NCBI GenBank assembly: GCA_963727625.1
Contig: CAVSHR010000008.1
Location: 160,001 to 224,000 of the forward strand
Origin: an uncultured delta proteobacterium
Lineage (GTDB): Bacteria > Desulfobacterota > Binatia > UBA9968
Direction: 5' to 3'
Length of the DNA: 64,000 nucleotides
Shown here: piece by piece, positions 1-64,000 of the stretch
Layout: each line of letters starts with the position of its first letter
Position numbering within the stretch: position 1 is the first letter of the stretch
The notes under the pieces: model-generated
What the model saw: the letters and a program-made list of their open reading frames with translations, nothing else
Told to the model about the DNA's origin: nothing
Database searches by the model: none
Program-made: the position numbers and the translations under genes

Positions 1-1
1 C

Positions 2-622
2 TTCCTCGTCGGACGTCGTTGGACCAGTTTGGCAGCGTTCAGCATCACTGGCGCAGTACTCGTTGCTGTCTCCCTCGTCATGGTGGGATGGCAAGGTGTT
101 TTCGACTTCGTATCGATTTTGAGATCGATGGGAGATTATTCCTTTATCATCTATCCGCGAAATATGCCCAACCTCAGAGGGTTATTGAATGTCACTTTCG
201 AAGCGCTAAATCTTAAAATGGCGGCAGGTGCAGTAGCGGTTGCAATCTCGCTCGCTCTCTATGGGCTGTGCTTGTACCTTTGGCGACAGGAAGTCGATGC
301 ACAGGATCCCGCATTCGACTTGATGTTTTCGCTGACTCTTGTGACGACGGTTCTTGTTAGCTATCATCTCTATGCCCATGATTTATTCCCTCTCACACTT
401 TCTCTAATCCTGTTTTTTCGTTATGTAAGCTCCGGCTGGGTAAGCCATCGGCTTATATCCAACGCATTTTTCTGTCTTGTGATTATTCTTTTTCTTCCTG
501 TGGCACCGCGTTATCTGATCGAATTCAAGTCGTTGGGGTGGGGAGCTATACCCATGCTGGTCCTATATGCACTACTGAGTCTAGAGATTTTTCGACATAG
601 GCGGATCCAACTTGCAGAATAG
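2..622 (+). CDS. C-terminal part of a polytopic membrane glycosyltransferase (GT87/DUF2029-like), truncated by the window edge
   Basis: Frame is open from base 2 (FLVGRRWTSLAAF...); several hydrophobic helices; SYHLYAHDL resembles the GT87 C-terminal HxxxYD motif. Confidence 0.6.
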   Translation, partial: FLVGRRWTSLAAFSITGAVLVAVSLVMVGWQGVFDFVSILRSMGDYSFIIYPRNMPNLRGLLNVTFEALNLKMAAGAVAVAISLALYGLCLYLWRQEVDAQDPAFDLMFSLTLVTTVLVSYHLYAHDLFPLTLSLILFFRYVSSGWVSHRLISNAFFCLVIILFLPVAPRYLIEFKSLGWGAIPMLVLYALLSLEIFRHRRIQLAE

Positions 623-858
623 AACGTGCAATTGAGCAGTCGCTCTAAATTTCTGCCTATTCAACACCCGCTGAAGGTCCAAACTGCCGTGGAGTGCCGT
701 TTCATCATCGTCTGAACAACTGGTCTCCGTCACCCGCCCAAGGCTCTGAATGTTGCCTGCTGAAGCATTCTGTTTCGGTGCTGCAAATGAGAAGAATAGG
801 GGAGCGTAGTCGGTTTGGAGATAAAAAACTTGCTTTTGCATCGGCTGAAAGCGTAGTT

Positions 859-887
859 TTGACTCTCTCTCCCCTATCCATTACATT
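859..887 (+). promoter_or_regulatory. Putative sigma70 promoter of glyQS
   Basis: TTGACT-N17-TACATT ending about 30 nt before the ATG at 919. Confidence 0.55.
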
Positions 888-918
888 GTTGGAATTCGCG
901 CTTAGATAGGAATTTTTA

Positions 919-2370
919 ATGGTAGATATGGACAAGATCGTGTCGCTGTGCAAGCGGCGCGGGTTTATTTTTCAATCAAGCGAGATTTACGGCGGGACGG
1001 GGTCGTGCTGGGATTACGGTCCGCTCGGCGTGGAGCTCAAAAACAACGTCAAGCGCGCCTGGTGGCGCGACAACGTGCAGAGCCGTCCCGACATGGTCGG
1101 CCTCGACTCTTCGATCCTCATGCATCCCAGGGTCTGGAGAGCGAGCGGCCATCTGGATCACTTCACCGACCCGATGGTCGATTGCCGCGCCTGCAAGCGG
1201 CGCTTTCGCGCGGACAAGCTCGAGGACGAAGTCTGGCTGCACTTTTGCGAGGCGACCAAGGGGAACAAGTTCAACATCCCGGGCGGCGAGGCGTGCAAGC
1301 ACTGTTTCCGAAGGCGCGCCCTTTGCCCGGCCTGCGGCAAGGGCGAGTTGACCGCGCCGCGCCAGTTCAATCTCATGTTCAAGACTTTCATGGGGCCGGT
1401 GGAAGACGAGGCGGCGGTGACTTATCTCCGTCCGGAAACCGCGCAGGGAATTTTCGTCAACTTCGACAACGTGCTCCAATCCATGCGTTTGAAGCTGCCT
1501 TTCGGCATCGCGCAGATCGGCAAAGCGTTTCGCAACGAGATCACGCCCGGCAATTTCACGTTTCGCACCCGCGAGTTCGAGCAGATGGAGATCGAGTTCT
1601 TCGTCATGCCCGGCACCGATGAAGAATGGCACCAGCGCTGGACCGACGAGCGCTTTGCCTGGTATCCCCGCTACGGCATGCGCAAGGAAAACCTCCGTCT
1701 GCGCGAGCATGAAAAGGACGAGCTTGCGCACTATGCCAAGGGAACCGCGGATATCGAGTATCTGTTCCCGATGGGCTGGAGCGAACTCGAAGGCATTGCC
1801 AACCGCACTGACTTCGACCTCAAGCAGCACGCCCATTTCAGCGGCAAGGCGCTGGAATACTTCGACGAGGAGAGCAAGCAAAAAATCGTTCCCTTCGTCA
1901 TCGAGCCGTCGGCCGGAGCCGACCGCGGTGCTCTGGCTTTTCTGGTCGACGCTTACAAAGAAGAACAGGTCAAAGGCGAGAAGCGCGTGCTGCTTAACTT
2001 TCATCCCGAGTTGGCGCCGATCAAGATCGCGGTGCTGCCGCTGCTCAAGAAAAATCCGCGCATCGTCGAGACCGCACACAAGCTCCGCACCGATCTGCTC
2101 AAGCGCTGGCATGCCGTCTACGACGACACGGCTTCGATCGGTCGTCTTTACCGGCGCCAGGACGAGGTCGGCACGCCCTTCTGCGTCACGGTGGATGTGC
2201 AGTCCGTCGGCGACGACAAGTCGGCCGCCGATGGAAAAGTCACGATTCGCGACCGTGACAGCATGGGGCAGGTGCGTGTCGATATGGCGAAGCTTCCGGC
2301 GGTTGCGGAAAAGCTCATGGACGGCGGCTGGGCCGAAGTCTTTCGTGATCACGGCATCGCCAAAGACTAG
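919..2370 (+). CDS. glyQS: Glycine--tRNA ligase, alpha2 (homodimeric) type
   Basis: [75 protein letters not shown]. Confidence 0.97.
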
Positions 2371-2417
2371 CGCGCCGCGCGACCGTCGGCGCCGGCGCAA
2401 ATCGAAGGGGCACAGCG

Positions 2418-4193
2418 ATTCTCCGTTACTATCATCGCGTCAAGTTTTTGATCGACCGTTACCGCCGGTTGTTGATTCTCGGTCTGATCTCGCTGGTGGC
2501 CACGGACCTCGCCGGCATCACCCTGCCGTGGCTCATCAAAGACGGTGTCGACGCGGCGTTGCGCGCGTCGGAGGCCGATAGCTCGCTGATTCGCTATCCG
2601 CTCATGATTCTTGGCGCCGCGGCGCTGCAAGGATTTTTCCGCTATTGCTGGCGTATCAATATTCACGGTTTCTCGCGCCGCTGCGAAGCCGATCTGCGCG
2701 AGCGGGTCTTCAGCCATCTGCAAAAGCTGCCCCTCAGCTACTTCCAGTACACCAAGACCGGCGATCTGATGTCGCGTTTGACCAACGACATCCACGCCGT
2801 GCGCGAGCTCATGGGGTTCGGCTCCCTGGCGATCGTCGACGCCGTCGTGGTGATTATTTTTAGCCTGATGCTGATGATTACCATCGATCCCTGGCTCACT
2901 CTGTGGTCGATGATGGCGATGCCGGTGATTCCGATCGTCGTGCGTTTCTTCGGCCGGCAAATTTTTCGCTGGTCGCGCGCCACCCAAGAGCAGCTGAGCG
3001 TCATGAGCGAGTGCGTGCTGGAAAATTTTTCCGGCATCCGCGTCGTTCAGGCCTACGCCCAAGAACAAAATCAGATTCGCGGCTTCGACGCGATCAGCGC
3101 GGAGTACCGGCGCAAAACCATGTGGCTGGCGACGCTCTGGGGAGTTTTCTGGCCGCTCATGCAGGTGATGGCCGGGCTGGCGGCCACGGTCGTGCTCTGG
3201 CTCGGCGGGCGCCAGGTTTTGCAAGGCACCATGACCCTGGGTGAGTTCGTCGCCTTCAACGGTTACCTCGCCATGCTCACCTGGCCGCTGATGGCGATCG
3301 GTTATACCGCCAACCAATATCAACGCGGCACCGCGGCGCTCACACGGCTCGCCGAGGTGCTGGATGCGCCGATCTCGCCGAGATATGAATCTTTGCCGGC
3401 GTCGAACGGCGATGAGCCAGTGCAGGGTGCGATAGAATTTCGCAACCTTACCTTTGCCTACAATTCGAACCAGACGCCGATCCTCAAGAATCTAACCCTC
3501 AAAATCCCCGTGGGGAAAATCTGCGGCATCATCGGCGAGACCGGCGTGGGGAAGAGCACGCTGGTGAATCTCTTGCTGCGGCTCTACGAGCCGCCGGATC
3601 GGACGGTTTTCGTTGACGGCGCCGATATCAAACAGACCGACCGCCATCGGTTGGAGAACGCCATCGGCTATGTCTCCCAGGATATTTTTCTTTTTTCCGG
3701 ATCGGTGCGGGAAAACATTCTGCTCGGCGCTGAAAACGGCGGGCCGCATCGAGTCGAAGCGGCGGCGCGGATTGCCCAGCTCTTGCCGACCATCGAGTCT
3801 TTCGGCGCGGGCTTCGACACCGTCATCGGCGAGCGCGGCGTGCGTTTGTCCGGCGGACAAAAACAGCGCACGGCTCTGGCGCGCGCGATCATCAAGGAGC
3901 CGCCGATCCTGATCCTCGACGACGCGTTTTCGAGCGTCGACGTCGAGACCGAGGAGGAAATACTTCGCGCGCTCCAGCAGTTCATGCGCGGCCGCACGAC
4001 GCTGCTGATTTCGCACCGGATCTCGACGGTGCGCGCCGCCGACATGATCGTTTACCTGCGCAACGGCGCAATCATCGAGCAGGGCACCCATGACGAGCTG
4101 CTCGCCCGGGGCGGCGCCTACCGCGAGCTCTACCGCCGGCAAAGTTTGGCGCGCCAAGTCGAGACTTTGGCAGGGAGCGAGGAGCGGCGGTGA
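2418..4193 (+). CDS. ABC exporter, fused permease/ATPase (YheI/MdlA-like half of a heterodimer); start may be ATT 2418 or TTG 2448
   Basis: TM domain, TGDLMSR, Walker A GETGVGKS, LSGGQKQR, degenerate Walker B ILDDA. Confidence 0.9.
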   Translation: MLRYYHRVKFLIDRYRRLLILGLISLVATDLAGITLPWLIKDGVDAALRASEADSSLIRYPLMILGAAALQGFFRYCWRINIHGFSRRCEADLRERVFSHLQKLPLSYFQYTKTGDLMSRLTNDIHAVRELMGFGSLAIVDAVVVIIFSLMLMITIDPWLTLWSMMAMPVIPIVVRFFGRQIFRWSRATQEQLSVMSECVLENFSGIRVVQAYAQEQNQIRGFDAISAEYRRKTMWLATLWGVFWPLMQVMAGLAATVVLWLGGRQVLQGTMTLGEFVAFNGYLAMLTWPLMAIGYTANQYQRGTAALTRLAEVLDAPISPRYESLPASNGDEPVQGAIEFRNLTFAYNSNQTPILKNLTLKIPVGKICGIIGETGVGKSTLVNLLLRLYEPPDRTVFVDGADIKQTDRHRLENAIGYVSQDIFLFSGSVRENILLGAENGGPHRVEAAARIAQLLPTIESFGAGFDTVIGERGVRLSGGQKQRTALARAIIKEPPILILDDAFSSVDVETEEEILRALQQFMRGRTTLLISHRISTVRAADMIVYLRNGAIIEQGTHDELLARGGAYRELYRRQSLARQVETLAGSEERR

Positions 4194-6013
4194 TCAGCGA
4201 CCCACAACAGGAAGACGAGATCCTCGGCAAAGCCTACGACGCCCGCTTGATGGCGCGAATGCTGCGCTATCTGCGGCCCTACTGGAAACTGCTGGCGGTG
4301 TCGCTCACTTTTTTGATGCTGCAGACCGGCACTCAGCTGCTCGGCCCCTACATCACCAAGATCGCCATCGACCGTTACATCGCGCAGCAAGATCTGCGCG
4401 GCCTCGATCTCGTGGCTCTGGCCTATCTGGGCGTGGTCGTGCTCGGCTTCGTCGTGCTGTTCGTGCAAACCTACACCACGCAATATACCGGGCAGCGCGC
4501 CATGCATGACCTGCGCATGGATATTTTTTCCCACTTGCAGAAACAGGACCTGGCTTACTTCGATCGCAACCCGGTGGGCCGCTTAATGACGCGGACGATC
4601 AACGACGTGGAGACGCTCAACGAGCTTTTCAGCACCGGCGTGGTCGGTCTGTTGGGCGATGTATCGATGGTCTTCGGCATCGCCGCGATGATGCTTTGGC
4701 TCGACTGGCAATTGGCGCTGGTTTGTCTGGCGGCCTTTCCGGTGATTCTCTACATCAGCCGGTTTTACCGCCGGCGCGCCCGCGAAGTTTACCGCGAGAG
4801 CCGTTTGGTTCTCGGCCGCCTCAACGCGGACTTGCAGGAAAACATCGCCGGCGTAGCGACGATTCAGGCCTTCGGCCAGGAAGCGAAAATGTACCGGCGT
4901 TTTCAGGATGTCAACTTTCGCTACCGCGACGTGCTGCTGCGCAGCATCCGTTACAACGCGCTGTTTTTTCCGGTGATCGAATTGTTCAGCGCGCTGAGCG
5001 TCGGCCTGCTGCTGTGGTACGGCGGGCACCAGATTCTCGCCAATGCGGTTCAGGCCGGCGTGTTGGTCGCGTTCATTCAGTACATCCAGCGCATGTACCA
5101 GCCGATCCGCGATCTGGCTGAAAAATATAACATCATGCAGGCCGCCATGGCGTCATCGGAGCGGATTTTCGCTTTACTCGACACTCCCGAAACCGTGAAG
5201 AACCCGGTGCATGGAAAAAAACTCGAGGGCTTCGCCGGCGCCGTCGAATTCAAGGATGTCTGGCTTTCTTACCGGGCAGGGGAGCCGGTGCTCAAAGGCA
5301 TTTCGTTTCGCGTTTCCACCGGCGAAAAGGTCGCATTAGTCGGTGCCACCGGCGGCGGGAAAACTTCGATCATCTCGGCGCTCTGCCGCTTTTACGACGT
5401 CGAGCGCGGCGCGGTCTTGGTCGACGGCATCGACGTGCGCGAGTGGAACAAGCAGGAGCTGCGCCGCCACTTGGGGTTGGTGTTGCAGGATGTTTTTCTC
5501 TTCTCCGGCGACATCGCCAACAACATCTCGCTCGGCGATCCGCGCATCGGCGAGCAACAAATACTAGACGCGGCACGGCGCGCCCATATCGCGCCGTTTA
5601 TCGATAAGCTGCCGAAGGGTTATCGAGAAGCGGTGCAGGAACGCGGTTCGACGCTGTCCCAGGGGCAGCGCCAATTGTTGTCCTTCGCGCGCGCACTGGC
5701 CTTCGATCCAAAAATTCTGATTCTCGACGAGGCGACCAGCTCCGTCGACACCGAAACCGAAATGCTGATTCAAGAGGCGCTCGACGAGCTGCTCAAAAAC
5801 CGCACCGCGCTGATCATCGCCCATCGACTGTCGACGATCAAAAACGCCGACCGGATTTTAGTGATTCACAAAGGCGAGATTCGCGAACAAGGGAACCACG
5901 ACGAACTTTTGGCCAAAGGCGGGCTCTACGCCAAGCTACACGACTTACAGTTCCGCATGCCGGAGCGCGCTACCCCGGGCACGGATCCATCGGTGTTGAC
6001 GTCCGAAGTGTAA
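4190..6013 (+). CDS. ABC exporter, fused permease/ATPase (YheH/MdlB-like partner subunit)
   Basis: GTGA overlap with the upstream gene; GATGGGKT, LSQGQRQL, ILDEATSSVD, IAHRLST. Confidence 0.92.
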   Translation: MISDPQQEDEILGKAYDARLMARMLRYLRPYWKLLAVSLTFLMLQTGTQLLGPYITKIAIDRYIAQQDLRGLDLVALAYLGVVVLGFVVLFVQTYTTQYTGQRAMHDLRMDIFSHLQKQDLAYFDRNPVGRLMTRTINDVETLNELFSTGVVGLLGDVSMVFGIAAMMLWLDWQLALVCLAAFPVILYISRFYRRRAREVYRESRLVLGRLNADLQENIAGVATIQAFGQEAKMYRRFQDVNFRYRDVLLRSIRYNALFFPVIELFSALSVGLLLWYGGHQILANAVQAGVLVAFIQYIQRMYQPIRDLAEKYNIMQAAMASSERIFALLDTPETVKNPVHGKKLEGFAGAVEFKDVWLSYRAGEPVLKGISFRVSTGEKVALVGATGGGKTSIISALCRFYDVERGAVLVDGIDVREWNKQELRRHLGLVLQDVFLFSGDIANNISLGDPRIGEQQILDAARRAHIAPFIDKLPKGYREAVQERGSTLSQGQRQLLSFARALAFDPKILILDEATSSVDTETEMLIQEALDELLKNRTALIIAHRLSTIKNADRILVIHKGEIREQGNHDELLAKGGLYAKLHDLQFRMPERATPGTDPSVLTSEV

Positions 6014-6037
6014 GGGCCACCGGCCGTCGCCCCTACA
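6009..6037. repeat. Imperfect palindrome resembling GTAG-type REP elements, between convergent genes
   Basis: TGTAAGGGCCACCGGCCGTCGCCCCTACA is a near-palindrome ending in CCCCTAC. Confidence 0.5.
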
Positions 6038-6041
6038 CGAT

Positions 6042-7259
6042 CTAGATGATTTCTAATTGCCCACCGGAGCGGAGCCCGGGAAAAATCCTCCCCAACTCCC
6101 GCTGCCCCATGTGGCGCGCGAGCAACTCGCTGCAGACCGAGCGATAGTCGGTGGTCAAGGCGAGATCGCGTCCTTCATAGAGCACTTCCGGCGCGAGGCC
6201 CGGCCAGCGGCCGTAGACTTTGCCGCCGCGCACCTTGCCGCCGATCACAAACATCACGTTGGCGTGGCCATGATCCGTGCCGCGGTTGCCGTTCTCCCGC
6301 GCGGTGCGGCCGAACTCGGACATGGTTACAAGGATGACATCCTCGATCCGGTCGCCCAGGTCTTGATAGAAGGCAGCGAGGCCGGCGCCGAGTTCTCTCA
6401 GCCGGTTGGCCAATTGTCCGGTGGCGCCGCCTTCAGCGACGTGGGTGTCCCAACCTTCGATCTCGGTGAACGCGATCTCCAGCCCGACATCGGCTTTGAT
6501 CAGACGGGCGATTTGCTTTAACCCGATGCCGAATCTTCCCTTCGGGTAGGTTGCGGTGCTCGGCGGTATTCTGTCTTCGATCGCGCGCAAGCGCGTCATG
6601 GCCTCGAACAAGCTGTTGCCGCCCTGACGAAACAGCGGGTCGGCCGAAGCGGCGTAGAGTTTCTGTAGGACCGGCGCCATTGCTGGGTTGTGCAGGCGAA
6701 ATTGTTCGATCGACGAAATCGACAGGGTGGGCGCACTGCCGGCCATCATGCGCGGTGTTGGCGCTCCGACTGCGACGCCGCGAAAAGGCGAGTCGGCGGC
6801 GGGTTTTTCATTGAGATAACGATTGAGCCAGCCGTCAGGCGTGCTTTTGACTCCCGGCGTGCCGAGCTCCATGTAGTCCTGGGCGTCGAAGTGAGAGCGG
6901 GTATTGTCCGGCGAGCCGGCGGCGTGAACGATCGCTAGCTGGCCCTTGTCGTAAATCGTTTTAAGCGGCGCAAGGGCAGGATGTAGGGCGAAATAGCCGT
7001 CGAGATCGACTGCTCGCTCTTCGCCCGCGCCAGGCTCAGCGACAGCGATACTCGGCCGCAGCGCGTAATAGGCGCGGTCTTTGAAAGGCACGACGACATT
7101 GAGCCCGTCCATGCCGCCGCGCTGGAAGACCACAACCAGTACTTTGCCGCGGCCGCTTTGCTGCGCGGCGGCTGCACGCACCAAGAAACCCGGCGGCAGG
7201 CCGAGCGCGACAAAACCAAGCGCGGTGGATTTGAGAAACGTTCGGCGCGAGGCGTCCAT
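6042..7259 (-). CDS. DUF1501 family protein with Tat signal peptide
   Basis: SRRTFLK twin-arginine motif; LVVVFQRGGMDGLN, RSHFDAQ, GWDTH, SEFGRT..ENG..GTDHG. Confidence 0.9.
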   Translation of the reverse strand: MDASRRTFLKSTALGFVALGLPPGFLVRAAAAQQSGRGKVLVVVFQRGGMDGLNVVVPFKDRAYYALRPSIAVAEPGAGEERAVDLDGYFALHPALAPLKTIYDKGQLAIVHAAGSPDNTRSHFDAQDYMELGTPGVKSTPDGWLNRYLNEKPAADSPFRGVAVGAPTPRMMAGSAPTLSISSIEQFRLHNPAMAPVLQKLYAASADPLFRQGGNSLFEAMTRLRAIEDRIPPSTATYPKGRFGIGLKQIARLIKADVGLEIAFTEIEGWDTHVAEGGATGQLANRLRELGAGLAAFYQDLGDRIEDVILVTMSEFGRTARENGNRGTDHGHANVMFVIGGKVRGGKVYGRWPGLAPEVLYEGRDLALTTDYRSVCSELLARHMGQRELGRIFPGLRSGGQLEII

Positions 7260-7265
7260 GCTGCT

Positions 7266-8678
7266 TTACCTCCGTTGAAACTCCGGCGCGGCCAAGAGCA
7301 ACGCCAGGGTGTCTATGCCGTGGGTTTTGGCCAGCGCTGCGCGCGTCGAGGGCGACAGGGAGTCAGGCGCGACCAAACGGATAAACGGCTGGCTCTGGCG
7401 CAAACTGTCAAGCTCGACACGCGCGCCGTTAATGCGATTGTTGACTAAATCGTGAGCGAAATTGATGCGCGTGAGCAACATCTCCGGGCTGATCCAAGCC
7501 GCGCCGGCATCCGGATAGCCGGTGGGTGGTTGCGCCAAGAATAGCGGTTCGCCCATGCGGCCGAGATAGCGCAGCAGCTGCGGCGTGATTTTGGTTTCGG
7601 CGTTTGTCAGTCGCAAGGCGCTGGCCGTGAACTCCACGGGTTTTTTCACTTTGGCTTGATAAGCGTCAGGTGAAAAAAAATCCGCCGAGTCGATGATGCT
7701 TCGAACCAGCGTTCGAATATCGCCGTCGCTCTGGTGAAACACGGCGGCGGCGCGATCGACCAAAGCCGCCGGCGGATCGTCGGCGACGAAGCGGCGCACC
7801 AGTTTGGTGGCGATAAATTTAGCGGTTGATGGATGGCGCGCCAAAAGATCGATGACTTTGATGCCGTCTTCGATGCCGCCGCCGGCCGCAATGCGCACGC
7901 CCAAAACCGTCTTGGCGCCGGGGTCATGCAGCCGCGGTTCGAAATGAAATGCCGCGTCGCCGCGCGGCCGGCGCAGGGTCCAACCGGTGAAGCAGCGCGC
8001 CACCTCGCGCACGTCTTCCTGGGTGTAGCCGCCATCGACTCCCAATGTATGCAGCTCCATGATCTCGCGCGCATAGTTTTCGTTGATGCCGCGCCGGCGC
8101 CGGTTCATCGGATTGCGCGCGGCGACGCTGTTAGGGCTCGCGCTGAGCCAGTTGTCAAGAAAGAAAAGCATGGCCGGGCTTTGCGCGGTGGCAAACAGGA
8201 GATCGCGAAACTTGCCCAGGGCATGGGGCCGGATGGTATCGCGGTCGTACGCGGTCATCAGCCAGCGGTCGGCGCCCTTGGCGGCGAAAACATTGAAATG
8301 ATTGCTCCAGAAATCGACCATCAGCTCATAGAGTTGGCGCTGGCTGTGCACGGCGCGCAGCAGCCGCGCCTGTTGCAGCTCGTAGATGATGAAGCGCGGC
8401 GCGTTCATGCCCCCAGCCATCGCCATGCCCCGTTGTTGAGCGACCTTTGGCGGCGGGTAAAGCTCGTACAGCTCGCGGCTGTTCATGCGCATGGTCTTGA
8501 GCGTCGCGACTCGCGCTTCAACGGCGCTGTCGGAGACGCTTTCAGCGGCGATCTGCTCGTCGAGAAAAGCACCGAAGCCGAGCCGGTTCACCTGTTGAAC
8601 CGTTTCGGGCGTCGGCCCGAAGCTGGTGCGGTTGAGAAAATGGATCACTCTTTGCTCGTGGCTGAGCGGCGCGCTCAT
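7266..8678 (-). CDS. DUF1800 family protein
   Basis: HFLNRTSFGP, QLYELMVDFWSNHF, SPAMLFFLDN, NENYAREIMELHTLGV, YTQEDV, APEFQRR; usual partner of DUF1501. Confidence 0.9.
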   Translation of the reverse strand: MSAPLSHEQRVIHFLNRTSFGPTPETVQQVNRLGFGAFLDEQIAAESVSDSAVEARVATLKTMRMNSRELYELYPPPKVAQQRGMAMAGGMNAPRFIIYELQQARLLRAVHSQRQLYELMVDFWSNHFNVFAAKGADRWLMTAYDRDTIRPHALGKFRDLLFATAQSPAMLFFLDNWLSASPNSVAARNPMNRRRRGINENYAREIMELHTLGVDGGYTQEDVREVARCFTGWTLRRPRGDAAFHFEPRLHDPGAKTVLGVRIAAGGGIEDGIKVIDLLARHPSTAKFIATKLVRRFVADDPPAALVDRAAAVFHQSDGDIRTLVRSIIDSADFFSPDAYQAKVKKPVEFTASALRLTNAETKITPQLLRYLGRMGEPLFLAQPPTGYPDAGAAWISPEMLLTRINFAHDLVNNRINGARVELDSLRQSQPFIRLVAPDSLSPSTRAALAKTHGIDTLALLLAAPEFQRR

Positions 8679-8680
8679 GG

Positions 8681-9331
8681 CTAATCCTTTTCCCGTCTTT
8701 GAAATTTTTCGCGCAAGCGTTCGCGCAGATTGTTTCGCTCTTGATCCTTGCCGCGCTCTCTCAAATCGCGCAGTTTCTCTCGGGCTTCCCGTTTTTCTGC
8801 CGGCGATAACCGGTCGAAACGCGCGCGCGCTTTTTCGCGCAACTCATCGCGCTCGCGGCCGGAAAAGCGCTCGCGCCGTTCCTGTAATTTGTCCCTCAGC
8901 TCCCGGCGGCGCTCCGGCGGTAAATTGCGCAGGGTTTGCATGCGCCGTCTGAGTTCTTCGCGGCGCTTGGCCGGCAGCTGGCGCCAGCGCTGCCAGCGTT
9001 CCTGCAAGCGCCGCCGTTCGGCGGGCGTAAATTTTTGCCAGCGCTCGAAGTTGCGCCGGGCGATGGATTGATCTTCCGGCGAAAGCCGGCGCCAGGTTTC
9101 AAATTTCTTCTGCAGCTCGTCCTTTTCGGCCCGCGGCATATTTTGCCAGCGGCGATAACGCTCGCGCACTTCCTGTTTTTCTTCCGGTGTCATGCGCTGC
9201 CATCGTTCCAGTGCATCCCTATCGGCTTGGGCCAACAGCGCGCGCGGCGGCAGAGGCTGAGCCCAGACCGCGACGGGGACAAGCAGAGTCAATAGCCAAA
9301 CAAAGCTCAGATTTCTCAATAGCGGCTTCAT
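8681..9331 (-). CDS. Secreted DUF3106-like Arg/Trp-repeat helical protein
   Basis: Signal peptide; repeats such as RWQRMTPEEK, RWQNMPRAEK, WRRLSPEDQ, WRQLPAKRR. Confidence 0.8.
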   Translation of the reverse strand: MKPLLRNLSFVWLLTLLVPVAVWAQPLPPRALLAQADRDALERWQRMTPEEKQEVRERYRRWQNMPRAEKDELQKKFETWRRLSPEDQSIARRNFERWQKFTPAERRRLQERWQRWRQLPAKRREELRRRMQTLRNLPPERRRELRDKLQERRERFSGRERDELREKARARFDRLSPAEKREAREKLRDLRERGKDQERNNLRERLREKFQRREKD

Positions 9332-9594
9332 TTAACCGTCTCCTTCTTTTTCCCAGGCGCGCCGGGCGGCGGCACGCCGCTCTTGACCAGCTCGTCGGTA
9401 CTCTCGAGATTTTGCATATCCTGAAGCATTTCCATTTGTTTGATCATTTCCATTTCTCGGAGGAATTCCATCATTTTAAGCATCTCACGATCGGGCGGGT
9501 CATCCTTGGCCCCGGCCGACGCGGCCGTTGGAGCCGTCAAGACCAGACATAGAATCAATCGGCTAAGCGAATTCATGTCCCGTGCGCGGCTCAC
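9328..9594 (-). CDS. Small secreted Met/Glu-rich protein
   Basis: Overlaps both neighbours by 4 nt; signal peptide (LILCLVLTAPTAASA); EMLKMMEFLREMEMIKQMEMLQDM helix. Confidence 0.7.
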   Translation of the reverse strand: MSRARDMNSLSRLILCLVLTAPTAASAGAKDDPPDREMLKMMEFLREMEMIKQMEMLQDMQNLESTDELVKSGVPPPGAPGKKKETVK

Positions 9595-10109
9595 GCGGCA
9601 TTGCCCTGGCTGCCCATGAATTCCAGCAGATCAAGATTATCGAGCACGTCCATGGCCTTGAAAAATTCCAAGTTTTCCGCCACCGGTAGCACTTCCATCA
9701 TCTCGGCATCATCCTGGGCCAGCTCGTTGGTCGACCAGATGCCTCTGCCCAGAGTAAAAGTCATGGCAAGCGCGACGATCGCGGCCGCGGCGAAGACCGG
9801 CACCAGGCGCGGCTGATAAAAAGCCGCGAGAGCTTGGCGCCAACTTTTCTGTTCCGCCGTGCCGTCCAGTTTGTCGCGCAGCTCGCGATTGTAATCAGTC
9901 CAAAACGAAGGCGGCGGCTGGTCGGTTTTAACCGTCAGCGGCAGCAGCGAGCCGAGCTCTTGCAAGTAGCCGGCGCAACCGGCGCAGTTTTGTAAATGCG
10001 CTTGCAGCGTCGCGCCCTCGGTTCGGTCAAGCTCGCCATAATGGTAAAGCACGAGATTCTCTTCCAGTGCTGCGCATGGGGCGGAAAGGATTTTGTTTGG
10101 TTCTGCCAT
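9591..10109 (-). CDS. Anti-sigma factor, zf-HC2 (ZAS) type, single TM
   Basis: HLQNCAGC (HxxxCxxC); TM PVFAAAAIVALAMTF; directly downstream of the ECF sigma gene. Confidence 0.88.
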   Translation of the reverse strand: MAEPNKILSAPCAALEENLVLYHYGELDRTEGATLQAHLQNCAGCAGYLQELGSLLPLTVKTDQPPPSFWTDYNRELRDKLDGTAEQKSWRQALAAFYQPRLVPVFAAAAIVALAMTFTLGRGIWSTNELAQDDAEMMEVLPVAENLEFFKAMDVLDNLDLLEFMGSQGNAA

Positions 10110-10118
10110 CCGGGCCTC

Positions 10119-10778
10119 CTAAGCAAACTCAGCCAGTCGCTGTCTAAGCGTGGTCACGGCGCGGTGCAAGTGCACCTTGACCGTGCCTTCGGCGGTCTCC
10201 ATCAATTCGGCGATCTCTTTGATCGACAGTCCCTGGTGATTTTTCAGTACGAAGGCGGTGCGCTGTTTCGCCGGCAGCTGCACCAACGCTTCGCCTACCC
10301 GCTTGGATATTTGCCGGGCCAAAACTTGCTGGTCGGGCAAAGGGGGCTTTTCACTTTGGTGTGATGGTTCCACTTGGTTCTCGACGGTCTCGTCGAACGG
10401 GTCCGCCGGGGCGCGTTTCTGACGGCGTTTATAATCGAGACAGAGGTTGACCAAAATGCGGTAGAACCAAGTATAAAAACTCGACCGGCCGTCAAAAGTT
10501 TTGAGATTGACGAAGGCTTTCAGAAACGCCTCCTGGGACAGATCCTTGGCATCCTCGCGGTCGCGGGTAAAATCGAAAGCGATGTGGTAGGCCTTTCGTT
10601 CATGGCGCTTCACCAGTTCCTCAAAAGCGCGGCGATCGCCTTGCCGCGCCGATGACACCAGCTCCTCATCCCCAGGGTTCACAAACGGACTCCAATCTAT
10701 CGCTGTTGCATCGCCGCAGAGGCCAAGAAGGAGCCGGCGGCGAGCACGGTTGGCCTCTACCGAGGCAGTGGGAGTCAC
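10119..10778 (-). CDS. ECF RNA polymerase sigma factor (RpoE/SigW-like)
   Basis: GDRRAFEELV, DAKDLSQEAF, SSFYTWFYRI, LSIKEIAE..EGTVKVHLHRA; RBS AAGGGAG before GTG. Confidence 0.93.
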   Translation of the reverse strand: MTPTASVEANRARRRLLLGLCGDATAIDWSPFVNPGDEELVSSARQGDRRAFEELVKRHERKAYHIAFDFTRDREDAKDLSQEAFLKAFVNLKTFDGRSSFYTWFYRILVNLCLDYKRRQKRAPADPFDETVENQVEPSHQSEKPPLPDQQVLARQISKRVGEALVQLPAKQRTAFVLKNHQGLSIKEIAELMETAEGTVKVHLHRAVTTLRQRLAEFA

Positions 10779-10791
10779 GCCTGCTCCCTTG

Positions 10792-10962
10792 TCAGTTCTT
10801 TAGCGCGTCTTTAGCTAAACGGCCAAACTTCCGATGATCGTGTTGCGGCCCATGCGCCTTGGCGGGAGTGATCTTATCTTCTTCCGCGCCGACCGCGTCG
10901 CCGGCAAACACCATTGGGGCCGCGGCCAAGCCTGCCGTCATGATCGCTAAACCCATTATCAT
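10792..10962 (-). CDS. Small (56 aa) putative secreted protein at the head of the ECF operon
   Basis: RBS GAGGG before ATG 10962; signal-like N-terminus MIMGLAIMTAGLAAAPMVFA; lies between the ECF promoter and the sigma gene. Confidence 0.55.
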   Translation of the reverse strand: MIMGLAIMTAGLAAAPMVFAGDAVGAEEDKITPAKAHGPQHDHRKFGRLAKDALKN

Positions 10963-11008
10963 ATTTGTACCCTCGTTCTGAATCGCCGGTCTTACCGGTT
11001 TGAAACGA

Positions 11009-11038
11009 TTAGACGCTTCGGCTCCCAGGAGGTTTACA
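11009..11038 (-). promoter_or_regulatory. ECF-type autoregulatory promoter
   Basis: Minus strand reads TGTAAAC-N16-CGTCTAA, matching the AAC/CGT pattern of SigW/SigM-like ECF promoters. Confidence 0.7.
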
Positions 11039-12066
11039 AGATCGGCATAGGCTGATTTTTTGTCCCGGTACAGTTCTTCCGCCAACCTGAAAAGTTCCGC
11101 GATCTTACCAACTTAAGCTTGTTCCGCCGTCGTGGCGGCAAGTTTGGCCAAGAGCCAATGGTCCTACCATCAGCGCTGTGGGGAACTGGCAAGCCGCCGC
11201 CACTCGGTTATCAAAGCGCTTTGGCATCTTGTACCAATGCGAATGAGGCAGGTTCGTTTGCCCCGCTGGCTGGGTGTTGCGGGAGGCTTACGGTATTTTT
11301 TTCTTCCGCTCCATTCCATGCCCACGCTGCCACTGCCGCGGCTGCTCGGATCACCTATAGGTGCAGCCAGGGGTCTTCCCTCCCCCTCGCACTTGCAGAA
11401 TCATTCGCACCCGAGCCGGTTGCGCAATCGGTTTGTACTTTTCAATCTTTCTGAGCGTCCCAATAGGCTGATCGCAACTTCATGTCTCAAATCCTGTTGT
11501 ATTCAGAATCACTGATCTTGAACAGTCGGTGTTGGTCAGCGGCTGCGAGCGCTAAAATGATCGATCGTCGCCAGTCCAGAGGTGCAGTGTCTGTCCAGTG
11601 CCATACGCGGCCTCGCAAAAAAATCGCAGTCCGCGCGAACTCGGCATGGTTAGGGACCTTAGGGTCGCTGGCCACTCCCGAATTACAGAGCGCAATGCGA
11701 TTCATCTACGGAGATGCGATAGGAAAATTACAACGATCATTAAATTTCCTGCCGTGATTACTTTGCTGGCTGGCAACGGCTAAGACTTTGCCCAAGGATC
11801 AGAGTCTGTTCGCCAAGTGATTCGCGACCAATCAGTGACCGCCGCGCGTCATTTGCTCGGGCTACGCTACCGTCGGGGCGGCATGACCGAACATTACGGC
11901 ATGGAGGTCCGTAATCCCACAAAAGCCCGCGGCAAGATTGGCCCTCTTTGGGGTCGAAATCGGTGCCTCGTTGTATGAGCTTGGGCTCCGGCTTGTCTAT
12001 GAACGCCTGGCTGCATCGACACGAAAGCATAAAGTCGGGGGCTAAGTTCGGCCACAAGCAAGTGAA

Positions 12067-12095
12067 TTGACAAGCAGGAATGGCTTCGGTACCTT
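12067..12095 (+). promoter_or_regulatory. Sigma70 promoter of the metal uptake operon
   Basis: TTGACA-N17-TACCTT, which implies the leader ORF starts at ATG 12109 or 12118 rather than TTG 12067. Confidence 0.65.
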
Positions 12096-12108
12096 CGTGA
12101 TCAAGTCA

Positions 12109-12399
12109 ATGTTTTCAATGGAACAAGACAGCGGTCGCCGGCTGATTGGCGCAATCCTATTAGCCTTCTTGGTTTTTCTACCGCTACACCATCACGCTTT
12201 TACGCCAACGACACAGGTCGCGAAAGAATGCGCATGCGTTCACGGGACGCGTACGCAGATGTTTTTACATGCCGATCTACCGACGGTCGCGCCGATTTTT
12301 CTTGTCACAGCTTTTGCCACACAATATGTATTTTTTTGGGCCGGCAACTGGTCCACTCAAAAAAAGGTCCGCGGTCCCCCCACTGCTCTTTCCGTTTAG
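12109..12399 (+). CDS. Putative metal-sensing ribosome-arrest leader peptide (DUF2946/CruR/CutF-like)
   Basis: Hydrophobic signal/anchor RRLIGAILLAFLVFLPL, HHH, ECACVH, about 44-aa spacer, then C-terminal RGPP. Confidence 0.75.
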   Translation: MFSMEQDSGRRLIGAILLAFLVFLPLHHHAFTPTTQVAKECACVHGTRTQMFLHADLPTVAPIFLVTAFATQYVFFWAGNWSTQKKVRGPPTALSV

Positions 12400-12426
12400 C
12401 TCGATCAACTATCCCAGCTAGTTTTT

Positions 12427-12465
12427 CGTCCTCTTTAGAGCCATTCGCGCGCTAAAGAGGGGACG
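12427..12465 (+). promoter_or_regulatory. Stem-loop between the leader peptide and the first operon gene
   Basis: CGTCCTCTTTAG ... CTAAAGAGG(GG)ACG inverted repeat; no U-tract. Confidence 0.6.
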
Positions 12466-12492
12466 TCATTTGTCTTGGAGGGGGGGCATTTT

Positions 12493-13776
12493 ATGGTGTT
12501 ATCCTTGTTACGGATGCCCGTGTTGAGCGCATCCGCTTTTGTCAGTTTTTTATTGCTTGTTCCGGTGCTGTGTTTCGCTCAAAGCTCTGAGATCGAGGCG
12601 TTGCGTTCGGTCGTTGACGGATTACAGCAGCAACTGCAAAAGGCCTTGCAGCGAATCGATCAACTGGAAAAAGAAAAGTCGGTTACGGCGGAGAAGATCG
12701 ATCGAGTGCAATCTGCGACTTCGACAGGGGTGGGAAATGTCGAAAAATCCGTACAGTCGCTAAAAGCTGCGCCGGCAGCTTTGAACCCGAGCATCGGAAT
12801 GGTGCTGGATGCCAATGTTTCGCAGAAGTCGGCAGAGGGAGGTAATTTCAATTTTCGCAGTGCGGAGATCGGACTTTCCGCATCCGTCGACCCGTTTGCT
12901 AGGGTGTACGGGTTTATCAACGGTACTTCGGACGGTGTGGAAGTGGACGAAGCGGCCGCGATTACAACTTCGCTGCCGTGGAACCTAACCGCGAAAGGGG
13001 GTCGATTCCTGGCCGATTTCGGGCGCTTCCCCAAGGTTCATGAACATGAACTGCCGTTCGTGAACGAGCCGCTGTCAGTGGAAAGAATGATCGGCGGGGA
13101 AACCCAGGCGGACGGGGTGGAGATGAATTACCTCTTTCCAACGCCATTTTTTTTGAGAGCGACAATCGGCGGATATAACAAGATAGGAGAGGGAAACGAT
13201 AGGGTAGACAACACAAATTTACGGTCGTGGAGTCGTTTCACCTACCTCGCCCGGCTCAATACTTATTTTGATATCACCGACAATCACAGTATCGAGTTAG
13301 GCACTAGCCATGCTTACACGCCTTCGCTGCGTCTTCCTGGCGATAGGTTTGGCGGAAATCGGATTCTCAGCGGCATAGATTTGACTTATCGCTATCAGCC
13401 GTTGGACAGCGTCGTGTACCAGGGATTAACTGTAGGCTCGGAATTTTTTCGCAACAGCGAGCGGATCGGGTTCGACGACGGTTCCAAACGGCGCCAATCC
13501 TACGGCGGCTATAGCTATGCCGAATTGAAGCTGAACAAGAATTGGTCTACGGGTTTTCTCTTCGATTATGCTCCTAGCATCGAAAGCCCCGGCAAGAAAA
13601 CCATCGGCTACTCGCCGTTTCTCACTTGGAATATGAGTGAATTCAATCGCTTGCGTTTGCAGTTCACACACATGGACGACCGCGTTCGTGAAGACAAGGC
13701 TGATCGCGGGAATCAGGTGTTTCTCCAATGGACCACGGTTATTGGAGCGCATACCCACGGCTTTCTTGGCCGCTGA
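12493..13776 (+). CDS. Outer-membrane beta-barrel protein of the type linked to Zn/metal ABC operons
   Basis: Signal peptide, N-terminal coiled coil, VHEHELPFV motif, alternating beta strands, SEFNRLRLQF, His-containing C-terminus GAHTHGF; RBS GGAGG. Confidence 0.75.
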   Translation: MVLSLLRMPVLSASAFVSFLLLVPVLCFAQSSEIEALRSVVDGLQQQLQKALQRIDQLEKEKSVTAEKIDRVQSATSTGVGNVEKSVQSLKAAPAALNPSIGMVLDANVSQKSAEGGNFNFRSAEIGLSASVDPFARVYGFINGTSDGVEVDEAAAITTSLPWNLTAKGGRFLADFGRFPKVHEHELPFVNEPLSVERMIGGETQADGVEMNYLFPTPFFLRATIGGYNKIGEGNDRVDNTNLRSWSRFTYLARLNTYFDITDNHSIELGTSHAYTPSLRLPGDRFGGNRILSGIDLTYRYQPLDSVVYQGLTVGSEFFRNSERIGFDDGSKRRQSYGGYSYAELKLNKNWSTGFLFDYAPSIESPGKKTIGYSPFLTWNMSEFNRLRLQFTHMDDRVREDKADRGNQVFLQWTTVIGAHTHGFLGR

Positions 13777-13800
13777 GGATTTTCGGAAGGAGGTCTAGTT

Positions 13801-14730
13801 ATGAATAGCAGACTGTTGAGCCATAAAAACTGGAACATAATTTTGGCTGCTTTGTCTATTCTCGTCTTACAATCAGGTGCGGTTTTTGCGCAACAGATTC
13901 GAGTCGTGGCCACTTTTCCCGATCTCGCCGATATTACTCGGCAGATCGGCAAAGACTTGGTCAACGTGGATAGTCTCGCAAAAGGGGTCGAGGATCCGCA
14001 CGGCGTGCCCATGAAGCCGAGCTTTGTTCCTCGACTCAACCGTGCCGACGTGCTGGTTCTCACGGGCTTGGATGACGAGCATTCTTGGCTGCCGGCGCTT
14101 CTGGAAGTGGCCGCTAATCCCAAAATTCTTCTTGGCCGGCCGGGATATATAGACTGCTCAGCGGGTGTGCCGATACTTGAGGCGCCCGCATTGTTGGACC
14201 GATCGGAAGGTGATCTTCACCCAAAGGGAAATCCCCACTACTTGTTGGATCCTAATAACGCAAAAATTGCGGCACGGAACATCGCCGCCGGCCTTTCGCG
14301 AAACTTTCCTCAGCATCAGCAGGTTTTTGATAAAAATCTCAAAGCTTACCTCACGGAGCTCGACGGTTGGATCGTTCGCTGGGCGAAAATCGCGGCGCCG
14401 TTGCGTGGCGTCAAGTACGTCGAATACCATCCAGAGTGGGTTTATTTCGCCAATCGCTTTGGACTGAAACGGATCGGCAGCGTCGAGCTAAAGCCAGGCA
14501 TTGAGCCGACGCCGAACCATCTGGTTCAACTTGCTCGGCAGATCAAGCAGGAAAAGGCTCAAGTGTTGATTTACGGCGCGCAAAATCCGCGCATCCCCCA
14601 ACAGATGCATGGCGAAACCGGCATTAAAGTCCTGCGCCTTTACACCAGCGCGGGCGGCCGCCCGGAGACTGATAGTTACATCAAGTGGATCGATTATACC
14701 GTGCGCAGCTTAGTTCAAGCGGTGAGTTGA
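13801..14730 (+). CDS. Metal ABC transporter substrate-binding protein (ZnuA/TroA cluster A-I)
   Basis: VVATFPDLADI, EDPH, GNPHYLLDP, YHPEWVYF, KPGIEPT. Confidence 0.92.
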   Translation: MNSRLLSHKNWNIILAALSILVLQSGAVFAQQIRVVATFPDLADITRQIGKDLVNVDSLAKGVEDPHGVPMKPSFVPRLNRADVLVLTGLDDEHSWLPALLEVAANPKILLGRPGYIDCSAGVPILEAPALLDRSEGDLHPKGNPHYLLDPNNAKIAARNIAAGLSRNFPQHQQVFDKNLKAYLTELDGWIVRWAKIAAPLRGVKYVEYHPEWVYFANRFGLKRIGSVELKPGIEPTPNHLVQLARQIKQEKAQVLIYGAQNPRIPQQMHGETGIKVLRLYTSAGGRPETDSYIKWIDYTVRSLVQAVS

Positions 14731-14734
14731 GTTC

Positions 14735-15463
14735 ATGAAGAAAGCAACGGATACCGATGCGGTCCTAGCCACCAGAGGCGCGGCTCTGGGCGTCGACCTC
14801 GTGCCGCTGGTCTCACTCCAAAACGTCAGCCTGGGATACGGTTCGACTCGGGTCTTGATCAATGTCGACTTAACCGTCTATCCCGGAAACCTCGTTGGCT
14901 TGGCGGGGCCTAACGGTTCCGGCAAAACGACTCTTTTCAGGACGATTCTCGGCTTCTTGCCGGTGCTGGGCGGAACGCTTTCGCGCGGATGCTCGCTGGC
15001 CAATTTCGGGTACGTGCCGCAGAGCACGGCGCTCGACCCGCAGTTTCCACTGAGCGTCGGTGAAATCGTCGAAATGGGCGCCTATGGCCGTGTTGGTCCT
15101 TGGCGCCTTTTTCCGGCACATGAAACGAAACGAGCCGCGCAGGCATTGGAGCACGTGGGCATGGGGCATGTTCAAAAGAAATCCTTTTTTGCGCTCTCCG
15201 GCGGCCAAAAGCAACGCGTCCTAATCGCACGCGCGTTGATGGTCGACCCGAAAATCATGGTTCTCGATGAGCCACTTTCGGGAGTCGACGAGGAATCGCG
15301 GCGCAGCATCACCGAGCTGCTGATCGAGTTGGTTCGTGCGAGCGGTCTCGCGGTATTCTTTTCCAGCCATGATTTGGAAATGGTGCAGCGGGTGGCCGAC
15401 AAAATAGTTCGCGTCGATAGTGGGAGGGTTTTGGTCGAGGAAAGGCGGTCGCATTCGTCATGA
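14735..15463 (+). CDS. Metal ABC transporter ATP-binding protein (ZnuC-like)
   Basis: GPNGSGKTT, GYVPQ..FPLSV, LSGGQKQRVLIARAL, LDEP, SHD. Confidence 0.92.
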   Translation: MKKATDTDAVLATRGAALGVDLVPLVSLQNVSLGYGSTRVLINVDLTVYPGNLVGLAGPNGSGKTTLFRTILGFLPVLGGTLSRGCSLANFGYVPQSTALDPQFPLSVGEIVEMGAYGRVGPWRLFPAHETKRAAQALEHVGMGHVQKKSFFALSGGQKQRVLIARALMVDPKIMVLDEPLSGVDEESRRSITELLIELVRASGLAVFFSSHDLEMVQRVADKIVRVDSGRVLVEERRSHSS

Positions 15464-16908
15464 ATAGTTTTCTGGAAATCATGAGTCCTTCCTACCTGCT
15501 CTTCCCCGCGCTAGTCGGCACGCTGATCATGGGGGTCGTCTGCCCGCTTATCGGATCTTTTCTAGTGTTGCGCAGAACGATTTTTCTAGGCTTGACGCTC
15601 CCCGAAATCGCCGCCGCAGGGGTGTCGTGCACCTTTTGGTTGCAGCAAGTCGGAGTCTTGCCACAGCTCGCACAGGGCGAGCGAGGCATTGGCATGATCG
15701 GCTCTCTAGTGTTTACTTTCCTGGGGATGGGCTTATTGGGTTATCTGGAGCAGCGCGGTAAGGGACTGGCCGAAGCCCGGCTCGCGGCCGCCTATGCGTT
15801 TGCCGGAGCTTTGACCATTTTGTTCATGGTGTTCAATCCGGCCGGTCAGATTGAAGTGCTCAACCTCCTCAAGGGTGAGGTCATCGCCTTGACGCGTGGC
15901 GAGCTCAAGCTCGTAGTTGCGCTGTTCGGCGCAGTCGGCGTTGCCATGCTGGCGTTCCGCCGCGAATTTCTTTTGACCTCGTTCGATCGCGACCTGGCTT
16001 TTCTGCTCAAGGGGCGGCAGATTGTCTGGGATATATTGCTCTATCTGCTCGCCGGCTTGATCATAGCGATCGGCGTGATCATGGCGGGACCGTTGTTGAT
16101 TTTTGGTTTTCTAGTGTTGCCAGCGCTCGCGGCCAAACCGCTGGCCAAACGCATGAGTACCTACCTGCTGCTTTCTTCCTTGCTCGGATTCGCGATGGCG
16201 TTTATGGGTTTCTACAGTTCGGTGCGCCTGGATCTTCCCCTGGGTCCGAGCGACGTGGCCCTGGGCTGCTGCTTGATTTTTGGCGCCTATGGGTTAGGCA
16301 GGATAACAACCCGGAAAGCGGCCGCGTCAGTCGTGCTGATTGGCTTGGCTATGACATTGAGCGCTTGCGGCGCCCGCGTAGCCACAAGTCCGGTGCCGGA
16401 GGCCAAAGCCATTCATGCCGAGCAACTCTGGTTGGCCAAGGTGCGGAACAGCACCGCGCTGCCGTTGCTCTTGCCGACCGCCAATCCGCTCCGCTCGCTT
16501 GCCGAGATGGCCGGCAAGACTTCATCGAATTACCGGGAGAGCGTGATGGATTTGTTGCGTGAGAATTTGCAGGCTGAGCTCGTCTTGAAAGGCTTCGACA
16601 TTTCTCGTCCGGAGGACAAGGACGCGCGCTTCCCGCCGTTTCCCGCGGATAACCTAAGCGCCGCGCGCATGGCTCGCGAGGGAAAACTATCGGGGATGGT
16701 TTTCGTAAGCGAGATTTACCGGTGGGAGGGCGAAACGCAAAGGTTTGTTCGCGCCCTCGTGGATTTCAAACTTGTGCGCATCGATGACGGTGCGATCGTC
16801 TGGCAGCGACGGGTTCAGCGCGCTGTTCCAACGCCCAGCGCGACCAATCTCGCGCAGGCCTCGGCCGACGCTGTCAAAGCGATCATGCGGGACCTGTTTC
16901 CCAGCTGA
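15460..16908 (+). CDS. Metal ABC permease (ZnuB/ABC-3) fused to a C-terminal lipoprotein-like soluble domain
   Basis: First ~280 aa are ABC-3 permease (GSFLVLRR, SFDRDLA, DLPLGP); then LAMTLSAC lipobox and ~180 soluble residues. Confidence 0.8.
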   Translation: MNSFLEIMSPSYLLFPALVGTLIMGVVCPLIGSFLVLRRTIFLGLTLPEIAAAGVSCTFWLQQVGVLPQLAQGERGIGMIGSLVFTFLGMGLLGYLEQRGKGLAEARLAAAYAFAGALTILFMVFNPAGQIEVLNLLKGEVIALTRGELKLVVALFGAVGVAMLAFRREFLLTSFDRDLAFLLKGRQIVWDILLYLLAGLIIAIGVIMAGPLLIFGFLVLPALAAKPLAKRMSTYLLLSSLLGFAMAFMGFYSSVRLDLPLGPSDVALGCCLIFGAYGLGRITTRKAAASVVLIGLAMTLSACGARVATSPVPEAKAIHAEQLWLAKVRNSTALPLLLPTANPLRSLAEMAGKTSSNYRESVMDLLRENLQAELVLKGFDISRPEDKDARFPPFPADNLSAARMAREGKLSGMVFVSEIYRWEGETQRFVRALVDFKLVRIDDGAIVWQRRVQRAVPTPSATNLAQASADAVKAIMRDLFPS

Positions 16909-16921
16909 AAAGGCAAAAGCT

Positions 16922-17671
16922 ACGTCAACCATCTGGTCCTATAGCCTCGCCAGCGTCATCCTGGTAAGCCTGCTGTCACTCGTCGGCATCGCCTTTGTCT
17001 CGATCAGCGAGCGCCGACTGAATCAGCTCATTTTCGTGATGGTCGGTCTCGCCGTCGGCAGCCTGTTCGGCGATGCTTTTATCCACCTCCTGCCACGGTC
17101 CTTCGAGCAGTCGCCGAATCACTTGCGTGTCTCGCTGGCGATTCTCGCCGGGATTTTCGCATTTTTCGTCCTGGAAAAATTTCTCCTCTGGCGCCATGAG
17201 CACGTCCTGGAACCCGGCCACGCGGTCCATCCGGTCGGATACATGAACCTGGTCGCCGATGGGCTGCATAATTTTATCGACGGCGTGATTATCGGCGCTT
17301 CTTATCTTGTCAGCTATCAAACCGGCGTCGCTACGACGCTGGCGGTAATCTTTCACGAAATTCCCCACGAGCTCGGCAATTTCTTTGTCCTGCTGTACGC
17401 CGGATTTACAAAAACCAAGGCACTGTTTTTTAATTTCGTCTCGGCGCTGGCGGCGATCTTGGGCACGGTGATCGCGCTCGTCATCGGCTCTGAAATGCAG
17501 AACTTCGCGCAGATGATGCTACCCCTCGCGGCGGGCGGATTTATTTACATCGCCGGTTCCGATCTGGTTCCCGAGCTCAACAAAGAGGTGCGGCTGTCGA
17601 AATCGCTGGTGCAAATGGTTTCGATCGGCGCGGGCATCGGTTTGATGTTGTTGCTAGCGCTCGTGGAATGA
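16922..17671 (+). CDS. ZIP family divalent metal transporter; start uncertain (ACG 16922 proposed)
   Basis: GDAFIHLLP, HEH loop, DGLHNFIDG, HEIPHELG, GFIYIAGSDLVPEL. Confidence 0.9.
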   Translation, partial: TSTIWSYSLASVILVSLLSLVGIAFVSISERRLNQLIFVMVGLAVGSLFGDAFIHLLPRSFEQSPNHLRVSLAILAGIFAFFVLEKFLLWRHEHVLEPGHAVHPVGYMNLVADGLHNFIDGVIIGASYLVSYQTGVATTLAVIFHEIPHELGNFFVLLYAGFTKTKALFFNFVSALAAILGTVIALVIGSEMQNFAQMMLPLAAGGFIYIAGSDLVPELNKEVRLSKSLVQMVSIGAGIGLMLLLALVE

Positions 17672-17681
17672 AAGGAACTCC

Positions 17682-20387
17682 ATGAAAACTTGGTCTAGAT
17701 TCCCCGACTTTGACTGCGTCCGGTTAGTGCGGTGGACGTTACTCCTCTGCAGCATCCTGTTTTTCACCCGAGGAAATGTCTTCGGCGAGGTCGCTGGCGA
17801 ATCGCAAATCACCCGCGCGACGCTCAAGAACGGTCTGCGTGTCGTGATCGTTCGCAACGCGCTCGCGCCGGTGGTGACCACGGAAATCAATTACCTGGCC
17901 GGATCCAACGAAGCGCCCGACGGCTTTCCCGGCATGGCCCACGCCCTCGAACATATGATGTTTAGGGGCAGTTCGGGGCTGACGTCGGCTCAGCTCTCCA
18001 GCCTGATCGCGGCCATGGGCGGAAGTTTCAACGCCGATACCCAGCAGACGGTGACGCAATATTTTTTCACCGTTCCAGCGAACGATCTTGAAACCGCGCT
18101 GCATATCGAATCGTTGCGCATGCGCGGCGTGCTAGCGACCGACGCGCTGTGGGAGCAGGAGCGGGGCGCCATCGAACAGGAGGTGGCGCAGGACCTGTCC
18201 AATCCGCAATATTTGTTTTACTCGCGGCTGCTCGAGCAAATCTATGCCGGCACGCCCTACGCGCACACCGCGCTAGGCACCCGGCCGTCGTTTGATAAAA
18301 CCACAGGCCTGATGCTCAAGGATTTTCACCGAAAATGGTACGCGCCCAATAACGCGATTTTAGTGATCGTTGGCGACGTGAATCCAACCCAAGCGCTCGC
18401 CACCGTCAAGCGGTTGTTCGAGCCGATTCCGGCCCGTTCTCTACCGGCGCGACCAAAGATCGTCCTGCCGCGGCTGAAGCCCGGCAAAATCGAAATTGAT
18501 TCCGACCTGTCCTACGGCTTGGCCGCCGTTGCGTACCGTCTGCCGGGCTACAACGACGCGGATTTCGCCGCTGGGATCGTCTTGGCCGACGCGCTCGATA
18601 GCCGCCGCGGCGAACTGTACGGGCTCGCCGCCGAGGGTAAAGCGCTGTCCGGCGGATTCGACGCCAGCGCCTTGCCCGCCGCCGGCTTCGGATACGCCAA
18701 TGCGGCGTTTTCCCACGGCCAAGACAGCGCGGCGTTGGTCGATGAACTCAAGCGCATTGTCGCGGGCTATGTCGCCGACGGCATCCCCGCGGAGTTGGTG
18801 GAAGCGACCAAACGACACGAAGTGGCGGAGGCGCAATTTCGCAGAAATTCCATCGCGGGATTGGCCGCCGAATGGTCCCAAGCGCTGGGGGTAGAAGGGC
18901 GGCGCTCGCCGGACGACGATATCGAAGCAATCAAAAAAGTTACGGCCGACGACGTCAACCGCGTTGCGAAAAAATACTTGGTTAATGAAAACGCGCTCGT
19001 CGTGGTCATGACGCCGCACGAATCCGGCGAGGCCGTAGCAGCGCAGGGTCCACGTTCGGGCGGCGAATCTTTTACGCCCAAAGAGACTAAACCGGTGCCG
19101 CTGCCAGCCTGGGCAAAAAAAGTGCTTGCGCCATTGGCTGTGCCGGCATCTGCCGTCCATCCGATTGATACGATGCTGCCCAACGGTTTGCGTCTGATCA
19201 TTCAACCCGAATCTATCAGCGATACCGTGAGCGTCTACGGCCGGGTGAAACACCGCGCCGAGCTGCAAGTGCCGCCGGGCAAGGAAGGGACGGAGCAGAT
19301 TCTTAGCAGTCTCTTCTCTTACGGTTCGACTCAGCTCGATCGACTCGCTTTCCAACGAGCCCTCGATAAGATCGGTGCCAGGGTTCATGCCGGCACCGGG
19401 TTTTCACTCGAAGTCTTACCGGACGATTTTGCACGCGGCGTGGAATTGTTGGCCGATAATTTGCTGCATCCCGCGCTTCCCGAGGCCGCGTTCAAGGCGG
19501 TCCGGCAGCGCACGGGTCAAGCCGTGGCCGGTCAACGGCTCAGTCCGATCTACCGTTCGGGCCGGGCGTTCCTTAAAGCGATCTATCCTGAAAATGATCC
19601 GACTCTGCGCGAAGCGACGCCGGAAACCGTGGCATCGATTACGCTCGAAGAGGTGCGTCATTATCATCAAGCGGTCTTCAGACCCGATCTCACAACGATT
19701 GTCGTCATCGGTAAAGTGACGCCGGAACACGCGCGCGCCGTCCTTGAACGATATTTCGGCGCATGGCAGGCCAGCGGTCCAAAACCGAAAACCGAGCTGC
19801 CGCCGGTGCCGCGCAATGGCGCCGCCACAATCGTGGTGCCGGATCGAAGCCGAGTCCAAGACGAGGTCACGCTCGGTCAAACTTTCGGATTGACCCGCCG
19901 CGACGCCGACTACTATCCGCTGCAGCTCGGTTTGAACGTTTTATCCGGCGCCTTCTATGCGACGCGTTTATACCGCGACCTGCGGGAGCAAAGCGGACTG
20001 GTTTACTCAGTGGGGGCTGAGCTGGAATCGAGCAATTCCCGATCTGTGTTCGTCGTGTCCTACGCCTGCGATCCGGTCAACGTGACCAAAGCGAGAGCGA
20101 TCGTCGAGCGCAATCTGCGCGAGATGCAGCGCAAACCGGTGACCGCCGCCGAATTGTTGCAAGCGAAAACTTTACTTTTGCGGAACATCCCGCTGTCCGA
20201 ATCGAGCACGGGTGAGATCGCGGCGGGATTGCTCGATCGGGCCACCCGAGAGCTGCCGCTCGATGAACCGATGCGCGCAGCTTCACGGATTAAAGATATG
20301 ACGGCGGCCGATGTTCAAGCCGCATACGCGAAATGGCTCAAGGTCGAAGAGCTTGCCGAGGTCGTGCTGGGGCCAGAGCCCAAGTAA
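17682..20387 (+). CDS. Exported M16 (pitrilysin-like) zinc peptidase, fused two-module type
   Basis: Signal peptide; inverted zinc motif GMAHALEHMMFRG; two LxNGLR modules; SRLY-like TRLYRDLREQSGLVYS. Confidence 0.92.
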   Translation: MKTWSRFPDFDCVRLVRWTLLLCSILFFTRGNVFGEVAGESQITRATLKNGLRVVIVRNALAPVVTTEINYLAGSNEAPDGFPGMAHALEHMMFRGSSGLTSAQLSSLIAAMGGSFNADTQQTVTQYFFTVPANDLETALHIESLRMRGVLATDALWEQERGAIEQEVAQDLSNPQYLFYSRLLEQIYAGTPYAHTALGTRPSFDKTTGLMLKDFHRKWYAPNNAILVIVGDVNPTQALATVKRLFEPIPARSLPARPKIVLPRLKPGKIEIDSDLSYGLAAVAYRLPGYNDADFAAGIVLADALDSRRGELYGLAAEGKALSGGFDASALPAAGFGYANAAFSHGQDSAALVDELKRIVAGYVADGIPAELVEATKRHEVAEAQFRRNSIAGLAAEWSQALGVEGRRSPDDDIEAIKKVTADDVNRVAKKYLVNENALVVVMTPHESGEAVAAQGPRSGGESFTPKETKPVPLPAWAKKVLAPLAVPASAVHPIDTMLPNGLRLIIQPESISDTVSVYGRVKHRAELQVPPGKEGTEQILSSLFSYGSTQLDRLAFQRALDKIGARVHAGTGFSLEVLPDDFARGVELLADNLLHPALPEAAFKAVRQRTGQAVAGQRLSPIYRSGRAFLKAIYPENDPTLREATPETVASITLEEVRHYHQAVFRPDLTTIVVIGKVTPEHARAVLERYFGAWQASGPKPKTELPPVPRNGAATIVVPDRSRVQDEVTLGQTFGLTRRDADYYPLQLGLNVLSGAFYATRLYRDLREQSGLVYSVGAELESSNSRSVFVVSYACDPVNVTKARAIVERNLREMQRKPVTAAELLQAKTLLLRNIPLSESSTGEIAAGLLDRATRELPLDEPMRAASRIKDMTAADVQAAYAKWLKVEELAEVVLGPEPK

Positions 20388-20405
20388 ACCGCGCGCGACG
20401 AAATT

Positions 20406-21191
20406 TCAATTCCCCGGTACGCGCCGTGAGGCATAGACGAAATAAACGCCGGCTAGAATGAACGGAAGGCTCAAGAGCTGCCCCATGTTCAAGGGCAAAC
20501 GCTGCTCAAAAAAAACTTGATTTTCTTTGACGAATTCAATCATGAAGCGGGCGAAAAAACAGCTCGCCAGGGTCGCGCCGAAAACTCTGCCGGGAAATTG
20601 TATGATCGCGGTCTTCCAATAGGCGTAGTACATGGCGCAAAACACCGACAAATATGCGATCGCCTCATAGAGCATTGCCGGGTGGCGCGGGATGTCGTCG
20701 ACGCGCGCGAACACGACGGCCCAGGGCAGGTTGGACGGCGTGCCGATGATTTCGGAATTGAAAAAATTGCCGATGCGAATCAGCGCAGCCGCAAGCAAGC
20801 AGGGGAGGGTCAGACGATCGGCGAGCTCGATGAAGCTCATGTCCCGGTGTTTTTTGCGGAAAAGATAGAGTGCAATCATAACGCCGGCAAAGCCGCCGTG
20901 ACTCGCCAGTCCACCGTGCCAGAGCATAAGAATTTCCCACGGGTGCGCCAGATAGTAATCGGGCTGGTAGAGTAGGACATGGCCGAGCCTGGCACCGACG
21001 ATGGTGCCGATCATCAGATAGAGAAGCAGATCCGACAGAGTGCCGGGATCGCGCCGCTCCCTGCGATAGATCTGCGTCATGATCTGAAAACCAAGGAAAA
21101 AGCCGAGCGCGAAAAATAGCCCGTACCAGCGAAGCTCGAAGGGACCGAGACGAAAGATCGCCGGGTCCATGTCCCACACCCAATGCAGCAT
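20406..21191 (-). CDS. lgt: Prolipoprotein diacylglyceryl transferase
   Basis: RWYG, GARLGHV, GGLASHGG, RIGNFFNSE, RHPAMLYE, RFMIEF, MGQLLSLP. Confidence 0.95.
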   Translation of the reverse strand: MLHWVWDMDPAIFRLGPFELRWYGLFFALGFFLGFQIMTQIYRRERRDPGTLSDLLLYLMIGTIVGARLGHVLLYQPDYYLAHPWEILMLWHGGLASHGGFAGVMIALYLFRKKHRDMSFIELADRLTLPCLLAAALIRIGNFFNSEIIGTPSNLPWAVVFARVDDIPRHPAMLYEAIAYLSVFCAMYYAYWKTAIIQFPGRVFGATLASCFFARFMIEFVKENQVFFEQRLPLNMGQLLSLPFILAGVYFVYASRRVPGN

Positions 21192-21285
21192 CTTGAACGT
21201 TAGGGTAGCAGCTTTTGCCGATTACTGAAGATCGGTGGCGGGGTAGATTTGACTCCGGGCGTTGCTTTTGCTGGCGCATCAGCTT

Positions 21286-21294
21286 TGCTATAGT
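21286..21294 (+). promoter_or_regulatory. Extended -10 promoter, probably driving a leaderless mRNA
   Basis: TGcTATAGT ends 6 nt before ATG 21301; no SD present. Confidence 0.5.
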
Positions 21295-21300
21295 CCGGCC

Positions 21301-22473
21301 ATGTCCTCGATTCTGATTAAAAACATCGGCGCGTTGGTTACCGGGAAACTCGAAAGTCCGCTTCGGCAGGCGGATTCAATCTTCATCAAAGACGCCGTTT
21401 TCCAGGCGATCGGCAACGGCTTGAAACAAGCGGCCGATCAGACCATCGACGCCAACGGCATTACGGCGATTCCGGGATTGATCGATTCCCACTCGCACCC
21501 GTCCATCGGCGAATACACGCCGGCGCAGAATTCCTTGGGCTGGATCACCAATTACATGCACGGCGGCGTGACCTCTTTAGTTTCAGCCGGTGAGCTGCAT
21601 CTGCCCGGCTTGCCACTGCCGCCCGACGCGCGCACGGCGCTGTCCGTCGCCATCGTCACGAAGAAATGTTACGACAACCTGCGGCCGTCGGGCGTGAAAG
21701 TTCACGCCGGGACATTGCTGCTGGTGCCGGGTTTAACTGAAAAAGACTTCGATGAGATTCACTTCCTCGGTATCAAGCTGGTCAAATTCATCTTCTACGA
21801 TTACAGTTTGCTGCCCAACGGCGAGGCCAATCGCTACGTCGAGTGGGCGCATGCGCGCGGCATCAAAGTGAAAATTCATTCCGGCGGCGTGTCGCGCTCG
21901 GGTGTGAGCCAGGTGGCCGGTTTCGACATGGTGCAAAAGATCAAGCCCGACATCATCGGCCATATCACCGGCGGGCCGATCCCGATGCCGGAAGAAGACA
22001 TGCTGCGTATCGCCGGTGAGACCGAATGCTTCATGGAAATCTGCACCTCGGGCAATTATCGCTTGGCGCTCAGCCTCGCTCGCGCGGTCAAGGCGAAAAA
22101 TTTACATCATCGCGTGCTCATCGGCACTGACACGCCGGGCGGCACCGGCATCGTGCCGCGCGGCATCTTGCGCGAGATTGCGTTTCTCTCATCGGTCGGT
22201 GAATTCGAACCGGAAAAAGCGATCTGCATGGCCACCGGCAACGTCGGGCGCGCGCATGACTTGAACATCGGCATCCTCGAGGAGGGCCGGCCGGCGGACC
22301 TGGTGCTGCTGCACAAGATCACCGGATCGGTCGCCAAGGACGCGCTCGAGTCGTTCGCCAAAGGCGATCTGCCGGGTATTTCTCACGTCATCATCGACGG
22401 CGTGATTCGAGTTGCCGGCCGCAGCCAGCAAACCCCGCCGCCGGAGCGCGGCGCGATACAATCTTGTTGTTGA
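21301..22473 (+). CDS. Amidohydrolase superfamily protein, enamidase-like
   Basis: PGLIDSHSH, MHGGVTSLVSAGE, IHSGG, GHITGGP, GTDTPGGTG, GRPADLV. Confidence 0.8.
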   Translation: MSSILIKNIGALVTGKLESPLRQADSIFIKDAVFQAIGNGLKQAADQTIDANGITAIPGLIDSHSHPSIGEYTPAQNSLGWITNYMHGGVTSLVSAGELHLPGLPLPPDARTALSVAIVTKKCYDNLRPSGVKVHAGTLLLVPGLTEKDFDEIHFLGIKLVKFIFYDYSLLPNGEANRYVEWAHARGIKVKIHSGGVSRSGVSQVAGFDMVQKIKPDIIGHITGGPIPMPEEDMLRIAGETECFMEICTSGNYRLALSLARAVKAKNLHHRVLIGTDTPGGTGIVPRGILREIAFLSSVGEFEPEKAICMATGNVGRAHDLNIGILEEGRPADLVLLHKITGSVAKDALESFAKGDLPGISHVIIDGVIRVAGRSQQTPPPERGAIQSCC

Positions 22474-22486
22474 GGGAGAATTTCAA

Positions 22487-23467
22487 GTGATCGAATTCGA
22501 TTTCGGCGTGGGACTTTTCCCCACCGAACCACTGCAAAAAATGATTCACCTGGCCAAGGTGAGCGAGGAGTCGGGATTCACCCACGTCTGGGTCGGTGAT
22601 TCCCATCTGATCTGGCGCGAGGCCTACGTCAACATGGCGGCGATGATGCTGAACACGACCAAGGCGAAGTTCGGCACCGGCGTCACCAATCCGCTGACGC
22701 GCCATCCCTCGGTGCTCGCCAGCGCGTACGCGACGCTGGAAGAATACGCGCCCGGCCGCGTGATCGTCGGCATCGGTCTGGGCGACAGCTCGGTGGAAAC
22801 CATGGGGCTCAAGCCGTCGACGCTGGCCAACTTCGAAAAATCCATCCAACAGATGCGCGAGCTTCTCGCCGGCAAAGAAGCGGAGCTGCCGTCGGGGAAA
22901 ATTCATTTGCTCCACCCCTGCAAGGGAAAAGTGCCGATTTACATTGCTGCCAGCGGGCCGAAGATGCTCGAATTATCCGGACGCATCGCCGACGGCATCA
23001 TCGTCCTGGTCGGGGTGGCCGATGAATATATCGCCCACGCAAGGGAAAAAATCGCAGCGGGGGCGAAGGCGGCGGGACGGAAATTGGAAGATATTTATTT
23101 GGTCCTGTGGGTTCCCTGCGCGGTTTCCGACACGGCGCCGGCAAAAGACGCAGTGAAAGCCCATGTGGCGCGGGTGGTGGCGCATCCGCTGCCTTACGTA
23201 TTGGACCCCAACGAACAGAAAGTGTTGGAGGAAATTCGTAAAACCTACGACTACTACCATCACATGGACCAGCAGGCGAATCACGCCGAAGTCATCCCCG
23301 ATTGGCTGGTCGACAAGTTCGCCGTGGCCGGCACCGTGGAGCAATGCCGCGCGCAGATCGAGCGAATCAAAAAAACCGGCGTCCAACAGATCGCGATCAT
23401 TCCATACAGCGCGCCGGGCGGGAGCCGAGAGGAGACGATTCGCGGCTTCGCCAAGGCGATGAGTTAG
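22487..23467 (+). CDS. LLM-class flavin/F420-dependent oxidoreductase (Mer-like)
   Basis: GTG start after GAGGGAG; VWVGDSH, GTGVTNPLTRHP, GIGLGD, PIYIAASGPKMLELSGRIADG. Confidence 0.88.
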   Translation: MIEFDFGVGLFPTEPLQKMIHLAKVSEESGFTHVWVGDSHLIWREAYVNMAAMMLNTTKAKFGTGVTNPLTRHPSVLASAYATLEEYAPGRVIVGIGLGDSSVETMGLKPSTLANFEKSIQQMRELLAGKEAELPSGKIHLLHPCKGKVPIYIAASGPKMLELSGRIADGIIVLVGVADEYIAHAREKIAAGAKAAGRKLEDIYLVLWVPCAVSDTAPAKDAVKAHVARVVAHPLPYVLDPNEQKVLEEIRKTYDYYHHMDQQANHAEVIPDWLVDKFAVAGTVEQCRAQIERIKKTGVQQIAIIPYSAPGGSREETIRGFAKAMS

Positions 23468-23527
23468 TTTCAATTAGTGTGTGGCGGGTTTCCGATTCCG
23501 CGCTGGATTCCTTAGAAGGAGGAAGAA

Positions 23528-23920
23528 ATGAAAATTGTTCACACGATGATCCGCGTCAACAATCTCGATGAAAGCTTGAAATTTTACTGCGACGGTCTGG
23601 GCATGAAACTCTTGAAGAAACGCGACTACGAGTCGGGCCGGTTTACCAATGTCTTTGTTGGTTACGGTTCGGAAGATACCGACGCGGTGATCGAGCTCAC
23701 CTATAACTGGGATACCCACAAATACGATCTCGGCAACGGCTTCGGCCATATCGCCATCGGCGTGCCGGATGTCTATAAAGCCTGCGATGAGTTACGCGCC
23801 AAAGGCGTCAAAATCACCCGCGAGCCCGGCCCGATGAAGCATGGCAGCGGCGCGAATGCCATCGCTTTCCTCGAAGATCCGAACGGGTACAAAATCGAGC
23901 TGACCACGAGGGCGGAATAA
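23528..23920 (+). CDS. gloA: Lactoylglutathione lyase (glyoxalase I)
   Basis: HTMIRV, IELTYNW, GNGFGHIAIGV, REPGPMK, DPNGYKIEL; RBS GGAGG. Confidence 0.93.
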   Translation: MKIVHTMIRVNNLDESLKFYCDGLGMKLLKKRDYESGRFTNVFVGYGSEDTDAVIELTYNWDTHKYDLGNGFGHIAIGVPDVYKACDELRAKGVKITREPGPMKHGSGANAIAFLEDPNGYKIELTTRAE

Positions 23921-23946
23921 CCGGCTGCGCTTTCGCTAATTTAAAA

Positions 23947-24309
23947 ATGGCGCGAATTATCACAAAACCCACGGTCATTCCCGCGGCGGGGGAGCCGCCG
24001 AAGATCATCGAAGAGTTTTTCGGCAGGGTGAATTCACAGACTTCGGCTTTGAGTATCGCCAAGATGACCAGCCCGTCTGGCTGGCGCGAGCCCGGGCAGA
24101 CGCCTGAGTTCGATGAATACACGGTCGTGTTACGCGGCGAATTGCAGGTCGAGACGCGAGCTGTGGTTCACAAAGTCGGCGCCGGACAGGCGATTGTGGT
24201 CAACGCCGGAGAGTGGGTGCGCTACAGCACGCCGGGAGCCCAGGGCGCCGAATACCTCGCAGTCTGTTTGCCGGCATTCTCGCCTTTGACTGTGCACCGT
24301 GACGATTAG
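23947..24309 (+). CDS. Cupin domain protein
   Basis: PKIIEEFFGRVN, GWREPGQTPEFDEYTVVLRG, VRYSTP..GAEY.AVCLPAF. Confidence 0.8.
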   Translation: MARIITKPTVIPAAGEPPKIIEEFFGRVNSQTSALSIAKMTSPSGWREPGQTPEFDEYTVVLRGELQVETRAVVHKVGAGQAIVVNAGEWVRYSTPGAQGAEYLAVCLPAFSPLTVHRDD

Positions 24310-24333
24310 CTCACCGGCGAGGTAGCGGCCGGG

Positions 24334-25254
24334 TTACTTCTTGATGATGCGATAGCCGGCGTTGTCGAGCATATTATAGAGCTGGATAATTTCTGTCGTC
24401 GGCCGGTAACCTACATCTCCCAGCGTCGAGCGTAAAAACGAATCTTTCCACTTGGGATGGCCGGTGGAGTCCAAAGATTGCTTATTGAGCAGAATCAGCA
24501 GCACCAGTTTCTGCAGCGTCGAGGCGTAATCGTGCTCAGCCCGATTTCGCGTCATGATTACCGACGGCACCGCGTGAGTGTCGAAGGCATCGGCCCAACG
24601 ATAAACCGATTTTTCGATCTTCTTTTTCGGATAGATTTGCTCCAGTCCGCTGTCGGCGGGCAAGGCGACAAAGTGAAAGCTCCCATCGAGATTGTGAAAT
24701 GCCGGCACCGGCGCGCCGCCGACGAAGATCAAGGCATCAATCTCGCCTGCGTCAAGCTGTTTGACGGCTTGATCGGGTGGGCTAAAGACATGATCGACCG
24801 TCAGGCCGAAGCCCGCGAGTAAAACTTCCGCAGTGAGCGCCGATCCGCTCTTTTCCGGGCCCACCGCGACCCGCTTTCCTTGCAGCTGTTGCAGTGATTT
24901 GATGTCGGGGCTCCTGGCGATGACGTGAATTTCCTCGAGGTAGAGATTCAGAACGACTTTGGCTTCTTGCAGGACGTTAAGGCCGCTTTCTTTGCGCATG
25001 ATGTCGGCGACGAACTGCAGGACGTCCAATTGCAAGATCGCCAGGTCGACTTTGCCGGCGCCCAGCAAATTGATGTTGTCGAAGGAGCCATTGGTCTCGA
25101 CGATTTCAACAGGGATGTGTTCTTTCTCGGCGATCTGTTTGATGTCCTGAGCTACCTTGAAGTAGGTGCCTTCACGGGAGCCGGTGGCGATGGTGAGCGC
25201 CAACGCCTGTCCGTAAACCAGCAGAGCCATTAGTACCGCGCAGAGTGTTTTCAT
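24334..25254 (-). CDS. TAXI family TRAP transporter solute-binding protein
   Basis: Signal peptide; IATGSREGTY, TNGSFDNI, LYLEEIHV, GKRVAVGPEKSGS. Confidence 0.85.
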   Translation of the reverse strand: MKTLCAVLMALLVYGQALALTIATGSREGTYFKVAQDIKQIAEKEHIPVEIVETNGSFDNINLLGAGKVDLAILQLDVLQFVADIMRKESGLNVLQEAKVVLNLYLEEIHVIARSPDIKSLQQLQGKRVAVGPEKSGSALTAEVLLAGFGLTVDHVFSPPDQAVKQLDAGEIDALIFVGGAPVPAFHNLDGSFHFVALPADSGLEQIYPKKKIEKSVYRWADAFDTHAVPSVIMTRNRAEHDYASTLQKLVLLILLNKQSLDSTGHPKWKDSFLRSTLGDVGYRPTTEIIQLYNMLDNAGYRIIKK

Positions 25255-25305
25255 GGTGATTCTCCGATTCGCTGCCGTTCGTCGGTCCGTGGCCGTAAAC
25301 ACACT

Positions 25306-25791
25306 TTAGAAAAGCCGCGCGACGAAGAAAATTCCGACCATGGCAAATGCCAGGGCCAACTTGAGAGCGGCGCCGAGCACAATTCCGAGGGTTGCGCCAA
25401 TCCCGGCGCGCGACGCCTGCCTTAGACTTTTCTGAGCCATAAGCTCGCCGATGACCGCGCCGATAAAGGGGCCGAACACAACTCCGGGAAAGCCTAAAAA
25501 AATTCCCACAATCGTGCCCAGGAGGGCGCCAATGACGGCATACTTGGAGGCGCCGAATTTTTTCGCGCCGAACATGGTCGCCCAAAGGTCCACACCCATG
25601 GTCAGCAGGGTGATGACGGCGATGACGATGATCGTTCCGAGGCCGACGTATTTGAATCCCTCGGCCCAGGCCGCGAGCAAGAGGCCGGCGAAAATCAGCG
25701 GCGCGCCGGGCATGGCCGGAAAAACCAGGCCGACTAGTCCGGCGATGACCAATAGCATCGCGACAATCCAGAGTAAGAGAATGCTATCCAT
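25306..25791 (-). CDS. DUF456 family membrane protein
   Basis: GLVFPAMPG, GAKKFGASK, GPFIGAVIGE. Confidence 0.85.
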   Translation of the reverse strand: MDSILLLWIVAMLLVIAGLVGLVFPAMPGAPLIFAGLLLAAWAEGFKYVGLGTIIVIAVITLLTMGVDLWATMFGAKKFGASKYAVIGALLGTIVGIFLGFPGVVFGPFIGAVIGELMAQKSLRQASRAGIGATLGIVLGAALKLALAFAMVGIFFVARLF

Positions 25792-25822
25792 CCGGTGATT
25801 TAGGGAGACTGGAATTGCCGGC

Positions 25823-26563
25823 CTAGCGCGGCGGATGTGCTGCTTGGCCGATGGGCCCAGCCTCCGTCACGGGTTCTACGGCCAGCCGCTGCGCGATGAT
25901 CTTATAAACGTCGGGTGAGAAACCAAGGCCAAAGTGAGTGGTACGAACCTCGATATGTTCGACATTCAAGGCGTTGTGATCGATGCAGGCTTGCCATGCC
26001 ACCATCGCGTCTCGGCGTGAATAGATGGCGATTACGGGGGTGTTGAAAGCAATTTTGTTGCGCCTTTCTACTTCGGCGGCAATTTCGTCGACATCGATAC
26101 CACGTTGACGAAGCCAATTGGCAACTACGGTATATTTGGGTCCGCCGACGACCGGCGTGCCGAGGGTAATGACCCGGCCGATCAGATCGGCGCGCTCCCG
26201 CGCCAGCTCGCGCGCGAGATAGCCGCCGAAGCTCCAGCCGATGAGATGCACTCGTTGCTTGTTGCGGCGAGCCAGCGATGAGACCCGCTTCAAGATCCTC
26301 GGCAGCAACTCGGACGTTTCGCCGTTATTGCGTCCGAGACCCCAGCCCCGGGCGTGGTAGCCGAGCATGAGGAGATAACTTTTGAGTATGGCGGTCGAGC
26401 CGTCGCCAGCGCCGTAGCCGGGTAGAATGAGCACCGGATGGCCGTGGCCGCGCGGTTGCAGGGCGAGAGCCGGAAGGCGCAGCAATAGGCGCGGCAGTTC
26501 GATTAAGCCGCGCGCTTCGCGAATCAAGCGAGAAGGATCGGGAGGCTCGAAGAGGTCGGTCAT
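25823..26563 (-). CDS. Alpha/beta hydrolase (lipase/PGAP1-like)
   Basis: PVLILPG, GWGLGRN, nucleophile elbow GWSFGG, ITLGTP, D..V..HFGL. Confidence 0.85.
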   Translation of the reverse strand: MTDLFEPPDPSRLIREARGLIELPRLLLRLPALALQPRGHGHPVLILPGYGAGDGSTAILKSYLLMLGYHARGWGLGRNNGETSELLPRILKRVSSLARRNKQRVHLIGWSFGGYLARELARERADLIGRVITLGTPVVGGPKYTVVANWLRQRGIDVDEIAAEVERRNKIAFNTPVIAIYSRRDAMVAWQACIDHNALNVEHIEVRTTHFGLGFSPDVYKIIAQRLAVEPVTEAGPIGQAAHPPR

Positions 26564-26875
26564 GTATCGCTTCTATAGGTCAACTGGCATTGCCCGTCAG
26601 TTTACTGCGACAGCGGCCGAGAAACAACTTCCTGAGTTTTCCGCGGTGTTCCGCATTGGCGTCGCCAAGCCTGGGCAAGGGATTGAGCTCACGGGATCTT
26701 CAAACCCTTGGCAAGGCTCGTGTACCTGAGCTCGGCGAGCAGTTCTTGCTTCATCCGACCGGTATCGGCAACGACGAAAGTGAGGCCCGTGCCAACAGTA
26801 GATGGAGTGAGCGGCGCGGCGGTATGGAATATCGTCGCGTCGATTTTGCAAATAATCGCGGCGCTTTGGTGAGCT

Positions 26876-27564
26876 TTATGCCGTCAGCGAGCGAAATAGT
26901 TTCGTCTTCCCCGGAAATGGGCAGAGGGTTTCGATCGTGCACGCGGGACATTTAGGTTTTTTGGCCAAGCAGACGCGCCGGCCGTGGAACTGCATCAGAT
27001 GACAGAAGCGCACCCGTTGTTTCTCGGGCACGATGGTCATCAAGTCGGCTTCGATCTTGTCCGGGTTGGTCTGTTTGGTGAGGCCAAGGCGCTGTGACAA
27101 TCGCATGACGTGGGTGTCGACGCCGATGGTTTGCCGGCCGAAGGCGTTGCCGAGCACGATATTGGCCGTCTTGCGGCCGACGCCGGGCAGGCTAACCAGA
27201 TCCTCGAGCTTATCGGGCACTTGGCCGCCGAAGCGCGCGACCAGCTCGCGGCAGCAGTTCTGAATCGACCTGGCCTTGTTGCGATAGAAATTGATCTTGC
27301 CGATGGCGCGTTCCAAGTCCGGCAAAGGTGCCTCGGCATAGTCTGCGGCGCCGCGGTATTTTTCAAAAAGCTCGTCGGTCACTTGGTTGACCAGATCGTC
27401 GCGCGCCTGGGCGGCGAGGATCAGCGCGATCAGAAGCTCCAGCGGATTTTTGAAGTCGAGCGCGAGCTCGGCATCGGGATGAACTTTCTCGAAGCCGACC
27501 AAGAATTTTCTTCATGCGCGTTTTGGTCGCTGGTCGGCGCTTTGCTTTTGCGCGGAGTGGTCAT
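26876..27564 (-). CDS. nth: Endonuclease III; 5' end frameshifted (intact frame 26876-27502)
   Basis: HhH LPGVGRKTAN, VDTH, C-X6-C-X2-C-X5-C; typical N-terminus RMKKILGRL lies in another frame. Confidence 0.9.
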
Positions 27565-27623
27565 TTTAATTTTCACGGGATTTATGTTAGCAAAAAGCGA
27601 CCGATAAAGGGAGGAAATGTTCC

Positions 27624-27884
27624 ATGGATGCTAATGCTTTGGCGGCTGCAAAACAAACTATCCGAAAGCTCAAAAAAGATAAGGCGGAAATTCTCGGCTC
27701 GACGCGGGATCGCAAAAAGCTTAAAAATATTCAGCGCCAGGTGAGGCAGCTGAAGCGCCAATCGCGAGTGCTCGGCAAGGAAAAGAAAGCCGAAGCGGCA
27801 GCCATGGCAGCCGCAGCGGCTGCGCAAGCTGCGGCGGAAAAAGCCGCGGCAGCTGCAAAACCGGCGGAAGCGCCCGCCCAGTAG
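27624..27884 (+). CDS. Small basic hypothetical protein with Ala-rich tail
   Basis: Strong RBS GGGAGGA; Lys/Arg-rich helical hairpin followed by an AAAA-rich tail. Confidence 0.7.
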   Translation: MDANALAAAKQTIRKLKKDKAEILGSTRDRKKLKNIQRQVRQLKRQSRVLGKEKKAEAAAMAAAAAAQAAAEKAAAAAKPAEAPAQ

Positions 27885-27897
27885 AAGGTGAGTGGTC

Positions 27898-28952
27898 ATG
27901 GCCCCGCCGCCTCGCCTGCGCGGCCGCGGATCAGTAAGTAATCCGAAAAACCGCTTTGAATCAGTCGAGCGGGTGCCGGACCCGGCCTACGAGTTCGACC
28001 AGACCTCTGCGCCGCAGACACAGTTTTTTCCCGACCACAGCAAATCGATTATCGCTTACAACGAAAGTCCCGATGTCGGCTTCGATGCCAGCATCAACCC
28101 CTATCGAGGCTGTGAGCATGGCTGCGTCTATTGCTATGCGCGGCCGTCCCATGAATATCTCGGCTTTTCCGCCGGTCTGGACTTCGAGACCAAGATCATG
28201 GTCAAGGAGGACGCGCCTGAGCTATTGCGCCGCGAGCTCTCCGGGCGCGCCTGGAAACCGCAATGGGTCGCGCTGAGCGGCAATACCGACTGCTATCAGC
28301 CGGCGGAGAAGAAACGCAAACTGACGCGGCGTTGTCTGGAAGTCTTGCTCGAGTTTCGTAATCCCGTGGTCATCGTCACCAAGAATTTCCTGGTGACGCG
28401 CGATATCGATATCCTTCGGAGCTTGCGCGCTACGACTGCGTCGCGGTGACGATTTCTTTGACCACGCTCGATCACAAATTATCTTCTTTGCTCGAGCCGC
28501 GCGCGTCGCGACCGGCGCGGCGGCTGGCAGCGATCAAAACGCTTGCCGACGCGGGAGTCCCGGTGGGATACCTGCAAGCGCCGATGATTCCCGGTCTCAC
28601 GGATTCTGAGGCTCCGGCCATCGGACTGGCAGCGGCGCAGGCGGGAGCCACGTTTTCCGGCTACGTCGCCTTGCGCCTGCCTTTCGCGGTGAAAGTCTTG
28701 TTCGAGCAGTGGCTCGACCGGCACTACCCTGACAAGAAAACTAAAATTCTAAATCGCGTGCGGGAAATCCGCGGCGGCAAGCTCAACGATCCGAATTTCA
28801 AATCGCGCATGCGCGGCGAGGGTATTTATGCCGAGCAGATGGCAGAGCTGTTTCAATTGGCGCGCAAAAAATCGGGAATCACCGCGCGCTGGCCGAAACT
28901 GACGACCGAGCATTTTCACAGAGCCGGAGTGGATCAGCTGAATCTATTCTGA
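27898..28952 (+). pseudogene. PA0069-family radical SAM protein (SplB-related), split by a 1-nt frameshift near 28416 (possibly a sequencing error)
   Basis: SINPYRGCEHGCVYCYARP; adding one base gives ..DIL.ELARYDCVAVTISLTT, joining ORFs 27892-28449 and 28446-28952. Confidence 0.85.
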
Positions 28953-29121
28953 CTCGACTCATTCTCGCCCGATGTTTCGCGGATTGGCACGACCGAAGAC
29001 CGAGCCCTCCAGAGCGAAGACGGCGCGCCCGAAACCGCACTTCGCTCGGACGCTCAAATTTTAGATCTCGTAGTTTCTTTTGTGATTTGAAATTCGCGAT
29101 TTGACATGCCGCAGGGCGGCG

Positions 29122-29472
29122 TTAGTCGCAATAGTATTCGATCTGATAGCCGTTGGGATCGGAAAAATAGATCGCGTCTTTGCCGCGCCGCCCGTCGATT
29201 TTGACGTCATGCTGCTTGAGCCTTTGCTCGATTTTCTTGAGCCCCGCCGCCGTTACTTTGAAACCGATATGCTCGAGAGCTTGGGCGCCTGACGTGCGCG
29301 CCGAGCTTTTGACGAAATTGATCAGGTCGCTGCTGCCGGGCGTGGTCAAGAAGAGCATCTTGGGCGGATGGCGAAAGGCGATCTTCATTCCCAAGACGCC
29401 GATGTAAAACTCTTCGGTCTTTTTCAGGTCGCGCGCTTTAAGCGCGATGTGGCTCAGTCCTTTTTTGACCAT
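29122..29472 (-). CDS. VOC/glyoxalase family protein
   Basis: LSHIALK..FY..VLG, LEHIGF, YFSDPNGYQIE. Confidence 0.85.
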   Translation of the reverse strand: MVKKGLSHIALKARDLKKTEEFYIGVLGMKIAFRHPPKMLFLTTPGSSDLINFVKSSARTSGAQALEHIGFKVTAAGLKKIEQRLKQHDVKIDGRRGKDAIYFSDPNGYQIEYYCD

Positions 29473-29618
29473 GATGTCTGATCTCCCGTCAATCTATTCC
29501 CGACCGGCATTCCTGTATAACTCACCACCGCCGGGGGAATCAAATTGTCGTGCGATACTTTTACAAGGATAAGGAACCTTGGTAGGGTACAAATTCCCGC
29601 TCCGAAGGTGAATCTCCA

Positions 29619-30953
29619 TTGAGCTTTTACACGTTATTCCGTGTGCGCGCGACTCGACCGAGGATTTTCTACGGTTGGTATATCGTGGCTGTCGGCTTCC
29701 TAGCTCAAGTGAATTGCGCATTTCACATGTCGAGCACGCTCAGTGTGTTTCTCAAGCCCTTGACCGAGGACTTGGCGGTTTCGCGCGGATTGTTTTCCTT
29801 GCTGCGCTCGGGAGAAATTCTCATCGCCGGAGCGTTGGCGCCGCTGGTGGGACCGCTGGTCGATCGCTACGGCGGACGGTGGTTGATGACCGGCGGCGCG
29901 CTCGCCGCTGGGGTGGGTTTCATCTTGCTCAGTCAGGTCAGCGCGTTTTGGCAGTTTCTATTGGTGCGCTGGGCCTGTATCGCCGTCGGCGGCGTGCTCA
30001 TGTGTCAGATGATCGTGAGCGTGACCATATCTCGCTGGTTCGTGCGCAAACGCGGCCGCGCCATTGCGATCGCGAGCCTGGGGCAGGGCATGTCCAAGGT
30101 TCTGATCCCGATCGTCACGGCAACACTCTTCATTTGGGTGGGTTGGCGTTCGACCTGGGCGATCTTCGGCTTGCTGACCTTGTTTCTCGTTGTCCTGCCC
30201 GCCGCACTGCTCATGCGTCCGGGTCCGGAGGAAATGGGACTCAAGCCCGATGGCATCGATGCGCCGTCCGAGCCCGCTACGGATACCGCTTTGAAAGACG
30301 GCGTCAGGTCGCGACGTCGGAGCGCACTGGAAGAAACATTCTGGTCGCGGCGCGAGATCATCGGCACGCGCACGTTCTGGATCATATGTTTCATGTACGG
30401 CATGGCCAATGTCGGCATTGCCGGACTCAATCTTCATGTGTTTGCTTACATTACGGATATCGGATTTAGCACGCTGGTGGCGGCGACCACGCTGACGATC
30501 ATCGCTTCGACGCAAATGGGCTCCACTTTAGTCTGGGGTTATATCAGCGAACGAATGGACATTCGCCATGCGAGCATGACGATGTTTCTTATCCAGGCCA
30601 CCGGGTTGCTGCTCGCGATTACAGCTGTTCATGTGCTCGCATTGTATGCCGGTTTTTTTCTCTACGGCATCGGTTTAGGCGGCAGCTTTGTGCTCCAGGA
30701 GCTGATTTGGGCAACTTATTTTGGCCGGCTCTCGCTCGGCAATGTGCGCGGTCTCGGCACCCTCGTGACCTACACTTTCGGCGCCGCCGGAGCGCCGTTT
30801 TTTGGATTTGTCCACGACGTAACAGGCAGCTATCGGTCTTCGTTTTTTGCTTTCGCCGCCGCTCTCGTCGTGTCGGCAATCCTGAGCGCCGCGGTGCGTG
30901 CGCCCAAAAAACCGGGCGGGGTTGGATTGACCCCGCGTCAGGACCAAGCATAA
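29619..30953 (+). CDS. MFS transporter (OFA/MCT-like)
   Basis: FYGWYIV, GPLVDRYGGR motif A, WFVRKRGRA, about 12 TM. Confidence 0.9.
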   Translation: MSFYTLFRVRATRPRIFYGWYIVAVGFLAQVNCAFHMSSTLSVFLKPLTEDLAVSRGLFSLLRSGEILIAGALAPLVGPLVDRYGGRWLMTGGALAAGVGFILLSQVSAFWQFLLVRWACIAVGGVLMCQMIVSVTISRWFVRKRGRAIAIASLGQGMSKVLIPIVTATLFIWVGWRSTWAIFGLLTLFLVVLPAALLMRPGPEEMGLKPDGIDAPSEPATDTALKDGVRSRRRSALEETFWSRREIIGTRTFWIICFMYGMANVGIAGLNLHVFAYITDIGFSTLVAATTLTIIASTQMGSTLVWGYISERMDIRHASMTMFLIQATGLLLAITAVHVLALYAGFFLYGIGLGGSFVLQELIWATYFGRLSLGNVRGLGTLVTYTFGAAGAPFFGFVHDVTGSYRSSFFAFAAALVVSAILSAAVRAPKKPGGVGLTPRQDQA

Positions 30954-30983
30954 TGAAATCGGTATCGCTTCACCGGTACTGAC

Positions 30984-32120
30984 ATGGCAAACCCTCCGCA
31001 CACCGGCGTCGAACTGCGCACAGAAGGGCCGCGGGACGGCGTGTTCAAACTCGCCATTGCGGGCCGGCTCGACTCCAGCACCACGGGCGGCATTTGGCGC
31101 CAAGCGACGGCTGCCGTCAGCGGCGTCAAGGTTCCAAATATCGTCGTCGACGCCAGCGCGATCAACTATTGCGACGGCGCCGGCATCGCTTTGCTCGTGC
31201 AACTGCGACGACTGAAAAGCGAAGCCGGCGGCACCCTGCAAATCGACGGTCTCCGTCCCGAGTTCGCCAAGCTGCTCAACGACAGCATGCCGCACTCGCA
31301 CGCCGAGGTTAACCGCGAGCAAACGCGCGGCGGGCTTGCGGAGGAGATCGGCGAGGCCACCGTCGAGCTGTGGCTCGACATTCACGCTCTCATCGGATTC
31401 GTCGGAGAACTAACCATGGGCTTGGCCTACGCCGTGGTCCATCCGCGCCGCGTGCGCTGGCGCGACGCCTTGCGGGTAGCCGAAGCGGCCGGCGTCAACG
31501 CCTTGCCCATCGTCGCGCTGGTCAGTTTCCTGATGGGCTTGATCATGGCTTTCCAGGCCGCCATTCCGTTGCGTCAATTTGGCGCGCAACTTTTCATCGC
31601 CAACTTGATCGGGCTCTCGATGCTGCGCGAGTTGGGCCCGCTGATGACCGCGATCATCTTGGCCGGCCGTTCAGGCTCCGCCTTCGCTGCCGAGATCGGC
31701 ACCATGAAGGTGCGCGAGGAAATCGACGCGCTCAAGACGATGGGGCTCGACCCGGTGCGCTTCCTGATCGTCACACGGGTGATCGCGGCGGTGTGTATGA
31801 CCCCGCTGCTGACCATCTTTGCCGATCTCTGCGGATTGATGGGCGGATCTGTCGTAATGCTATCGCTGGGCTTTCCCTTGATCACGTACTTTCACCAGCT
31901 CCAATACGCGGTGAGTTACGGTTCACTGGTGGGCGGCTTGGTTAAGGCGTTCAGCTTCGGCATTTTAGTCGCCGGCATCGGCTGCCTGCGCGGTTTGCAA
32001 ACCCAGTCAGCCGCCAGCTCGGTTGGAGAATCGACTACCAGCGCTGTCGTCAGCGGCATCATTCTGATCGCGATCACCGACGGGATTTTCTCGGTGGTCT
32101 ATTACTACTTGGGGGTGTAG
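30984..32120 (+). CDS. MlaE-family permease with N-terminal STAS domain
   Basis: STAS-like N-terminus; LRELGPLMTAIILAGRSGSAFAAEIGTMKVREEIDAL. Confidence 0.9.
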   Translation: MANPPHTGVELRTEGPRDGVFKLAIAGRLDSSTTGGIWRQATAAVSGVKVPNIVVDASAINYCDGAGIALLVQLRRLKSEAGGTLQIDGLRPEFAKLLNDSMPHSHAEVNREQTRGGLAEEIGEATVELWLDIHALIGFVGELTMGLAYAVVHPRRVRWRDALRVAEAAGVNALPIVALVSFLMGLIMAFQAAIPLRQFGAQLFIANLIGLSMLRELGPLMTAIILAGRSGSAFAAEIGTMKVREEIDALKTMGLDPVRFLIVTRVIAAVCMTPLLTIFADLCGLMGGSVVMLSLGFPLITYFHQLQYAVSYGSLVGGLVKAFSFGILVAGIGCLRGLQTQSAASSVGESTTSAVVSGIILIAITDGIFSVVYYYLGV

Positions 32121-32894
32121 GTGGCGAACGAAGCGGAGCGCGAAGCGATCATCCGAGTGGAGAACTTCAGGGCCGCTTATAACGGCCTGGTTGTTCTCGA
32201 TCGCATCAATTTCGACGTTTATGCCGGCGAGGTGTTTGCGATACTCGGCGGCTCGGGCTGCGGCAAGAGCACGCTGCTCAAGCACATGATCGGTCTCTAC
32301 AAGCCGGCGGCGGGACGGATTCTCATTGACGGCGACGATATCTCGGCCGCCCACGGCGAGGAGCGCCTGAAGATCCTGAGAAAGTTCGGCGTGATGTATC
32401 AAAGCGGCGCGCTGTTCGGTTCCATGACGCTGATCAAAAACGTCGCGCTGCCGCTGGAAGAATTCACCGACCTGCCGCCGGAAGCGATTCGCTTGATCGC
32501 GCTGATGAAGCTCGAGCGCGTCGGCTTGGGCGGCGCGGCGGACCTTATGCCGGCGGAGCTCAGCGGCGGAATGCAAAAACGAGGTGCCATCGCGCGCGCC
32601 ATGGCCCTCGACCCGCAAATCCTGTTTCTCGACGAATTGTCGGCCGGTCTCGATCCGGTCACCTCCGTCGAGCTGGATCAACTGGTCTTGAGCTTGGCGC
32701 GCAGCCTGAAGATCACCTTCGTCGTGGTGACCCACGAGCTGCCGAGCATCTTCACGATTGCGGATCGGGTTGTTATGCTGGATAAGCAAGTGAAGGGAAT
32801 CATCGCCATCGGCAGTCCACAGGAGCTGCGCGAGGGCAGCGCGGATCGGAGAGTCCGGCAGTTTTTCTCGCGGCAAGCTTTCAATGATGATTGA
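32121..32894 (+). CDS. MlaF-family ABC ATPase
   Basis: GGSGCGKST, YQSGALFGSMT, ELSGGMQKR, VVTHEL. Confidence 0.9.
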   Translation: MANEAEREAIIRVENFRAAYNGLVVLDRINFDVYAGEVFAILGGSGCGKSTLLKHMIGLYKPAAGRILIDGDDISAAHGEERLKILRKFGVMYQSGALFGSMTLIKNVALPLEEFTDLPPEAIRLIALMKLERVGLGGAADLMPAELSGGMQKRGAIARAMALDPQILFLDELSAGLDPVTSVELDQLVLSLARSLKITFVVVTHELPSIFTIADRVVMLDKQVKGIIAIGSPQELREGSADRRVRQFFSRQAFNDD

Positions 32895-32925
32895 ACGCTT
32901 GGCGGTCTGCGTGGTTCATTGAGCC

Positions 32926-33978
32926 ATGGAAAAATTCAGCTACTTCAAGATCGGCGTATTCGTCATCAGTGCGGTGGTCATTGGCGTCATCGGCATCATC
33001 GTGCTCGGCGTGGGCACGATCTTTCAGAAGAAAACCATCGTCGAGACCTATATCGACGAGTCCGTCCAGGGCCTGGATGTCGGCTCTGCGATAAAGTTCC
33101 GCGGCGTACCCATCGGCACTGTGGAGCAGATTAGCCTCACCAGCGTCGAGTACCCAACCAAGCGCCGCTATGTGCTGGTGCGTGCCGCTTTGACTTCGAA
33201 AATTTTTCACTTGCCGACCGACGCAACGCCCGGCTTTCAAGCGGAAATCAACAAAGGATTGCGCGTGCGCCTTGCGGCGCAAGGCTTGACCGGGGTCGCA
33301 TATATAGAGGCGGACTACGTGGACCCGGCCCGTAATCCGCCGCTGGAAATCGATTGGCAGCCGGTTTATCCCTATGTGCCTTCGGCGCAAAGCCGGATCA
33401 CTCAGCTGAGCGAGTCGGTTGATCGGATTCTGCAAAAGATCGAGAAGGTCGATGTCGAGCGGTTGATGGATAGCCTCGACAACTCGCTTGGAACGCTCAC
33501 CAAGATGGCCGAAGGTGCGAATCTCGACAAGGTCGGCGCCCAGGTGACCGCCTTTCTCACCGAGGTGCGCGAGACCAACCGGCAGGTCAATGCCCTGGTC
33601 AGCAGCCCCGAGCTCAAGTTGGCGATTGCCGATGTCTCAGCGACGTCGCAGCGCGCGCGACAAATTGTCGAGCGCGCGGAAAAACCAATCAATCAGATGC
33701 TAGCCGATCTGCCGCGAGCGACAGAAGGCTTGAGCCGGCTGGTTAAACAAATGGATGCGGTAGCCAAAGATTTGCCTGAAACGAGCACGCAATTGCGCCA
33801 GACCATCCAGCGCATGAATCGTCTGATCTCAAGCCAGCAGCGCGACATCGAAAAAACCGTGGATAACCTGCGCGCGGTATCTGAGAATATGAAAGAGATC
33901 ACCGAGAGTTCGAAAAAATATCCCTCGCAGGTTTTGTTCGGCGCGCCGCCGCCGCCGTCGAAGGTCATGCAACGATGA
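32926..33978 (+). CDS. MCE/MlaD family protein with long helical extension
   Basis: N-terminal TM, ESVQGLDVGSAIKFRGVPIGTV, QGLTG, coiled-coil C-terminus. Confidence 0.9.
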   Translation: MEKFSYFKIGVFVISAVVIGVIGIIVLGVGTIFQKKTIVETYIDESVQGLDVGSAIKFRGVPIGTVEQISLTSVEYPTKRRYVLVRAALTSKIFHLPTDATPGFQAEINKGLRVRLAAQGLTGVAYIEADYVDPARNPPLEIDWQPVYPYVPSAQSRITQLSESVDRILQKIEKVDVERLMDSLDNSLGTLTKMAEGANLDKVGAQVTAFLTEVRETNRQVNALVSSPELKLAIADVSATSQRARQIVERAEKPINQMLADLPRATEGLSRLVKQMDAVAKDLPETSTQLRQTIQRMNRLISSQQRDIEKTVDNLRAVSENMKEITESSKKYPSQVLFGAPPPPSKVMQR

Positions 33979-34595
33979 TGCGATTCACTCAAATGCTCCG
34001 GCACACCGTTTTGTTGTTCGCGATACTTGTCTCCGGCTGCGTGACTTTGGAGCGGAGCTATCCGGACAAGCGTTACTTCGTGATCGAGATCCGCGAGGCC
34101 GCCAAAACGCCGGCCGCGCAAAGCGATCGAGTGTTGTTGGTTTCCAACCTGCATATTTCGCCGCGCTACGCCGGCACGGCGTTTGTTTATCGGACCTCGG
34201 ATACGGCGTACGAATCGGATTTCTACAACCAGTTTCTCTCCGCGCCAGGAACGATGATCAGCGAGGAACTGCGCAAAGGTCTGGCGGCCCAGTCGGCCTT
34301 CAAATACATTATAGGCCCGTCCAGCGAGCTCACGGCGAACTATGTGTTGGAAGGCTCCGCCAACGCGCTCTATGGCGACTTTCGCGATCTCAACAAGCCG
34401 GCGGCGGTCTTGGAGATCGAATTTTTCCTGCGCAATCAAGATCCTGAAAAGTCCGGTATCGTCCTGCATCGACGCTACACGAAATCAGTCGCCATCGGCC
34501 GGCGCTCTCCCGACGCGCTCGCCACCGGATGGAACCAGGCGCTGGAAGCCATCGTCAGCATGTTGGTCGCCGATCTGGGCAAAACCAAGCTGTAA
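33975..34595 (+). CDS. PqiC-like ABC auxiliary lipoprotein
   Basis: Lipobox LVSGC; last gene of the MlaE/F/MCE operon. Confidence 0.8.
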   Translation: MMRFTQMLRHTVLLFAILVSGCVTLERSYPDKRYFVIEIREAAKTPAAQSDRVLLVSNLHISPRYAGTAFVYRTSDTAYESDFYNQFLSAPGTMISEELRKGLAAQSAFKYIIGPSSELTANYVLEGSANALYGDFRDLNKPAAVLEIEFFLRNQDPEKSGIVLHRRYTKSVAIGRRSPDALATGWNQALEAIVSMLVADLGKTKL

Positions 34596-34646
34596 TCTAA
34601 TAAAGCTTTGCGCGGGTCGCAGGAAACCTCCTCGCGGTCAACAATA

Positions 34647-34671
34647 GGGGTCGGTAGCGTGGGCCGACCCT
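34647..34671. terminator. GC-rich hairpin after the MCE operon (terminator or REP-like)
   Basis: GGGGTCGGT-agcgtgg-GCCGACCCT. Confidence 0.4.
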
Positions 34672-34720
34672 GATGTGCTTCCCGTTCACGCTCATTCCCC
34701 GTGCAACCAAATGATTGGGC

Positions 34721-34753
34721 TAAGACTGAATTTAGACTATATTTAGACTAACT
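34721..34753 (+). promoter_or_regulatory. Three tandem 11-bp repeats, probable toxin-antitoxin operator
   Basis: TAAGACTGAAT TTAGACTATAT TTAGACTAACT immediately upstream of the antitoxin RBS. Confidence 0.6.
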
Positions 34754-34770
34754 GTCAGGAGGTGCCTTCG

Positions 34771-35046
34771 ATGAAATTATCGGACCAAATCAAGCCCATC
34801 AGTTATTTGAAAGCCAATACCGCGGAGTTATTGCGCCGAATGGCCGAGCGGCGCGAACCGCTCGTGATTACTCAGAACGGCGTCGCCACGGCGGTCATCC
34901 AAGACGTCGCATCCTATGAACAAAACCAAGAAACCATGGCGCTACTGAAAATTCTCGCCTTGGGAAACCGCCAGATAGACGAGAGTAAAGTTGCGCCGGC
35001 GCACGCAGTCATCAAACGGCTGCGAGCGGCGAAGGCACGTGACTGA
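34771..35046 (+). CDS. Phd/YefM family antitoxin
   Basis: IKPISYLKAN, PLVITQNG; RBS AGGAGG. Confidence 0.9.
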   Translation: MKLSDQIKPISYLKANTAELLRRMAERREPLVITQNGVATAVIQDVASYEQNQETMALLKILALGNRQIDESKVAPAHAVIKRLRAAKARD

Positions 35047-35372
35047 TGCGCGTCGAGGTGCTGCTAACCGAGAACGCGAACCACGATCTCGAAGAGATCT
35101 ACAACTACATTGCTGAACATGACTCTTTAGGCAGCGCCGAGAACCTGCCTAACCGCATTGCCGATGTGTTCGGGAGCCTCGGCAACCATCCGGACCGCGG
35201 CTCTTACCCCAAAGAGCTTTCCGCGTTGGGCATCCGCGAATATCGGCAGGTATTCTTCAAGCCCTATCGAATCATCTACCGCGTCGTCGCGAAACGAGTG
35301 TACGTCTATCTGATCGCGGATGGCGGACGAGATTTTCAGTCACTTCTAGCTCGACGCCTGTTGAGATCTTGA
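35046..35372 (+). CDS. RelE/ParE family toxin
   Basis: TGATG coupling; DLEEIYNYI, PDRG..PKEL..LG..YRQ..KPYRIIY. Confidence 0.88.
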   Translation: MRVEVLLTENANHDLEEIYNYIAEHDSLGSAENLPNRIADVFGSLGNHPDRGSYPKELSALGIREYRQVFFKPYRIIYRVVAKRVYVYLIADGGRDFQSLLARRLLRS

Positions 35373-35638
35373 CCGTCTGGCGCTGGGCGACGTTGCGCAG
35401 CGGATCACTATGTTAGGTACGTTTCGCGCACCGTGCGATATCTACTCGGCGAAAAACGGGGCCCAGAATAACGACCCATAGCATGCCGTTAACTCCCAAC
35501 TTAACCGGCGACTTTGATTACTGGGTATCCACGCCCTCTCCGCCGCGCAAACACCAGCTTGTATGTGGCGAATCGTAGCAGCGGATTTCGCCCGCAGTGA
35601 GACGGAAGCCGGGGCATCTTCACCGTGCTGCAAAACCC

Positions 35639-38044
35639 TCATTCAGCTGGCCGCACGCGGCAGAGATAAGATCGGTGCGGCAGCGAGCCGCTCACCGGGT
35701 CGGTGAGGTCGGTGCCGATCAAGGTCGCGGGATTGGCGCCGCTTGAATTGTAGGGATCGTATCCAGGCAGTTCCATTTCCTTGCACTCCTGCCACCAGCC
35801 ATGTTGGCAGCAGACCACTCCGGGAATGATATTGGTCGTCACGTGCGCTTTGACGCGGATCGCGCCGCGCGGGCTTTCGACGATCATCCATTCTTTATTT
35901 TTTATACCGTAACGCAGCGCGGTTTCCGGATGAATATCGGCGCCGGGTTCGGGGGCGGTTTTGCGCAGACTCGGCAGTGCGCGCTGCTGGCTATGCACGA
36001 AGTTGGTGATCTTCGCATTGGTCAAAACCAGCGGAAAATCGGCTGCGAGATCGGGACGGCTGATTGGACTAATAGCGGGCTCGATATATTCCGGCATGGC
36101 GGGAACGCCATTGGCGGCGAAAGTGTGTGAGTAAAGCTCGACTCGCTTGGACGGCGTGGCGAAGCCGCGGTGAATTTTACCCGTATTCGCTCTTGTATGT
36201 TTTTCGTATGTGGGCTCCGCTGGCACGGATAGGCCGCCGGGAGAATTTTTCAGCTGTTCGAGCGTGATGCCGCTCGGCTTGAGCTCGTAATCATACGCCG
36301 CTTCAATGTCGCCCTGCCAAAATTTATCGCCGAAACCAAGACGCTTGGCCAGTTCGAAAATAATCCAGGTATCGGAGCGGCGCTCGGCCAGCGGCTCGAC
36401 CGCGGCGGCGCGATATTGCAGATGAGTCTTGCCTTGGCGGCGGTGCTCAAAGGCGGGAGTGACATTCGCCATCTCAAGAAAGCTGGTCGCTGGCAGGACA
36501 TAGTCGCAAAGCTCGGCAGTGGGTGTCATGAAGAGATCGGCGGCGACGGCGAATTCCAATTTTTTCATCGCTTCGCGGCCCATGCGTGGATCGGCATTGG
36601 ACATGATCGTGTTCGAACCGAAGTTCAACAGCGCCTTGACCGGATACGGGCTCTCTTCAAGGACCGCGGTAAAAACATCGTAGGCGGCGCAGTTGCCGGG
36701 CTTGGCCGGCGGGCCGAGTGGCTTGCGCTCGCGGCCGATGCGCAGGGCGGCCATTTCTTTCGGCAGGAATCCTTTGCCGTCGACTTCGTTTACCGATGCC
36801 TTGGGAAAAATCACGTTGCCGCCGGGGCGGTCGAAGTCGCCGAGCAGGGCGTAAAGTGACGCGACCGCGCGGCTGGTCTGCGTCGCGTTGGTATGTTGTC
36901 CGAGACCGTTCCACATGTACATGCTGACCGGCCGGTTGTGCGCCAAAAGCAGCGCGGTCTGCCAGATCTTATCGGCCGCCACCCAGTGAATTTTTTCCGA
37001 ACGCTCCGGCGCGAAGGGTGCGGCGATCTCGCCGAGGCGCTCGAACACCGGCTTGCAGAAAATGTCTCTGCCGTTTTTTCCCTTGAGTGTGCGCACGCCG
37101 AACAACGCCGGCATCACGCCGTCGCGGTCGTAGGCGAGCGTGGCCGGATCGTAAATCGCCGGGCGCTGGCTAGTTTCATCCCAGACGACGTAACGATTTG
37201 CCGCGCCATCGGATGAAAGATCAGCTTCGCTGACGACGCGATCCGATTCACTGTCGAACAGAAAAACTCCGTTGGTCCAGCGGCGCGCGAAACCGGCGTC
37301 GTACCATCCTTCGTCCATGAAACAGTGAATCAATGCCAGCGCCAGAGCGCCGTCGGTTCCGGGACGCGGCTGCAAGAGCAGATCCGCCTGGGCGCCGATG
37401 CCGACGCGGCGCGGATCGATGACGACGGTCTTCATGCCGCGAGTGCGCGCCTGGACGATGTCGTGGGCGAGAATGAGCGAAGTCGAGCTCGGATTGTGGC
37501 CCCAGAGGAGAAAAGCTTTGCTGTTTGCCAGATCGGGCGTAGGCAAGTTCGCGCCGAAGGTGTAGCTGAAGCCGGTGTCCTTGTGCCAATTGCACACATG
37601 GGTCGTTGAGACCCAGTTCGGGCTGCCGATGAGGTAGAGTAAGCGGCCGAGCCAGCGCTCGGCATCGTCCACCGAGGTGCCGCTTCTCGTGCCCTTGGCA
37701 AGGGCGATGGCTTTGGCGCCGTGCTGATTACGTATTTCTAAAATTCGCCGGGCGATGTCGTCGAGCGCTTCCTCCCAACTGACCCGCTGCCAGCCGGGAT
37801 CGGCGTCGCCCTTGGGACGCGTGCGCTTGAGCGGATGGTTAAGCCGGTCGGGATTGTAGACCAACTCCGGTGCGGCTTTGCCCTTGAGGCAAATGACGCC
37901 GCCGTTGGGATGATCGTGATCGGGATCGAGCCGGGTGACACGGTTGTTCTCAACCGTCGCGATTGTCGCGCAGTGGGCGGTGCAGAGGGCGCAGTAGCCG
38001 CGCATTTCTTTAACTTCGCTCGTGCTTTCTGCTGGCTGCGACAT
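35639..38044 (-). CDS. Cytoplasmic molybdopterin oxidoreductase (DMSO reductase family) with N-terminal 4Fe-4S motif
   Basis: CALCTAHC...CLKG, RVSWEEALD, WGHNP, VIDPR, PGTDGALA, DYVLPAT, QHGWW; no Tat signal. Confidence 0.9.
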   Translation of the reverse strand: MSQPAESTSEVKEMRGYCALCTAHCATIATVENNRVTRLDPDHDHPNGGVICLKGKAAPELVYNPDRLNHPLKRTRPKGDADPGWQRVSWEEALDDIARRILEIRNQHGAKAIALAKGTRSGTSVDDAERWLGRLLYLIGSPNWVSTTHVCNWHKDTGFSYTFGANLPTPDLANSKAFLLWGHNPSSTSLILAHDIVQARTRGMKTVVIDPRRVGIGAQADLLLQPRPGTDGALALALIHCFMDEGWYDAGFARRWTNGVFLFDSESDRVVSEADLSSDGAANRYVVWDETSQRPAIYDPATLAYDRDGVMPALFGVRTLKGKNGRDIFCKPVFERLGEIAAPFAPERSEKIHWVAADKIWQTALLLAHNRPVSMYMWNGLGQHTNATQTSRAVASLYALLGDFDRPGGNVIFPKASVNEVDGKGFLPKEMAALRIGRERKPLGPPAKPGNCAAYDVFTAVLEESPYPVKALLNFGSNTIMSNADPRMGREAMKKLEFAVAADLFMTPTAELCDYVLPATSFLEMANVTPAFEHRRQGKTHLQYRAAAVEPLAERRSDTWIIFELAKRLGFGDKFWQGDIEAAYDYELKPSGITLEQLKNSPGGLSVPAEPTYEKHTRANTGKIHRGFATPSKRVELYSHTFAANGVPAMPEYIEPAISPISRPDLAADFPLVLTNAKITNFVHSQQRALPSLRKTAPEPGADIHPETALRYGIKNKEWMIVESPRGAIRVKAHVTTNIIPGVVCCQHGWWQECKEMELPGYDPYNSSGANPATLIGTDLTDPVSGSLPHRSYLCRVRPAE

Positions 38045-38076
38045 CAGAGATTTCTCTCCATCGCGTGATCGATGCG

Positions 38077-38158
38077 CCGTTCAAATGTTTAAGAGTTCAA
38101 GGGTTCAACGACGGACTCCAGACCCTTTGAGCTTTTTTAACGGTTGAACCTTGAACGG
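38077..38158. repeat. Long imperfect palindrome made of GTTCAA/TTGAAC units
   Basis: CCGTTCAA..GTTCAAGGGTTCAAC....GTTGAACCTTGAACGG. Confidence 0.65.
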
Positions 38159-38168
38159 TAGTTAAATC

Positions 38169-39650
38169 TCAATCCAACTCCGGACGATTCGGTTTGCCGA
38201 TAAAGCCCGGACCGAAGCCGGCTTCGTTGGCGGCCCAGGCGCCGGCGACGCGGCCGCTGAAGACCGACGGGCCGAGCATGGTTCCTTCCAATCCGGCTTT
38301 GCCGTTGATATGGCCGCCGGCCATGCCGGAAACTTCGCCGGCGGCGTACAAACCGGGGATGGGCTCGAAGTATTTATTGAGCACGCGGCAGCGCAAGTCG
38401 GTCTTCACACCGCCGAAATTTTTCCGCGCCAGCGGAAAAATCTGGATCGCATAATAGGGCGGCGTGTCGAATTTCTTTGAAACTTTCAGCGATTTGCCGA
38501 ACTTCGGTTCTTTCTCCAGGCCGGCGTCGAAGCATTCGTTGTAGGCGGCGATTTCAGCAAGAAAGTTGTTCTGATCCTCGACGCCGGTTTTTTGCGCCAG
38601 TTCTACAAGCGAGTCGGCCTTTTTTATGTAAGGCGAATTATCCAAAAGTTCTTCAACCTTGGCGCGGTCGATAACCTCGCCACGGCGATAGTAGGGATCG
38701 GCGACGTCGATCTTGGCCAGCATCGGCGTGTCGGCGATCGCCCAGGCATGCGGCGGGTTCTGCGCCAAAAGCGCGGGCGAGGCGGAGGCGCCGCCGGTGA
38801 GTGATTCATTGTGAAAGCGCCGGCCCTGCTGGTTGAACCAGAGGTAACCGGGCACCATGCGAAACACCAAGCCGCGCCGCTTTTGCGGATCGCGGTAGTC
38901 CGGGGTGGCGTAGACGTAAAACCAGATATGATCCATGTGGGTGAAATAGCCGCCGATCGCTTTGATCAGCTTGTGGCCTTCACCCTTGGCGCCGAAACCG
39001 GAACCCTCCATCACTTTGAATTGTTTAAACTCCGGCCGATGCTCCAAAATCATATCCAAATTGGAGTTAAAACCGCCGGTGGCGACGACGACGGTTTTGC
39101 TACGGATTGCCAAATCTTCGCCGTTCCGCGTTGCGGTCATGCCGCAGACTCGGCCGGTTTGCGTCAGCAGCTTGCCCGCTTTGGTAGAGGTCATGATTGT
39201 GACGTTGGGAAGCAATTGCGCGGTTTTGATCAACGCGGTCATCAAGCCCAGGCCGTTATTGTTTGGCCGATGCCAACGCAGGACTCGGTTGCCCTCCTGA
39301 AACTTCATGTCGACCCACTTGGCGCCGCAGCTCTCGGCCCAATGATAGAGATCGTGCAAGGAATGCTCGAGATAATAGCGCGCCCACACTTCGTCGGCCG
39401 CGCCGCCGCCCCATTTGACCCAATCTTCGAAAGCCTGGTCCGGGGTATCCTCGATGCCTTGGGCTTTTTGCAACGGTGTGCCGACGATGCAACAGCCGCC
39501 GCCGGAGATCGCCGCCGTTCCGCCGCAATCGGCCGCGCCTTCCAAGACGACAGCCTTGCCGCCGGCGCGCGCCACTTCGATCGCCGCGGGGATGCCCGCG
39601 CCGCCGCCGCCAATGATCGCCACATCGGTTTCAATCTTCGCATTCGCCAT
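38169..39650 (-). CDS. FAD-dependent oxidoreductase (FAD_binding_2; fumarate reductase/KstD/TcuA-like)
   Basis: DVAIIGGGGAG, GGTAAISGGG, VATGGF, GRRFHNE, IPGLYAAGE, SGRVAG. Confidence 0.88.
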   Translation of the reverse strand: MANAKIETDVAIIGGGGAGIPAAIEVARAGGKAVVLEGAADCGGTAAISGGGCCIVGTPLQKAQGIEDTPDQAFEDWVKWGGGAADEVWARYYLEHSLHDLYHWAESCGAKWVDMKFQEGNRVLRWHRPNNNGLGLMTALIKTAQLLPNVTIMTSTKAGKLLTQTGRVCGMTATRNGEDLAIRSKTVVVATGGFNSNLDMILEHRPEFKQFKVMEGSGFGAKGEGHKLIKAIGGYFTHMDHIWFYVYATPDYRDPQKRRGLVFRMVPGYLWFNQQGRRFHNESLTGGASASPALLAQNPPHAWAIADTPMLAKIDVADPYYRRGEVIDRAKVEELLDNSPYIKKADSLVELAQKTGVEDQNNFLAEIAAYNECFDAGLEKEPKFGKSLKVSKKFDTPPYYAIQIFPLARKNFGGVKTDLRCRVLNKYFEPIPGLYAAGEVSGMAGGHINGKAGLEGTMLGPSVFSGRVAGAWAANEAGFGPGFIGKPNRPELD

Positions 39651-39879
39651 GAGCCGCTCCTTCAATTCATGCCGGTTTATGCTCGACGATTTATCACCCT
39701 TGTCAATGCACGGTCAAATCAACGCGGATCGCGCGGCGACGACAGTCCTTTCGCGTGGCTCGCGACCTTCCGCTTAGAATAAATCAATAAACTGCGCTAA
39801 CCGTAATCTTAGATAGTCCATCGATTGACGGCGAAAGGTCAAGATTGCAGCCGATGAACAGTATCTCACGGGTGTGGTC

Positions 39880-39908
39880 TTGACCCGGCGCGGTCGGATT
39901 TTTACAAT
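39880..39908 (+). promoter_or_regulatory. Sigma70 promoter of the TIR gene
   Basis: TTGACC-N17-TACAAT. Confidence 0.6.
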
Positions 39909-40030
39909 ACAAAGCGCGGCGCATTTCTTACAATGGCGACATGCAAATTCATTATTTGTTTTTCATCCCGAATTGATTTGCCCACAGCCGAGCTGGACCT
40001 CGTCGGGAGCAGCCGTGGGTCAAAAAGCAA

Positions 40031-41467
40031 ATGACGGACATCTTTTTAAGCTACGCTAACGAAGATCGCGATACTGCAGCGCGATTGGCGGCCCATCTCG
40101 AGTCGATCGGCTGGCGCGTCTGGTGGGATCGGCGTATTCCGGCGGGGCGGACCTGGCGCGTGATTTTGGAGAATGCGCTCACCGAGATGCGCTGCATGAT
40201 CGTGCTCTGGTCGAAACATTCGGTCGAGAGCCCTTGGGTTGCGGAAGAGGCCGAAGAAGCGCGGCGGCTCGGCAAGACGCTGGTGCCTGTGCTGATCGAG
40301 CGAGTCGAGCCGCCGATAGGATTTCGCGCCATACAGGCAGCCGATCTTTCCCATTGGGACGGTTCAGCCGACGATCCGACCGTTCAGATGCTCGTTACCG
40401 ACTTGAAGTCTTTGCTTGGCGCGCCGCGCGAACAGCCTCACGACCGGCGCGAATTTGTCGCGCCGCACTCCAAAGATTCGTGGCGCACAGAATGGTTGAC
40501 ACGCCATTGGTCGAAGCTTTCAGTGGGGGGAGCGGCGCTGCTAGTTATCTTTGCGCTCTGGCAGTATGGAGCGCTACTCAAACCCGACTCCGGTCCAGCG
40601 GTGACGGCAGTGAACGAGGAGCGCGCGGAAGCTACTCTGGCGCCGCAGTTAACCGGTGTGTCGTTGCACGGCTCGCGACAAATTCTCAAACCCGCGGAGA
40701 CTCTTAAACTCACCGTTACGGGAAAATATTCCGATGGCTCCGAGAGTGAAGTCAAGGACGGTATTGAGTGGTCGAGCAGCGACACTCGCGTCGCTGCTGT
40801 CGACGAAGACGGCGAGGTGCGAGCCCTGCAAAGCGGCACGACCCATATCGTGGCAAAAATCGGTGCGGTGGCGAGCTCCACATGGACGCTCGACGTCGAA
40901 GCGGTGAAACCGACCGTCAAAGCGGCGGCGCCGCAGCTGGTTGGCCTCAAAATCATCTCGAACAAAAATGAGCTCAGCGAAAATGAAAAAATCCGGTTGC
41001 GGGCAACCGGGCGATATTCGGACGACAGCGAGAAGGATGTCTCCAGCGAAATCACTTGGAAGAGTAGCAATCGCGCGGTCGCGTCGGTCAATGGCAGCGG
41101 AGAGCTGCAGGGCTTAAAGCCGGGAAATGTTGAAGTGGTGGCGCGAATGCAAAAACTGGCGAGCGCGCCGCGGACTTTCATGGTCAAGGAGCCGCCGGGT
41201 GGAGTAGCCCCACAAACGAAATCGCTGAAGGCCATACCGCTACCGGTTCAGCCAGCGGTGCTCACGGAACAAGCGAAAACCAAGATCGCGGACCGATTGA
41301 ATCGCGCTCAAAATTACCGCGAACAGGGAAATTACGCGGCCGCATTGGCTGAGCTGGAGCAGGCGAAAATCATCGACGGCACGAACGCGGAAATCCGTGA
41401 GGCCATCGAGCAAACCAAACGGGCGTGCAATGCGGAAAGGGCGCTCGGCAATAAAGTGACTTGTTAG
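40031..41467 (+). CDS. TIR domain - TM - two Big_2 Ig-like domains - TPR-like helical domain
   Basis: DIFLSY..ED..VWWD..IVLWS..SVES.WVAEE (TIR_2); TM GGAALLVIFALW; two TGxYSD.SE..V...WxSS...VA.V...G repeats; A..YREQGNYAAALAELEQA. Confidence 0.88.
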   Translation: MTDIFLSYANEDRDTAARLAAHLESIGWRVWWDRRIPAGRTWRVILENALTEMRCMIVLWSKHSVESPWVAEEAEEARRLGKTLVPVLIERVEPPIGFRAIQAADLSHWDGSADDPTVQMLVTDLKSLLGAPREQPHDRREFVAPHSKDSWRTEWLTRHWSKLSVGGAALLVIFALWQYGALLKPDSGPAVTAVNEERAEATLAPQLTGVSLHGSRQILKPAETLKLTVTGKYSDGSESEVKDGIEWSSSDTRVAAVDEDGEVRALQSGTTHIVAKIGAVASSTWTLDVEAVKPTVKAAAPQLVGLKIISNKNELSENEKIRLRATGRYSDDSEKDVSSEITWKSSNRAVASVNGSGELQGLKPGNVEVVARMQKLASAPRTFMVKEPPGGVAPQTKSLKAIPLPVQPAVLTEQAKTKIADRLNRAQNYREQGNYAAALAELEQAKIIDGTNAEIREAIEQTKRACNAERALGNKVTC

Positions 41468-41509
41468 GGTTATGCAGAACTATCGCTGGGAGGATGAGGC
41501 CTGTCGATT

Positions 41510-42358
41510 CTAACGCCGCAGTTGACGGTCTCGCTCCGCGCGCTCGTCGCGGCGCGCGCGGTCATTTTCTTCTTCGAGTTTGTATCCGACTTCTTCCGCG
41601 TTTAAAATAATTTCGCCCCAATTCTTCGGCTGCGCCGCGAGCTGCTGCAGGGTCAGTTGAATCTGACTGCGGATATCTTGCCCCGGGTCCCAAAATTTTC
41701 CTTGCGGCGCATTTCTAGTAAAATCATCGAGCCAATCGCGCAATCCCGCTAAAGCCGTCGTGAGTTCCTTCCGACCTCGTGCTCGGCGCGCTTCGTTGGG
41801 TTGGTTGGACTTGCCGCCGTCAGCGCGCAGATGTTTGAGCTCGTTGATCAAAACGGCATCGGCGCCAGCGTTGCGCAGCTGATTTTCGGTTTCCTTAGTG
41901 AGATCAAAAGCGACGCCGCGCTGGCGCGCCAGGGTCGCGACGCGTTTGGGTTCGACGCCTTCTCGAAGCGCAAAAGTGACCTCCTGCAACTTGAAGGCGG
42001 CGGGCGCAGCCACCAACGGCATAGGACGCACCAGAGTCAGGCCCAGATACAATCGGGCAATGTAGTCGTCACTCAGATAGGAAAGAGCCTTTTCAAATGC
42101 TTGGCTGGCTTCGGCGAACCTGCCCGAATTATAGTGAGCGCGGCCGATGTAGGTCCAAATGTTTCGTTGTGGCAAGACGGAATCGGAAACGAAAGCGGGA
42201 TTGCTGCTGGCGACGCGCTGGAAGTAACCAAGTGCGTTGTCGGGCTCGCCTCGCAACAAAGCTTGCCGCCCGGTCGAGAATTCACTCTGCTGTCCGAATC
42301 CAGCGCAGGCGCATAGCAAAAGCAGAGCGACCCAGCATCGCATACGAGAAAATTTCAT
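41510..42358 (-). CDS. TPR-containing putative lipoprotein
   Basis: LLLLCAC lipobox-like signal; TPRs (WTYIGRAHYNSGRFAEASQAFEKAL, ARLYLGL); start 42358 or 42400. Confidence 0.75.
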   Translation of the reverse strand: MKFSRMRCWVALLLLCACAGFGQQSEFSTGRQALLRGEPDNALGYFQRVASSNPAFVSDSVLPQRNIWTYIGRAHYNSGRFAEASQAFEKALSYLSDDYIARLYLGLTLVRPMPLVAAPAAFKLQEVTFALREGVEPKRVATLARQRGVAFDLTKETENQLRNAGADAVLINELKHLRADGGKSNQPNEARRARGRKELTTALAGLRDWLDDFTRNAPQGKFWDPGQDIRSQIQLTLQQLAAQPKNWGEIILNAEEVGYKLEEENDRARRDERAERDRQLRR

Positions 42359-42567
42359 AGACAACCAAATTAGGATAGGTGTTGGCCGGTTAAAACTCAA
42401 GTGACAAGTCTTTGTATGCTCGACACAAGCGCATCTTGCTCGGGCAAAATGAACTGTCGGGGCGCTTATGTTTCCGCGCGCATGCGACTGCGGACGGGCT
42501 CCAATTTTTTTTGCGTTTGGTTGTGGGCTTCCCGGCTCTCTGTTAATGAAAGTGGAGCTTTTTCACA

Positions 42568-43809
42568 ATGCGTTTTTCACCCACACCTTGGTTTGTCGCC
42601 GGCATTGCGTTTGTCGTGCTCGGTTTTTCCCGCGGCATTCATTCTTCCTTCGGCGTATTCAACGTCGCCTTGCTCGACACCTTCGGCTGGAGCCGGGGCG
42701 CCACAGCCGGGATTTTTTCCATTGTGCTCAGCGTCGACGCGCTGCTCTCGCCGCTGGTCGGCCATCTCCTGGATCGCTACGGTACCAAAAAAATTTGCAT
42801 CGCAGGCTGCTTTGCGCTGGTGGCTGGACTGCTGCTGAGCAGCCAGGTGTCGGCGCTTTGGCAGTTGTACATTTCCTTCGGAATCATTCTCGCCATCGGC
42901 TTTACCTTTACCGGCATGGTGCCGCATGTATTTCTGGTTTCCGAATGGTTTTCCGCCAATCGCGCATCGGCCATCGGGTTTGTCTACGCGGGCACGGGGC
43001 TGGGGATTTTGCTGCTCGCGCCGCTGAGCGAGTGGTTGATTTCGAGCTACGGCTGGGCGCGCGCCCTGAACATTTACGCCGCTGTGGTTCTTGTCGGGTT
43101 GTTGCCGCTCGTGTGGTTATTTTACCAGCATGGGCCGCACGGGCAGCATCGGCGTCATCGCGCTGAGAAGGGCAACGAGCAGAACCAGTGGACCGCCAAA
43201 CTGGCGTTGCAAAGCTTGCAGTTCTGGCTGCTTTTCGTCGCGCGGATCGCGGCGGCGTCGGGCACTACCGTGATCGTAACGCACCAGGTCGCCCATGTGG
43301 TTGACGTCGGCTTTAGCAAATTTTTGGCCGCATCGATATTCGGACTGGCTGGTATTACCAGCAGTTTCGGTCGTGTGATTTTCGGCTTCATCGCCGACCG
43401 TCTCTCCAAGCAGGCCGCCTACACGCTCAATATCGCCATGACCGTCGTCGGCGTCGGCGCATTGATGTTGCTGCATGATCCCAGCCAGCTCTATCTGCTT
43501 TACATCTTCGTGATTTTTTTCGGCATCGGTTTCGGTTCTCGCGCGGTGATTTTCTCGGCGCTCACTGCCGATATTTTTTCCGGCAGGGGCTTCGGTTCGA
43601 TCCTCGGGTACTCAACCGTGGCCGTCGGGGTGGGCGGCGCGCTCGGTTCTTATCTTGGCGGCGTCTTTCATGACTGGACCGGCAGTTATTTGGTCTCGTT
43701 CGCGCTCTCGACGCTGGTCTTAGCGATATCCGACGTTTGCATCTGGGTCGCTTCGATCCCGGCGGTGGCTGACTATGACCAGCGGCTCTGGGCGCGGCAG
43801 GGGCTCTAG
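42568..43809 (+). CDS. MFS transporter
   Basis: FGWSRG, GHLLDRYGTK, GFIADR, DWTGSY; about 12 TM. Confidence 0.9.
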   Translation: MRFSPTPWFVAGIAFVVLGFSRGIHSSFGVFNVALLDTFGWSRGATAGIFSIVLSVDALLSPLVGHLLDRYGTKKICIAGCFALVAGLLLSSQVSALWQLYISFGIILAIGFTFTGMVPHVFLVSEWFSANRASAIGFVYAGTGLGILLLAPLSEWLISSYGWARALNIYAAVVLVGLLPLVWLFYQHGPHGQHRRHRAEKGNEQNQWTAKLALQSLQFWLLFVARIAAASGTTVIVTHQVAHVVDVGFSKFLAASIFGLAGITSSFGRVIFGFIADRLSKQAAYTLNIAMTVVGVGALMLLHDPSQLYLLYIFVIFFGIGFGSRAVIFSALTADIFSGRGFGSILGYSTVAVGVGGALGSYLGGVFHDWTGSYLVSFALSTLVLAISDVCIWVASIPAVADYDQRLWARQGL

Positions 43810-44007
43810 GCGTTGCTTCGGGCGCCGCCCAACAGGGCTCGGTAGTCCCGTTTTTCAACATTTAAACTCGTCCATCGATCAAGCCCGCCGCCTGCGCTCG
43901 TCTAATCAATTAGCCGCTGGTGAGTGACGCTAAAGCGCCGCGGCGGATTGCCTCGTGTCTTGAGGGCATCTGGCATAGTTGCTACTTTGAATTGTTGCGG
44001 CAAACCT

Positions 44008-44376
44008 ATGGACGCTCGGTTACGAGAAGGCATACGTCTGTTTAACGACAGGAAATTCTTCGAATGCCACGAGGCATTGGAAGGTTTTTACCAGGAAACC
44101 GACGTCGCCCATAAACCGTTTCTCGAAGGCTTGATCGAGCTGGCCGCCGCGTTCCGCTTGTTTTGCGACTTCGGCGAGATCAAAGGGCCGGTGCGCATGA
44201 TCAACCAGGCGCTGATTCGGTTTGAAAATTACCAACCATCGTTTCTGCAAATTCACGTTGCAGATCTCTGCCAAGCGCTGGAGGCCTGGGCAAAGGCGGC
44301 GGAAGCGGCTGACGCTATGCCAAGTGCATCCAGTATTCCCAAAATCCAGTTCCAGCGATTCAGTTTATTCTCATGA
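44008..44376 (+). CDS. DUF309 domain protein
   Basis: GIRLFN..KFFECHEALE..F.EGLI.LA. Confidence 0.8.
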   Translation: MDARLREGIRLFNDRKFFECHEALEGFYQETDVAHKPFLEGLIELAAAFRLFCDFGEIKGPVRMINQALIRFENYQPSFLQIHVADLCQALEAWAKAAEAADAMPSASSIPKIQFQRFSLFS

Positions 44377-47300
44377 CCGGCAGCGCTCTCGCGGATCGAC
44401 TCGAGCGGTTTCTTCAGGGAACCTGGACCGGCGCCAAACGGATCCAGGGCCTGCAGGGCGGGGCGCGTGCTTATTTGCTTTCTTTGGCTGCGGCGCGGGA
44501 GCGCCGGCCGATTCTTGTCATCGCCGCCGGGGCACGCGAGGCGGAAAATCTTGCCGATGATCTAAATTTTTTTCTCGGTGGGGAAGATTTTCCGGCGGCG
44601 TTGCGCCGCAGCGTGCAGCTGTTTCCCTCCTGGGAAGTGCTGCCGTTTGAGAAACTCTCTCCTCATCCGGAGAATATCGCCGGCCGTCTCGAAGGGCTCT
44701 ATCGGCTGGTTGAAGAACCGGCGCCGATTTTGATCGCCACGCCCGCGGCGTTGATGCAGCGGGTCATCCCCAAAGAATCGCTCAAGCGATCTTATCTTTA
44801 CCTGGTCGCGGGCCAGGATTTGCAGCGCGACTCCCTGCTCGAACATTTGGCCGAGTGGGGTTTTCAAAACGTACCGCTGGTGGAGGAGCGCGGCGATTTC
44901 AGTCTGCGCGGCGGCATCGTCGATATTTTTTCACCGGGCTACGGTCGGCCGCTTCGGCTCGAATTCGACGGCGATCGCTTGGAGTCGATCCGCGAGTTCA
45001 ATCCGTCGAACCAGCGCAGCGAGCGGATTCAAGAGGAAATGCTCCTGCTGCCGATGAAGGAATTCTCGCTCAAGTGTGCCGGCCTGGACGAAGCGCTGCG
45101 CCGGTTGGAGCAACGCGCTGCCGAGCTGGAGGTTGACCGGCGCGAAAGAATTAGCCTCATCGAGTCCCTGCGCGCCGGCATCGCGGTGCCGGGGATGGAG
45201 TTTTTATTACCTTATTTTTCTTCCTCCTTGGTGCCGGTGTTCGCTTACTTGCCGGCGCAGACCTTGATCTGGCTCGACAGCGCCGACCGGGTCGAAGCAG
45301 AAGCCGAACGTTTCGCTCAGCTCACCTGGGAGCGCAGCCAAAACGCCAGAGAAGAACATCGGTTGGCTGCCTCGGCGGAGGGGCTCTACCTCAACGAGCA
45401 TGAATGGCGCGACGCGCTGGCGCCTTTTTCTTTGGTTCACGGTGAGTCTTTGACGATTATGGCAGCCTCGGAGCGGGCGCAAGAAACCACCCTTACCGTG
45501 GAATCTTATTTGACCTCGGATATCCGTCAGGAAACCGCGTTGCATGGCAAAGACGCGTCGCTCGCGCCGTTGATCGAACGGTTGAAAACCTGGCAGTCGG
45601 AGAAGGTCATATTCGTCGCACCGACCAAGGGTGACGCCGCCCGGCTGGTTGAATTGCTCGGTCACTACGATTTGCACGTGCCGATGATCGAAGAGCCTAT
45701 ACCGGTCTTGTTGCAGCGCGACGATCTGGCACGGGCGATCGTCTGCGGCCATCTCAATCAGAGTTTCCGCCTGCCGGAAGCGCAGCTGGTGGTAGTTACA
45801 TTCGATGAAATTTTCGGCACCCGCAAGCGCCAGCCCACGGCCGCGACGAAGAACTACCCGAGCCATTTTTTAACCAGCTTAAGCGAACTCAAGCAGGATG
45901 ACTTCGTGGTTCACCTCGATCATGGCATCGGGATCTACCGTGGGCTCAAATTTTTAAAGGTCGCCGGCATCGAAGGCGAGTTCCTCCATTTAGAGTACTC
46001 CGGCGGCGATCGGCTGTATCTGCCTGTGGACCGCATCAACATGGTGCAGAAATATATCGGCGGCGACGGCGCGGCGCCGGCGCTTGACCGCTTAGGCGGC
46101 ACGTCGTGGGAAAAGGTCAAAGCCAAAGCGCGTAAAGCGATTCTCGCCATGGCCGAAGAATTGGTCCAGCTCTACGCCCTGCGCGAGGCGCGCGCCGGCA
46201 CGGCCTTCGCGCCGCCGGATAACATGTACAAGGAGTTCGAAGCCGCCTTCGAATACGAAGAGACGCCCGACCAGCAGCGCGCCATCGACGATACCCTGGC
46301 CGGCATGCAAGGGAAAAAACCGATGGACCGGCTGGTCTGCGGCGACGTCGGTTACGGCAAAACCGAAGTGGCTATGCGCGCGGCGTTTCTGGCGGTTGAG
46401 GGAGGCAAGCAGGTCGCGGTGTTGGCGCCGACGACGATTCTCGCGCAGCAACACTTGCAGACCTTCCGCCATCGCTTTCGCAATCATCCGGTGTGCGTCG
46501 AGATGGTGAGCCGTTTTCTCACCGGCAAAGAAATTGCTCAGGTCTTGGAAGAAACCGCCAGGGGCAGAGTCGACGTCGTCATCGGCACTCACCGGCTGTT
46601 GCAAAAGGACGTGGAGTTCAAAGATTTGGGCCTGGTGATCATCGACGAAGAGCACCGCTTCGGCGTGGTGCATAAGGAACGGTTGAAAAAAATGCGCCAG
46701 CTGGTCGACGTGCTGAGCCTCACGGCAACCCCGATTCCGCGCACGCTGCATATGTCGCTGGTGGGCATACGCGACTTGAGCATCATCGAGACGCCGCCGG
46801 TGGACCGCCTGGCGATTCAAACCTACGTGACTCGCTACGACGAAAGCTTGATTCGCGACGCGATCCTGCGCGAGCTTGAACGCGGCGGCCAGGTATTTTT
46901 TCTGCATAATCGCGTCGAGACCATCGACCGGCTGGCGCTGAAGCTCGCCGACCTGGTTCCCGAGGCGAAGATGGGCGTGGCCCATGGGCAGATGCGCCCC
47001 AAAGAGCTGGAAAAGGTCATGCTCGAATTTTTCGAGAACAAAACCCATGTGCTGGTTTGCTCGGCGATTATCGAGTCCGGCCTCGATTTTCCCAACGCCA
47101 ACACGATTATCATCAATCGCGCCGATCAGTTTGGCTTGGCGCAGCTCTATCAGTTGCGCGGCCGGGTCGGCCGCTCCCATCGTCACGCTTTCGCCTATTT
47201 GCTCATTCCCGGGGAAAAAGCGATCACGCCGGACGCCGAAAAGCGCTTGCGCGCGCTGCAAGAGATAGACGGCTTGGGCGGCGGGTTCAAGCTTGCGCTG

Positions 47301-47927
47301 CATGATTTGGAAATCCGCGGCGCGGGCAATTTACTGGGCGAGCAACAATCGGGGCAGATCACCGCGGTGGGCTTCGAGCTTTACACCGAGATGATGGAAA
47401 ACGCCATTAAAGAACTTAAAGGCGAAGAACTGCTGCCGGAGGTGGAGCCGGAGATCCGCCTGGGCATTTCGGCCTATTTTCCCGATCACTATATTCCCGA
47501 CGCCAACCAGCGGCTTTATTTCTACAAGCGCTTGGCAAGCCTCAAAGATGAGCCAGAGCTTGACGAGCTGAAAGAAGAAATCAGAGATCGTTTTGGGCCC
47601 TGCGGCGCCGTCGTCGAGAATTTATTCTTGGTGATGAGCCTGCGCCGGGTATTGAAACAGTTCGTGGTCCAACAGATCAGCGTGTCGGACGGCAAAGTGT
47701 TCATGTTGTTTCATTCCGAGTCGCCGGTAAAGGTCGAAAAACTTTTGGAGCTGATTCGCAAGCAAAAAAACCGCTTCCGACTTTCGCCCGACGGACGGCT
47801 GTCGTTTACGCCGGTAAATCTGGATTGGCCGCCGTTGATCGAGGAGATCATCGAGCTGTTACACTCAATTCACGAAACACCAGCGGCGGAACCAATCGCG
47901 GCGGCGACGGTGCACGCGCAAACCTGA
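44373..47927 (+). CDS. mfd: Transcription-repair coupling factor
   Basis: RGGIVDIF, CarD-like [56 protein letters not shown]-terminus. Confidence 0.98.
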
Positions 47928-48039
47928 GGCCGCCAAAGGTTCAAAGCGTTGAAACCAGGAATGGATACGAAATTGCAATCCGGTCACCGATCGTAGGGCG
48001 AAGCGCGCGGTGGCCTTAGCTGAATTTGACACGGCGCCG

Positions 48040-48415
48040 CGCCACGCGCTCCAACTGTAATACCCGAGGGTGGTGATCGGCACTGCTTTTCTCACCGTCG
48101 CCGTGGCTTTCGGCTTGCGCAACGCCTTTGCGGTGTTCCTGATCGCGGTCAGTGAAGACTTTCATTGGAGCCGCGGTTTGGCTTCCGGCGCGCTGATGGT
48201 CGGCTCCATTGTCTGGACGGCGGAGGCGCAGGTGATTGGCAGGCTGCTGGATCGCACCGGCGCGCCGGGGGCCAACCCCCGCGCCGGCGGTGCGATCTAC
48301 GACTGGACGGGCGGTTATCGCGCCGCGTTCTAGATCGCCCAGGGCCCGGCCTCTGTGTCGGTTTATTTTATTTGGCTGGTCGGAGCGCGGCGCCACCGGC
48401 ACAGATTGTCCTAAG
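48040..48415 (+). pseudogene. Internally deleted MFS transporter remnant
   Basis: MFS N-terminus (AFAVF..DFHWSRG..GRLLDRTG) joined directly to an MFS C-terminus (GGAIYDWTGGYRAAF), with flanking stops. Confidence 0.75.
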
Positions 48416-48530
48416 ATAGCCTAGAGTCTGCCGGCTCCCTGCCAGAGTAATTTTTTGACCGGCGCTGGTTTGGTTTTTAAAGGGGAGTGTGGTAACTGTT
48501 TTGATGAGCTTGCGTAATAGTTTACTGGCC

Positions 48531-49838
48531 GAGATGCTTATGCAGAGACGGGCAATTCAAGCAATTTTTCTTTGGTCTTACCTGTTAGTTATCCCGTCCC
48601 TGGTCGGTGCTGCGGTCGTCGAGCAGCTAATCGCCGTCATCGACGGCGAGCCCTACACGCTCTCGAATATCGATAAGTTCTCAAAAGCTAAAATTGGGCG
48701 AAGCTTTCCGGCTGGCGACCTCAAGTCGATCAATCAGGCCGATCGCGATGTGCTGGTACAATTCCTCACCGAAAAACTACTGGAGGCCGAGGTGCGCGAG
48801 GCGGGAATCACGGTTAGCGATAACGCCGTCAACCACTACATCGAGCAGGTCAAAAAAAATAACCGGTTATCCGACGAGGACTTGAAAACCGCGCTGAAGC
48901 GCGAGAATCAAACCCTGGAAAGCTATAAAACCTCGGTCAAAGCCGAGATTGAAAAGAGCGAGTTGATCGACCGTCAGGTTAGAAGGAAAGTCACTATCAG
49001 CGACGAAGACGTCGAACGATATTACAAGCTCAACGCGAAAAAATATCGCACCAATGATCGTGCGCGCATTCGCCATATCCTGCTTCCGCTCAGTGAAAAC
49101 GCGCCGCCGGATCAGGTCCAGAGCGCGATGGCGAAGGCGCAGGATCTGCGCCAGCGAATCGCTGGCGGAGCGGATTTCGCGGCAATCGCACGCGAGAATT
49201 CCCAGGGCGCCGGCCGCGACGAAGGCGGCGATATCGGCTGGGTAAAGCGCGGAACTTTGATCTCGGGCATTGAAGAAGTGGCGTTTGAGAAACTCTCGGT
49301 GGGCCAGGTGAGCGAACCGTTCCGCACCAGCATGGGGGTTCATATCGTCAAGCTCGAGGAGCGCGACGCCGGCACGGCGCTGTCGCTCAGCACCGTGGCG
49401 CCGCGCATCAAACAAGAGCTGACGACCAAGGCATTGGAAGAGCGCTTTGCCAAGTGGGTCAAATCCGATTTGCGGCGCAAGCATCGGGTCGATATCAAGG
49501 TCGCTGGCGTGGTTTTCAAGCCGGAAGATTCCAAAGAGGGAACGGTCGACAACTTGATGGCGCGATCCAACCGGTCGACGCGGCGCGAAGAACGCACGTT
49601 CTTAAGTTATCTCAACCCGTTGTCCTATATCGTTAAAGATACTCCATTCGAGGAAGAAGATCCCAAGAGTCCGCTGAACGGCAAAAGCATCGTGAGCGTT
49701 TTCGGTGTGCCGCTGTTTACAACTGATTCCGCAGAGGATGCGCCGGATGTTTTGGCGCCGCAACCTAAAGAGTCGGAAAAGTCGAGCGGCTCCAGTATTC
49801 TCGACTCGTTGAATCCCTTCTCTTCGAATAAGCCCTAG
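48531..49838 (+). CDS. surA: SurA-like periplasmic chaperone with one parvulin domain
   Basis: IAVIDGE SurA N-domain; ARIRHIL, DFAAIARENS, GGDIGW, VSEPFRT..GVHIVK; located between mfd and pdxA; start approximate. Confidence 0.8.
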   Translation, partial: EMLMQRRAIQAIFLWSYLLVIPSLVGAAVVEQLIAVIDGEPYTLSNIDKFSKAKIGRSFPAGDLKSINQADRDVLVQFLTEKLLEAEVREAGITVSDNAVNHYIEQVKKNNRLSDEDLKTALKRENQTLESYKTSVKAEIEKSELIDRQVRRKVTISDEDVERYYKLNAKKYRTNDRARIRHILLPLSENAPPDQVQSAMAKAQDLRQRIAGGADFAAIARENSQGAGRDEGGDIGWVKRGTLISGIEEVAFEKLSVGQVSEPFRTSMGVHIVKLEERDAGTALSLSTVAPRIKQELTTKALEERFAKWVKSDLRRKHRVDIKVAGVVFKPEDSKEGTVDNLMARSNRSTRREERTFLSYLNPLSYIVKDTPFEEEDPKSPLNGKSIVSVFGVPLFTTDSAEDAPDVLAPQPKESEKSSGSSILDSLNPFSSNKP

Positions 49839-49906
49839 TCTCTTGTCTCCAACGCCGCAGGCGCGGATAATGAGCCCCATTATCCAGGTGCAAATGTTTC
49901 ACATCC

Positions 49907-50932
49907 ATGGCGAGTAAACCGATCATCGCCGTCACCATGGGCGATCCAGCGGGGATCGGTCCGGAGGTTGTGCTCAAGGCACTGGCGGATCCTGCGATCA
50001 AAAAAAACTGCCGGCCACTGGTTTTGGGCGACTGGGGTGTGCTTCAACGAGCTCGGCGCCGTCGGTTTAAATCAGCTAAATTGATTTGCTGGCAGCCCGG
50101 GCAACAGCTCTTGCCCATGCTCGATCATCCGAGCGCTCATGTAGTTTGTTCTTTGTCCAGGTTAACGATCAAAGAATCCCGACCGGGCATGGCTTCCAAG
50201 GCAGGCGGCCATGGCGCGTTCAGTTATATTCGGGTTGCCGCCACATTGACGCTTTCGAACGTCGCCGACGCCATGGCTACCGCACCGATCAGCAAGAGCA
50301 GTTTGATCGACGCCGGGTATCATTATCCAGGCCATACCGAGCTTCTTGCCGAACTCAGTGGCACTCCGGAGTGTCGCATGATGCTGATGGGCGCGAAGTT
50401 ACGGGTCGTTCCGGTGACGGGTCATATCCCGTTCACCAAAGTGGCGCGCAGTGTGACCCAGAAAAATATTCAAACGACCGTGGAGCTCACTCAACGGGGT
50501 CTAAAACTTTTTTTCGGGATTGCTCGGCCGCGGATCGCCGTGGCGGCGTTAAATCCGCATGGCGGCGAAGAGGGTATTTTCGGCGACGAGGAGATCGAGG
50601 TGATCGCTCCGGCCGTGCGGCAAGCGCGGCGCAGGGGGATCGCTGTAACCGGACCGTTTCCGGCCGACAGCCTGTTTTATCGCGCGGCGCGCGGCGACTA
50701 TGACGCGGTGGTTTGCATGTATCACGACCAGGGACTGATTCCGCTCAAGCTGCACCATTTTTTCGGCGGCGTAGCGTTGACTCTGGGACCGCCTTTTATC
50801 AGGACCTCCGTGGACCACGGCACGGCCTACGATATCGCCGGCCGCGGCAAGGCCGACGAGACCAGTATGAAGGAAGCGATTCTCCTGGCGGCGCATCTGG
50901 CGCGGCAGAATGCAAGACTGAAGCGAAAATGA
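49907..50932 (+). CDS. pdxA: 4-hydroxythreonine-4-phosphate dehydrogenase
   Basis: TMGDPAGIGPE, PGHTE, LNPHGGE, MYHDQG, RTSVDHGTA. Confidence 0.93.
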   Translation: MASKPIIAVTMGDPAGIGPEVVLKALADPAIKKNCRPLVLGDWGVLQRARRRRFKSAKLICWQPGQQLLPMLDHPSAHVVCSLSRLTIKESRPGMASKAGGHGAFSYIRVAATLTLSNVADAMATAPISKSSLIDAGYHYPGHTELLAELSGTPECRMMLMGAKLRVVPVTGHIPFTKVARSVTQKNIQTTVELTQRGLKLFFGIARPRIAVAALNPHGGEEGIFGDEEIEVIAPAVRQARRRGIAVTGPFPADSLFYRAARGDYDAVVCMYHDQGLIPLKLHHFFGGVALTLGPPFIRTSVDHGTAYDIAGRGKADETSMKEAILLAAHLARQNARLKRK

Positions 50933-52284
50933 ACCCGGCGATATTTCGTGAATACGACATCCGCGGTTTGGCGGAAAACGATTTCGACAAGGACTTCGCG
51001 CTCATGCTCGGAAAGGTGCACGGCAGCGCGGTTGCAACTGGGGGCGGCACACGAGTTACGGTGGGACGCGACTGCCGGTCGACCTCCGACGCATATGCGG
51101 AGGCAGTGATCGCCGGCATGGCGTCGGCGGGTCTGCATGTCTACGACATAGGCATCTGTCCCACGCCATTGCTCTATTTCTCATTGTTTCATCTCGGCGT
51201 CGACGGCGGCATCCAAATTACCGCGAGCCACAACCCGGCGGAGTACAACGGTTTCAAAATCTGCTTTGGCACGGACACGCTTTACGGTGAGCAGATCCAG
51301 GACATCCGGGTTAAGATGGAGCGCGAGGAATTTCATGAAAAGCCCGGCGGCAAGGTGGAACGCTACGAAATCATCCCGCCGTATCAAAAGTATTTGTTGG
51401 CCGACGTTGCGCGGCTGGCGCGGCCGCTCAAGGTGGTCGTCGATGCAGGCAGCGGCGTCGGCGGGCCGGTGGCGCCGCCGGTTTTCCGGGCGCTCGGTTG
51501 CACCGTGTGGGAAATTGCCTGTCAGCCCGACGCGAATTTCCCGTTTCACCATCCCGATCCGACGGTGCCAGAAAATTTGGCCATGCTCATGGACAAAGTC
51601 AGGCAGGAAAGCGCCGATCTTGGCATCGCCTACGACGGCGATGCCGATCGGCTTGGTGTGGTGGATGAGAAGGGCGACATCCTTTGGGGCGACGAGCTGT
51701 TAGTGTTGTTCTCCCGCGACCTGCTCAAGCGCAACCCGAGGGCGACGGTGATCTCCGAAGTGAAATGCTCGCAGCGGCTTTATGATGATATCGCCAAGAA
51801 CGGCGGCAACGCGATCATGTGGAAAGCCGGCCATTCGTTGCTCAAGGCCAAAATGAAAGAGACCCAGGCGTTGCTCGCCGGCGAGATGAGCGGCCATATG
51901 TTTTTCAAAGAGCGCTACTTCGGATTCGACGACGCGATTTACGCTTCGCTCCGCTTGCTCGAAATCCTCGCCGACTCCCCAAAACCGCTGTCGAGCTTGC
52001 TCGCCGACTTGCCGCCGAGTGTGTCTACGCCGGAAATTCGCGTCGATTGTCCGGACGACAAAAAGTTTATCATCGCGGCGAGGGCCACCGAATTTTTTCG
52101 CCAACGCTACGACGTTGTCGTCGTCGACGGCGTGCGCGTGAAGTTCCCCGAGGGCTGGGGGTTGATCCGTGCGTCCAACACGCAGCCCGCTTTGGTGCTG
52201 CGCTTCGAAGCCCAGTCCGCGGCCAAGCTCGCAGAGTACCGCGCGCTGATCGAGAACAAACTCGCAGACTTCGCGAGATCATAG
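50929..52284 (+). CDS. Phosphomannomutase/phosphoglucomutase (AlgC-like)
   Basis: [34 protein letters not shown]; ATGA coupling with pdxA. Confidence 0.95.
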
Positions 52285-52292
52285 ACCGCGAA

Positions 52293-54815
52293 ATGGCGGG
52301 CGCGATCGTCATCAAGGGTGCGCGGGTCCACAATTTAAAAAATCTCGATCTGGAAATTCCGCGCGACCGGATGGTGGTCGTCACCGGCGTGTCCGGTTCG
52401 GGAAAATCTTCACTCGCTTTCGATACCCTTTACGCCGAAGGCCAGCGGCGCTATCTAGAGTCGCTGGGCGCCGATGCGCGGCAGCTTTTGCAGCGCATGG
52501 AGAAACCCGACGTGGATAGCATCGAGGGCCTCTCTCCAACCATCGCCATCCAACAGCGTCCAGGGCTGGCCAATCCGCGCTCTACCGTTGGTACGATGAC
52601 CGACGTGTACGATTTTCTGAGGCTGCTGTTTGCGCGTGTCGGCCAGCCCCACTGTCCCCAATGCGACCGCGAGATTAAAACGTTTACCATCGAACAAATG
52701 GTCGACCAGTTGCTGGCGCTGCCGCCGCAAACGCGCGTTATTGTGCTTGCGCCGGTCTCCGGGTCGGCTGCGGGTGCCTCCACCGAGCGGTTGCGTGAAT
52801 TGCTTCGCCTGGGGTTTACCCGGGTGATGATCGACGGCGAGATGCATGAGCTTGGCGGCAAAATTGATCTTGCTGCGGCAAGCCTTGTCAATCTCGTGAT
52901 CGATCGGCTGGTAATTCGCGAAGGCATCGAGCGACGGCTGGCGGATTCCCTGGAGGTTGCGTCGCGCCACGGCGATCAGGTGATAAAGATCCAAATCCTC
53001 GACCGCAACGAAGGCGGTCCGGGCCGGGAAATCTTATTCAGTCAAAAGTTTGCTTGTGTTTTTTGCGGTGCCGCGCTTCCGGAGATAACGCCGAGCTTGT
53101 TTTCTTTCAACAGCCCGCAGGGCGCGTGCCCGGCGTGCAACGGCTTGGGAGTGCTTCCCAAGCCGGGACGGCAGTGCGAAAAAGTACGCGACGGTGAACA
53201 GGTGCCTTGCGGCGGATGCGGCGGCACTCGGCTCACTAAGGCGAGTCGGTCGGTGCGCATCGCCGGCTGCAATATTGCGGAGATCGCCGGATGGACGATA
53301 ACCGATGCGCTCCAATTTTTTGACAGTGTAAAATTCAGCGCGGCACAGCGGACCGTCGGGCATAAGATCGTCGTCGAGATCGTTCGCCGATTAAGCGTCG
53401 TGGCGCATCTGGGCCTGGACTATTTAAGCTTGGATCGTTCGTCGTTGACTCTCTCGGGCGGAGAATCCCAACGTTTGCGTCTAGCCACCCAGATCGGCGC
53501 GGCGATGGCGGGAGTTCTCTACATTCTCGACGAGCCCAGCATCGGCTTGCATCAGCGAGACAACGCAAGATTGATAGAGCTGCTTAAACAGCTGCGCGAT
53601 GGCGGCAACTCGGTGCTGGTGGTCGAGCACGACCGCGAGACTATGCTTGCAGCGGACTATCTGATCGACATGGGACCGGCTGCTGGGGCCCTCGGTGGCG
53701 AAGTGGTCGCATGCGGGACGGTTGTGGAGATTCTCGGCGATGAAAAGTCGCTCACCGGACGCTATTTGTCCGGCGCGTTGAAGATTCCGCGGCCGCGCCG
53801 GCGCGGCGAGGGTAGCAAATTTCTCACGATTAAAAACGCGAGCGCGCGCAATCTCAAAAATGTTACGGTGAAAATTCCCATCGGCGCCATGACCTGCGTC
53901 ACCGGCGTTTCGGGGGCCGGAAAAAGTACTCTCGTGATGGACTTGCTGCTTCCGGCCCTAGTGAGATTGCTGCAACGCCGCGAGACAATCGATCGCATTC
54001 CCGCCGAAATTATCGGCTGGGACAATGTCGATCGCGTCGTGGCGGTTGACCAAGGACCGATCGGCCGCACGCCACGCTCGAATCCGGCGACCTACACGGG
54101 GCTTTATGATCACCTGCGCGCGCTCTTTGCGCAGTTGCCCGAAGCGCGGGTGCGCGGCTACGGCGCCGAGCGTTTTTCGTTCAATAAGAAAGGCGGGCGT
54201 TGTGAGGCTTGCGGCGGTGATGGAGTGACCCGCGTGGAAATGTATTTTCTTCCCGAAGTTTTCGTGACCTGCGCGGTATGCAACGGCCGGCGGTTCAATC
54301 GCGAAACCTTGGAGATCAAGTACAAAGGCTTGAGCATTGCCGATGCTTTAGAGTTAACCGTCGATCAAGCGCTGGAGCTGCTCAATGCCATCCCGCCGAT
54401 TCACGATCGCCTGCGCGTGTTGCGCGACGTTGGCTTGGGTTATTTGCAACTGGGACAATCCGCTACGACCCTGGCCGGCGGCGAGGCCCAGCGCGTCAAG
54501 CTGGCGCGCGAACTGGCGCGACGATCGACCGGCCGCTCGCTTTACGTTCTTGACGAGCCAACCGCTGGGCTGCATTTCGACGATGTCAAGAAACTTTTAG
54601 AGCTACTTAACCGTCTAAGCGATTTGGGCAACACCGTGGTCGTAATCGAACATAATCTGGACGTGATTAAGTGCGCCGACCATATTATTGACCTGGGGCC
54701 AGAAAGCGGTCCCGGTGGCGGCGAAATCATCGCCCAGGGAAAACCAGAGGAAGTCGCCGCGGTTACGGCGTCATATACGGGCCGATACCTGCGACCGATG
54801 CTAGAGTTGGTTTAG
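52293..54815 (+). CDS. uvrA: Excinuclease ABC subunit A, short form (840 aa)
   Basis: [43 protein letters not shown], zinc fingers, [10 protein letters not shown]. Confidence 0.92.
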
Positions 54816-54897
54816 CGACGTTTTAGGGTTGCCTAATTGCTAGGCAGCGACCGAACCTAATGATGTGCTTCTTAGGTTTAATGCCGACTTATCGGGG

Positions 54898-54926
54898 TTG
54901 ACTCAGGATCACCTTTTAGGTAGCTT
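54898..54926 (+). promoter_or_regulatory. Sigma70 promoter of the Fe-S operon
   Basis: TTGACT-N17-TAGCTT. Confidence 0.6.
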
Positions 54927-54927
54927 A

Positions 54928-54952
54928 ATATCAGACCAAATTAGTCGGGAAT
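54928..54952. promoter_or_regulatory. IscR type-1-like (Rrf2) operator
   Basis: ATATCAGACCAAATTAGTCGGGAAT matches about 21/25 positions of ATASYYGACTRWWWYAGTCRRSTAT and overlaps the predicted TSS. Confidence 0.7.
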
Positions 54953-54985
54953 GGACAAATTAGTGGTTCAAGCAGGCGCGATAAA

Positions 54986-56224
54986 ATGAACGTTAAGACT
55001 CCGATTTACCTTGATAATCACGCGACTACGCAGGTCGACCCGAGGGTTTTGGAAGCCATGCTGCCCTACTTCACGGAAAAATTCGGTAACGCGGCGAGCA
55101 AAAGCCATGCGTTTGGTTGGGAGGCGGAAGCTTCCGTCGACAGGGCGCGGGAGCAGGTAGCGAAGCTTATTGGCGCCTCGTCGCCGCGGGAGATTGTTTT
55201 TACCAGTGGCGCGACCGAATCGGATAATCTCGCGATCAAGGGGGTCGCCGAAGCTTACCGTGACAAGGGCGATCACATCGTCACCTGCGTGACCGAGCAC
55301 AAAGCGGTTCTCGATAGTTGTAAGGTTCTGGAGAAGCATGGATTCCAAGTTACCTATTTGCCGGTTAGCGCTGATGGGGTCGTCGATATCGAGCGCTTAA
55401 AGACTGCGCTCACGGAGCAAACGATATTGATCTCGATTATGGCCGCCAATAACGAGATCGGTACGATTCAACCGGTGCAAGAAATCGGTCGCGTGGCCAA
55501 AGAGAGAGGGATTCTGTTTCACAGCGATGCGACGCAAGCGGTGGGCAAGGTTCCGATCAACGTCGAAGCAATCGGTATCGATCTGCTGTCGTTGACGGCG
55601 CACAAGATGTACGGCCCCAAAGGTGTCGGCGCACTTTACGTTCGTGCGACCAAGCCCCGGGTAAAAATTACTCCGCTCATCGACGGCGGCGGGCACGAGC
55701 GCGGTATGCGGTCTGGCACTCTCAACGTCGCCGGGGTCGTGGCGCTCGGCAAGGCTTGCGAGCTTTCGCAAAATGAAATGGGCGCCGAAGCTGAGCGTTT
55801 GACAGCTCTGCGCGAGCGGTTGAAACACGCGGTTCTCGATCAGCTCGAAGACGTCCGCGTCAATGGCGATGCGCTGCAGCGGTTGCCGGGCAACATGAAC
55901 TTGAGCTTTGCTTACGTGGAGGGCGAGTCGCTGATGATGGGGCTCAAAGAAATCGCCGTATCCAGCGGTTCGGCATGCACTTCGGCAAGCCTCGAGCCGT
56001 CCTATGTGCTCAAGGCGATCGGCTTGGAGGATGCCATGGCCCATGCCTCTATTCGTTTCGGCATCGGCCGCTTCAATACTGTGGATGAAATCGATTACAC
56101 GGTGCAACGGGTCGTCGAAGAAGTACAGCGTCTGAGAGAGATTTCTCAAGTTTATCGGGCGAAGAAGACCAAGCTACAGAAACGTCAGCAAGGCGAGGTG
56201 ACCAGTCAGGAAAAAGTTTCCTGA
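54986..56224 (+). CDS. iscS: Cysteine desulfurase, IscS type
   Basis: [46 protein letters not shown]. Confidence 0.93.
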
Positions 56225-56253
56225 CTGTTTCACACAAGGGGAGGAACAAAGTT

Positions 56254-56583
56254 ATGGCCATGGGAATCAGTCTCACCGATCGTGCCGCGGCGCGGATCAA
56301 GGAGCTGATTGTCGCCGATAGCCGGCAAGGTCAGGGATTGCGGGTTAAAGTGGTCGGCGGCGGTTGTTCGGGCCTTCAGTATAAGGTGGATTTCGACGCG
56401 CCCAAAGGGACCGATAAGGTGTTCGAGAAGGACGGCGCCAAAGTTTTGGTGGACATGAAGAGCCTGCTTTACCTGACGGGCACGGAGCTCGACTACAAAG
56501 ACGAGTTGATGCAGTCCGGCTTCGTCTTCCAGAATCCGAACGTGAAGAAAGCCTGCGGTTGCGGCGCTTCGTTCACGGTTTAA
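56254..56583 (+). CDS. iscA: A-type Fe-S carrier (IscA/SufA/ErpA family)
   Basis: GGGCSG, NPN..ACGCGASF. Confidence 0.9.
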   Translation: MAMGISLTDRAAARIKELIVADSRQGQGLRVKVVGGGCSGLQYKVDFDAPKGTDKVFEKDGAKVLVDMKSLLYLTGTELDYKDELMQSGFVFQNPNVKKACGCGASFTV

Positions 56584-56604
56584 AAATAGTGGGGAAGTAG
56601 AATC

Positions 56605-58065
56605 ATGAAAACAGCGACAAACACAGTGGAAGATCTTGCTCGTCGCGAGTACAAGTACGGTTTCGTCACCGACATTGATGCGGACACCGTTCCGCCAGGG
56701 TTGGACGAAGACGTCATTCGCCTGATCTCCGCAAAAAAAAATGAGCCGCAGTTCATGCTCGATTGGCGGCTGAAGGCTTATCGTCACTGGGCCAAGCTGG
56801 AAAAGACTCAAGCCGAGCCTAAGTGGGCGAAGGTGCATTATCCGCCTATCGATTATCAGGCAATTCGTTATTTTTCCGCGCCGAAATCGAAGACGGATGG
56901 TCCCAAAAGCCTAGACGAGGTCGATCCGGAGTTGCTCCAAATGTACGAGAAGCTGGGAATTCCTCTCAAAGAGCAGGAATCTCTGGCTGGCGTGGCCGTC
57001 GACGCGGTTTTCGACAGCGTCTCGGTGGCGACGACATTTAAGGGGAAGCTCGCCAAGCTCGGCATTATCTTTGGCTCGTTTTCCGAGGCGGTGCAAAATC
57101 ATCCCGACCTGGTGCAAAAGTACCTGGGCTCAGTGGTGCCTTACACCGACAATTTTTTCGCGTCGCTCAATTCCGCGGTGTTCAGCGACGGCTCGTTTTG
57201 TTTCATTCCGAAGGGAGTGCGCTGCCCGATGGAGCTGTCGACCTATTTCCGCATCAACGCCGCGGAAACCGGCCAATTCGAGCGCACGCTGATCGTCGCC
57301 GAAGAAGGCGCCACGGTAAGTTACCTTGAAGGCTGCACCGCACCCATGCGCGATAAAAACCAGTTGCACGCCGCGGTGGTGGAGCTGGTGGCCCACAGGG
57401 ACGCCCAGATCAAGTACTCCACGGTGCAAAATTGGTACCCCGGCGATGCCGAAGGCAAGGGCGGTATTTACAATTTCGTGACCAAGCGCGGCAAATGTCT
57501 GGGCGAGAGCTCGAAGATCTCCTGGACTCAGGTGGAAACCGGTTCGGCGATTACCTGGAAGTATCCGAGCTGTATCTTGCAGGGCGACGATTCGGTGGGC
57601 GAGTTTTATTCCGTGGCACTGACCAACAATTACCAGCAGGCCGATACCGGCACCAAGATGATCCATATCGGCAAGAACACCAAGAGTACGATCATCTCGA
57701 AGGGTATCTCGGCGGGCCACGGTCAGAACACCTACCGCGGCCTCGTTAAGATCATGAAGGGCGCCAGCGGCGCGCGGAACTATTCGCAGTGCGATTCGTT
57801 GTTATTGGGAGACAAGTGCGGCGCGCATACCTTTCCTTATTTGGAAGTTTTAAATAACGCGTCGCAGGTCGAGCACGAGGCCTCGACCTCCAAAATCGGC
57901 GAGGATCAGCTGTTTTATTGCAAGCAGCGCGGGCTCTCGACAGAGGACGCGGTCAATCTGATCGTCAACGGTTTCTGCAAGCAGGTATTTAAAGAGCTGC
58001 CGATGGAGTTTGCCGTGGAAGCACAGAAACTTCTCGGCGTAAGCCTGGAGGGCAGCGTCGGATAG
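56605..58065 (+). CDS. sufB: Fe-S cluster assembly scaffold SufB
   Basis: [50 protein letters not shown]. Confidence 0.97.
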
Positions 58066-58108
58066 GAATGGTTTCCATCCGCGACCGCGGACGAACAAGC
58101 AGGCAATT

Positions 58109-59335
58109 ATGTCGGACGAAATTTACTTCGATAACAACGCGACCACACGGGTGCTGCCCGAGGTCGCCGAAGCGATGATACCGTTCTACACGGAGCAGTA
58201 CGGCAATCCGTCGAGCATTCATCGTTTCGGCAGCCAGGTGGGCGAGAAAATCGCGCAGGCGAGGGCGCAGGTTGCCGCGCTGATCGGCGCCGCCGATCCG
58301 ATCGAAGTCATTTTCACGAGCAGCGGCACCGAAGGCGATAACGCCGCGATCCGCGGCATGCTCGAAGCGCGGCCGGACAAACGCCATATCGTCACCACTC
58401 AAGTCGAGCATCCAGCGGTGTTAGGTCTATGCCAGCATTTGGAGAAGAAAGGTTATCGTGTGAGCCGGTTGGGCGTCGACGCCGACGGCGCGTTGGATCT
58501 CGATGAACTGCGCGCTGCATTGACCGACGATACCGCGGTGGTGTCGATCATGTGGGCCAATAACGAAACCGGAGTAATTTTCCCGATCGAACAGATCGGC
58601 GCGATCGTTCGCTCCAAAGATATTCTATTTCATGTGGACGCCGTGCAAGCCGCTGGCAGGTTGCCGCTCGCCGTTAAAGACTTGCCGGTGGACCTGATGA
58701 CGATCTCGGGCCATAAATTTTACGCGCCCAAAGGGATCGGCGCGCTCTACGTGGGACGCGGCATTACTTTTCCACCTTTCATGATCGGCGGCCACCAGGA
58801 ACGCAACCGGCGCGCCGGAACGGAAAATGTCGCGGGCATCATAGGCATGGGTAAAGCGGCGGAGATCGCAGCTGGCCGGATAGCCGAAGATTCGGCGCGA
58901 GTCGGCCGGTTGCGCGATCTGCTCGAAACTTTGTTGCTGGAATCCTGTCCGGGCAGCCGGGTAAACGGCCGCGGGCAGCCGCGCTTGCCGAACACGTCGA
59001 ACATCAGTTTTCGCTATTTGGAAGGCGATTCGATTCTCGTGCTGCTGGACCAGCAGGACATCTGTGCTTCCACGGGTTCCGCCTGTACGGCGGGCTCTTC
59101 GGATCCCTCCCATGTGCTGCGGGCAATGAAGGTTCCGGCAGATTGGCTGCAGGGCGCGGTCCGTTTTAGCCTCGGCCATTTCAATACAGAAAAAGAAGTC
59201 CATTACGTGAACCAAAAGGTGCCGGCGATCGTCCAAAGGCTGCAAAAGCTTTCCGTCTTGGGCAAACTCGGCGATCGACAGGAGCTGCAATCCGAGCGTC
59301 ACACGGCGACCGGCGGCAGCGGGGCAAGGAGGTAG
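58109..59335 (+). CDS. nifS: Second group-I cysteine desulfurase, NifS type
   Basis: YFDNNATT, YGNPSS.H, MWANNETG, SGHKFYAPKG, STGSACTAGS..PSHVL. Confidence 0.85.
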   Translation: MSDEIYFDNNATTRVLPEVAEAMIPFYTEQYGNPSSIHRFGSQVGEKIAQARAQVAALIGAADPIEVIFTSSGTEGDNAAIRGMLEARPDKRHIVTTQVEHPAVLGLCQHLEKKGYRVSRLGVDADGALDLDELRAALTDDTAVVSIMWANNETGVIFPIEQIGAIVRSKDILFHVDAVQAAGRLPLAVKDLPVDLMTISGHKFYAPKGIGALYVGRGITFPPFMIGGHQERNRRAGTENVAGIIGMGKAAEIAAGRIAEDSARVGRLRDLLETLLLESCPGSRVNGRGQPRLPNTSNISFRYLEGDSILVLLDQQDICASTGSACTAGSSDPSHVLRAMKVPADWLQGAVRFSLGHFNTEKEVHYVNQKVPAIVQRLQKLSVLGKLGDRQELQSERHTATGGSGARR

Positions 59336-59341
59336 AAACAA

Positions 59342-59797
59342 ATGGGGCTCATGCAGATACCACGGCGCGTCGACTATGGCTTACGTGCGGTGATTTATCT
59401 CTCGGACCAGCTGCCGGGAAAATGTTGCTCCATCGGTGAGATCGCCAAGCATCAGGGGATGCCGAAAAAGTTCTTGGAAAAAATTATTCAAAATCTGGTT
59501 CAGCGCGGCTTGATCAAGTCCAAGCGTGGCGCTTCGGGAGGTTACATGTTGGCGCGCCCGGCCGACGCCATCTCGTTTTGCGACGTGATCGAGGCGATCG
59601 AAGGGCCGATCTCGGTCAATGCGTGTTTGGACCATGCCTTGGGCTGTGATCAGATTCCGCGCTGTACGATGATAGGCGTCTGGAACGAGGTGCAGCGTGG
59701 CGTCACCGAGGTGCTCAGCCGCACGACCATTGCGGCCCTGCGCCAGCCGGCCTGCAAGGAATTCATTGGTGTTTCTTCTCTTTCGAGTGCGGCTTAA
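59342..59797 (+). CDS. Rrf2 family transcriptional regulator (IscR-like)
   Basis: YGLRA, FLEKI, S.RG..GGY.LA, three Cys C-X6-C-X5-C. Confidence 0.9.
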   Translation: MGLMQIPRRVDYGLRAVIYLSDQLPGKCCSIGEIAKHQGMPKKFLEKIIQNLVQRGLIKSKRGASGGYMLARPADAISFCDVIEAIEGPISVNACLDHALGCDQIPRCTMIGVWNEVQRGVTEVLSRTTIAALRQPACKEFIGVSSLSSAA

Positions 59798-59861
59798 ACG
59801 GAATGAATGGCTTAACCGATCGAATTGCAGTCAAGCCGTACCTTAATCGGAGGTAGGTTTT

Positions 59862-60320
59862 ATGAGTTATGACACTGGGCTCAGCATGGAAGAACGAGTG
59901 ACTTCGTTGTTCCAGCCGGACACACTTTTGCCGGATCAGTATCTCGATACCTTCCGGCGCAAGTTGCATCTCGAGCCGGAAAAGAAGCTCTTGCTGGCGA
60001 TTCTCGAAGATGCCGTGGCTTGTTATCAGAAATATCTATTCGCCCGCGATAGCAAGGGGACGGCGCTTTTTAGCGAGGCCGAAGGGTGGCTGGAACAAGC
60101 CAACGGCGAGGGCGTATTCGCGTTCGACAGTGTGTGTGAATCTCTGGGTTTGAACCCCGACTATCTCAGACGCGGCATGACCGAATGGAAAAGGGCTGCG
60201 CTCGCGCAGCACACCCAAGCAAAGGTTTATCAGCTCACAACCGGAGCGCGAAAACACAAAAGAAGCGTGCCGAGCCCGCGTAGAGCGGGACAGCGCGTGC
60301 GGCGGGCGGCCGGCCGGTAA
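59862..60320 (+). CDS. Conserved hypothetical protein
   Basis: RBS GGAGG; EKKLLLAILEDA..C and FDSVCESLGLNPDYLR motifs; basic tail. Confidence 0.75.
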   Translation: MSYDTGLSMEERVTSLFQPDTLLPDQYLDTFRRKLHLEPEKKLLLAILEDAVACYQKYLFARDSKGTALFSEAEGWLEQANGEGVFAFDSVCESLGLNPDYLRRGMTEWKRAALAQHTQAKVYQLTTGARKHKRSVPSPRRAGQRVRRAAGR

Positions 60321-60347
60321 CGCGACTCAGGGCGGTGACGACGGTCC

Positions 60348-60387
60348 ACGGCGACGACGGCAATTGACCGTCGTCGCCGTTTTATTT
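60348..60387 (+). terminator. Rho-independent terminator of the Fe-S operon
   Basis: 13-bp perfect stem ACGGCGACGACGG/CCGTCGTCGCCGT followed by TTTATTT. Confidence 0.8.
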
Positions 60388-60441
60388 CCAGGCGGTGCCC
60401 CCTCCCTTGAAAAGCTCGATAAACAAATTCATAGATTAGTA

Positions 60442-61476
60442 ATGGTTAAAAAAAAACGCGGCTCGGCGATCGGACGGTTCTTCTACAGTTTGAGATACCG
60501 GACCGGCGAGTACGCGCTGCGCGGCTTCGTCGGGGCATTGCCTTACGTACCGTACCGCTGGGTGATGCTGTTGGCGCGCTCTACGGCGCGCATTACCTTC
60601 TGGTTGCTGTGGAGCTATCGTAAACGGATGGAAGAAAACGTCGCAAACGTTTTCGCCGACGAAATACCCGAGGTAAAAGACCGGCAAGCCTTGGTCGGGC
60701 GAGCCTGGCTGAATTTTGCTCGCGGCGTGGTCGATACGACCGCAGTGATGCATTTTTCCAAGGAACGAATTCGCTCCACCGTGGCATTGGAGGGCGAGGA
60801 GCATATAAAGCGGGCACTCGAGAACGGCAAAGGAGTCCTAGCATTGAGCGCTCACTTGGGCAGTTTCACGATGATCGGCGCACGCCTGGCGGCATCGGGT
60901 TACCCGTTTAGCGTGGTGGTGAAGCAGCCAGCCGACCAGCGCTTCACAAAACTGGTCGATGATTACCGTGCGCAAATCGGCATCCACACGATTTCCGCTA
61001 AACCGCGCCGGGAAGCCGTTCGCGGCATCCTCAGGGCCTTGCGCGATAATCGCATCGTTTTGGTCATTGCCGACGAGTTCAAGTCCGGCGACGTGATGGT
61101 CGATTTCTTGGGCATGAAGGCGCCAGCGCCACGCGGACCGGCAACTCTGGCGCTGCGCACGGGGGCGGTGACCCTGCCGATGTTCGCCACCCGAAGCGCT
61201 GGCGACGCGTTGACTCTCACCGTGGGAGCGCCGATTGCGCCGATTCTGCGCGAAGACCTTGAAGCCAGTGTCGCGGCGACTACGGAGCTCTATTCGCGCC
61301 ATATCGAGGCGGCGATTCGAAGGTTTCCCGATCAATGGAATTGGCTCGGATTGCCGCGCCGCGATGGCAAGTTGTCGCGCGCGGAGATAGCGCGCAGACG
61401 CAGGGAAGCGCACCCCAAGGCGATTTCCCGCCGGCCCCGTTCAGACCAAATCGGTACCGGCACTTCTTCGCCGTAG
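60442..61476 (+). CDS. Lipid A biosynthesis acyltransferase family (LpxL/HtrB-like)
   Basis: GKGVLALSAHLG, VDFLG, GPATLALRTGA, IRRFPDQWNW. Confidence 0.85.
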   Translation: MVKKKRGSAIGRFFYSLRYRTGEYALRGFVGALPYVPYRWVMLLARSTARITFWLLWSYRKRMEENVANVFADEIPEVKDRQALVGRAWLNFARGVVDTTAVMHFSKERIRSTVALEGEEHIKRALENGKGVLALSAHLGSFTMIGARLAASGYPFSVVVKQPADQRFTKLVDDYRAQIGIHTISAKPRREAVRGILRALRDNRIVLVIADEFKSGDVMVDFLGMKAPAPRGPATLALRTGAVTLPMFATRSAGDALTLTVGAPIAPILREDLEASVAATTELYSRHIEAAIRRFPDQWNWLGLPRRDGKLSRAEIARRRREAHPKAISRRPRSDQIGTGTSSP

Positions 61477-61561
61477 CGACGCTAGTGGGTAGGAAAACAG
61501 GTTGTGTAAACGTCGACAAGCTCGACGTGAGAGGACTCGAAGAAAGCTCCTCAGCAACCTG

Positions 61562-62164
61562 CTAAAGTTTTGAATCGAAGCCCGGATTTAGAATCGTCTT
61601 TTGCTCGGTGGATTCCAAGTAGCGCATGAAGCGGTACTTATTTTCGATTTCGTCGAGCTTGAGCGCCGGCAGATTCGCCGGCTGACCCGGCTGGACTTTC
61701 ACGGCGATCAAGGTCAAGTCATTGCGCTTCCAGGCGCACGTGAACTCGGCGCGAAATTCTTCCGGCGATTGCACCCAGAGGGCGTGCTTGTAGCCGGCGC
61801 CCTTGGCGATGGCCACGGCGTCGCACTCACGCGACGCGGTGGCAGTGCCGCCCGAAGCTTCGTAGACTTCGTTGTCAAAGAGCAGGTGAATCAAGTTACC
61901 GGGACGCTGCAAGGCGATCGTCGGCAGACCGCAAAGATTCATCAGAAAGGCGCCGTCGCCGTCGATGGCGATGACTTTGCGATACGGTAAAGCGATGGCC
62001 AGACCGGCGGCAATTGACGAAACCAAGCCGAGGGTCCGGGTTTTCAAGTTGCCGTCGCTCGGGCGCACGGCCCACCACTCCCGCGCGCCCCAGCCCGTGC
62101 AAACCGCCAGCGCGTGACCGGCGTCGCCGGCGATCGCTTTCAAATAATTATAACGTTGCATCAT
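61562..62164 (-). CDS. ThDP-dependent decarboxylase beta subunit (sulfopyruvate decarboxylase ComE-like)
   Basis: IDGDGAFLMN...DNEVY ThDP-binding motif. Confidence 0.8.
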   Translation of the reverse strand: MMQRYNYLKAIAGDAGHALAVCTGWGAREWWAVRPSDGNLKTRTLGLVSSIAAGLAIALPYRKVIAIDGDGAFLMNLCGLPTIALQRPGNLIHLLFDNEVYEASGGTATASRECDAVAIAKGAGYKHALWVQSPEEFRAEFTCAWKRNDLTLIAVKVQPGQPANLPALKLDEIENKYRFMRYLESTEQKTILNPGFDSKL

Positions 62165-62673
62165 TTGACGCCCAAGACACTTTTAGTCAGCAGCACCGCC
62201 ACCGGTTTCTTCGAATCATCGGCCAAAATCTGCGCGCCGTGCAAGATTTCGTCGATTTCTTCTCGTTTGCGCAATACGTAGCTACGAAAGCCCATTGCCT
62301 GGATGACCGGTTCGGTGACCGAACCCAGCGTCGTAAAGCCGCGGTCGCCGATGTCGCCGGCGTAGTAGATCAGCATGAGAATCGGGATTTGGAACTGCAG
62401 CGAGGTCGTTGTCAGTGCGTTGCAACTGTTCAAGAAGCCGGCGTTCTGCATGATGATCGCGGTTTTTTTACCGGCCAGATATGCGCCGGCGCAGATGCCG
62501 ATGCCTTCTTCCTCTCGGCAGAGCGGTACATGTTTGAGCTCGGTGTCGCGTTCAGCCGCGCGAATCAGTTCGAGCATTTTTTCATCCGGTAAGGTTGCGA
62601 CAAAATTTATCCCGGCTTTTTTAAGTCCGGCGAGGATCGCAGCCGCCGACGTTTTCGCGGTTTGGTCTTCCAT
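62161..62673 (-). CDS. ThDP-dependent decarboxylase alpha subunit (ComD-like)
   Basis: REEEGIGICAGAYLAG, IMQNAG..N..NAL; 4-nt overlap with the beta subunit. Confidence 0.82.
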   Translation of the reverse strand: MEDQTAKTSAAAILAGLKKAGINFVATLPDEKMLELIRAAERDTELKHVPLCREEEGIGICAGAYLAGKKTAIIMQNAGFLNSCNALTTTSLQFQIPILMLIYYAGDIGDRGFTTLGSVTEPVIQAMGFRSYVLRKREEIDEILHGAQILADDSKKPVAVLLTKSVLGVK

Positions 62674-62804
62674 CAGACACCTAAATGATTCGTGTCACAC
62701 TCGGGTTTGATTGCACTTTGCCGGGGCGATCACAAGCATCATGGCTACTGCGAATGAATCCAGCTTGTCAAGTCGCGCGCTGCCGACGCGGCCCGAATAC
62801 TCTC

Positions 62805-62832
62805 TTGACACTCGGAGAGCAAGCCCTATAGT
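62805..62832 (+). promoter_or_regulatory. Sigma70 promoter of the gcvH-like gene
   Basis: TTGACA-N16-TATAGT. Confidence 0.6.
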
Positions 62833-62848
62833 GAACCGAAAAAGCGTT

Positions 62849-63235
62849 ATGACGGAAACAGACGTAAAGGTCAGCGCCCAACATGTCTGGGTCGGCGGCG
62901 AGGACCGTTGTGTTCATTTGGGTCTCACCAATTACGTGCAAGCGGCCCTCGGCACGGTAATATCCATGGAGCTCCCCGATGTGGGGGATCAAGTCGAAGA
63001 GGGCGAGATCTTCGCCGAAATCGAATCGGTGTCCACGGTTCATGAGTTCGTTTCGCCCGTATCGGGCAAAGTACTCGCCGTCAACCCGCAGTTGGAGAGC
63101 AATCCCTCGATCATCAATGAGGATCCTTACAGTGAAGGTTGGCTGGTCGAAGTGCGCTTGAAAAATGAGTCTGAACTCGACGCGCTCATGGGCATGGACG
63201 AGTACTACCATTTTGTTTTTAAAGATAAAGCTTAA
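62849..63235 (+). CDS. Glycine cleavage H-protein homologue lacking the lipoyl lysine
   Basis: HVWV, GLTNY.Q..LG, ELP.VG, SPVSG.V..VN, IN.DPY.EGW; ESVS where ESVK is expected. Confidence 0.85.
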   Translation: MTETDVKVSAQHVWVGGEDRCVHLGLTNYVQAALGTVISMELPDVGDQVEEGEIFAEIESVSTVHEFVSPVSGKVLAVNPQLESNPSIINEDPYSEGWLVEVRLKNESELDALMGMDEYYHFVFKDKA

Positions 63236-63968
63236 ATCGTCAGCAATTGCCCGGGCTTTTTTCCTTTCACTGCAAATTGCCGCGCTCGTGCATGGCGCGC
63301 AAGACGATCCGCGCCGGGGAGAAGGGGCCGACAAATTCCTTGCAGCGCGCCGGGTTATGGTCGAGCGCCAAATGCGCTGGCGCGGCATCAAGGACGAAAA
63401 AGTCTTGGCGGCGATGCAAGCGCTGCCACGCCACTTGTTCGTGCCCGAGCCCATGCGCGCATTCGCTTATGATGACCGGCCGCTGCCAATTGGCTCGAGC
63501 CAGACGATCTCGCAACCTTACCTTGTGGCTTTTATGACCGAGCTGCTGGAATTGCAACCGACGGATAACGTTCTCGAAATCGGCACCGGCTCGGGCTATC
63601 AAACGGCGGTTTTGGCGCAACTAGTCGCGGTGGTATACTCGATCGAAATCTTGCCGGCGCTCGGCGCTGGCGCCAAAAAAATCCTCGCTTCCCTTGGCTA
63701 CCAAAACGTCGAGTTCAAGATCGGCGACGGATTTTACGGATGGCCGAAACGCGCCCCGTTCGATGCCATCCTGCTGACGGCCGCCGCCCCGAAAATACCC
63801 GAGCCACTCTGGCGCCAGTTGCGCGAAGGCGGGCGCCTGGTAATGCCCCTCGGCGAAGAACGGCAGACGCAGACATTGATCCGTGCCAGAAAGGTGGCGG
63901 GTGAGCCTGTCATCGAGGATTTCAGCGAGGTTCTTTTCGTGCCGTTGCGGGGCGCGATGCAGAAGTAG
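63213..63968 (+). CDS. pcm: Protein-L-isoaspartate O-methyltransferase (start uncertain)
   Basis: PRHLFVP, AY.D.PLPIG..QTISQP, VLEIGTGSGYQ, APFDAI, VLFVPL. Confidence 0.93.
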   Translation: MFLKIKLKSSAIARAFFLSLQIAALVHGAQDDPRRGEGADKFLAARRVMVERQMRWRGIKDEKVLAAMQALPRHLFVPEPMRAFAYDDRPLPIGSSQTISQPYLVAFMTELLELQPTDNVLEIGTGSGYQTAVLAQLVAVVYSIEILPALGAGAKKILASLGYQNVEFKIGDGFYGWPKRAPFDAILLTAAAPKIPEPLWRQLREGGRLVMPLGEERQTQTLIRARKVAGEPVIEDFSEVLFVPLRGAMQK

Positions 63969-64000
63969 ATTGGTTTAAATCTTGGCGCGCCGCACCGCGC

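Follow-up and report, generated by a model that had tools for sequence, protein, structure and literature searches.

Across 29 loci, the predicted pairing of the 3' end of a small leader reading frame with the Shine-Dalgarno (SD) sequence of the gene behind it is clearly non-random. On balance we favour a reading in which the leader is a membrane-targeted arrest peptide of the RGPP type, the ribosome stalled on it would unmask the SD of an operon encoding a barrel protein, a ZnuABC-type transporter and a ZIP transporter, and zinc would release the stall. The conserved layout would probably let the cell tune zinc import while the leader is being translated. The switch is partly supported, and its RNA half holds as far as computation reaches. 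Arrest on the leader itself is proposed by analogy, and release by metal together with the on/off sign is suggested by the analogy with the copper-responsive leader CruR, the conserved His and Cys residues and a fixed spacing of 44 residues.

The DNA analysed, referred to as the window, is a stretch of 64,000 nt (assembly GCA_963727625.1, contig CAVSHR010000008.1, positions 160,001-224,000 of the forward strand) from an uncultured delta proteobacterium (Desulfobacterota; Binatia; UBA9968). The leader family was assembled as 27 metagenomic homologues, 30 genomic loci and 144 representatives (E<=0.001). The 30 genomic loci and the window make up the 31 loci referred to below, and alignment A3 holds 31 sequences. 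The RNA tests cover 29 loci, with L016 (another downstream gene) and L019 (contig end 5 nt past the stop) left out; the permutation and t-tests count loci as independent, many of which are related Binatia.

Table 1. Features of the leader and the operon downstream (window coordinates)
Feature	Position	Strand	Evidence or remark
Promoter-like site: TTGACA 12067-12072, 17-nt spacer, -10-like TACCTT 12090-12095	12067-12095	+	Conserved position
Small leader ORF, 96 aa	ATG 12109, stop TAG 12397-12399	+	27 homologues, 30 loci, 144 representatives
N-terminal hydrophobic helix, residues 4-30, Arg10-Arg11 ahead	12118-12198	+	AlphaFold2 model
Candidate metal site His27, His29, Cys41, Cys43	12187-12189, 12193-12195, 12229-12231, 12235-12237	+	Conservation; putative metal binding
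RGPP arrest motif (putative), residues 88-91 of 96	12370-12381	+	R, P and P invariant in A1 and A3
Main anti-SD strand GUCCCCCC	12374-12381	+	MFE and ensemble; partner 12480-12487
Five tail codons and stop	12382-12399	+	Holds UGCUCUUUCC (12384-12393)
Intergenic hairpin inside the long-range helix	12427-12465	+	-17.2 kcal/mol
Shine-Dalgarno region of the barrel gene, GGAGGGGGGGCA	12477-12488	+	6 nt ahead of the ATG
Barrel gene, 427 aa	12493-13776	+	Signal peptide, coiled-coil segment, presumed outer-membrane barrel
ZnuA-like binding protein	13801-14730	+	Pfam ZnuA, 6.3e-50
ABC ATPase	14735-15463	+	Pfam ABC_tran
ABC-3 permease	15460-16908	+	Pfam ABC-3
ZIP transporter	ORF open from 16745, end 17671	+	Pfam Zip

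The leader family and the operon behind it

Judged by its homologues, the 96-aa reading frame is a real gene of an unnamed family; searches of the leader against Pfam and NCBIfam returned no family. The frame is open from a TTG at 12067 and contains a GTG at 12097. In 29 of the 31 loci TTGACA is found 100-125 nt 5' of the LPLH codons, and in 25 of those 29 an in-frame ATG or GTG follows 4-9 nt past the -10-like hexamer, which implies a leaderless start. The ATG in the window lies 13 nt past this hexamer, and a scan of the window for the strict promoter consensus called no site.

An R-[G/A/S]-P-P motif stands near the C terminus of the leader in the window and in all 30 genomic loci, and R-x-P-P is present in 136 of the 144 representatives (RAPP 108, RGPP 23, RSPP 4, RDPP 1). 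The tail that follows is five residues long in 26 of 31 loci and in 77 of 136 representatives. Apart from the leader, window ORFs ending in R[AGS]P[PG] gave only matches that look out of frame. RAPP and RGPP are experimentally established arrest motifs, at which the third codon occupies the P site and the fourth the A site; the arrest is robust, EF-P does not relieve it, and small exported proteins encoded upstream of metal genes are enriched for these motifs at the C terminus (Fujiwara 2025; PMC12992588). The leader has two features of the RAPP/RGPP-type class, namely R-A/G-P-P near the C-terminal end of a protein of <300 aa and a same-strand gene downstream of it, the barrel, which begins 93 nt on and which the leader may control. 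By analogy, the stall would be expected when the P site holds the codon of Pro90 (12376-12378) and the A site that of Pro91 (12379-12381). These two codons are the CCCCCC at 12376-12381 to which the preliminary description had drawn attention; its letters and coordinates for this element, for UGCUCUUUCC (12384-12393) and for GGAGGGGGGGCA (12477-12488) are right, and the start codon of the barrel gene has to be moved from 12494 to 12493.

Cys41 and Cys43 are invariant. So are His27 and His29 in alignment A1, while in A3 their conservation is at least 90%. Of 31 loci, 30 have 44 residues between the CxC and the Arg of the arrest motif, as do 126 of 136 representatives; apart from this fixed length, the alignment shows nothing conserved in the spacer. 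In the AlphaFold2 model of the leader (31 sequences, mean pLDDT 67.4) helix 4-30 is the sole structured element, with a pLDDT of about 95 at residues 11-20 and low confidence outside the helix; the model contains no folded metal domain. The helix may be a signal anchor or a signal peptide.

The barrel gene follows the leader in 28 of 30 loci, and the order leader, barrel, ZnuA, ZnuC, ZnuB is kept wherever the contig is long enough. The gap from the leader stop to the barrel ATG ranges from 73 to 110 nt across the loci and is 93 nt in the window. Searches with the barrel protein gave nothing above cut-off in Pfam and NCBIfam and no sequence match in the PDB; its neighbours in the Atlas are unnamed clusters from Binatota and Acidobacteriota, and Porin_O_P is a weak lead among them (22% of one cluster). 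Zinc-uptake binding proteins are the best solved relatives of the ZnuA-like protein (2ov1, E 5.4e-22), and His residues align at three motifs. For AztC, MntC and ZnuA the protein falls far short of the NCBIfam cut-offs, and zinc is therefore a candidate rather than a proven metal for the operon.

Predicted pairing of the leader end with the SD sequence

The SD region GGAGGGGGGGCA forms a duplex of -11.7 kcal/mol with a 9-nt probe of the 16S anti-SD. In the MFE structure of 12360-12500, GGGGGGGC (12480-12487) is paired with GUCCCCCC (12374-12381), and the best duplex of the leader end with the SD reaches -19.7 kcal/mol. It had been proposed that UGCUCUUUCC and the Pro codons pair with the RBS, the hairpin bringing the two strands together. 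The hairpin does fold, and the SD helix forms around it in the MFE structure. The two proposed partners contribute unequally: 0.67 of the SD pairing mass in the ensemble goes to 12374-12381 and 0.14 to UGCUCUUUCC, so that in the window the Pro codons are the anti-SD and UGCUCUUUCC is a minor partner. In addition, UCC at 12391-12393 is able to pair with GGA at 12477-12479. When 12365-12395 was constrained to be unpaired, the cost of opening GGAGGGGGGG fell from 11.27 to 4.57 kcal/mol and the mean unpaired probability of the SD rose from 0.135 to 0.465; this is the check that the preliminary description had suggested.

Taken alone, the pairing in the window is no better than its C-rich composition predicts. 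The whole fold of 12360-12500 has a z of -0.71, with 37 of 200 shuffles equally stable, and in 236 of 300 shuffles of 12367-12399 the SD was at least as costly to open, since a G-run finds partners in any C-rich stretch. Synonymous recoding in the window gave p = 0.137, and the segment ranks in the top 1.5% when compared with 260 other 36-nt coding windows.

The comparison across loci gives the clear signal. The pairing is conserved in homologues: in 26 of the 29 loci the SD has a predicted probability of at least 0.5 of pairing between the Arg codon and the stop, and in 19 of the 29 it does so inside the ribosome footprint (P-12 to P+15). The three loci in which the SD is not predicted to pair with this segment are L015 (0.0), L017 (0.10) and L022 (0.16); in L017 the anti-SD lies on and just past the stop, and in many other loci the tail codons are the main anti-SD. 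Covariation, the other expectation for homologues, emerges in alignment-free form: cognate duplexes of leader end and SD average -19.39 kcal/mol, compared with -16.5 kcal/mol for non-cognate ones, and none of 20,000 permutations was as good. Seven control segments reached only -12.3 to -14.3 kcal/mol; six showed no cognate preference (316 to 3,711 of 5,000) and the one at offset -189 showed a weak one (8 of 5,000). In 26 of 29 loci the actual codons outpair their synonymous alternatives (mean z -1.46; p<=0.05 in 9 of 29), and the helices run beyond the SD core with matching flanks, as in L009 (13 bp), L018 (12 bp) and L005 (14 bp). When the 29 regions, each running from the Arg codon to the ATG, were aligned with MAFFT, RNAalifold found 0 consensus pairs. 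The anti-SD occupies differing registers (Pro codons, tail, on the stop), so that it is the alignment-free tests that support the pairing.

When the footprint of a ribosome at RxPP was masked, opening the SD cost 6.33 kcal/mol on average instead of 11.24, and the saving was at least 2 kcal/mol in 24 of 29 loci. The RBS is therefore not predicted to be accessible regardless of the anti-SD. The claim that a stalled ribosome frees the SD stands as far as this lower cost is concerned, but in the masked state, too, most of the SD is predicted to remain in pairs (mean unpaired probability 0.01-0.49).

In all 29 loci the stretch from the stop to the SD holds a hairpin (-9.2 to -28.8 kcal/mol), with the arms CCCUCC/GGGAGGG in most of them. 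A search of 10700-12700 against Rfam at E<=1 returned no family.

A proposed switch and competing explanations

In the ON state of the switch that we propose, the ribosome translating the leader would stall at R88-G-P-P91, with a footprint covering roughly 12364-12391 and hence the C-rich Pro and tail codons. Because the stalled ribosome would cover this stretch, it could not pair with the SD 100 nt downstream; the hairpin would stay folded, the SD would be free and the barrel-ZnuABC-ZIP operon would be translated. In the OFF state, after release, the ribosome would read five further codons and terminate, whereupon the leader 3' end would zip onto the SD around the hairpin, which would act as a clamp, and initiation would be blocked. 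At the stall, the cluster of His27, His29, Cys41 and Cys43 would sit at a fixed distance past the tunnel exit, where compaction driven by metal may pull on the nascent chain and end the arrest. High zinc would in this way turn uptake off. Zinc is most likely the release signal, and its binding to the His2Cys2 site probably frees the stall.

Several other explanations compete with this reading. CruR, the best-studied metal-sensing RAPP leader, works through transcription termination (PMC9426467), and a switch of this type would have the stalled ribosome block Rho on C-rich RNA, with release leading to termination before or inside the barrel gene and SD pairing secondary or absent. From the Pro codons to the hairpin start all 29 loci have more C than G (C 0.29-0.46, G 0.02-0.24), and a C-rich, G-poor segment is what would be expected of a Rho loading site. 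At 28-65 nt, however, the segment is short; it ends at a strong hairpin, and it is complementary to its own SD including flanks past the core, which Rho loading does not need and which the control segments lack. We regard Rho-dependent termination as unlikely to be the main output, and it could act jointly with the translational switch.

The RNA layout fits either sign of regulation, and in a leader of the CutF kind metal binding would prolong the stall, so that metal would turn the downstream genes on; export of CutF is delayed when Cu binds, and unfolding of the stem-loop that shields the SD is favoured (PMC9973294). Against this sign, the ZnuA-type protein, the ABC-3 permease and the ZIP transporter look like an uptake system, whose induction by metal would be counter-productive, and with an arrest as strong in itself as that at RAPP/RGPP, regulation would more naturally act on release. 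An inducing role of the metal thus appears quite unlikely.

Plain translational coupling would dispense with regulated arrest and with metal sensing by the nascent chain: the small protein would be a working membrane metalloprotein, as its N-terminal helix and His/Cys motif would equally allow, and the ribosome finishing it would open the SD helix. A terminating ribosome does lower the SD opening cost to 7.28 kcal/mol, about as good as the stalled one (6.33 kcal/mol). What coupling leaves unexplained is R.PP in 136 of 144 representatives, an exact 44-residue spacer without conserved residues and the fixed short tail. Moreover, RAPP-like motifs are depleted from ordinary proteins because ribosomes stall on them (PMC12992588), and we consider coupling without arrest distinctly improbable.

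Very improbable, in our assessment, is attenuation at an intrinsic terminator, in which the hairpin with a U-run would terminate transcription and the leader 3' end would serve as antiterminator by pairing with the G-rich 3' arm of the hairpin. This arm is SD-like, so that the leader end could pair there, and at least six T occur in the 10 nt past the hairpin in 12 of 29 loci, with seven-T runs one base past it in L009 and L011. Fewer than six T are found in the remaining 17 loci, though, and in the window, where the T-run is interrupted, a terminator scan did not call the hairpin (terminator-like sites in the scan: 3, with 2.3 expected). Competition with the hairpin would also be unfavourable, as it is local and longer than any duplex of the leader end with its 3' arm, and a stalled ribosome would stop short of it, the hairpin starting 28-65 nt past the first Pro codon. 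That the helix is a functionless by-product of C-rich Pro codons and a G-rich SD, for which the non-significant controls within the window might speak, is scarcely credible given the cognate preference (0 of 20,000), the codon bias in 26 of 29 loci and the helices extending past the SD core.

Relation to known arrest peptides

The preliminary description had likened the switch to secM and mifM. The likeness holds for a stalled ribosome opening a structure that hides the SD, but CruR and CutF are the closer analogues, since the genes downstream of the leader encode metal transporters and not Sec or YidC components. In SecM, MifM and VemP, too, a stall near the leader 3' end disrupts an SD-hiding structure, and force on the nascent chain releases the arrest, as we propose here (Sakiyama 2021; PMC7897499). 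Those leaders monitor Sec or YidC and precede sec or yidC genes, in contrast to the metal transporters behind the present leader, and the fixed distance of the His/Cys site points to a ligand, rather than export, as the signal.

CruR (Bordetella pertussis bp2923, DUF2946) is a copper-responsive upstream ORF with Cu-relieved arrest and a spacing of 45 residues between CXXC and RAPP (Roy et al, 2022; PMC9426467). CruR, as described there, and the present leader are both small proteins, exported in CruR and putatively so here, that head a metal-uptake operon beginning with an outer-membrane protein (a presumed one here), carry a Cys motif and a C-terminal RxPP (RAPP in CruR) a few residues from the stop, keep a fixed distance from Cys motif to arrest motif (45 residues in CruR, 44 here) and have a C-rich, G-poor 3' region, and in the proposed logic of both, metal relieves the arrest and turns uptake off. 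The two differ in the metal motif (CXXC in CruR, CxC and HxH here) and in context (TonB-dependent in CruR, a ZnuABC-type transporter here), and the DUF2946 model matched 0 of 28 members of the leader family even at E<=10. They differ also in output, which in CruR is Rho-dependent termination over a 162-nt gap and here a conserved, predicted SD-sequestering helix.

CutF belongs to the cutFOG genes of Rhodobacter capsulatus, and its authors note CutF-like leaders in front of genes for several transition metals (Ozturk et al, 2023; PMC9973294). The present leader falls within the published rule set for such leaders (96 aa, PP 5 residues from the end, 93-nt gap). It shares with CutF a product of <150 aa (putatively exported here), a metal motif (a candidate one here) and a C-terminal Pro-rich stalling motif, as well as an mRNA structure that shields the SD of the next gene and is opened by leader translation, here as predicted in 26 of 29 loci. 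CutF, in contrast, uses CxxxC and copper, a metal proposed to lengthen the stall and to turn on a detoxifying oxidase, and its anti-SD lies in the intergenic stem-loop, whereas here the arrest and tail codons themselves are the predicted anti-SD. The words zinc and ZnuA are absent from the main text of that paper, and the motifs of the leader family had no match in the searched parts of the supplements of Fujiwara 2025 and Ozturk 2023.

Metal-sensing arrest leaders have thus been published for copper (CruR and CutF), and the present family adds a likely zinc case; our literature search for a zinc-linked arrest peptide or stalling at znuABC found none that was relevant. More tentatively than the switch itself, and with some doubt, we put forward the leader as possibly the first zinc-sensing arrest peptide, a leaderless, membrane-targeted chain whose His2Cys2 site would lie exactly 44 residues from RGPP/RAPP, whose arrest would end upon compaction by metal immediately outside the ribosome or translocon and whose arrest and tail codons would then re-pair with the SD and close down the barrel-ZnuABC-ZIP operon. 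If this is true, zinc homeostasis in Binatia and several other phyla would be set co-translationally, instead of or beside a repressor of the Zur type, which would explain the control of zinc uptake in uncultured Binatia and their neighbours, where the promoter looks constitutive and leaderless. A spacing of about 45 residues common to the leader and CruR would then point to a general ruler for ligand-released arrest, and as the 44-residue ruler resembles that of CruR, release by ligand folding at a defined distance becomes directly testable.

RAPP/RGPP leaders upstream of other genes have been catalogued mostly without an output mechanism, and what the present family adds is an explicit RNA output, which is conserved and for which the arrest codons would double as anti-SD. 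With ApdA, ApdP, ApcA, SLIV_16130 and SLIV_18480 the leader has in common a RAPP/RGPP core close to the C-terminal end of a small protein that is exported or sits in the membrane, putatively so here (PMC7897499; PMC12992588). For ApcA, ApdA and ApdP the authors report finding no predicted SD-sequestering hairpin, unlike the case described here. SLIV_16130 and SLIV_18480 of Streptomyces precede metal-related genes, contain conserved Cys and His residues and are proposed to be metal sensors (Fujiwara 2025; PMC12992588); these two leaders are linked to copper, unlike the likely zinc of the present family.

The leader family and its operon

The small leader ORF is, by its sequence, a real and conserved family. 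A word-indexed search returned 27 homologues with 45-75% identity, and a profile run against 1.84 billion representatives returned 144 relatives at E<=0.001, nearly all of about 100 aa and matched up to the C terminus. No Pfam or NCBIfam model matches the leader, and 0 of 28 family members match DUF2946, the CruR family, hits up to E<=10 included. Cys41, Cys43, Gly46, Arg88, Pro90 and Pro91 are invariant, and Leu-Pro-Leu-His27-x-His29, Gln36, Arg48 and Pro62 nearly so. R.PP is present in 136 of the 144 representatives (RAPP 108, RGPP 23, RSPP 4, RDPP 1); one of the other eight has LGPP there, and the C-terminal ends of the rest look truncated or out of frame. The spacing from CxC to the Arg is exactly 44 residues in 30 of 31 loci (L001-L030 and the window) and in 126 of the 136 representatives with R.PP, and the spacer itself (residues 44-87) holds just one conserved position. 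The tail after PP comprises five residues in 26/31 loci and 77/136 representatives. AlphaFold2 models an N-terminal helix (residues 4-30) alone, the remainder having low confidence.

The 30 leader loci of the genome scan come mostly from Binatia or "delta proteobacterium" MAGs, with single records labelled Acidiferrales, Chloroflexota, Eisenbacteria and Udaeobacter. In 28 of them the barrel gene follows the leader, and ZnuA, ZnuC and ZnuB come next wherever the contig runs on. The first Pro codon precedes the stop by 21 nt in 25/29 loci, and the gap from leader stop to barrel ATG is 73-110 nt (29 loci). As to the two exceptions, the contig of L019 stops 5 nt past the leader stop codon, and in L016 a membrane protein of 162 aa replaces the barrel downstream. 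The L016 leader (locus 1257-2190) ends RAPPVL, and the membrane protein has Cys motifs and its own GGAGG in front; the leader module may be transferable from one metal-related operon to another. In L011, whose MAG carries the label Chloroflexota, ZnuA, ZnuC and ZnuB share 84-87% identity with those of the window and the leader just 36%: either evolution is much faster in the leader than in the transporter, or this operon is a mosaic or was mis-binned.

In the window, the leader is followed by the barrel (a secreted protein of 427 aa without family assignment), a ZnuA-type binding protein, an ABC ATPase, an ABC-3 permease and a ZIP transporter. Zinc is likely to be the metal of this operon, because the closest solved relatives of the binding protein are zinc-uptake proteins (2ov1, E 5.4e-22) but its scores lie far under the NCBIfam cut-offs for AztC, MntC and ZnuA. 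The binding protein shares three short motifs with aligned His with its solved zinc-uptake relatives, and these His are presumably zinc ligands. The Pfam domain of the permease (482 aa) covers residues 13-274 only, leaving about 200 C-terminal residues without a family, and the ZIP ORF as listed overlaps the end of the permease ORF.

Features of the leader, the operon and their surroundings in the window
Feature	Position	Remark
Repetitive secreted protein	8681-9331	minus strand; Arg/Glu-rich, 216 aa
zf-HC2 anti-sigma factor	9591-10109	minus strand
ECF sigma factor	10119-10778	minus strand
Short overlapping ORFs only	11086-12066	about 1 kb 5' of leader; no Rfam match
TTGACA box region	12067-12111	
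Leader ORF	ATG 12109 to TAG 12397-12399	frame open from 12067
LPLH codons	12184-12200	hold a CU-rich run
Spacer codons	12238-12369	residues 44-87
RGPP codons	12370-12381	then five codons (TALSV)
GUCCCCCC	12374-12381	
Pro90-Pro91 codon pair CCCCCC	12376-12381	inside leader ORF
UGCUCUUUCC	12384-12393	
Intergenic hairpin	12427-12465	-17.2 kcal/mol
GGAGGGGGGGCA	12477-12488	
GGGGGGGC	12480-12487	
Barrel gene start	ATG 12493	
ABC-3 permease ORF	15460-16908	
ZIP ORF start as listed	TTG 16745	

Predicted pairing of the leader end with the Shine-Dalgarno sequence

The letters and coordinates of the preliminary description proved correct on re-check against the window sequence. It had both the Pro codons and UGCUCUUUCC as able to pair with the barrel gene's Shine-Dalgarno sequence (SD). 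RNAfold of 12360-12500 pairs GUCCCCCC with GGGGGGGC in a helix that encloses the intergenic hairpin, and the Pro-codon strand indeed takes most of the SD pairing (ensemble share 0.67), but UGCUCUUUCC takes a small share (0.14). In the test that it proposed, with 12365-12395 held unpaired, the cost of opening the SD falls from 11.27 to 4.57 kcal/mol and its mean unpaired probability rises from 0.135 to 0.465. By itself, the window pairing does not show anything beyond composition. Compared with shuffles, the fold scores z = -0.71, shuffling 12367-12399 sequestered the SD at least equally in 236/300 trials, and synonymous recoding gave p = 0.137; the sole favourable window-only control places the pairing in the top 1.5% against 260 other coding windows.

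Across loci, RNA was analysed in 29 regions (L016 and L019 left out), with partition-function folds running from 36 nt 5' of the Pro codons to 21 nt beyond the ATG. In 26/29 loci the SD 8-mer pairs with the segment from Arg codon to stop at a probability of at least 0.5; pairing is low in L015 (0.0), L017 (0.10) and L022 (0.16), L017 having its anti-SD on the stop codon and just 3' of it. A stalled ribosome covers P-12 to P+15, and the SD partner lies inside this footprint in 19/29 loci. The anti-SD falls on the Pro codons in loci whose first Pro codon is CCU or CCC, and on tail codons (typically CUCUCCCU) in those with CCG. RNAalifold on a MAFFT alignment gave zero consensus pairs because this register varies between loci. 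Helices often outrun the SD core with matching flanks (L009 13 bp, L018 12 bp, L005 and L002 14 bp, L023 10 bp).

Duplexes between leader end and SD average -19.39 kcal/mol for cognate against -16.5 kcal/mol for non-cognate pairs, and 0/20,000 permutations equalled the cognate sum, the loci compared being phylogenetically non-independent. Seven control segments (five from other parts of the leader, one intergenic, one within the barrel gene) reach just -12.3 to -14.3 kcal/mol with the SD. Six of them have little cognate preference (521, 316, 2,419, 2,297, 3,711 and 1,535 of 5,000 permutations); the seventh, at offset -189 relative to the Pro codons, has a weak one (8/5,000; -14.25 versus -12.85 kcal/mol). 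This preference may come from a second, weak anti-SD in these 36 nt, which overlap the LPLH codons, or from multiple testing. Real codons outpair synonymous recodings in 26/29 loci (mean z -1.46; p<=0.05 in 9/29) and are better than 95% of other coding windows in 18/29.

An intergenic hairpin is present in 29/29 loci (-9.2 to -28.8 kcal/mol). In most, its arms read CCCUCC (5', anti-SD-like) and GGGAGGG (3', SD-like), kept across several phyla; a clamp would need hairpin stability alone, which does not account for the kept arm sequence.

A proposed switch and its alternatives

This kind of system is already known. RAPP and RGPP are experimentally shown arrest cores whose EF-P-resistant arrest places the third codon in the P site and the fourth one in the A site; proteomes are depleted of them, with an enrichment close to the C terminus in small exported proteins 5' of diverse genes, metal genes included (Fujiwara 2025, PMC12992588). 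Two copper systems have been worked out: in CruR, copper at a CXXC 45 residues from RAPP relieves arrest and permits Rho-dependent termination (Roy 2022, PMC9426467), and in CutF, a stem-loop over the SD of the next gene is opened by leader translation and export (Ozturk 2023, PMC9973294). The present family resembles CruR in sensor motif, ruler (44 residues here versus 45), arrest core, short tail and uptake operon, and SecM and CutF in its type of output. It differs from ApcA, ApdA and ApdP, the first-described leaders with a RAPP-type core, in its predicted SD-hiding structure, none being predicted for those three (Sakiyama 2021, PMC7897499). A literature search found no report linking zinc uptake or znuABC to an arrest peptide; "zinc" is absent from the CruR paper (PMC9426467, full text) and from the main texts of the CutF paper (PMC9973294) and the EMBO J paper. 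The family's motifs have no match in the searched parts of the Fujiwara 2025 supplements, which may list it elsewhere.

Based on the published arrest cores, the CruR-type layout and the SecM/CutF-type output, we read leader and SD as a translational switch opened by stalling. The anti-SD would be made of the arrest and tail codons themselves, and the long-range helix between leader end and SD would be clamped by the intergenic hairpin. Zinc on His27, His29, Cys41 and Cys43 of the nascent chain would probably free the stall and turn uptake off. With the footprint masked, opening the SD costs 6.33 instead of 11.24 kcal/mol on average, and the cost falls by at least 2 in 24/29 loci. Against this reading count the zero consensus pairs of RNAalifold, the phylogenetic non-independence of the loci and two predictions: the SD is still mostly paired in the masked state, and a terminating ribosome (7.28 kcal/mol) unmasks it about as well as a stalled one.

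A CruR-like Rho mechanism could operate, possibly jointly with the switch, the segment behind the Pro codons being C-rich and G-poor in 29/29 loci. The opposite, CutF-like sign of the metal effect is compatible with the RNA arrangement but does not suit an uptake operon. Intrinsic termination at the intergenic hairpin has partial support from loci with T at six or more of the ten positions behind it (12/29); however, the window hairpin gets no terminator call and a workable antiterminator is lacking. Some loci have a U-run behind the hairpin and a terminator-like look. Neither the invariant arrest core nor the ruler is accounted for by plain translational coupling. Coincidence is disfavoured by the cognate-preference permutations (0/20,000) and the bias against synonymous recodings (26/29 loci).

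Upstream sequence

No palindromic repressor box is evident by eye 5' of the small ORF in the window or L001-L030. A TTGACA box lies 100-125 nt 5' of the LPLH codons in 29/31 loci, and 16-18 nt separate it from a -10-like hexamer. In 25 of the 29 loci with the box, an in-frame ATG or GTG stands 4-9 nt past this hexamer, which makes the leader mRNA look leaderless. The window has AAG where others have the start codon, and its ATG 12109 lies 13 nt past the hexamer. Farther 5', the minus strand (8681-10778) carries an ECF sigma factor, a zf-HC2 anti-sigma factor and a repetitive secreted protein.

Follow-up and report, generated by a model that had tools for sequence, protein, structure and literature searches.

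The window, the whole stretch of 64,000 nucleotides that was analysed, carries a short open reading frame (ORF) ahead of genes for a porin-like protein, an ABC importer, a ZIP transporter and an M16 peptidase. The features of the locus are as follows, with the evidence for their assignment.

12067 to 12095, forward strand: promoter, with the -35 element TTGACA at 12067-12072, a 17-nt spacer and the -10 element TACCTT at 12090-12095.
12109 to 12399, forward strand: leader ORF of 96 aa plus stop (ATG at 12109, stop at 12397-12399).
12139 to 12195, forward strand: hydrophobic helix, residues about 11-26, ending in LPLHxH, with His27 and His29 within 12187-12195.
12229 to 12249, forward strand: KE-CxC-xHG motif, in which CxCxH spans residues 41-45; Cys41 and Cys43 are invariant and Gly46 nearly so.
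12250 to 12369, forward strand: spacer of variable sequence and fixed length (family alignment).
12370 to 12381, forward strand: RGPP motif, residues 88-91 (codons CGC GGT CCC CCC), with five further codons (TALSV) ahead of the stop.
12373 to 12394, forward strand: anti-Shine-Dalgarno (anti-SD) strand with its core at 12374-12381, inside the footprint of a ribosome predicted to stall at RGPP.
12430 to 12460, forward strand: intervening stable hairpin (CCUCUUUAG...CUAAAGAGG), from RNA folding.
12477 to 12495, forward strand: Shine-Dalgarno (SD) sequence GGAGGGGGGG at 12477-12486 and ATG of the porin-like gene at 12493-12495, from the sequence.
12493 to 13776, forward strand: porin-like outer-membrane barrel with an N-terminal coiled coil (AlphaFold2, Foldseek; no Pfam match).
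13801 to 16908, forward strand: ABC importer (Pfam; NCBIfam), made up of the following three genes.
13801 to 14730, forward strand: ZnuA-family binding protein (Pfam; best NCBIfam match AztC, below cut-off).
14735 to 15463, forward strand: ABC ATPase (Pfam; best NCBIfam match AztA, below cut-off).
15460 to 16908, forward strand: ABC-3 permease with a C-terminal extension (Pfam; best NCBIfam match AztB, below cut-off).
16745 to 17671, forward strand: ZIP transporter ORF, whose true start is probably later (best match ZupT).
17682 to 20387, forward strand: M16 peptidase (Pfam).

The promoter ahead of the 96-residue ORF was read as TTGACA-N17-TACCTT, in agreement with the original prediction, and the TTGACA and TAnnnT columns were kept in 29 of the 31 aligned upstream regions of the leader family. 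A promoter consensus scan did not flag it, and TACCTT matched only three of the six consensus positions. Judged from the alignment, the leader promoter is conserved, with the form TTGACA-N17-TAnnnT. No conserved operator-like palindrome was visible in the promoter alignment. An ECF-sigma promoter was also considered and was rejected because the conserved hexamers were sigma-70-like. The leader ATG lies 13 nt past the end of the -10 element, and no SD sequence was present ahead of it. In the majority of relatives, an ATG or GTG was placed 7-8 nt past the -10 element, which is a leaderless-type layout; on this upstream alignment, most members of the family look leaderless.

The leader ORF had 27 close homologues (45-75% identity), and 30 genomic loci with a leader were collected, 29 with R[AG]PP and one with RSPP. 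Among 1.84 billion cluster representatives, 146 matched the leader family. Of 32,927 mechanical ORFs (at least 60 aa) in its own genome, 13 carried R[AG]PP 2-6 aa before the stop; a TM-like segment was present in only 2 of the 12 such ORFs of at most 250 aa, the leader ORF being one of them. These counts indicated that the leader gene is a real, conserved gene, exceeding chance. None of 200 genomes drawn from the rest of the phylum matched the family (0/200), and in this sample the family is lineage-restricted. Pfam and NCBIfam scans assigned the leader to no family, and there is an annotation gap, in that a conserved operon-leading gene with 146 clusters is at present without a family name. 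The comparison with DUF2946 (PF11162) that was suggested along with the original prediction left the leader unrecognised: the HMM matched neither the leader protein nor any of 47 family members at E<=10 (0/47), and it gave no match at E<=0.001 over the six frames of the leader's own genome. A separate RAPP leader in the same genome, which precedes Cox11/SCO1 copper genes, gave a weak DUF2946 match of 18.3 bits (Pfam gathering score, 23.7 bits). As judged by HMM, the leader family is distinct from DUF2946.

Within the leader protein, L24, P25, L26, H27 and H29 were invariant in 47 sequences, and the family consensus was LP(L/F)HxH. AlphaFold2 modelled residues 5-30 as a helix and the remainder as coil. 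The HHH of the window protein corresponds to residues 27-29, and its middle His is usually F, V or S in relatives. Among 131 motif-complete representatives, the position of Gly46 was G in 115, and the position of His45 was H in 61 and Q in 30. The ligands originally proposed, HHH and CxCxH, are both present in the window protein, but only HxH and CxC belong to the conserved set; by residue conservation, the candidate ligand set is His2Cys2. Downstream of the Cys motif, the distance from the first Cys to the Arg was 47 residues in 57 of 58 sequences and in 125 of the 131 representatives, with 44 residues intervening between Cys43 and RGPP, and per-position pairwise identity in the spacer was only about 5-20% among the representatives. 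The spacer, which is mildly hydrophobic in the window, was also considered as a second transmembrane helix, but this was rejected, as hydrophobicity was unconserved and AlphaFold2 gave coil.

R88, P90 and P91 were invariant in the leader family, and the residue between R88 and P90 varied: 58 sequences comprised 38 RGPP, 19 RAPP and one RSPP, and the 131 representatives comprised 104 RAPP, 22 RGPP, four RSPP and one RDPP. The tail after RxPP was 2-6 residues long in 127 of the 131. The RGPP that had been predicted at 12370-12381, five codons before the stop, was read there directly, with R(A/G)PP interchange across the family; spacer length, Cys motif and R(G/A)PP were likewise conserved upstream of orthologous operons, as had been anticipated. 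The ORF shows the features by which the RAPP/RGPP class is recognised, namely a small protein, an N-terminal helix, R(A/G)PP near the C-terminus and a co-directional gene downstream. RAPP and RGPP have been reported as the two motifs with the most robust arrest in experiments, and toeprinting of CruR showed the P and A sites to be occupied by its two Pro codons (PMC12992588). By this resemblance, ribosomes would be expected to stall at RGPP.

The gene order downstream was conserved as well. The porin-like gene was the next gene in 28 of 30 leader loci, co-directional and at a distance of 73-110 nt, the leader was always first in the operon, and ZnuA followed the porin in all 25 loci that reached that far. 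The placement of the leader before a porin/ZnuABC/ZIP operon rather than a copper gene was thus borne out. The AlphaFold2 model of the porin-like protein (pLDDT 65) had a long N-terminal helix and a multi-stranded beta sheet region, and Foldseek matched it to OmpT, OprO/OprP, OmpM1 and DcaP (probability 1.00, TM about 0.5). The best NCBIfam matches of the importer, with scores against cut-offs in bits, were AztC (95.8/350), AztA (172.9/220) and AztB (74.4/280). The best PDB matches of the binding protein were the zinc-binding proteins Synechocystis ZnuA, YcdH and AdcA, and its DPH, NPH and YHPEW His motifs aligned with Synechocystis ZnuA; we take these His residues to be Zn ligands. The operon metal is probably zinc on these matches, and zinc is a best guess because all NCBIfam transporter matches fell below the curated cut-offs, with Mn-type models next.

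RNA folding linked the end of the leader to the start of the porin-like gene. In the MFE and centroid structures of the window, 12374-12381 (the G-P-P codons) was paired with 12480-12487 (the porin SD). The energy of this duplex between leader tail and ribosome-binding site (RBS) was -19.7 kcal/mol, and the anti-SD strand was the best RBS partner in the entire leader mRNA. Across loci, cognate tail/RBS duplexes had a mean energy of -19.2 kcal/mol, compared with -16.3 kcal/mol for non-cognate duplexes (permutation p = 5e-5). The corresponding test on Watson-Crick runs gave p = 5e-5, or 1e-4 in the non-redundant set. The best RBS partner lay between RxPP and the stop in 20 of 29 loci; in the other nine, it lay in the ORF body (6) or in a hairpin arm (3). 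Because the register of the pairing varies from one locus to another, these tests were register-free; when the 29 intergenic regions were aligned with MAFFT, RNAalifold predicted 0 pairs, and it is the register-free tests that support the anti-SD/SD helix. The folding z-score of the window region was -0.25, which was not significant. An equivalent of the intervening hairpin was found in 29 of 29 loci, usually with the arms CCCUCC/GGGAGG. An Rfam scan of 10500-13000 gave 0 matches at E<=1; therefore, the leader does not represent a riboswitch or leader RNA of a known type. When a stalled ribosome was modelled, the probability that the SD is unpaired rose modestly in the window, from 0.18 to 0.30, and across loci it rose by more than 0.1 in 16 of 29 and fell by more than 0.1 in none. 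In silico, the predicted arrest site was linked to mRNA structure through an anti-SD/SD helix centred on it. On these statistics, the codons at and after RGPP and the porin RBS show covarying complementarity, a coupling device that was absent from the original prediction.

Collectively, family conservation, the fixed spacer, synteny and anti-SD covariation support the arrest-peptide reading first put forward for this ORF, and we consider it likely that the ORF is a cis-acting, CruR/CutF-like regulatory leader of the RAPP/RGPP arrest-peptide class. In the mechanism that we propose, transcription of the leader would start from its strong, conserved promoter and leave almost no 5' UTR, and the N-terminal helix would carry the nascent chain to the membrane. 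When the ribosome reached R88-G-P-P, peptide-bond formation would stall, Pro90 then occupying the P site and Pro91 the A site. At this point, the invariant HxH at the helix end would have just emerged, together with the invariant CxC, whose two Cys residues lie 49 and 47 residues away from the peptidyl-transferase centre. The stalled ribosome would cover RGPP and the tail codons, that is, the anti-SD strand of the long-range helix that masks the porin RBS, and translation of the porin, and probably also of the tightly packed ZnuABC/ZIP genes, would be switched on. If metal were available, most likely Zn(II), its binding by the His2Cys2 set could compact and pull the chain and release the arrest; the ribosome would then terminate five codons on and leave, the helix would re-form and the uptake genes would be switched off. 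The C-rich RNA exposed in this way may additionally recruit Rho. The sensing compartment could be periplasmic or cytoplasmic. The stall is probably relieved once His2Cys2 binds metal, although this polarity is unreadable from the sequence because metal can enhance stalling in CutF (10.1101/2025.02.05.636593).

RAPP/RGPP leaders ahead of metal genes are an already published class (PMC9426467, PMC9973294, PMC12992588). A close comparison is with CruR (Bp2923, DUF2946) of Bordetella pertussis, an upstream ORF that responds to copper in the bfrG TonB-receptor operon and in which the 45 intervening residues have a conserved, functionally important spacing and the export signal is reported to be dispensable (PMC9426467). 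Both leaders are the first gene of a metal-acquisition operon and begin with an export signal or TM segment. In both, a Cys motif is followed, after a spacer whose length is conserved (45 residues intervene in CruR, 44 after Cys43 here), by a RAPP-type motif 3-5 residues before the stop, and the intergenic region is long and structured; importer logic would be expected in both, in which the stall means ON and metal relieves it. In contrast to the CxxC of CruR, the present family has CxC and HxH, no DUF2946 HMM match, a leaderless-type promoter layout and a porin and ZnuABC/ZIP-type operon instead of copper genes.

The two also differ in the output, as Rho-dependent termination has been shown for CruR (PMC9426467), whereas a covarying anti-SD/SD helix was found here. 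It is conceivable, though rather unlikely, that the same sensor acts here mainly through transcription termination, by Rho or an intrinsic hairpin, instead of SD unmasking, and termination may also act jointly with the SD helix. The 80 nt from RxPP to 50 nt past the stop had a mean of 35% C and 20% G and ranked on average among the top ~4% of windows per locus (top 0.2% in the sequence studied here), but the anti-SD strand and hairpin arm themselves account for part of this C-richness. A U-rich stretch followed the last helix in 10 of 29 loci and an adjacent U-tract was absent in 19; a terminator consensus scan did not flag the intergenic hairpin of the window and gave only a weak 5-pair stem at 12371-12386. 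With an intrinsic terminator, moreover, stalling would switch expression off, and the covarying anti-SD/SD helix would be left unexplained.

CutF of the Rhodobacter capsulatus cutFOG operon resembles the present leader in that its sensor is a co-translationally exported nascent chain, and its stall at a C-terminal proline motif is described as opening an mRNA structure that shields the RBS of the next gene (PMC9973294; 10.1101/2025.02.05.636593). It carries CxxxC and an EF-P-sensitive PPP, in contrast to CxC and R(A/G)PP here; R(A/G)PP arrest has been reported as refractory to EF-P (PMC12992588). In CutF, stalling is increased by metal and a detoxifying oxidase is induced, whereas the target here is an importer and the opposite polarity would be expected. 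A CutF-type polarity, or another signal, would mean that metal, copper or thiol oxidation of CxC enhances the stall and the ligand induces the operon; the transporter would then serve another metal or task. Cys pairs also bind Cu(I), and the transporter family matches were below cut-off with Mn models close behind. The operon, however, encodes importers, namely a ZnuA-family binding protein, an ABC-3 permease, a ZIP transporter and a porin; metal importers are normally repressed by their metal. Copper also seems to have its own sensor in the same genome, the DUF2946-like RAPP leader before Cox11/SCO1. More stalling with Cu bound was described for CutF, together with a proposed relief by disulfide formation (10.1101/2025.02.05.636593), but on balance we regard such a polarity or signal as improbable for the present leader.

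That the gene instead encodes a small, stable membrane protein, for example a metallochaperone or an accessory subunit of the porin/ABC system, in which RxPP is a structural or degradation feature without arrest, is very improbable: HxH and CxC are very strongly conserved, the gene is always operon-first and a stable protein could double as an arrest leader, but a length-locked spacer of free sequence is unlike a folded domain, AlphaFold2 predicted disorder past the helix, and the A/G interchange exactly at the arrest motif and the anti-SD complementarity centred there would go unexplained.

Read as an arrest-peptide leader, the ORF also falls beside ApdA, ApdP, ApcA and the Streptomyces lividans set, which are small secreted or membrane proteins with a C-terminal R(A/G)PP upstream of a regulated gene (PMC7897499, PMC12992588). 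Some RAPP/RGPP peptides are encoded ahead of metal genes and contain Cys and His residues that are conserved, but those shown experimentally are described as monitoring Sec/YidC or preceding copper, thioredoxin or sigma-factor genes (PMC12992588). In the main texts of PMC12992588 and PMC9973294, the words zinc, ZnuA and porin are absent. As in SecM-secA and MifM-yidC2, a stalled ribosome would disrupt a helix that sequesters the downstream SD, and a pulling force would free the arrest. SecM-secA and MifM-yidC2 are monitoring substrates in which arrest is released by pulling on the nascent chain. The force there comes from the monitored translocation machinery, whereas it is proposed here to come from metal-dependent compaction of His2Cys2.

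The description of this leader as an undescribed metal-responsive translational switch stands in part: the family is distinct, with different ligands and a different operon, but the general class of RAPP/RGPP metal leaders was already published. Metal-sensing arrest peptides have been shown experimentally for copper only (CruR, CutF). We tentatively suggest that the present leader may be the first zinc-responsive nascent-peptide sensor, with a co-translational His2Cys2 site whose closure by metal pulls the chain from an R(A/G)PP arrest. The leader family would be a good test system, with only four invariant candidate ligand residues, and its residue-exact spacer length with free sequence and sequence-readable output helix suit it to measuring how a ligand bound outside the ribosome drives release of an arrest at the catalytic centre. 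If the suggestion is true, the distance of CxC from the peptidyl-transferase centre is fixed at exactly 47-49 residues, CxC is paired with HxH at the membrane-helix end, and a (near-)leaderless transcript with its anti-SD in the footprint of the stalled ribosome would form a self-contained switch for zinc that acts post-transcriptionally. A protein-based zinc sensor at the post-transcriptional level would extend arrest sensing past copper and fill the zinc gap noted by Roy et al.; such a switch may replace or overlay Zur-type transcriptional control of zinc uptake in soil lineages (records labelled Binatia and others).

The putative leader of the uptake operon had been described as a secreted or anchored arrest peptide, and every feature named in the original prediction was found in the sequence and its translation. 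The locus comprises the following features.

12067-12072, + strand: promoter -35 hexamer TTGACA, read in the sequence
12090-12095, + strand: promoter -10 hexamer TACCTT, at a 17-nt spacer from the -35 hexamer
12109-12399, + strand: leader ORF in a 96-codon frame, start codon ATG at 12109, stop codon at 12397-12399, N-terminal stretch hydrophobic
Leader residues 27-29: HHH
Leader residues 41-45: CxCxH
Leader residues 88-91 (12370-12381, + strand): RGPP, followed by five codons and the stop
12477-12486, + strand: GGAGGGGGGG, Shine-Dalgarno sequence of the porin-like gene, whose ATG lies at 12493

The distribution of the leader was assessed by several searches. A word-indexed search returned 27 relatives with 45-75% identity, none of which carries a name, and a scan of one genome per species located 30 leader loci. 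The majority belonged to metagenome-assembled genomes that go by Candidatus Binatia or "delta proteobacterium"; in a few cases the label was Acidiferrales, Eisenbacteria, Chloroflexota, Udaeobacter or Syntrophobacter. When 1.84 billion cluster representatives were searched with a profile, 146 family proteins were obtained at E<=0.001, of which 130 reached E<=1e-10. Because the matches fell off sharply beyond the latter level, these results suggested a discrete family. All motifs were complete in 131 representatives; the other 15 missed at least one, and several of them look truncated or frame-shifted. The leader was present in 36 of the 81 genomes sampled from the window's own order, among them the genome of the window and two that are flagged as unpublished. 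By family, it occurred in 32/47 genomes of the window's own family, 3/5 of a second and 0/28 of a third, and it was found in 0/200 other genomes drawn evenly across the phylum. The window organism's genome (6.6 Mb) holds a single copy.

The most striking result was a fixed distance, or ruler, between the first Cys and the Arg of the arrest-type motif. This distance was exactly 47 residues in 57 of 58 sequences and in 125 of the 131 representatives; among the remaining representatives, four had 48 residues, one had 45 and one had 50. Pairwise identity within this spacer was only about 5-20% per position, one semi-conserved Pro excepted, and the distance from HxH to CxC, unlike the ruler, varied from 15 to 17. 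The motifs at both ends were kept as well. The arrest-type motif was RGPP in 38, RAPP in 19 and RSPP in 1 of the 58 sequences, and RAPP in 104, RGPP in 22, RSPP in 4 and RDPP in 1 of the 131 representatives. After the Pro-Pro pair, the representatives carried five residues in 73 cases, two in 28, three in 13 and four in 9. The conservation of Cys motif, arrest motif and spacer length expected at homologous loci was thus observed. Residues L24, P25, L26, H27, H29, C41, C43, G46, R88, P90 and P91 were invariant in 47 aligned members. The proposed ligands HHH and CxCxH held in part: HxH and CxC were conserved, but the middle His is mostly F, V or S in the family, and the His45 position was H in 61/131 and Q in 30/131 representatives. 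Since these two histidines vary, the conserved candidate ligand set is His2Cys2. The AlphaFold2 model built on the family alignment contained one helix (residues 5-30) and otherwise coil, with a mean pLDDT of 64.

Arrest leaders of this class have been published, including CruR (PMC9426467) and CutF (PMC9973294; 10.1101/2025.02.05.636593), and the text of a survey reports that small secreted or membrane proteins with RAPP/RGPP are enriched upstream of metal genes (PMC12992588). The DUF2946 model failed to recognize the leader family, in agreement with the predicted distinctness. The family also differs from the published metal leaders in carrying HxH and CxC instead of CxxC or CxxxC, and in heading a porin/ZnuABC/ZIP operon. 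The main text of PMC12992588 and that of PMC9973294 contain none of the words "zinc", "ZnuA" and "porin"; the family may still be listed without comment in their figures or supplementary cluster lists. Literature searches brought up no arrest leader that responds to zinc. With the class known, and given the lack of DUF2946 recognition, the other ligands and the other operon, we rated the family as a probable variant within that class.

Promoter architecture was compared among 31 aligned upstream sequences. TTGACA, a 17-nt spacer and TAnnnT occupied fixed columns in 29 of them, and no conserved operator-like palindrome was detected in or around the hexamers. The window promoter escaped the promoter scan tool, as TACCTT fits the -10 consensus at only 3/6 positions. 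In 28/31 sequences an ATG or GTG lay 7-8 nt past the -10 hexamer, at the expected transcription start, so that most members seem to be leaderless. The window has AAG in this column, and its ATG (12109) sits 13 nt past the -10 hexamer; its 5' UTR should accordingly span only a few bases, with no Shine-Dalgarno sequence. An Rfam scan of window positions 10500-13000 gave no match. The ECF sigma gene is separated from the leader promoter by ~1.3 kb (10792-12066); this gap, which has counterparts in other loci, likewise had no Rfam match and contains only a weak 97-aa minus-strand ORF (10792-11085).

The window operon consists of tightly packed genes, with short gaps or overlaps, in the order leader, porin-like gene, ZnuA-family binding protein, ABC ATPase, ABC-3 permease, ZIP and M16 peptidase. 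A porin-like homologue directly followed the leader in 28/30 loci; of the two exceptions, the L021 locus stops 3 nt past the leader, and in the L018 locus the leader is followed by a MerC-like membrane protein. Porin was followed by ZnuA in all 25 loci reaching that far. Genes for an ECF sigma factor, a zf-HC2 anti-sigma factor and a DUF3106 protein lay divergently upstream in 25/30 loci. In the window they occupy 8681-10778 on the - strand, together with a small ORF, and the zf-HC2 domain is of a zinc-binding type; a functional link to the leader is possible, although its hexamers are sigma-70-like.

The porin-like protein had no Pfam match. Its AlphaFold2 model (pLDDT 65) combined a long N-terminal helix with a multi-stranded beta region, and Foldseek matched it to OmpT, OprO/OprP, OmpM1, OmpF and DcaP (probability 1.00, TM about 0.5). 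It has an N-terminal coiled coil, and DcaP is among these matches. Its C-terminal motif WTTV(L/I)G(A/S)H(T/A)HGF (13740-13776) is conserved in homologues, and the two His at the barrel terminus form a possible metal site. The best NCBIfam matches of the transporter were the zinc system AztC/AztA/AztB and ZupT, all under curated cut-offs, with manganese models next. The best solved relatives of the binding protein were Synechocystis ZnuA, YcdH and AdcA, with aligned DPH, NPH and YHPEW motifs, whose histidines we take to be zinc ligands. Because of these sub-threshold matches, the neighbouring manganese models and the presumed role of the histidines, zinc is only a best guess for the operon metal. 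The ABC-3 permease ORF (15460-16908) is extended at its C-terminus by ~190 aa, which open with a signal resembling that of lipoproteins (lipobox-like LSAC). In the L011 and L025 loci the two halves of this ORF match as separate pieces, and the extension may be a fused or overlapping lipoprotein gene. The M16 peptidase pair (17682-20387) best matched YfmF and YfmH, which are associated with EF-P modification, at 114 bits against a cut-off of 285. This is probably generic M16 similarity, though curious beside a polyproline-arrest leader.

The RNA linking leader and porin-like gene was then considered. When 12340-12510 was folded, both the MFE and the centroid structure paired the Gly-Pro-Pro codons (GUCCCCCC, 12374-12381) with the porin Shine-Dalgarno (GGGGGGGC, 12480-12487) and enclosed a stable local hairpin at 12430-12460; the energy of the fold was not unusual in itself (z = -0.25). 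Across 29 loci the layout was shared: leader tail, ~40 nt, a stable hairpin (arms usually CCCUCC/GGGAGG, -12 to -29 kcal/mol), a U-rich stretch, Shine-Dalgarno and start codon, within an intergenic length of 73-110 nt. In the predicted free RNA, the Shine-Dalgarno region was paired with the RxPP or tail codons. Several duplexes reached far past the Shine-Dalgarno core, and their two strands had changed in a complementary way; 14 contiguous pairs in L005 and 12 in L020 are examples. RNAalifold on a MAFFT alignment of the intergenic regions returned zero consensus pairs because the pairing register varies among loci, and three register-free tests were therefore used. Cognate tail/RBS duplexes averaged -19.2 kcal/mol versus -16.3 in 812 non-cognate combinations (permutation p = 5e-5), and the longest Watson-Crick runs were longer in cognate pairs (p = 5e-5; 1e-4 without one near-duplicate). 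When the whole leader mRNA was scanned without bias for the best 20-nt partner of the RBS, this partner lay between the Arg codon and just past the stop in 20/29 loci, in the ORF body in 6/29 and in the intergenic hairpin arm in 3/29. To model a stalled ribosome, all bases as far as 15 nt beyond the first Pro codon were treated as ribosome-covered, since the CruR toeprint in PMC12992588 places the Pro-Pro codons in the P and A sites. The effect was modest: mean Shine-Dalgarno unpaired probability rose from 0.18 to 0.30, with an increase above 0.1 in 16/29 loci and a decrease above 0.1 in 0/29.

We propose that a ribosome arrested at R(G/A)PP would keep the anti-Shine-Dalgarno strand in its mRNA channel, leaving the porin ribosome-binding site free for translation of the uptake genes; upon release, it would terminate a few codons on and the helix would close. 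Homeostasis of an importer needs metal to lower expression, so metal should relieve the arrest, a logic shown for CruR (PMC9426467). By the presumed geometry, Cys41 and Cys43 would stand 49 and 47 residues from the catalytic centre at arrest, with His27 and His29 where the membrane helix ends, so that the His2Cys2 set would have only just become exposed while the free-sequence spacer fills the tunnel and possibly the translocon. The 47-residue ruler fits this geometric requirement; the CruR spacer is similarly length-conserved (45 intervening residues), and five added residues impaired copper control, as reported in PMC9426467. The site of sensing would be the periplasm, as for CutF, or the cytoplasm, the location proposed for CruR. 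A second output was also considered. Over the 80 nt that start at RxPP and run 50 nt beyond the stop, C made up 35% and G 20%; averaged over the loci, this placed the segment within the highest ~4% of windows of its locus, and in the window itself within the highest 0.2%. This C-rich, G-poor region makes a Rho loading site after the arrest motif possible, as in CruR. A U-rich stretch directly followed the last helix in 10/29 loci, the window not among them, and an intrinsic terminator would be at most a lineage-specific addition. All of these results, and the reading of stalling, metal binding, metal identity and polarity, are computational; no RNA run containing this sequence was found.

Further leaders were found in other genomes (L011, L018 and L010) and on another contig of the window organism's genome (L035).

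L011:4421-4714 with 4837-5316: paralogous leader of the same family, preceding a MerC-like membrane protein
L018:1293-1586: paralogous leader of the same family, preceding a MerC-like membrane protein
L010:5737-6177: paralogous leader of the same family, between a P1B-type ATPase and an NlpC/P60 gene
L035:1120-1494, + strand: second RAPP leader, 124 aa, TM-like N-terminus, His-rich, two Cys, ending IRAPPLA

The paralogues of L011, L018 and L010 have tails of 2-4 residues and end in RAPPVS, RAPPVL or RAPPTDLL. Given their positions before MerC-like genes and beside a P1B-type ATPase, the leader module is reused ahead of other metal-related genes. In the window organism's genome, a mechanical scan found R[AG]PP 2-6 residues before the stop in 13 of 32,927 ORFs. 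Twelve of these were <=250 aa, and only two of the twelve, this leader and that of L035, had a TM-like segment. The L035 leader matched DUF2946 below threshold (E = 0.004; 18.3 bits against a cut-off of 23.7) and is followed, up to 4888, by BiPBP_C-like, CtaG/Cox11, SCO1/SenC and DUF4382 genes. It has the appearance of a CruR-type copper leader that precedes copper chaperones of cytochrome oxidase. These results suggested that the organism possesses a conventional copper leader in addition to the distinct 96-aa leader.

Follow-up and report, generated by a model that had tools for sequence, protein, structure and literature searches.

A membrane-anchored TIR protein of Binatia with Ig-like domains, a conserved helical cysteine tip and a putative lipoprotein partner

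Described TIR, receptor-kinase and envelope-sensing systems

Bacterial TIR domains are known as soluble anti-phage enzymes that are triggered by cytoplasmic cues, and oligomerisation activates both the NADases and the signal synthases among them. In animals, the TIR domains of receptors serve mainly as adaptors. Activation by induced proximity is common to TIR NADases, Hanks-type kinases and caspase-like proteases. Signals from outside the cytoplasm are received by PknB-type receptor Ser/Thr kinases, which consist of a kinase, a transmembrane (TM) helix and extracellular repeats, and by envelope-stress relays such as RcsF-IgaA and NlpE-CpxA, in which an outer-membrane lipoprotein acts as the sensor. 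Putative sensors carrying effector domains have been reported as C-type-lectin 'antigen sensors', which are diversified by DGRs and joined to TIR, CHAT or Pkinase domains (bioRxiv 10.1101/2023.09.22.558884), and lectin-fold FGS sensors have been reported in conflict systems (PMC8195603). Zorya ZorAB is described as a complex of the inner membrane whose periplasmic part binds the cell wall, and it has been proposed to sense the perturbation of the envelope by phage (PMC11890865).

Here, we analyse a TIR protein encoded in a window of 64,000 nucleotides, namely positions 160,001 to 224,000 of contig CAVSHR010000008.1 (assembly GCA_963727625.1). The host is a soil bacterium with a genome of Binatia type; among sequencing runs, small DNA shares (0.06-0.14) were seen in metagenomes from soil and estuary, and no RNA run was listed as containing the sequence. 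Neither a TIR-TM-Big_2 protein nor the C-terminal helical Cys domain nor a TIR-TM/OmpA-lipoprotein pair turned up in our search of the literature, the supplements of which may list such architectures.

Domain layout and the exchangeable heads of the outer module

The gene has an ATG start, and a first-pass annotation of the DNA letters had read its product as a TIR_2 domain, one TM helix, two Big_2-like repeats, C-terminal helices and two terminal cysteines, an order that profiles and an AlphaFold2 model bear out (Table 1). The protein has 434 relatives at E <= 0.001; the best 120 of these are 440-540 aa long, 118 of the 120 cover 100% of the query, and PF26182 is among the precomputed domains of most relatives. 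Across 58 aligned relatives, mean pairwise identity falls from the TIR domain (78.5%), the best-conserved part of the protein, over the helical tip (67.7%) and the two Ig domains (54.5% and 57.6%) to the linkers (18-38%).

Table 1. Features of the locus, in positions of the window
Feature	Coordinates	Strand	Evidence
CDS, TIR-TM-Big_2-Big_2-helical Cys domain protein (P0001), 478 aa	40031..41467	+	ORF, profile matches, relatives, AlphaFold2 model
Sigma-70-like element, ATACAA, 16 nt spacer, TACAAT	39907-39912 and 39929-39934 (39907..39934)	+	alignment of 9 orthologs, by eye
TIR_2 domain, probably cytoplasmic, residues 1-130	40031..40420	+	profile, alignments, model
Codon of Glu73, invariant, aligned with the WxxxE Glu of solved bacterial TIRs	40247..40249	+	alignments; catalytic role presumed
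Transmembrane helix, single, residues about 160-182; linkers on either side poorly conserved and of low confidence	40508..40576	+	hydropathy, model, conservation
Big_2 Ig-like domain 1, residues 206-290	40646..40900	+	profile, model, structure matches
Big_2 Ig-like domain 2, residues 302-388	40934..41194	+	profile, model, structure matches
C-terminal helical Cys domain, residues 412-478, three helices, RACNAE..LG...C tail, Cys466 and Cys478	41264..41464	+	alignment, model, profile search
TPR lipoprotein gene, putative partner, convergent; probable start 42358	41510..42400	-	profile, synteny, alignment, complex prediction

The TIR_2 profile (PF13676) matches residues 4-112 with an E value of 5.2e-26 and 92 bits against a cut-off of 28. 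The WVxxE segment that had been noted in the first reading is W69-V70-A71-E72-E73, in which W69, V70, E72 and E73 are invariant in 58/58 relatives, as is the acidic helix around the motif Glu, and E73 aligns with the W-x-x-x-E Glu of the solved bacterial TIRs 4c7m, 7uxr, 7uwg, 3h16 and 4lzp. This Glu, which we take to be the catalytic residue of NADase-type TIRs, is present in the alpha-C region and suggests NADase-type competence; by analogy, NAD+ cleavage by the TIR domain, activated by clustering, would be expected. Matches to ThsB-type models are weak (PADLOC ThsB, E 5e-4 to 7e-3; NCBIfam ThcB4, 27.7 bits against a cut-off of 220) and none of the 59 ORFs of the window has a ThsA-like match in PADLOC, so that membership in Thoeris was ruled out and the earlier statement that no Thoeris-type effector lies nearby holds. 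A CBASS or Pycsar effector was ruled out likewise, since the protein has no SAVED, STING or CAP12 domain, the SAVED_TIR model aligning to the TIR part only (residues 3-79), and the window has no cyclase gene. The host genome contains seven further TIR_2 matches, including a soluble TIR of 168 aa, and 958 representative clusters match the TIR domain at E <= 1e-30.

The sole hydrophobic peak (Kyte-Doolittle 1.84, residues 165-183) overlaps an AlphaFold2 helix at residues 160-180, in agreement with the one TM helix first proposed. Because three K/R residues lie in the N-terminal flank of the helix and one in the C-terminal flank, and an N-terminal signal peptide is absent, the TIR domain would face the cytoplasm and the Ig domains and the tip the periplasm. 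Big_2 (PF02368) matches in two stretches (E 2.9e-18, 66 bits, cut-off 22.8), and residues 207-289 and 303-386 are modelled as beta-sandwiches, in accordance with the repeats that had been placed from about 40640 and about 40928 (residues 204 and 300); laid over each other, they can be aligned at 33/87 positions. With the whole model, Foldseek returned Ig-repeat proteins only, LigA ranking first (E 1.1e-17); among solved structures, the Big_2 domains match the host-binding repeats of Leptospira LigA/LigB best.

The C-terminal part had been read as a TPR-like helix pair, of which the helices stand, as three rather than two (residues 413-431, 435-448 and 453-471; pLDDT about 90), while the TPR identity does not, TPR_2 scoring 15.8 bits (E 0.015) against a cut-off of 27. 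By language-model features, the clusters nearest to the tip are TPR proteins (0.91-0.94), with 130-148 of 256 features in common among the matches listed (143 for the first match), which is a low count, and the domain is TPR-like at most. C466 and C478, the terminal cysteines seen at first reading, are the sole two Cys after the TM helix and are each kept in 57/58 relatives; a disulfide between them probably locks the tip.

A survey of the architecture in relatives revealed that the outer module, namely the TM helix, zero to two Big_2 domains and the helical Cys domain, is kept while the head may be TIR, and in the same family also Pkinase or CHAT. Residues 395-478, used as the query of a word-indexed search, brought up 60 proteins, none of them kinase- or CHAT-headed: these are TIR-headed relatives and five shorter proteins for which no TIR domain is listed, with at least one of the five marked partial by its source. 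The kinase- and CHAT-headed forms surfaced only in a profile search of genomes, which found the helical Cys domain in 41/90 genomes and 13/23 genera of the bacterial family, so that a confinement to one genus was dropped. Eighteen proteins were sampled, 8 with a TIR, 9 with a Pkinase and 1 with a CHAT head, a ratio that is not a frequency because the 18 places were hand-picked among 50 listed (other genera, long ORFs). A homolog of the TPR lipoprotein described below adjoins 7/8 of the TIR-, 4/9 of the Pkinase- and 1/1 of the CHAT-headed sampled proteins; as for the five kinase-headed proteins without it, the flank is too short in one, two are devoid of Big_2 domains and two lie beside other TPR proteins. 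One genome encodes three Pkinase proteins with one, two or no Big_2 domains and the helical Cys domain. When these three are added to the 18, the module is preceded by a single, strongly hydrophobic segment in all 21 proteins, and 19 have exactly the two tail Cys. The one of 746 aa among these three Pkinase proteins aligns to residues 158-473 (33% identity, E 7e-40), and the product of the gene convergent with it shares 34% identity with the TPR lipoprotein (E 2e-48). The occurrence of one module on TIR, Pkinase and CHAT heads indicates, at the level of sequence, that the outer module is a receptor input serving exchangeable outputs.

Big_2 copy number ranges from 0 to 2 across relatives, while the helical Cys domain is the constant, probably periplasmic piece common to TIR-, kinase- and CHAT-headed proteins and is also better conserved, hence the Ig domains are likelier a stalk than a sensor. 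The first-pass annotation had proposed a receptor with a periplasmic input and a cytoplasmic TIR, which the swapping of the module onto Pkinase and CHAT heads favours, and had assigned sensing to the Ig domains, which the variable copy number beside a constant tip disfavours. Sensing is probably not the task of the Ig domains, which would form a stalk of variable length; the constant helical tip together with the lipoprotein is the likelier sensing unit.

The convergent lipoprotein gene, its setting and betaproteobacterial relatives

The locus is a syntenic housekeeping block, in which the TIR gene is convergent with the TPR lipoprotein gene. Met15 is invariant among the lipoprotein orthologs, so the true start is probably at this codon (Table 1), and the lipobox Cys32, which follows a hydrophobic stretch and A/G/S, is invariant in 20/20 orthologs in an alignment read by eye, which marks the product as a lipoprotein. 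The residue after the lipid-modified Cys is Ala, which probably directs the lipoprotein to the outer membrane, according to a sorting rule that, like the activation mechanisms considered below, is known from other organisms. Foldseek with the lipoprotein model gave generic TPR matches only, BamD among them, at E about 1e-3. Of the loci whose match extends beyond the TIR domain, 24/26 have the lipoprotein gene adjoining in convergent orientation, and the two misses end at the contig edge. Both genes are absent together from four genomes of the same genus (93-98% complete), which keep the flanking FAD, MFS, DUF309 and Mfd genes, and one deletion event in a single clade may account for this shared absence. 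Nor do neighbourhoods from the same bacterial family count as independent observations.

Prediction of the receptor-lipoprotein complex yielded an ipSAE of 0.60 (median of 0.55, 0.69 and 0.60) against 0.00 for the best control, to be read against a mark that is reached by 58/80 solved complexes and 2/110 mismatched pairs, with passes at 0.60 or under comprising only 7/80 solved complexes, yet both mismatches. At least 85% of contacts recur between runs, and the pLDDT of the partner is no lower than 85; custom alignments were used, and the calibration holds roughly only. The model weakly suggests that the receptor binds the TPR lipoprotein.

Mla/Pqi-like, SurA-like and LpxL-like genes are also present in the window, and PADLOC, applied to the 59 window ORFs, detected no defence island, its matches being of the generic ABC-ATPase, helicase, cysteine-desulfurase and Nth types. 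The close TIR subfamily is absent from the phage collection and its best match in the plasmid collection is 35% identical, on which grounds an origin from a mobile element was ruled out. Judged from synteny and these searches, the gene is inherited vertically within the housekeeping block and is not a mobile defence gene. Across loci, the whole protein is 39-66% identical compared with 81-90% for the FAD gene, the Ig domains and linkers changing more quickly than neighbouring genes. The gene had also been credited with its own sigma70 promoter: a scan does find TTGACC-17-TACAAT at 39880-39908 (10/12 matches), which is weak on its own because the region has 3 such sites versus 1.3 +/- 1.2 in shuffles. 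A TTACAA-N16-TAAAAT-like element visible in most of 9 orthologous upstream regions has its counterpart slightly downstream of the scanned site (Table 1).

The closest TIR relatives are from Betaproteobacteria (L052-L073), with 65-69% identity, or 49-69% over all betaproteobacterial-type loci. In 42/48 betaproteobacterial loci, a gene for an OmpA-like lipoprotein lies directly downstream of the TIR-TM gene, and in one representative protein (P0141, 53% identity over 363 residues) TIR-TM is fused to an OmpA-like part. The betaproteobacterial proteins end in a short Cys..Cys tail; between the Binatia TPR lipoprotein and the OmpA-like lipoprotein, no similarity is detectable (best E 0.38). A strong hydrophobic segment was found in 109 of the 149 nearest TIR representatives scanned (P0121-P0269 of the 150 nearest, with P0077 left out), and the domains that follow this segment include Big_2, OmpA, FGE-sulfatase, PDZ, PAN and trypsin. 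The TIR-TM and OmpA-lipoprotein pair occurs in cultured relatives, for example a Hydrogenophaga pseudoflava strain, so that the question is open to experiment.

Proposed mechanism, alternatives and comparison with known systems

The protein may be a trans-envelope receptor that passes the inner membrane once and switches on its TIR NADase by induced proximity, a proposal to which we give about an even chance. The helical tip would contact the TPR lipoprotein in the periplasm, and this contact would be altered by envelope damage, by phage or another envelope-acting agent, or by a changed distance between the membranes, which would change the oligomeric state of the receptor. The TIR domain could then cleave NAD+, which would either deplete NAD+ and arrest growth or yield a nucleotide signal. 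As induced proximity is common to all three heads, the same input could drive any of them. The likeliest role is envelope surveillance with a growth-arrest or abortive outcome, and this is the weakest step of the proposal; the fixed position of the gene and the high conservation of its TIR domain are unlike fast-turnover defence genes, and a non-catalytic scaffold role would also fit them.

It is rather unlikely, in our estimation, that the protein acts alone in abortive infection, with the Ig domains binding a phage part and clustering so that the TIR depletes NAD+ and no lipoprotein is needed. The motif Glu is kept, Big_2 domains are commonly binding modules, as in the LigA/LigB repeats that are their best solved matches, and evolution is quicker in the Ig domains and linkers than in the neighbouring genes, all of which would suit such a protein, but Ig copy number varies beside a constant, better-conserved tip, and the lipoprotein gene accompanies the receptor gene in nearly all loci and is lost together with it. 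A conserved housekeeping block in place of a defence island, and the distance of the TIR subfamily from phage and plasmid sequences, likewise argue against it.

About as unlikely, in our view, is that the TIR works as in animal TLR/IL-1R signalling, as a non-catalytic adaptor whose TIR-TIR contacts draw in further TIR proteins or a conserved partner in the cytoplasm, which would relay the signal. The unusual conservation of the TIR domain, within the family as well as towards its betaproteobacterial relatives, suits a conserved interface, and the further TIR_2 matches in the genome, the soluble TIR included, could supply partners; however, the invariant WxxxE Glu and acidic helix are as expected of an enzyme, the kinase and CHAT heads of the module are enzymes, and no candidate adaptor gene lies nearby in the window. 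Least probable, and in our view improbable altogether, is a structural tether or housekeeping envelope protein, with the Ig stalk and the tip connecting the inner membrane to the cell wall or to a lipoprotein of the outer membrane while the cytoplasmic domain takes no part in signalling. Such a tether would be at home among the housekeeping and envelope genes of the locus, and OmpA-like proteins that bind the cell wall accompany the nearest TIR relatives, yet it would need neither three different enzyme-type heads nor an invariant catalytic-type motif, and the gene pair is dispensable in four related genomes.

The receptor proposal could be extended, more doubtfully, to an undescribed class in which an Ig stalk, a disulfide-locked tip and a cognate outer-membrane TPR lipoprotein drive TIR, kinase or caspase-like outputs by induced proximity for envelope watch, with the TIR-TM/OmpA-lipoprotein pairs as a second branch. 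If true, a periplasmic input would be wired to a TIR domain by a single TM helix and the same input would also serve a kinase or a caspase-like protease, so that transmembrane receptor signalling with death and immunity domains would exist in bacteria, beyond animals and plants, as a prokaryotic counterpart of TLR/IL-1R, receptor-kinase and death-receptor logic. The conversion of an envelope event into NAD+ cleavage could then be put to the test, and the many TIR-TM proteins that lack annotation (the 958 clusters at E <= 1e-30) would gain a function.

Among described systems, the proposed sensors with DGR-diversified or FGS folds share the same effector trio on a putative sensor, and some are predicted to be periplasmic, as stated in these two reports (bioRxiv 10.1101/2023.09.22.558884; PMC8195603); their sensors are described there as hypervariable CLec/FGE-sulfatase domains, frequently accompanied by a retroelement and by STAND or MoxR NTPases, whereas the present locus has a conserved Big_2/helical module and a lipoprotein and lacks both an NTPase and a DGR. 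Zorya (PMC11890865), as described, resembles the betaproteobacterial TIR-TM and OmpA-like pair, but is an ion-driven motor with nuclease effectors and not homologous to the 478-aa protein. In RcsF-IgaA and NlpE-CpxA (compare PMC7553776), a lipoprotein reports the state of the envelope to an inner-membrane protein that signals in the cytoplasm, which the putative partnership here would resemble; the sequences are unrelated, and the output is TIR, kinase or CHAT rather than a phosphorelay.

With other bacterial TIRs (Thoeris ThsB, AbTir, TcpB/BtpA, PdTIR and CBASS/Pycsar effectors), the protein shares the TIR_2 fold and the WxxxE Glu, but it has no ThsA, cyclase, SAVED or STING partner, it combines a membrane anchor with a periplasmic input, and its gene is chromosomally fixed rather than island-borne. 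The first-pass annotation had called the architecture inverted and IL-1-receptor-like, and the topology indeed agrees: like IL-1R and TLRs, the protein is single-pass with a cytoplasmic TIR and repeat domains outside (Ig in IL-1R), and a second outside protein, the accessory protein in IL-1R, would here be the lipoprotein. In other respects the two differ: the TIR is N-terminal and the order therefore inverted, the repeats are Big_2 instead of I-set and the enzyme-type Glu is kept; the N-terminal I-set Ig domains, C-terminal TIR and animal lineage of the IL-1 receptor family are absent, and the resemblance is an analogy of topology only, with no evidence of common descent of the architecture. 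PknB-type kinases have the same layout, with an N-terminal cytoplasmic enzyme, one TM helix and outer repeats; the repeats here are Big_2 with a helical Cys domain rather than PASTA, the head may be TIR or CHAT, and the kinase-headed forms carry the same outer module as the TIR protein.

Architecture and conservation of the putative receptor

The open reading frame proposed in the first-pass annotation is real and encodes a 478-aa product, in which Pfam recognizes TIR_2 (E 5.2e-26, 92 bits against a cut-off of 28) and, twice, Big_2 (E 2.9e-18). The AlphaFold2 model, built on 58 relatives (mean pLDDT 77.7), starts with a TIR fold, which a low-confidence linker connects to a helix; beyond a second linker come two beta-sandwiches and, separated from them by a third linker, three C-terminal helices with a pLDDT of about 90. 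The tandem Ig-like repeats described earlier are thus recovered in both profile and model, and the single TM helix in both the model and the lone outstanding hydrophobic segment of the protein. The supposed TPR-like helix pair stands only in part, as helices are indeed modelled, three in number, while TPR_2 stays below the Pfam cut-off (15.8 versus 27 bits). Because the N-terminus carries no signal peptide and K/R residues are in excess on the N-side of the helix, the TIR is probably cytoplasmic and everything past residue about 183 periplasmic.

The TIR aligns with the solved bacterial TIRs 4c7m, 7uxr, 7uwg, 3h16 and 4lzp, and E73 coincides with the Glu of their W-x-x-x-E motif, which we take to be the catalytic residue. 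W69, V70, E72 and E73 are invariant in 58 aligned relatives, selected from the best 120 of 434 matches, and the WVxxE segment is therefore kept as had been reported. PADLOC and NCBIfam gave generic TIR matches only, far under family cut-offs; assignment of the window protein to Thoeris, CBASS or Pycsar was tested and rejected.

The 434 relatives were retrieved by a word-indexed search with the window protein at E <= 0.001, and the best 120 are 440-540 aa long and 49-100% identical, with 118 covering the whole query. Mean pairwise identity among the 58 relatives is 78.5% in the TIR, 67.7% in the helical tip, 54.5% and 57.6% in Ig domains 1 and 2, 38.5% in the TM and 18-38% in the linkers. Past the TM, Cys columns are limited to 466 and 478, each occupied in 57/58 sequences, in agreement with the two terminal Cys noted before, and a periplasmic Cys466-Cys478 disulfide would fit this pattern. 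No full-length match at E <= 1e-60 was found in 300 other genomes across the phylum, one of them from the same family.

Coordinates of the receptor, its neighbours and related loci
Feature	Location	Remarks
Receptor gene	window 40031-41467 (+)	
TIR_2 (Pfam)	receptor residues 4-112	
TIR fold (model)	receptor residues 1-130	
Hydrophobic segment	receptor residues 165-183	
TM helix (model)	receptor residues 160-180	
Beta-sandwiches (model)	receptor residues 207-289 and 303-386	
TPR_2 (Pfam, under threshold)	receptor residues 424-451	
C-terminal helices (model)	receptor residues 413-431, 435-448 and 453-471	
TPR protein gene	window 41510-42400 (-)	
PA0069-family radical SAM protein, split	window 27892-28446 and 28446-28949 (+)	profile positions 1-172 and 180-348
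Fe-S region	window 54986-59794 (+)	two cysteine desulfurases (IscS-like, NifS-like), IscA, SufB, Rrf2 regulator
Receptor ortholog, sister genome	G003:C3:119739-121174	
PIN-like ORF	L111:7840-8313 (-)	
Protein beside kinase cluster	L121:1243-2781 (-)	512 aa
Betaproteobacterial pair loci	L046-L092 and L097	e.g. L046:8001-10153, L073:8001-10180
TIR-TM-PDZ	own genome	333 aa
TIR-TM-FGE-sulfatase, first	own genome	393 aa
TIR-TM-FGE-sulfatase, second	own genome	441 aa; TIR part over two frames, giving two matches
Two TIR-TM proteins	own genome	unassigned tails
Soluble TIR	own genome	168 aa

Genomic setting and the convergent lipoprotein gene

Among the 80 loci kept, 26 have a match extending past the TIR. 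Upstream of the receptor gene, 22/26 have a FAD-binding oxidoreductase gene; downstream, the TPR protein gene is convergent in 24/26 (the other two stop at a contig edge), and MFS, DUF309 and Mfd genes come next in 20/26. Identity between loci is 39-66% for the receptor and 45-72% for the TPR protein, compared with 81-90% for the FAD and 78-90% for the Mfd genes, which shows faster evolution of the first two. The TPR protein is a lipoprotein, since Cys32 behind a hydrophobic leader is invariant in 20/20 orthologs, and an invariant Met15 suggests that its true start is at 42358. Its model is all-helical (pLDDT 89.2, pTM 0.83) and finds generic TPR structures only; shorter paralogs occur elsewhere in the genome, none of them beside other TIR genes.

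The receptor is missing from four genomes of the same genus that are 93-98% complete, as is a full-length lipoprotein ortholog; a single event may explain this joint absence. The four genomes retain the MoOx/FAD and MFS/DUF309/Mfd flanks with metabolic genes filling the slot between, which is therefore variable within the genus. By-eye naming of the slot contents (L111-L114) gave UbiD-like, enoyl-CoA-hydratase-like, AMP-ligase-like and amidohydrolase-like genes and a solute-binding protein; a small PIN-like ORF is present in one slot.

Prediction of the complex between receptor residues 200-478 and lipoprotein residues 33-296 gave an ipSAE of 0.60 (median of 0.55, 0.69 and 0.60; best of three controls 0.00), with contacts agreeing by at least 85% between runs and a partner pLDDT of at least 85. 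In the calibration, whose counts are only roughly valid because author-built alignments were used, the mark was attained by 58/80 solved complexes and 2/110 mismatched pairs, and at 0.60 or under by 7/80 solved complexes and both mismatches. The prediction weakly supports receptor-lipoprotein binding and, given the prior gene-neighbourhood evidence, modestly raises the odds that the tip binds the lipoprotein to slightly better than even.

The DNA of the window is of housekeeping type (GlyRS, Lgt, Nth, Mla/Pqi-like, Mfd, SurA-like, PdxA, UvrA, Isc/Suf and LpxL-like genes). PADLOC found no defence system among 59 ORFs of the window, the TIR had no phage match, and its best plasmid match is just 35% identical; the locus is without mobile or defence context. 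The IscS-like and NifS-like desulfurases give strong yet generic DndA/SspA matches in PADLOC, and the divided radical SAM gene may be frameshifted, misassembled or truly split. In an alignment of window 39800-40030 with orthologous regions, most of the 9 orthologs keep an ATTTT..ATTACAA..ATTTG.TAAAAT block some 90-120 nt ahead of the receptor start codon, which leaves room for a possible conserved leader. In the sister genome G003, where three kinase-headed paralogs are present, the TIR-coding part of the ortholog contains three TGA and one TAA stops, and an uninterrupted ORF of 343 aa covers the periplasmic part.

One outer module on TIR, kinase and CHAT heads

Three clustered Pkinase proteins of 532, 746 and 603 aa were traced from a weak match in a sister genome; in them a TM is followed by one, two and zero Big_2 domains, respectively, and then by the same helical Cys tail. 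The 746-aa kinase matches the window protein over residues 158-473 of the latter (33% identity, E 7e-40), and the kinase gene is convergent with that of a lipoprotein homolog (34% identity, E 2e-48). The 512-aa protein encoded beside this cluster has no Pfam match; past its TM comes a segment that by eye resembles the lipoprotein insert at residues about 138-195 (V.P.RVA...RGV.FD....E.QLR.AGAD), followed by a long Glu/Lys/Arg-rich repeat.

A profile search located the tail in 41/90 genomes and 13/23 genera of the bacterial family, counts that take in G005 and G359, both of them unpublished genomes on which no conclusion rests. Outputs are swapped on this module: in a non-random sample of 18 of the 50 listed places, chosen with preference for other genera and long ORFs, the heads are TIR_2 (8), Pkinase (9) and CHAT (1). 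A full-length lipoprotein homolog is convergent beside 7/8 TIR-headed proteins (in the eighth case the flank is too short), 4/9 kinases and the CHAT-headed protein; of the five kinases without it, one has a short flank, two have no Big_2 and two adjoin other TPR proteins. In all 21 proteins (the 18 and the three clustered kinases), one strong hydrophobic segment precedes the module, and 19/21 have exactly two Cys past it, within an R-A-C-x-A-E...L-G...C tail. Among library representatives, P0132 has one Ig domain, and P0158 has two TIRs, zero Ig domains and the same tail.

We conclude that the outer module serves as an input unit whose outputs can be exchanged and that the Ig domains form a stalk of variable length. 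The first-pass annotation had cast the Ig domains as the ligand sensor, a role disfavoured by their number, which varies from zero to two while the tip is constant; that tip and the lipoprotein more likely form the sensing unit. Activation by proximity is shared by TIR NADases, Hanks-type kinases and caspases, which makes one input plausible for TIR, kinase and CHAT heads. In the most likely mechanism, the architecture, the pattern of conservation, the swapping of outputs and the linkage to the lipoprotein are directly shown, to which are added a proposed topology and disulfide, a presumed outer-membrane location of the lipoprotein, probable activation by induced proximity, and a putative NADase activity and biological role.

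The wider TIR subfamily and known systems

Searched alone, the TIR matched 38,786 representatives in the library at E <= 0.001 and 958 of them at E <= 1e-30. A strong hydrophobic segment is present in 109 of the 149 nearest representatives scanned (P0121-P0269, from the best 150 listed with P0077 left out; 97 have one, 12 more than one), and many of the 40 without one look like fragments. Besides TIR_2, a Pfam scan of 146 of these 149 (three giants left out) detected Big_2 (8), FGE-sulfatase (5), OmpA (2), PDZ (2) and single occurrences of Trypsin_2, PAN, a methyltransferase with DUF4062, NTP_transf_3 and TPR_12; tandem TIRs occur in roughly 20 as counted by eye. The window's own genome holds seven further TIR_2 matches (loci L002-L008, contigs C2 and C4), among which the gene of the second FGE-sulfatase protein may be frameshifted; the PDZ gene and one FGE-sulfatase gene are about 4 kb apart.

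The closest betaproteobacterial TIRs (L052-L073) are 65-69% identical over residues 1-132; the proteins they head are about 300 aa long and continue with a TM, a Pro-rich stretch and a short Cys..Cys tail. In 42/48 betaproteobacterial loci the TIR-TM gene is followed on the same strand by a gene for an OmpA-like lipoprotein, the others comprising one with a divergent OmpA-like gene, four without flank and one without the gene. In P0141 (570 aa) a TIR-TM is fused to the mature OmpA-like lipoprotein (53% identity over 363 residues). A second phylum thus also has this TIR subfamily coupled to envelope-binding proteins of the periplasm. The betaproteobacterial lipoprotein also bears a TPR-like stretch.

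No description of the module, its lipoprotein or the betaproteobacterial pair was found in the literature searched (supplements outside the search). The nearest published idea found is that of putative 'antigen sensors', which pair hypervariable lectin-fold domains, some of them periplasmic, with a TIR, CHAT or kinase domain (bioRxiv 10.1101/2023.09.22.558884, PMC8195603). Those systems rely on other sensors and on NTPase switches. In its working, the window protein resembles receptors of the TLR/IL-1R and receptor-kinase types, but it stands outside those families.
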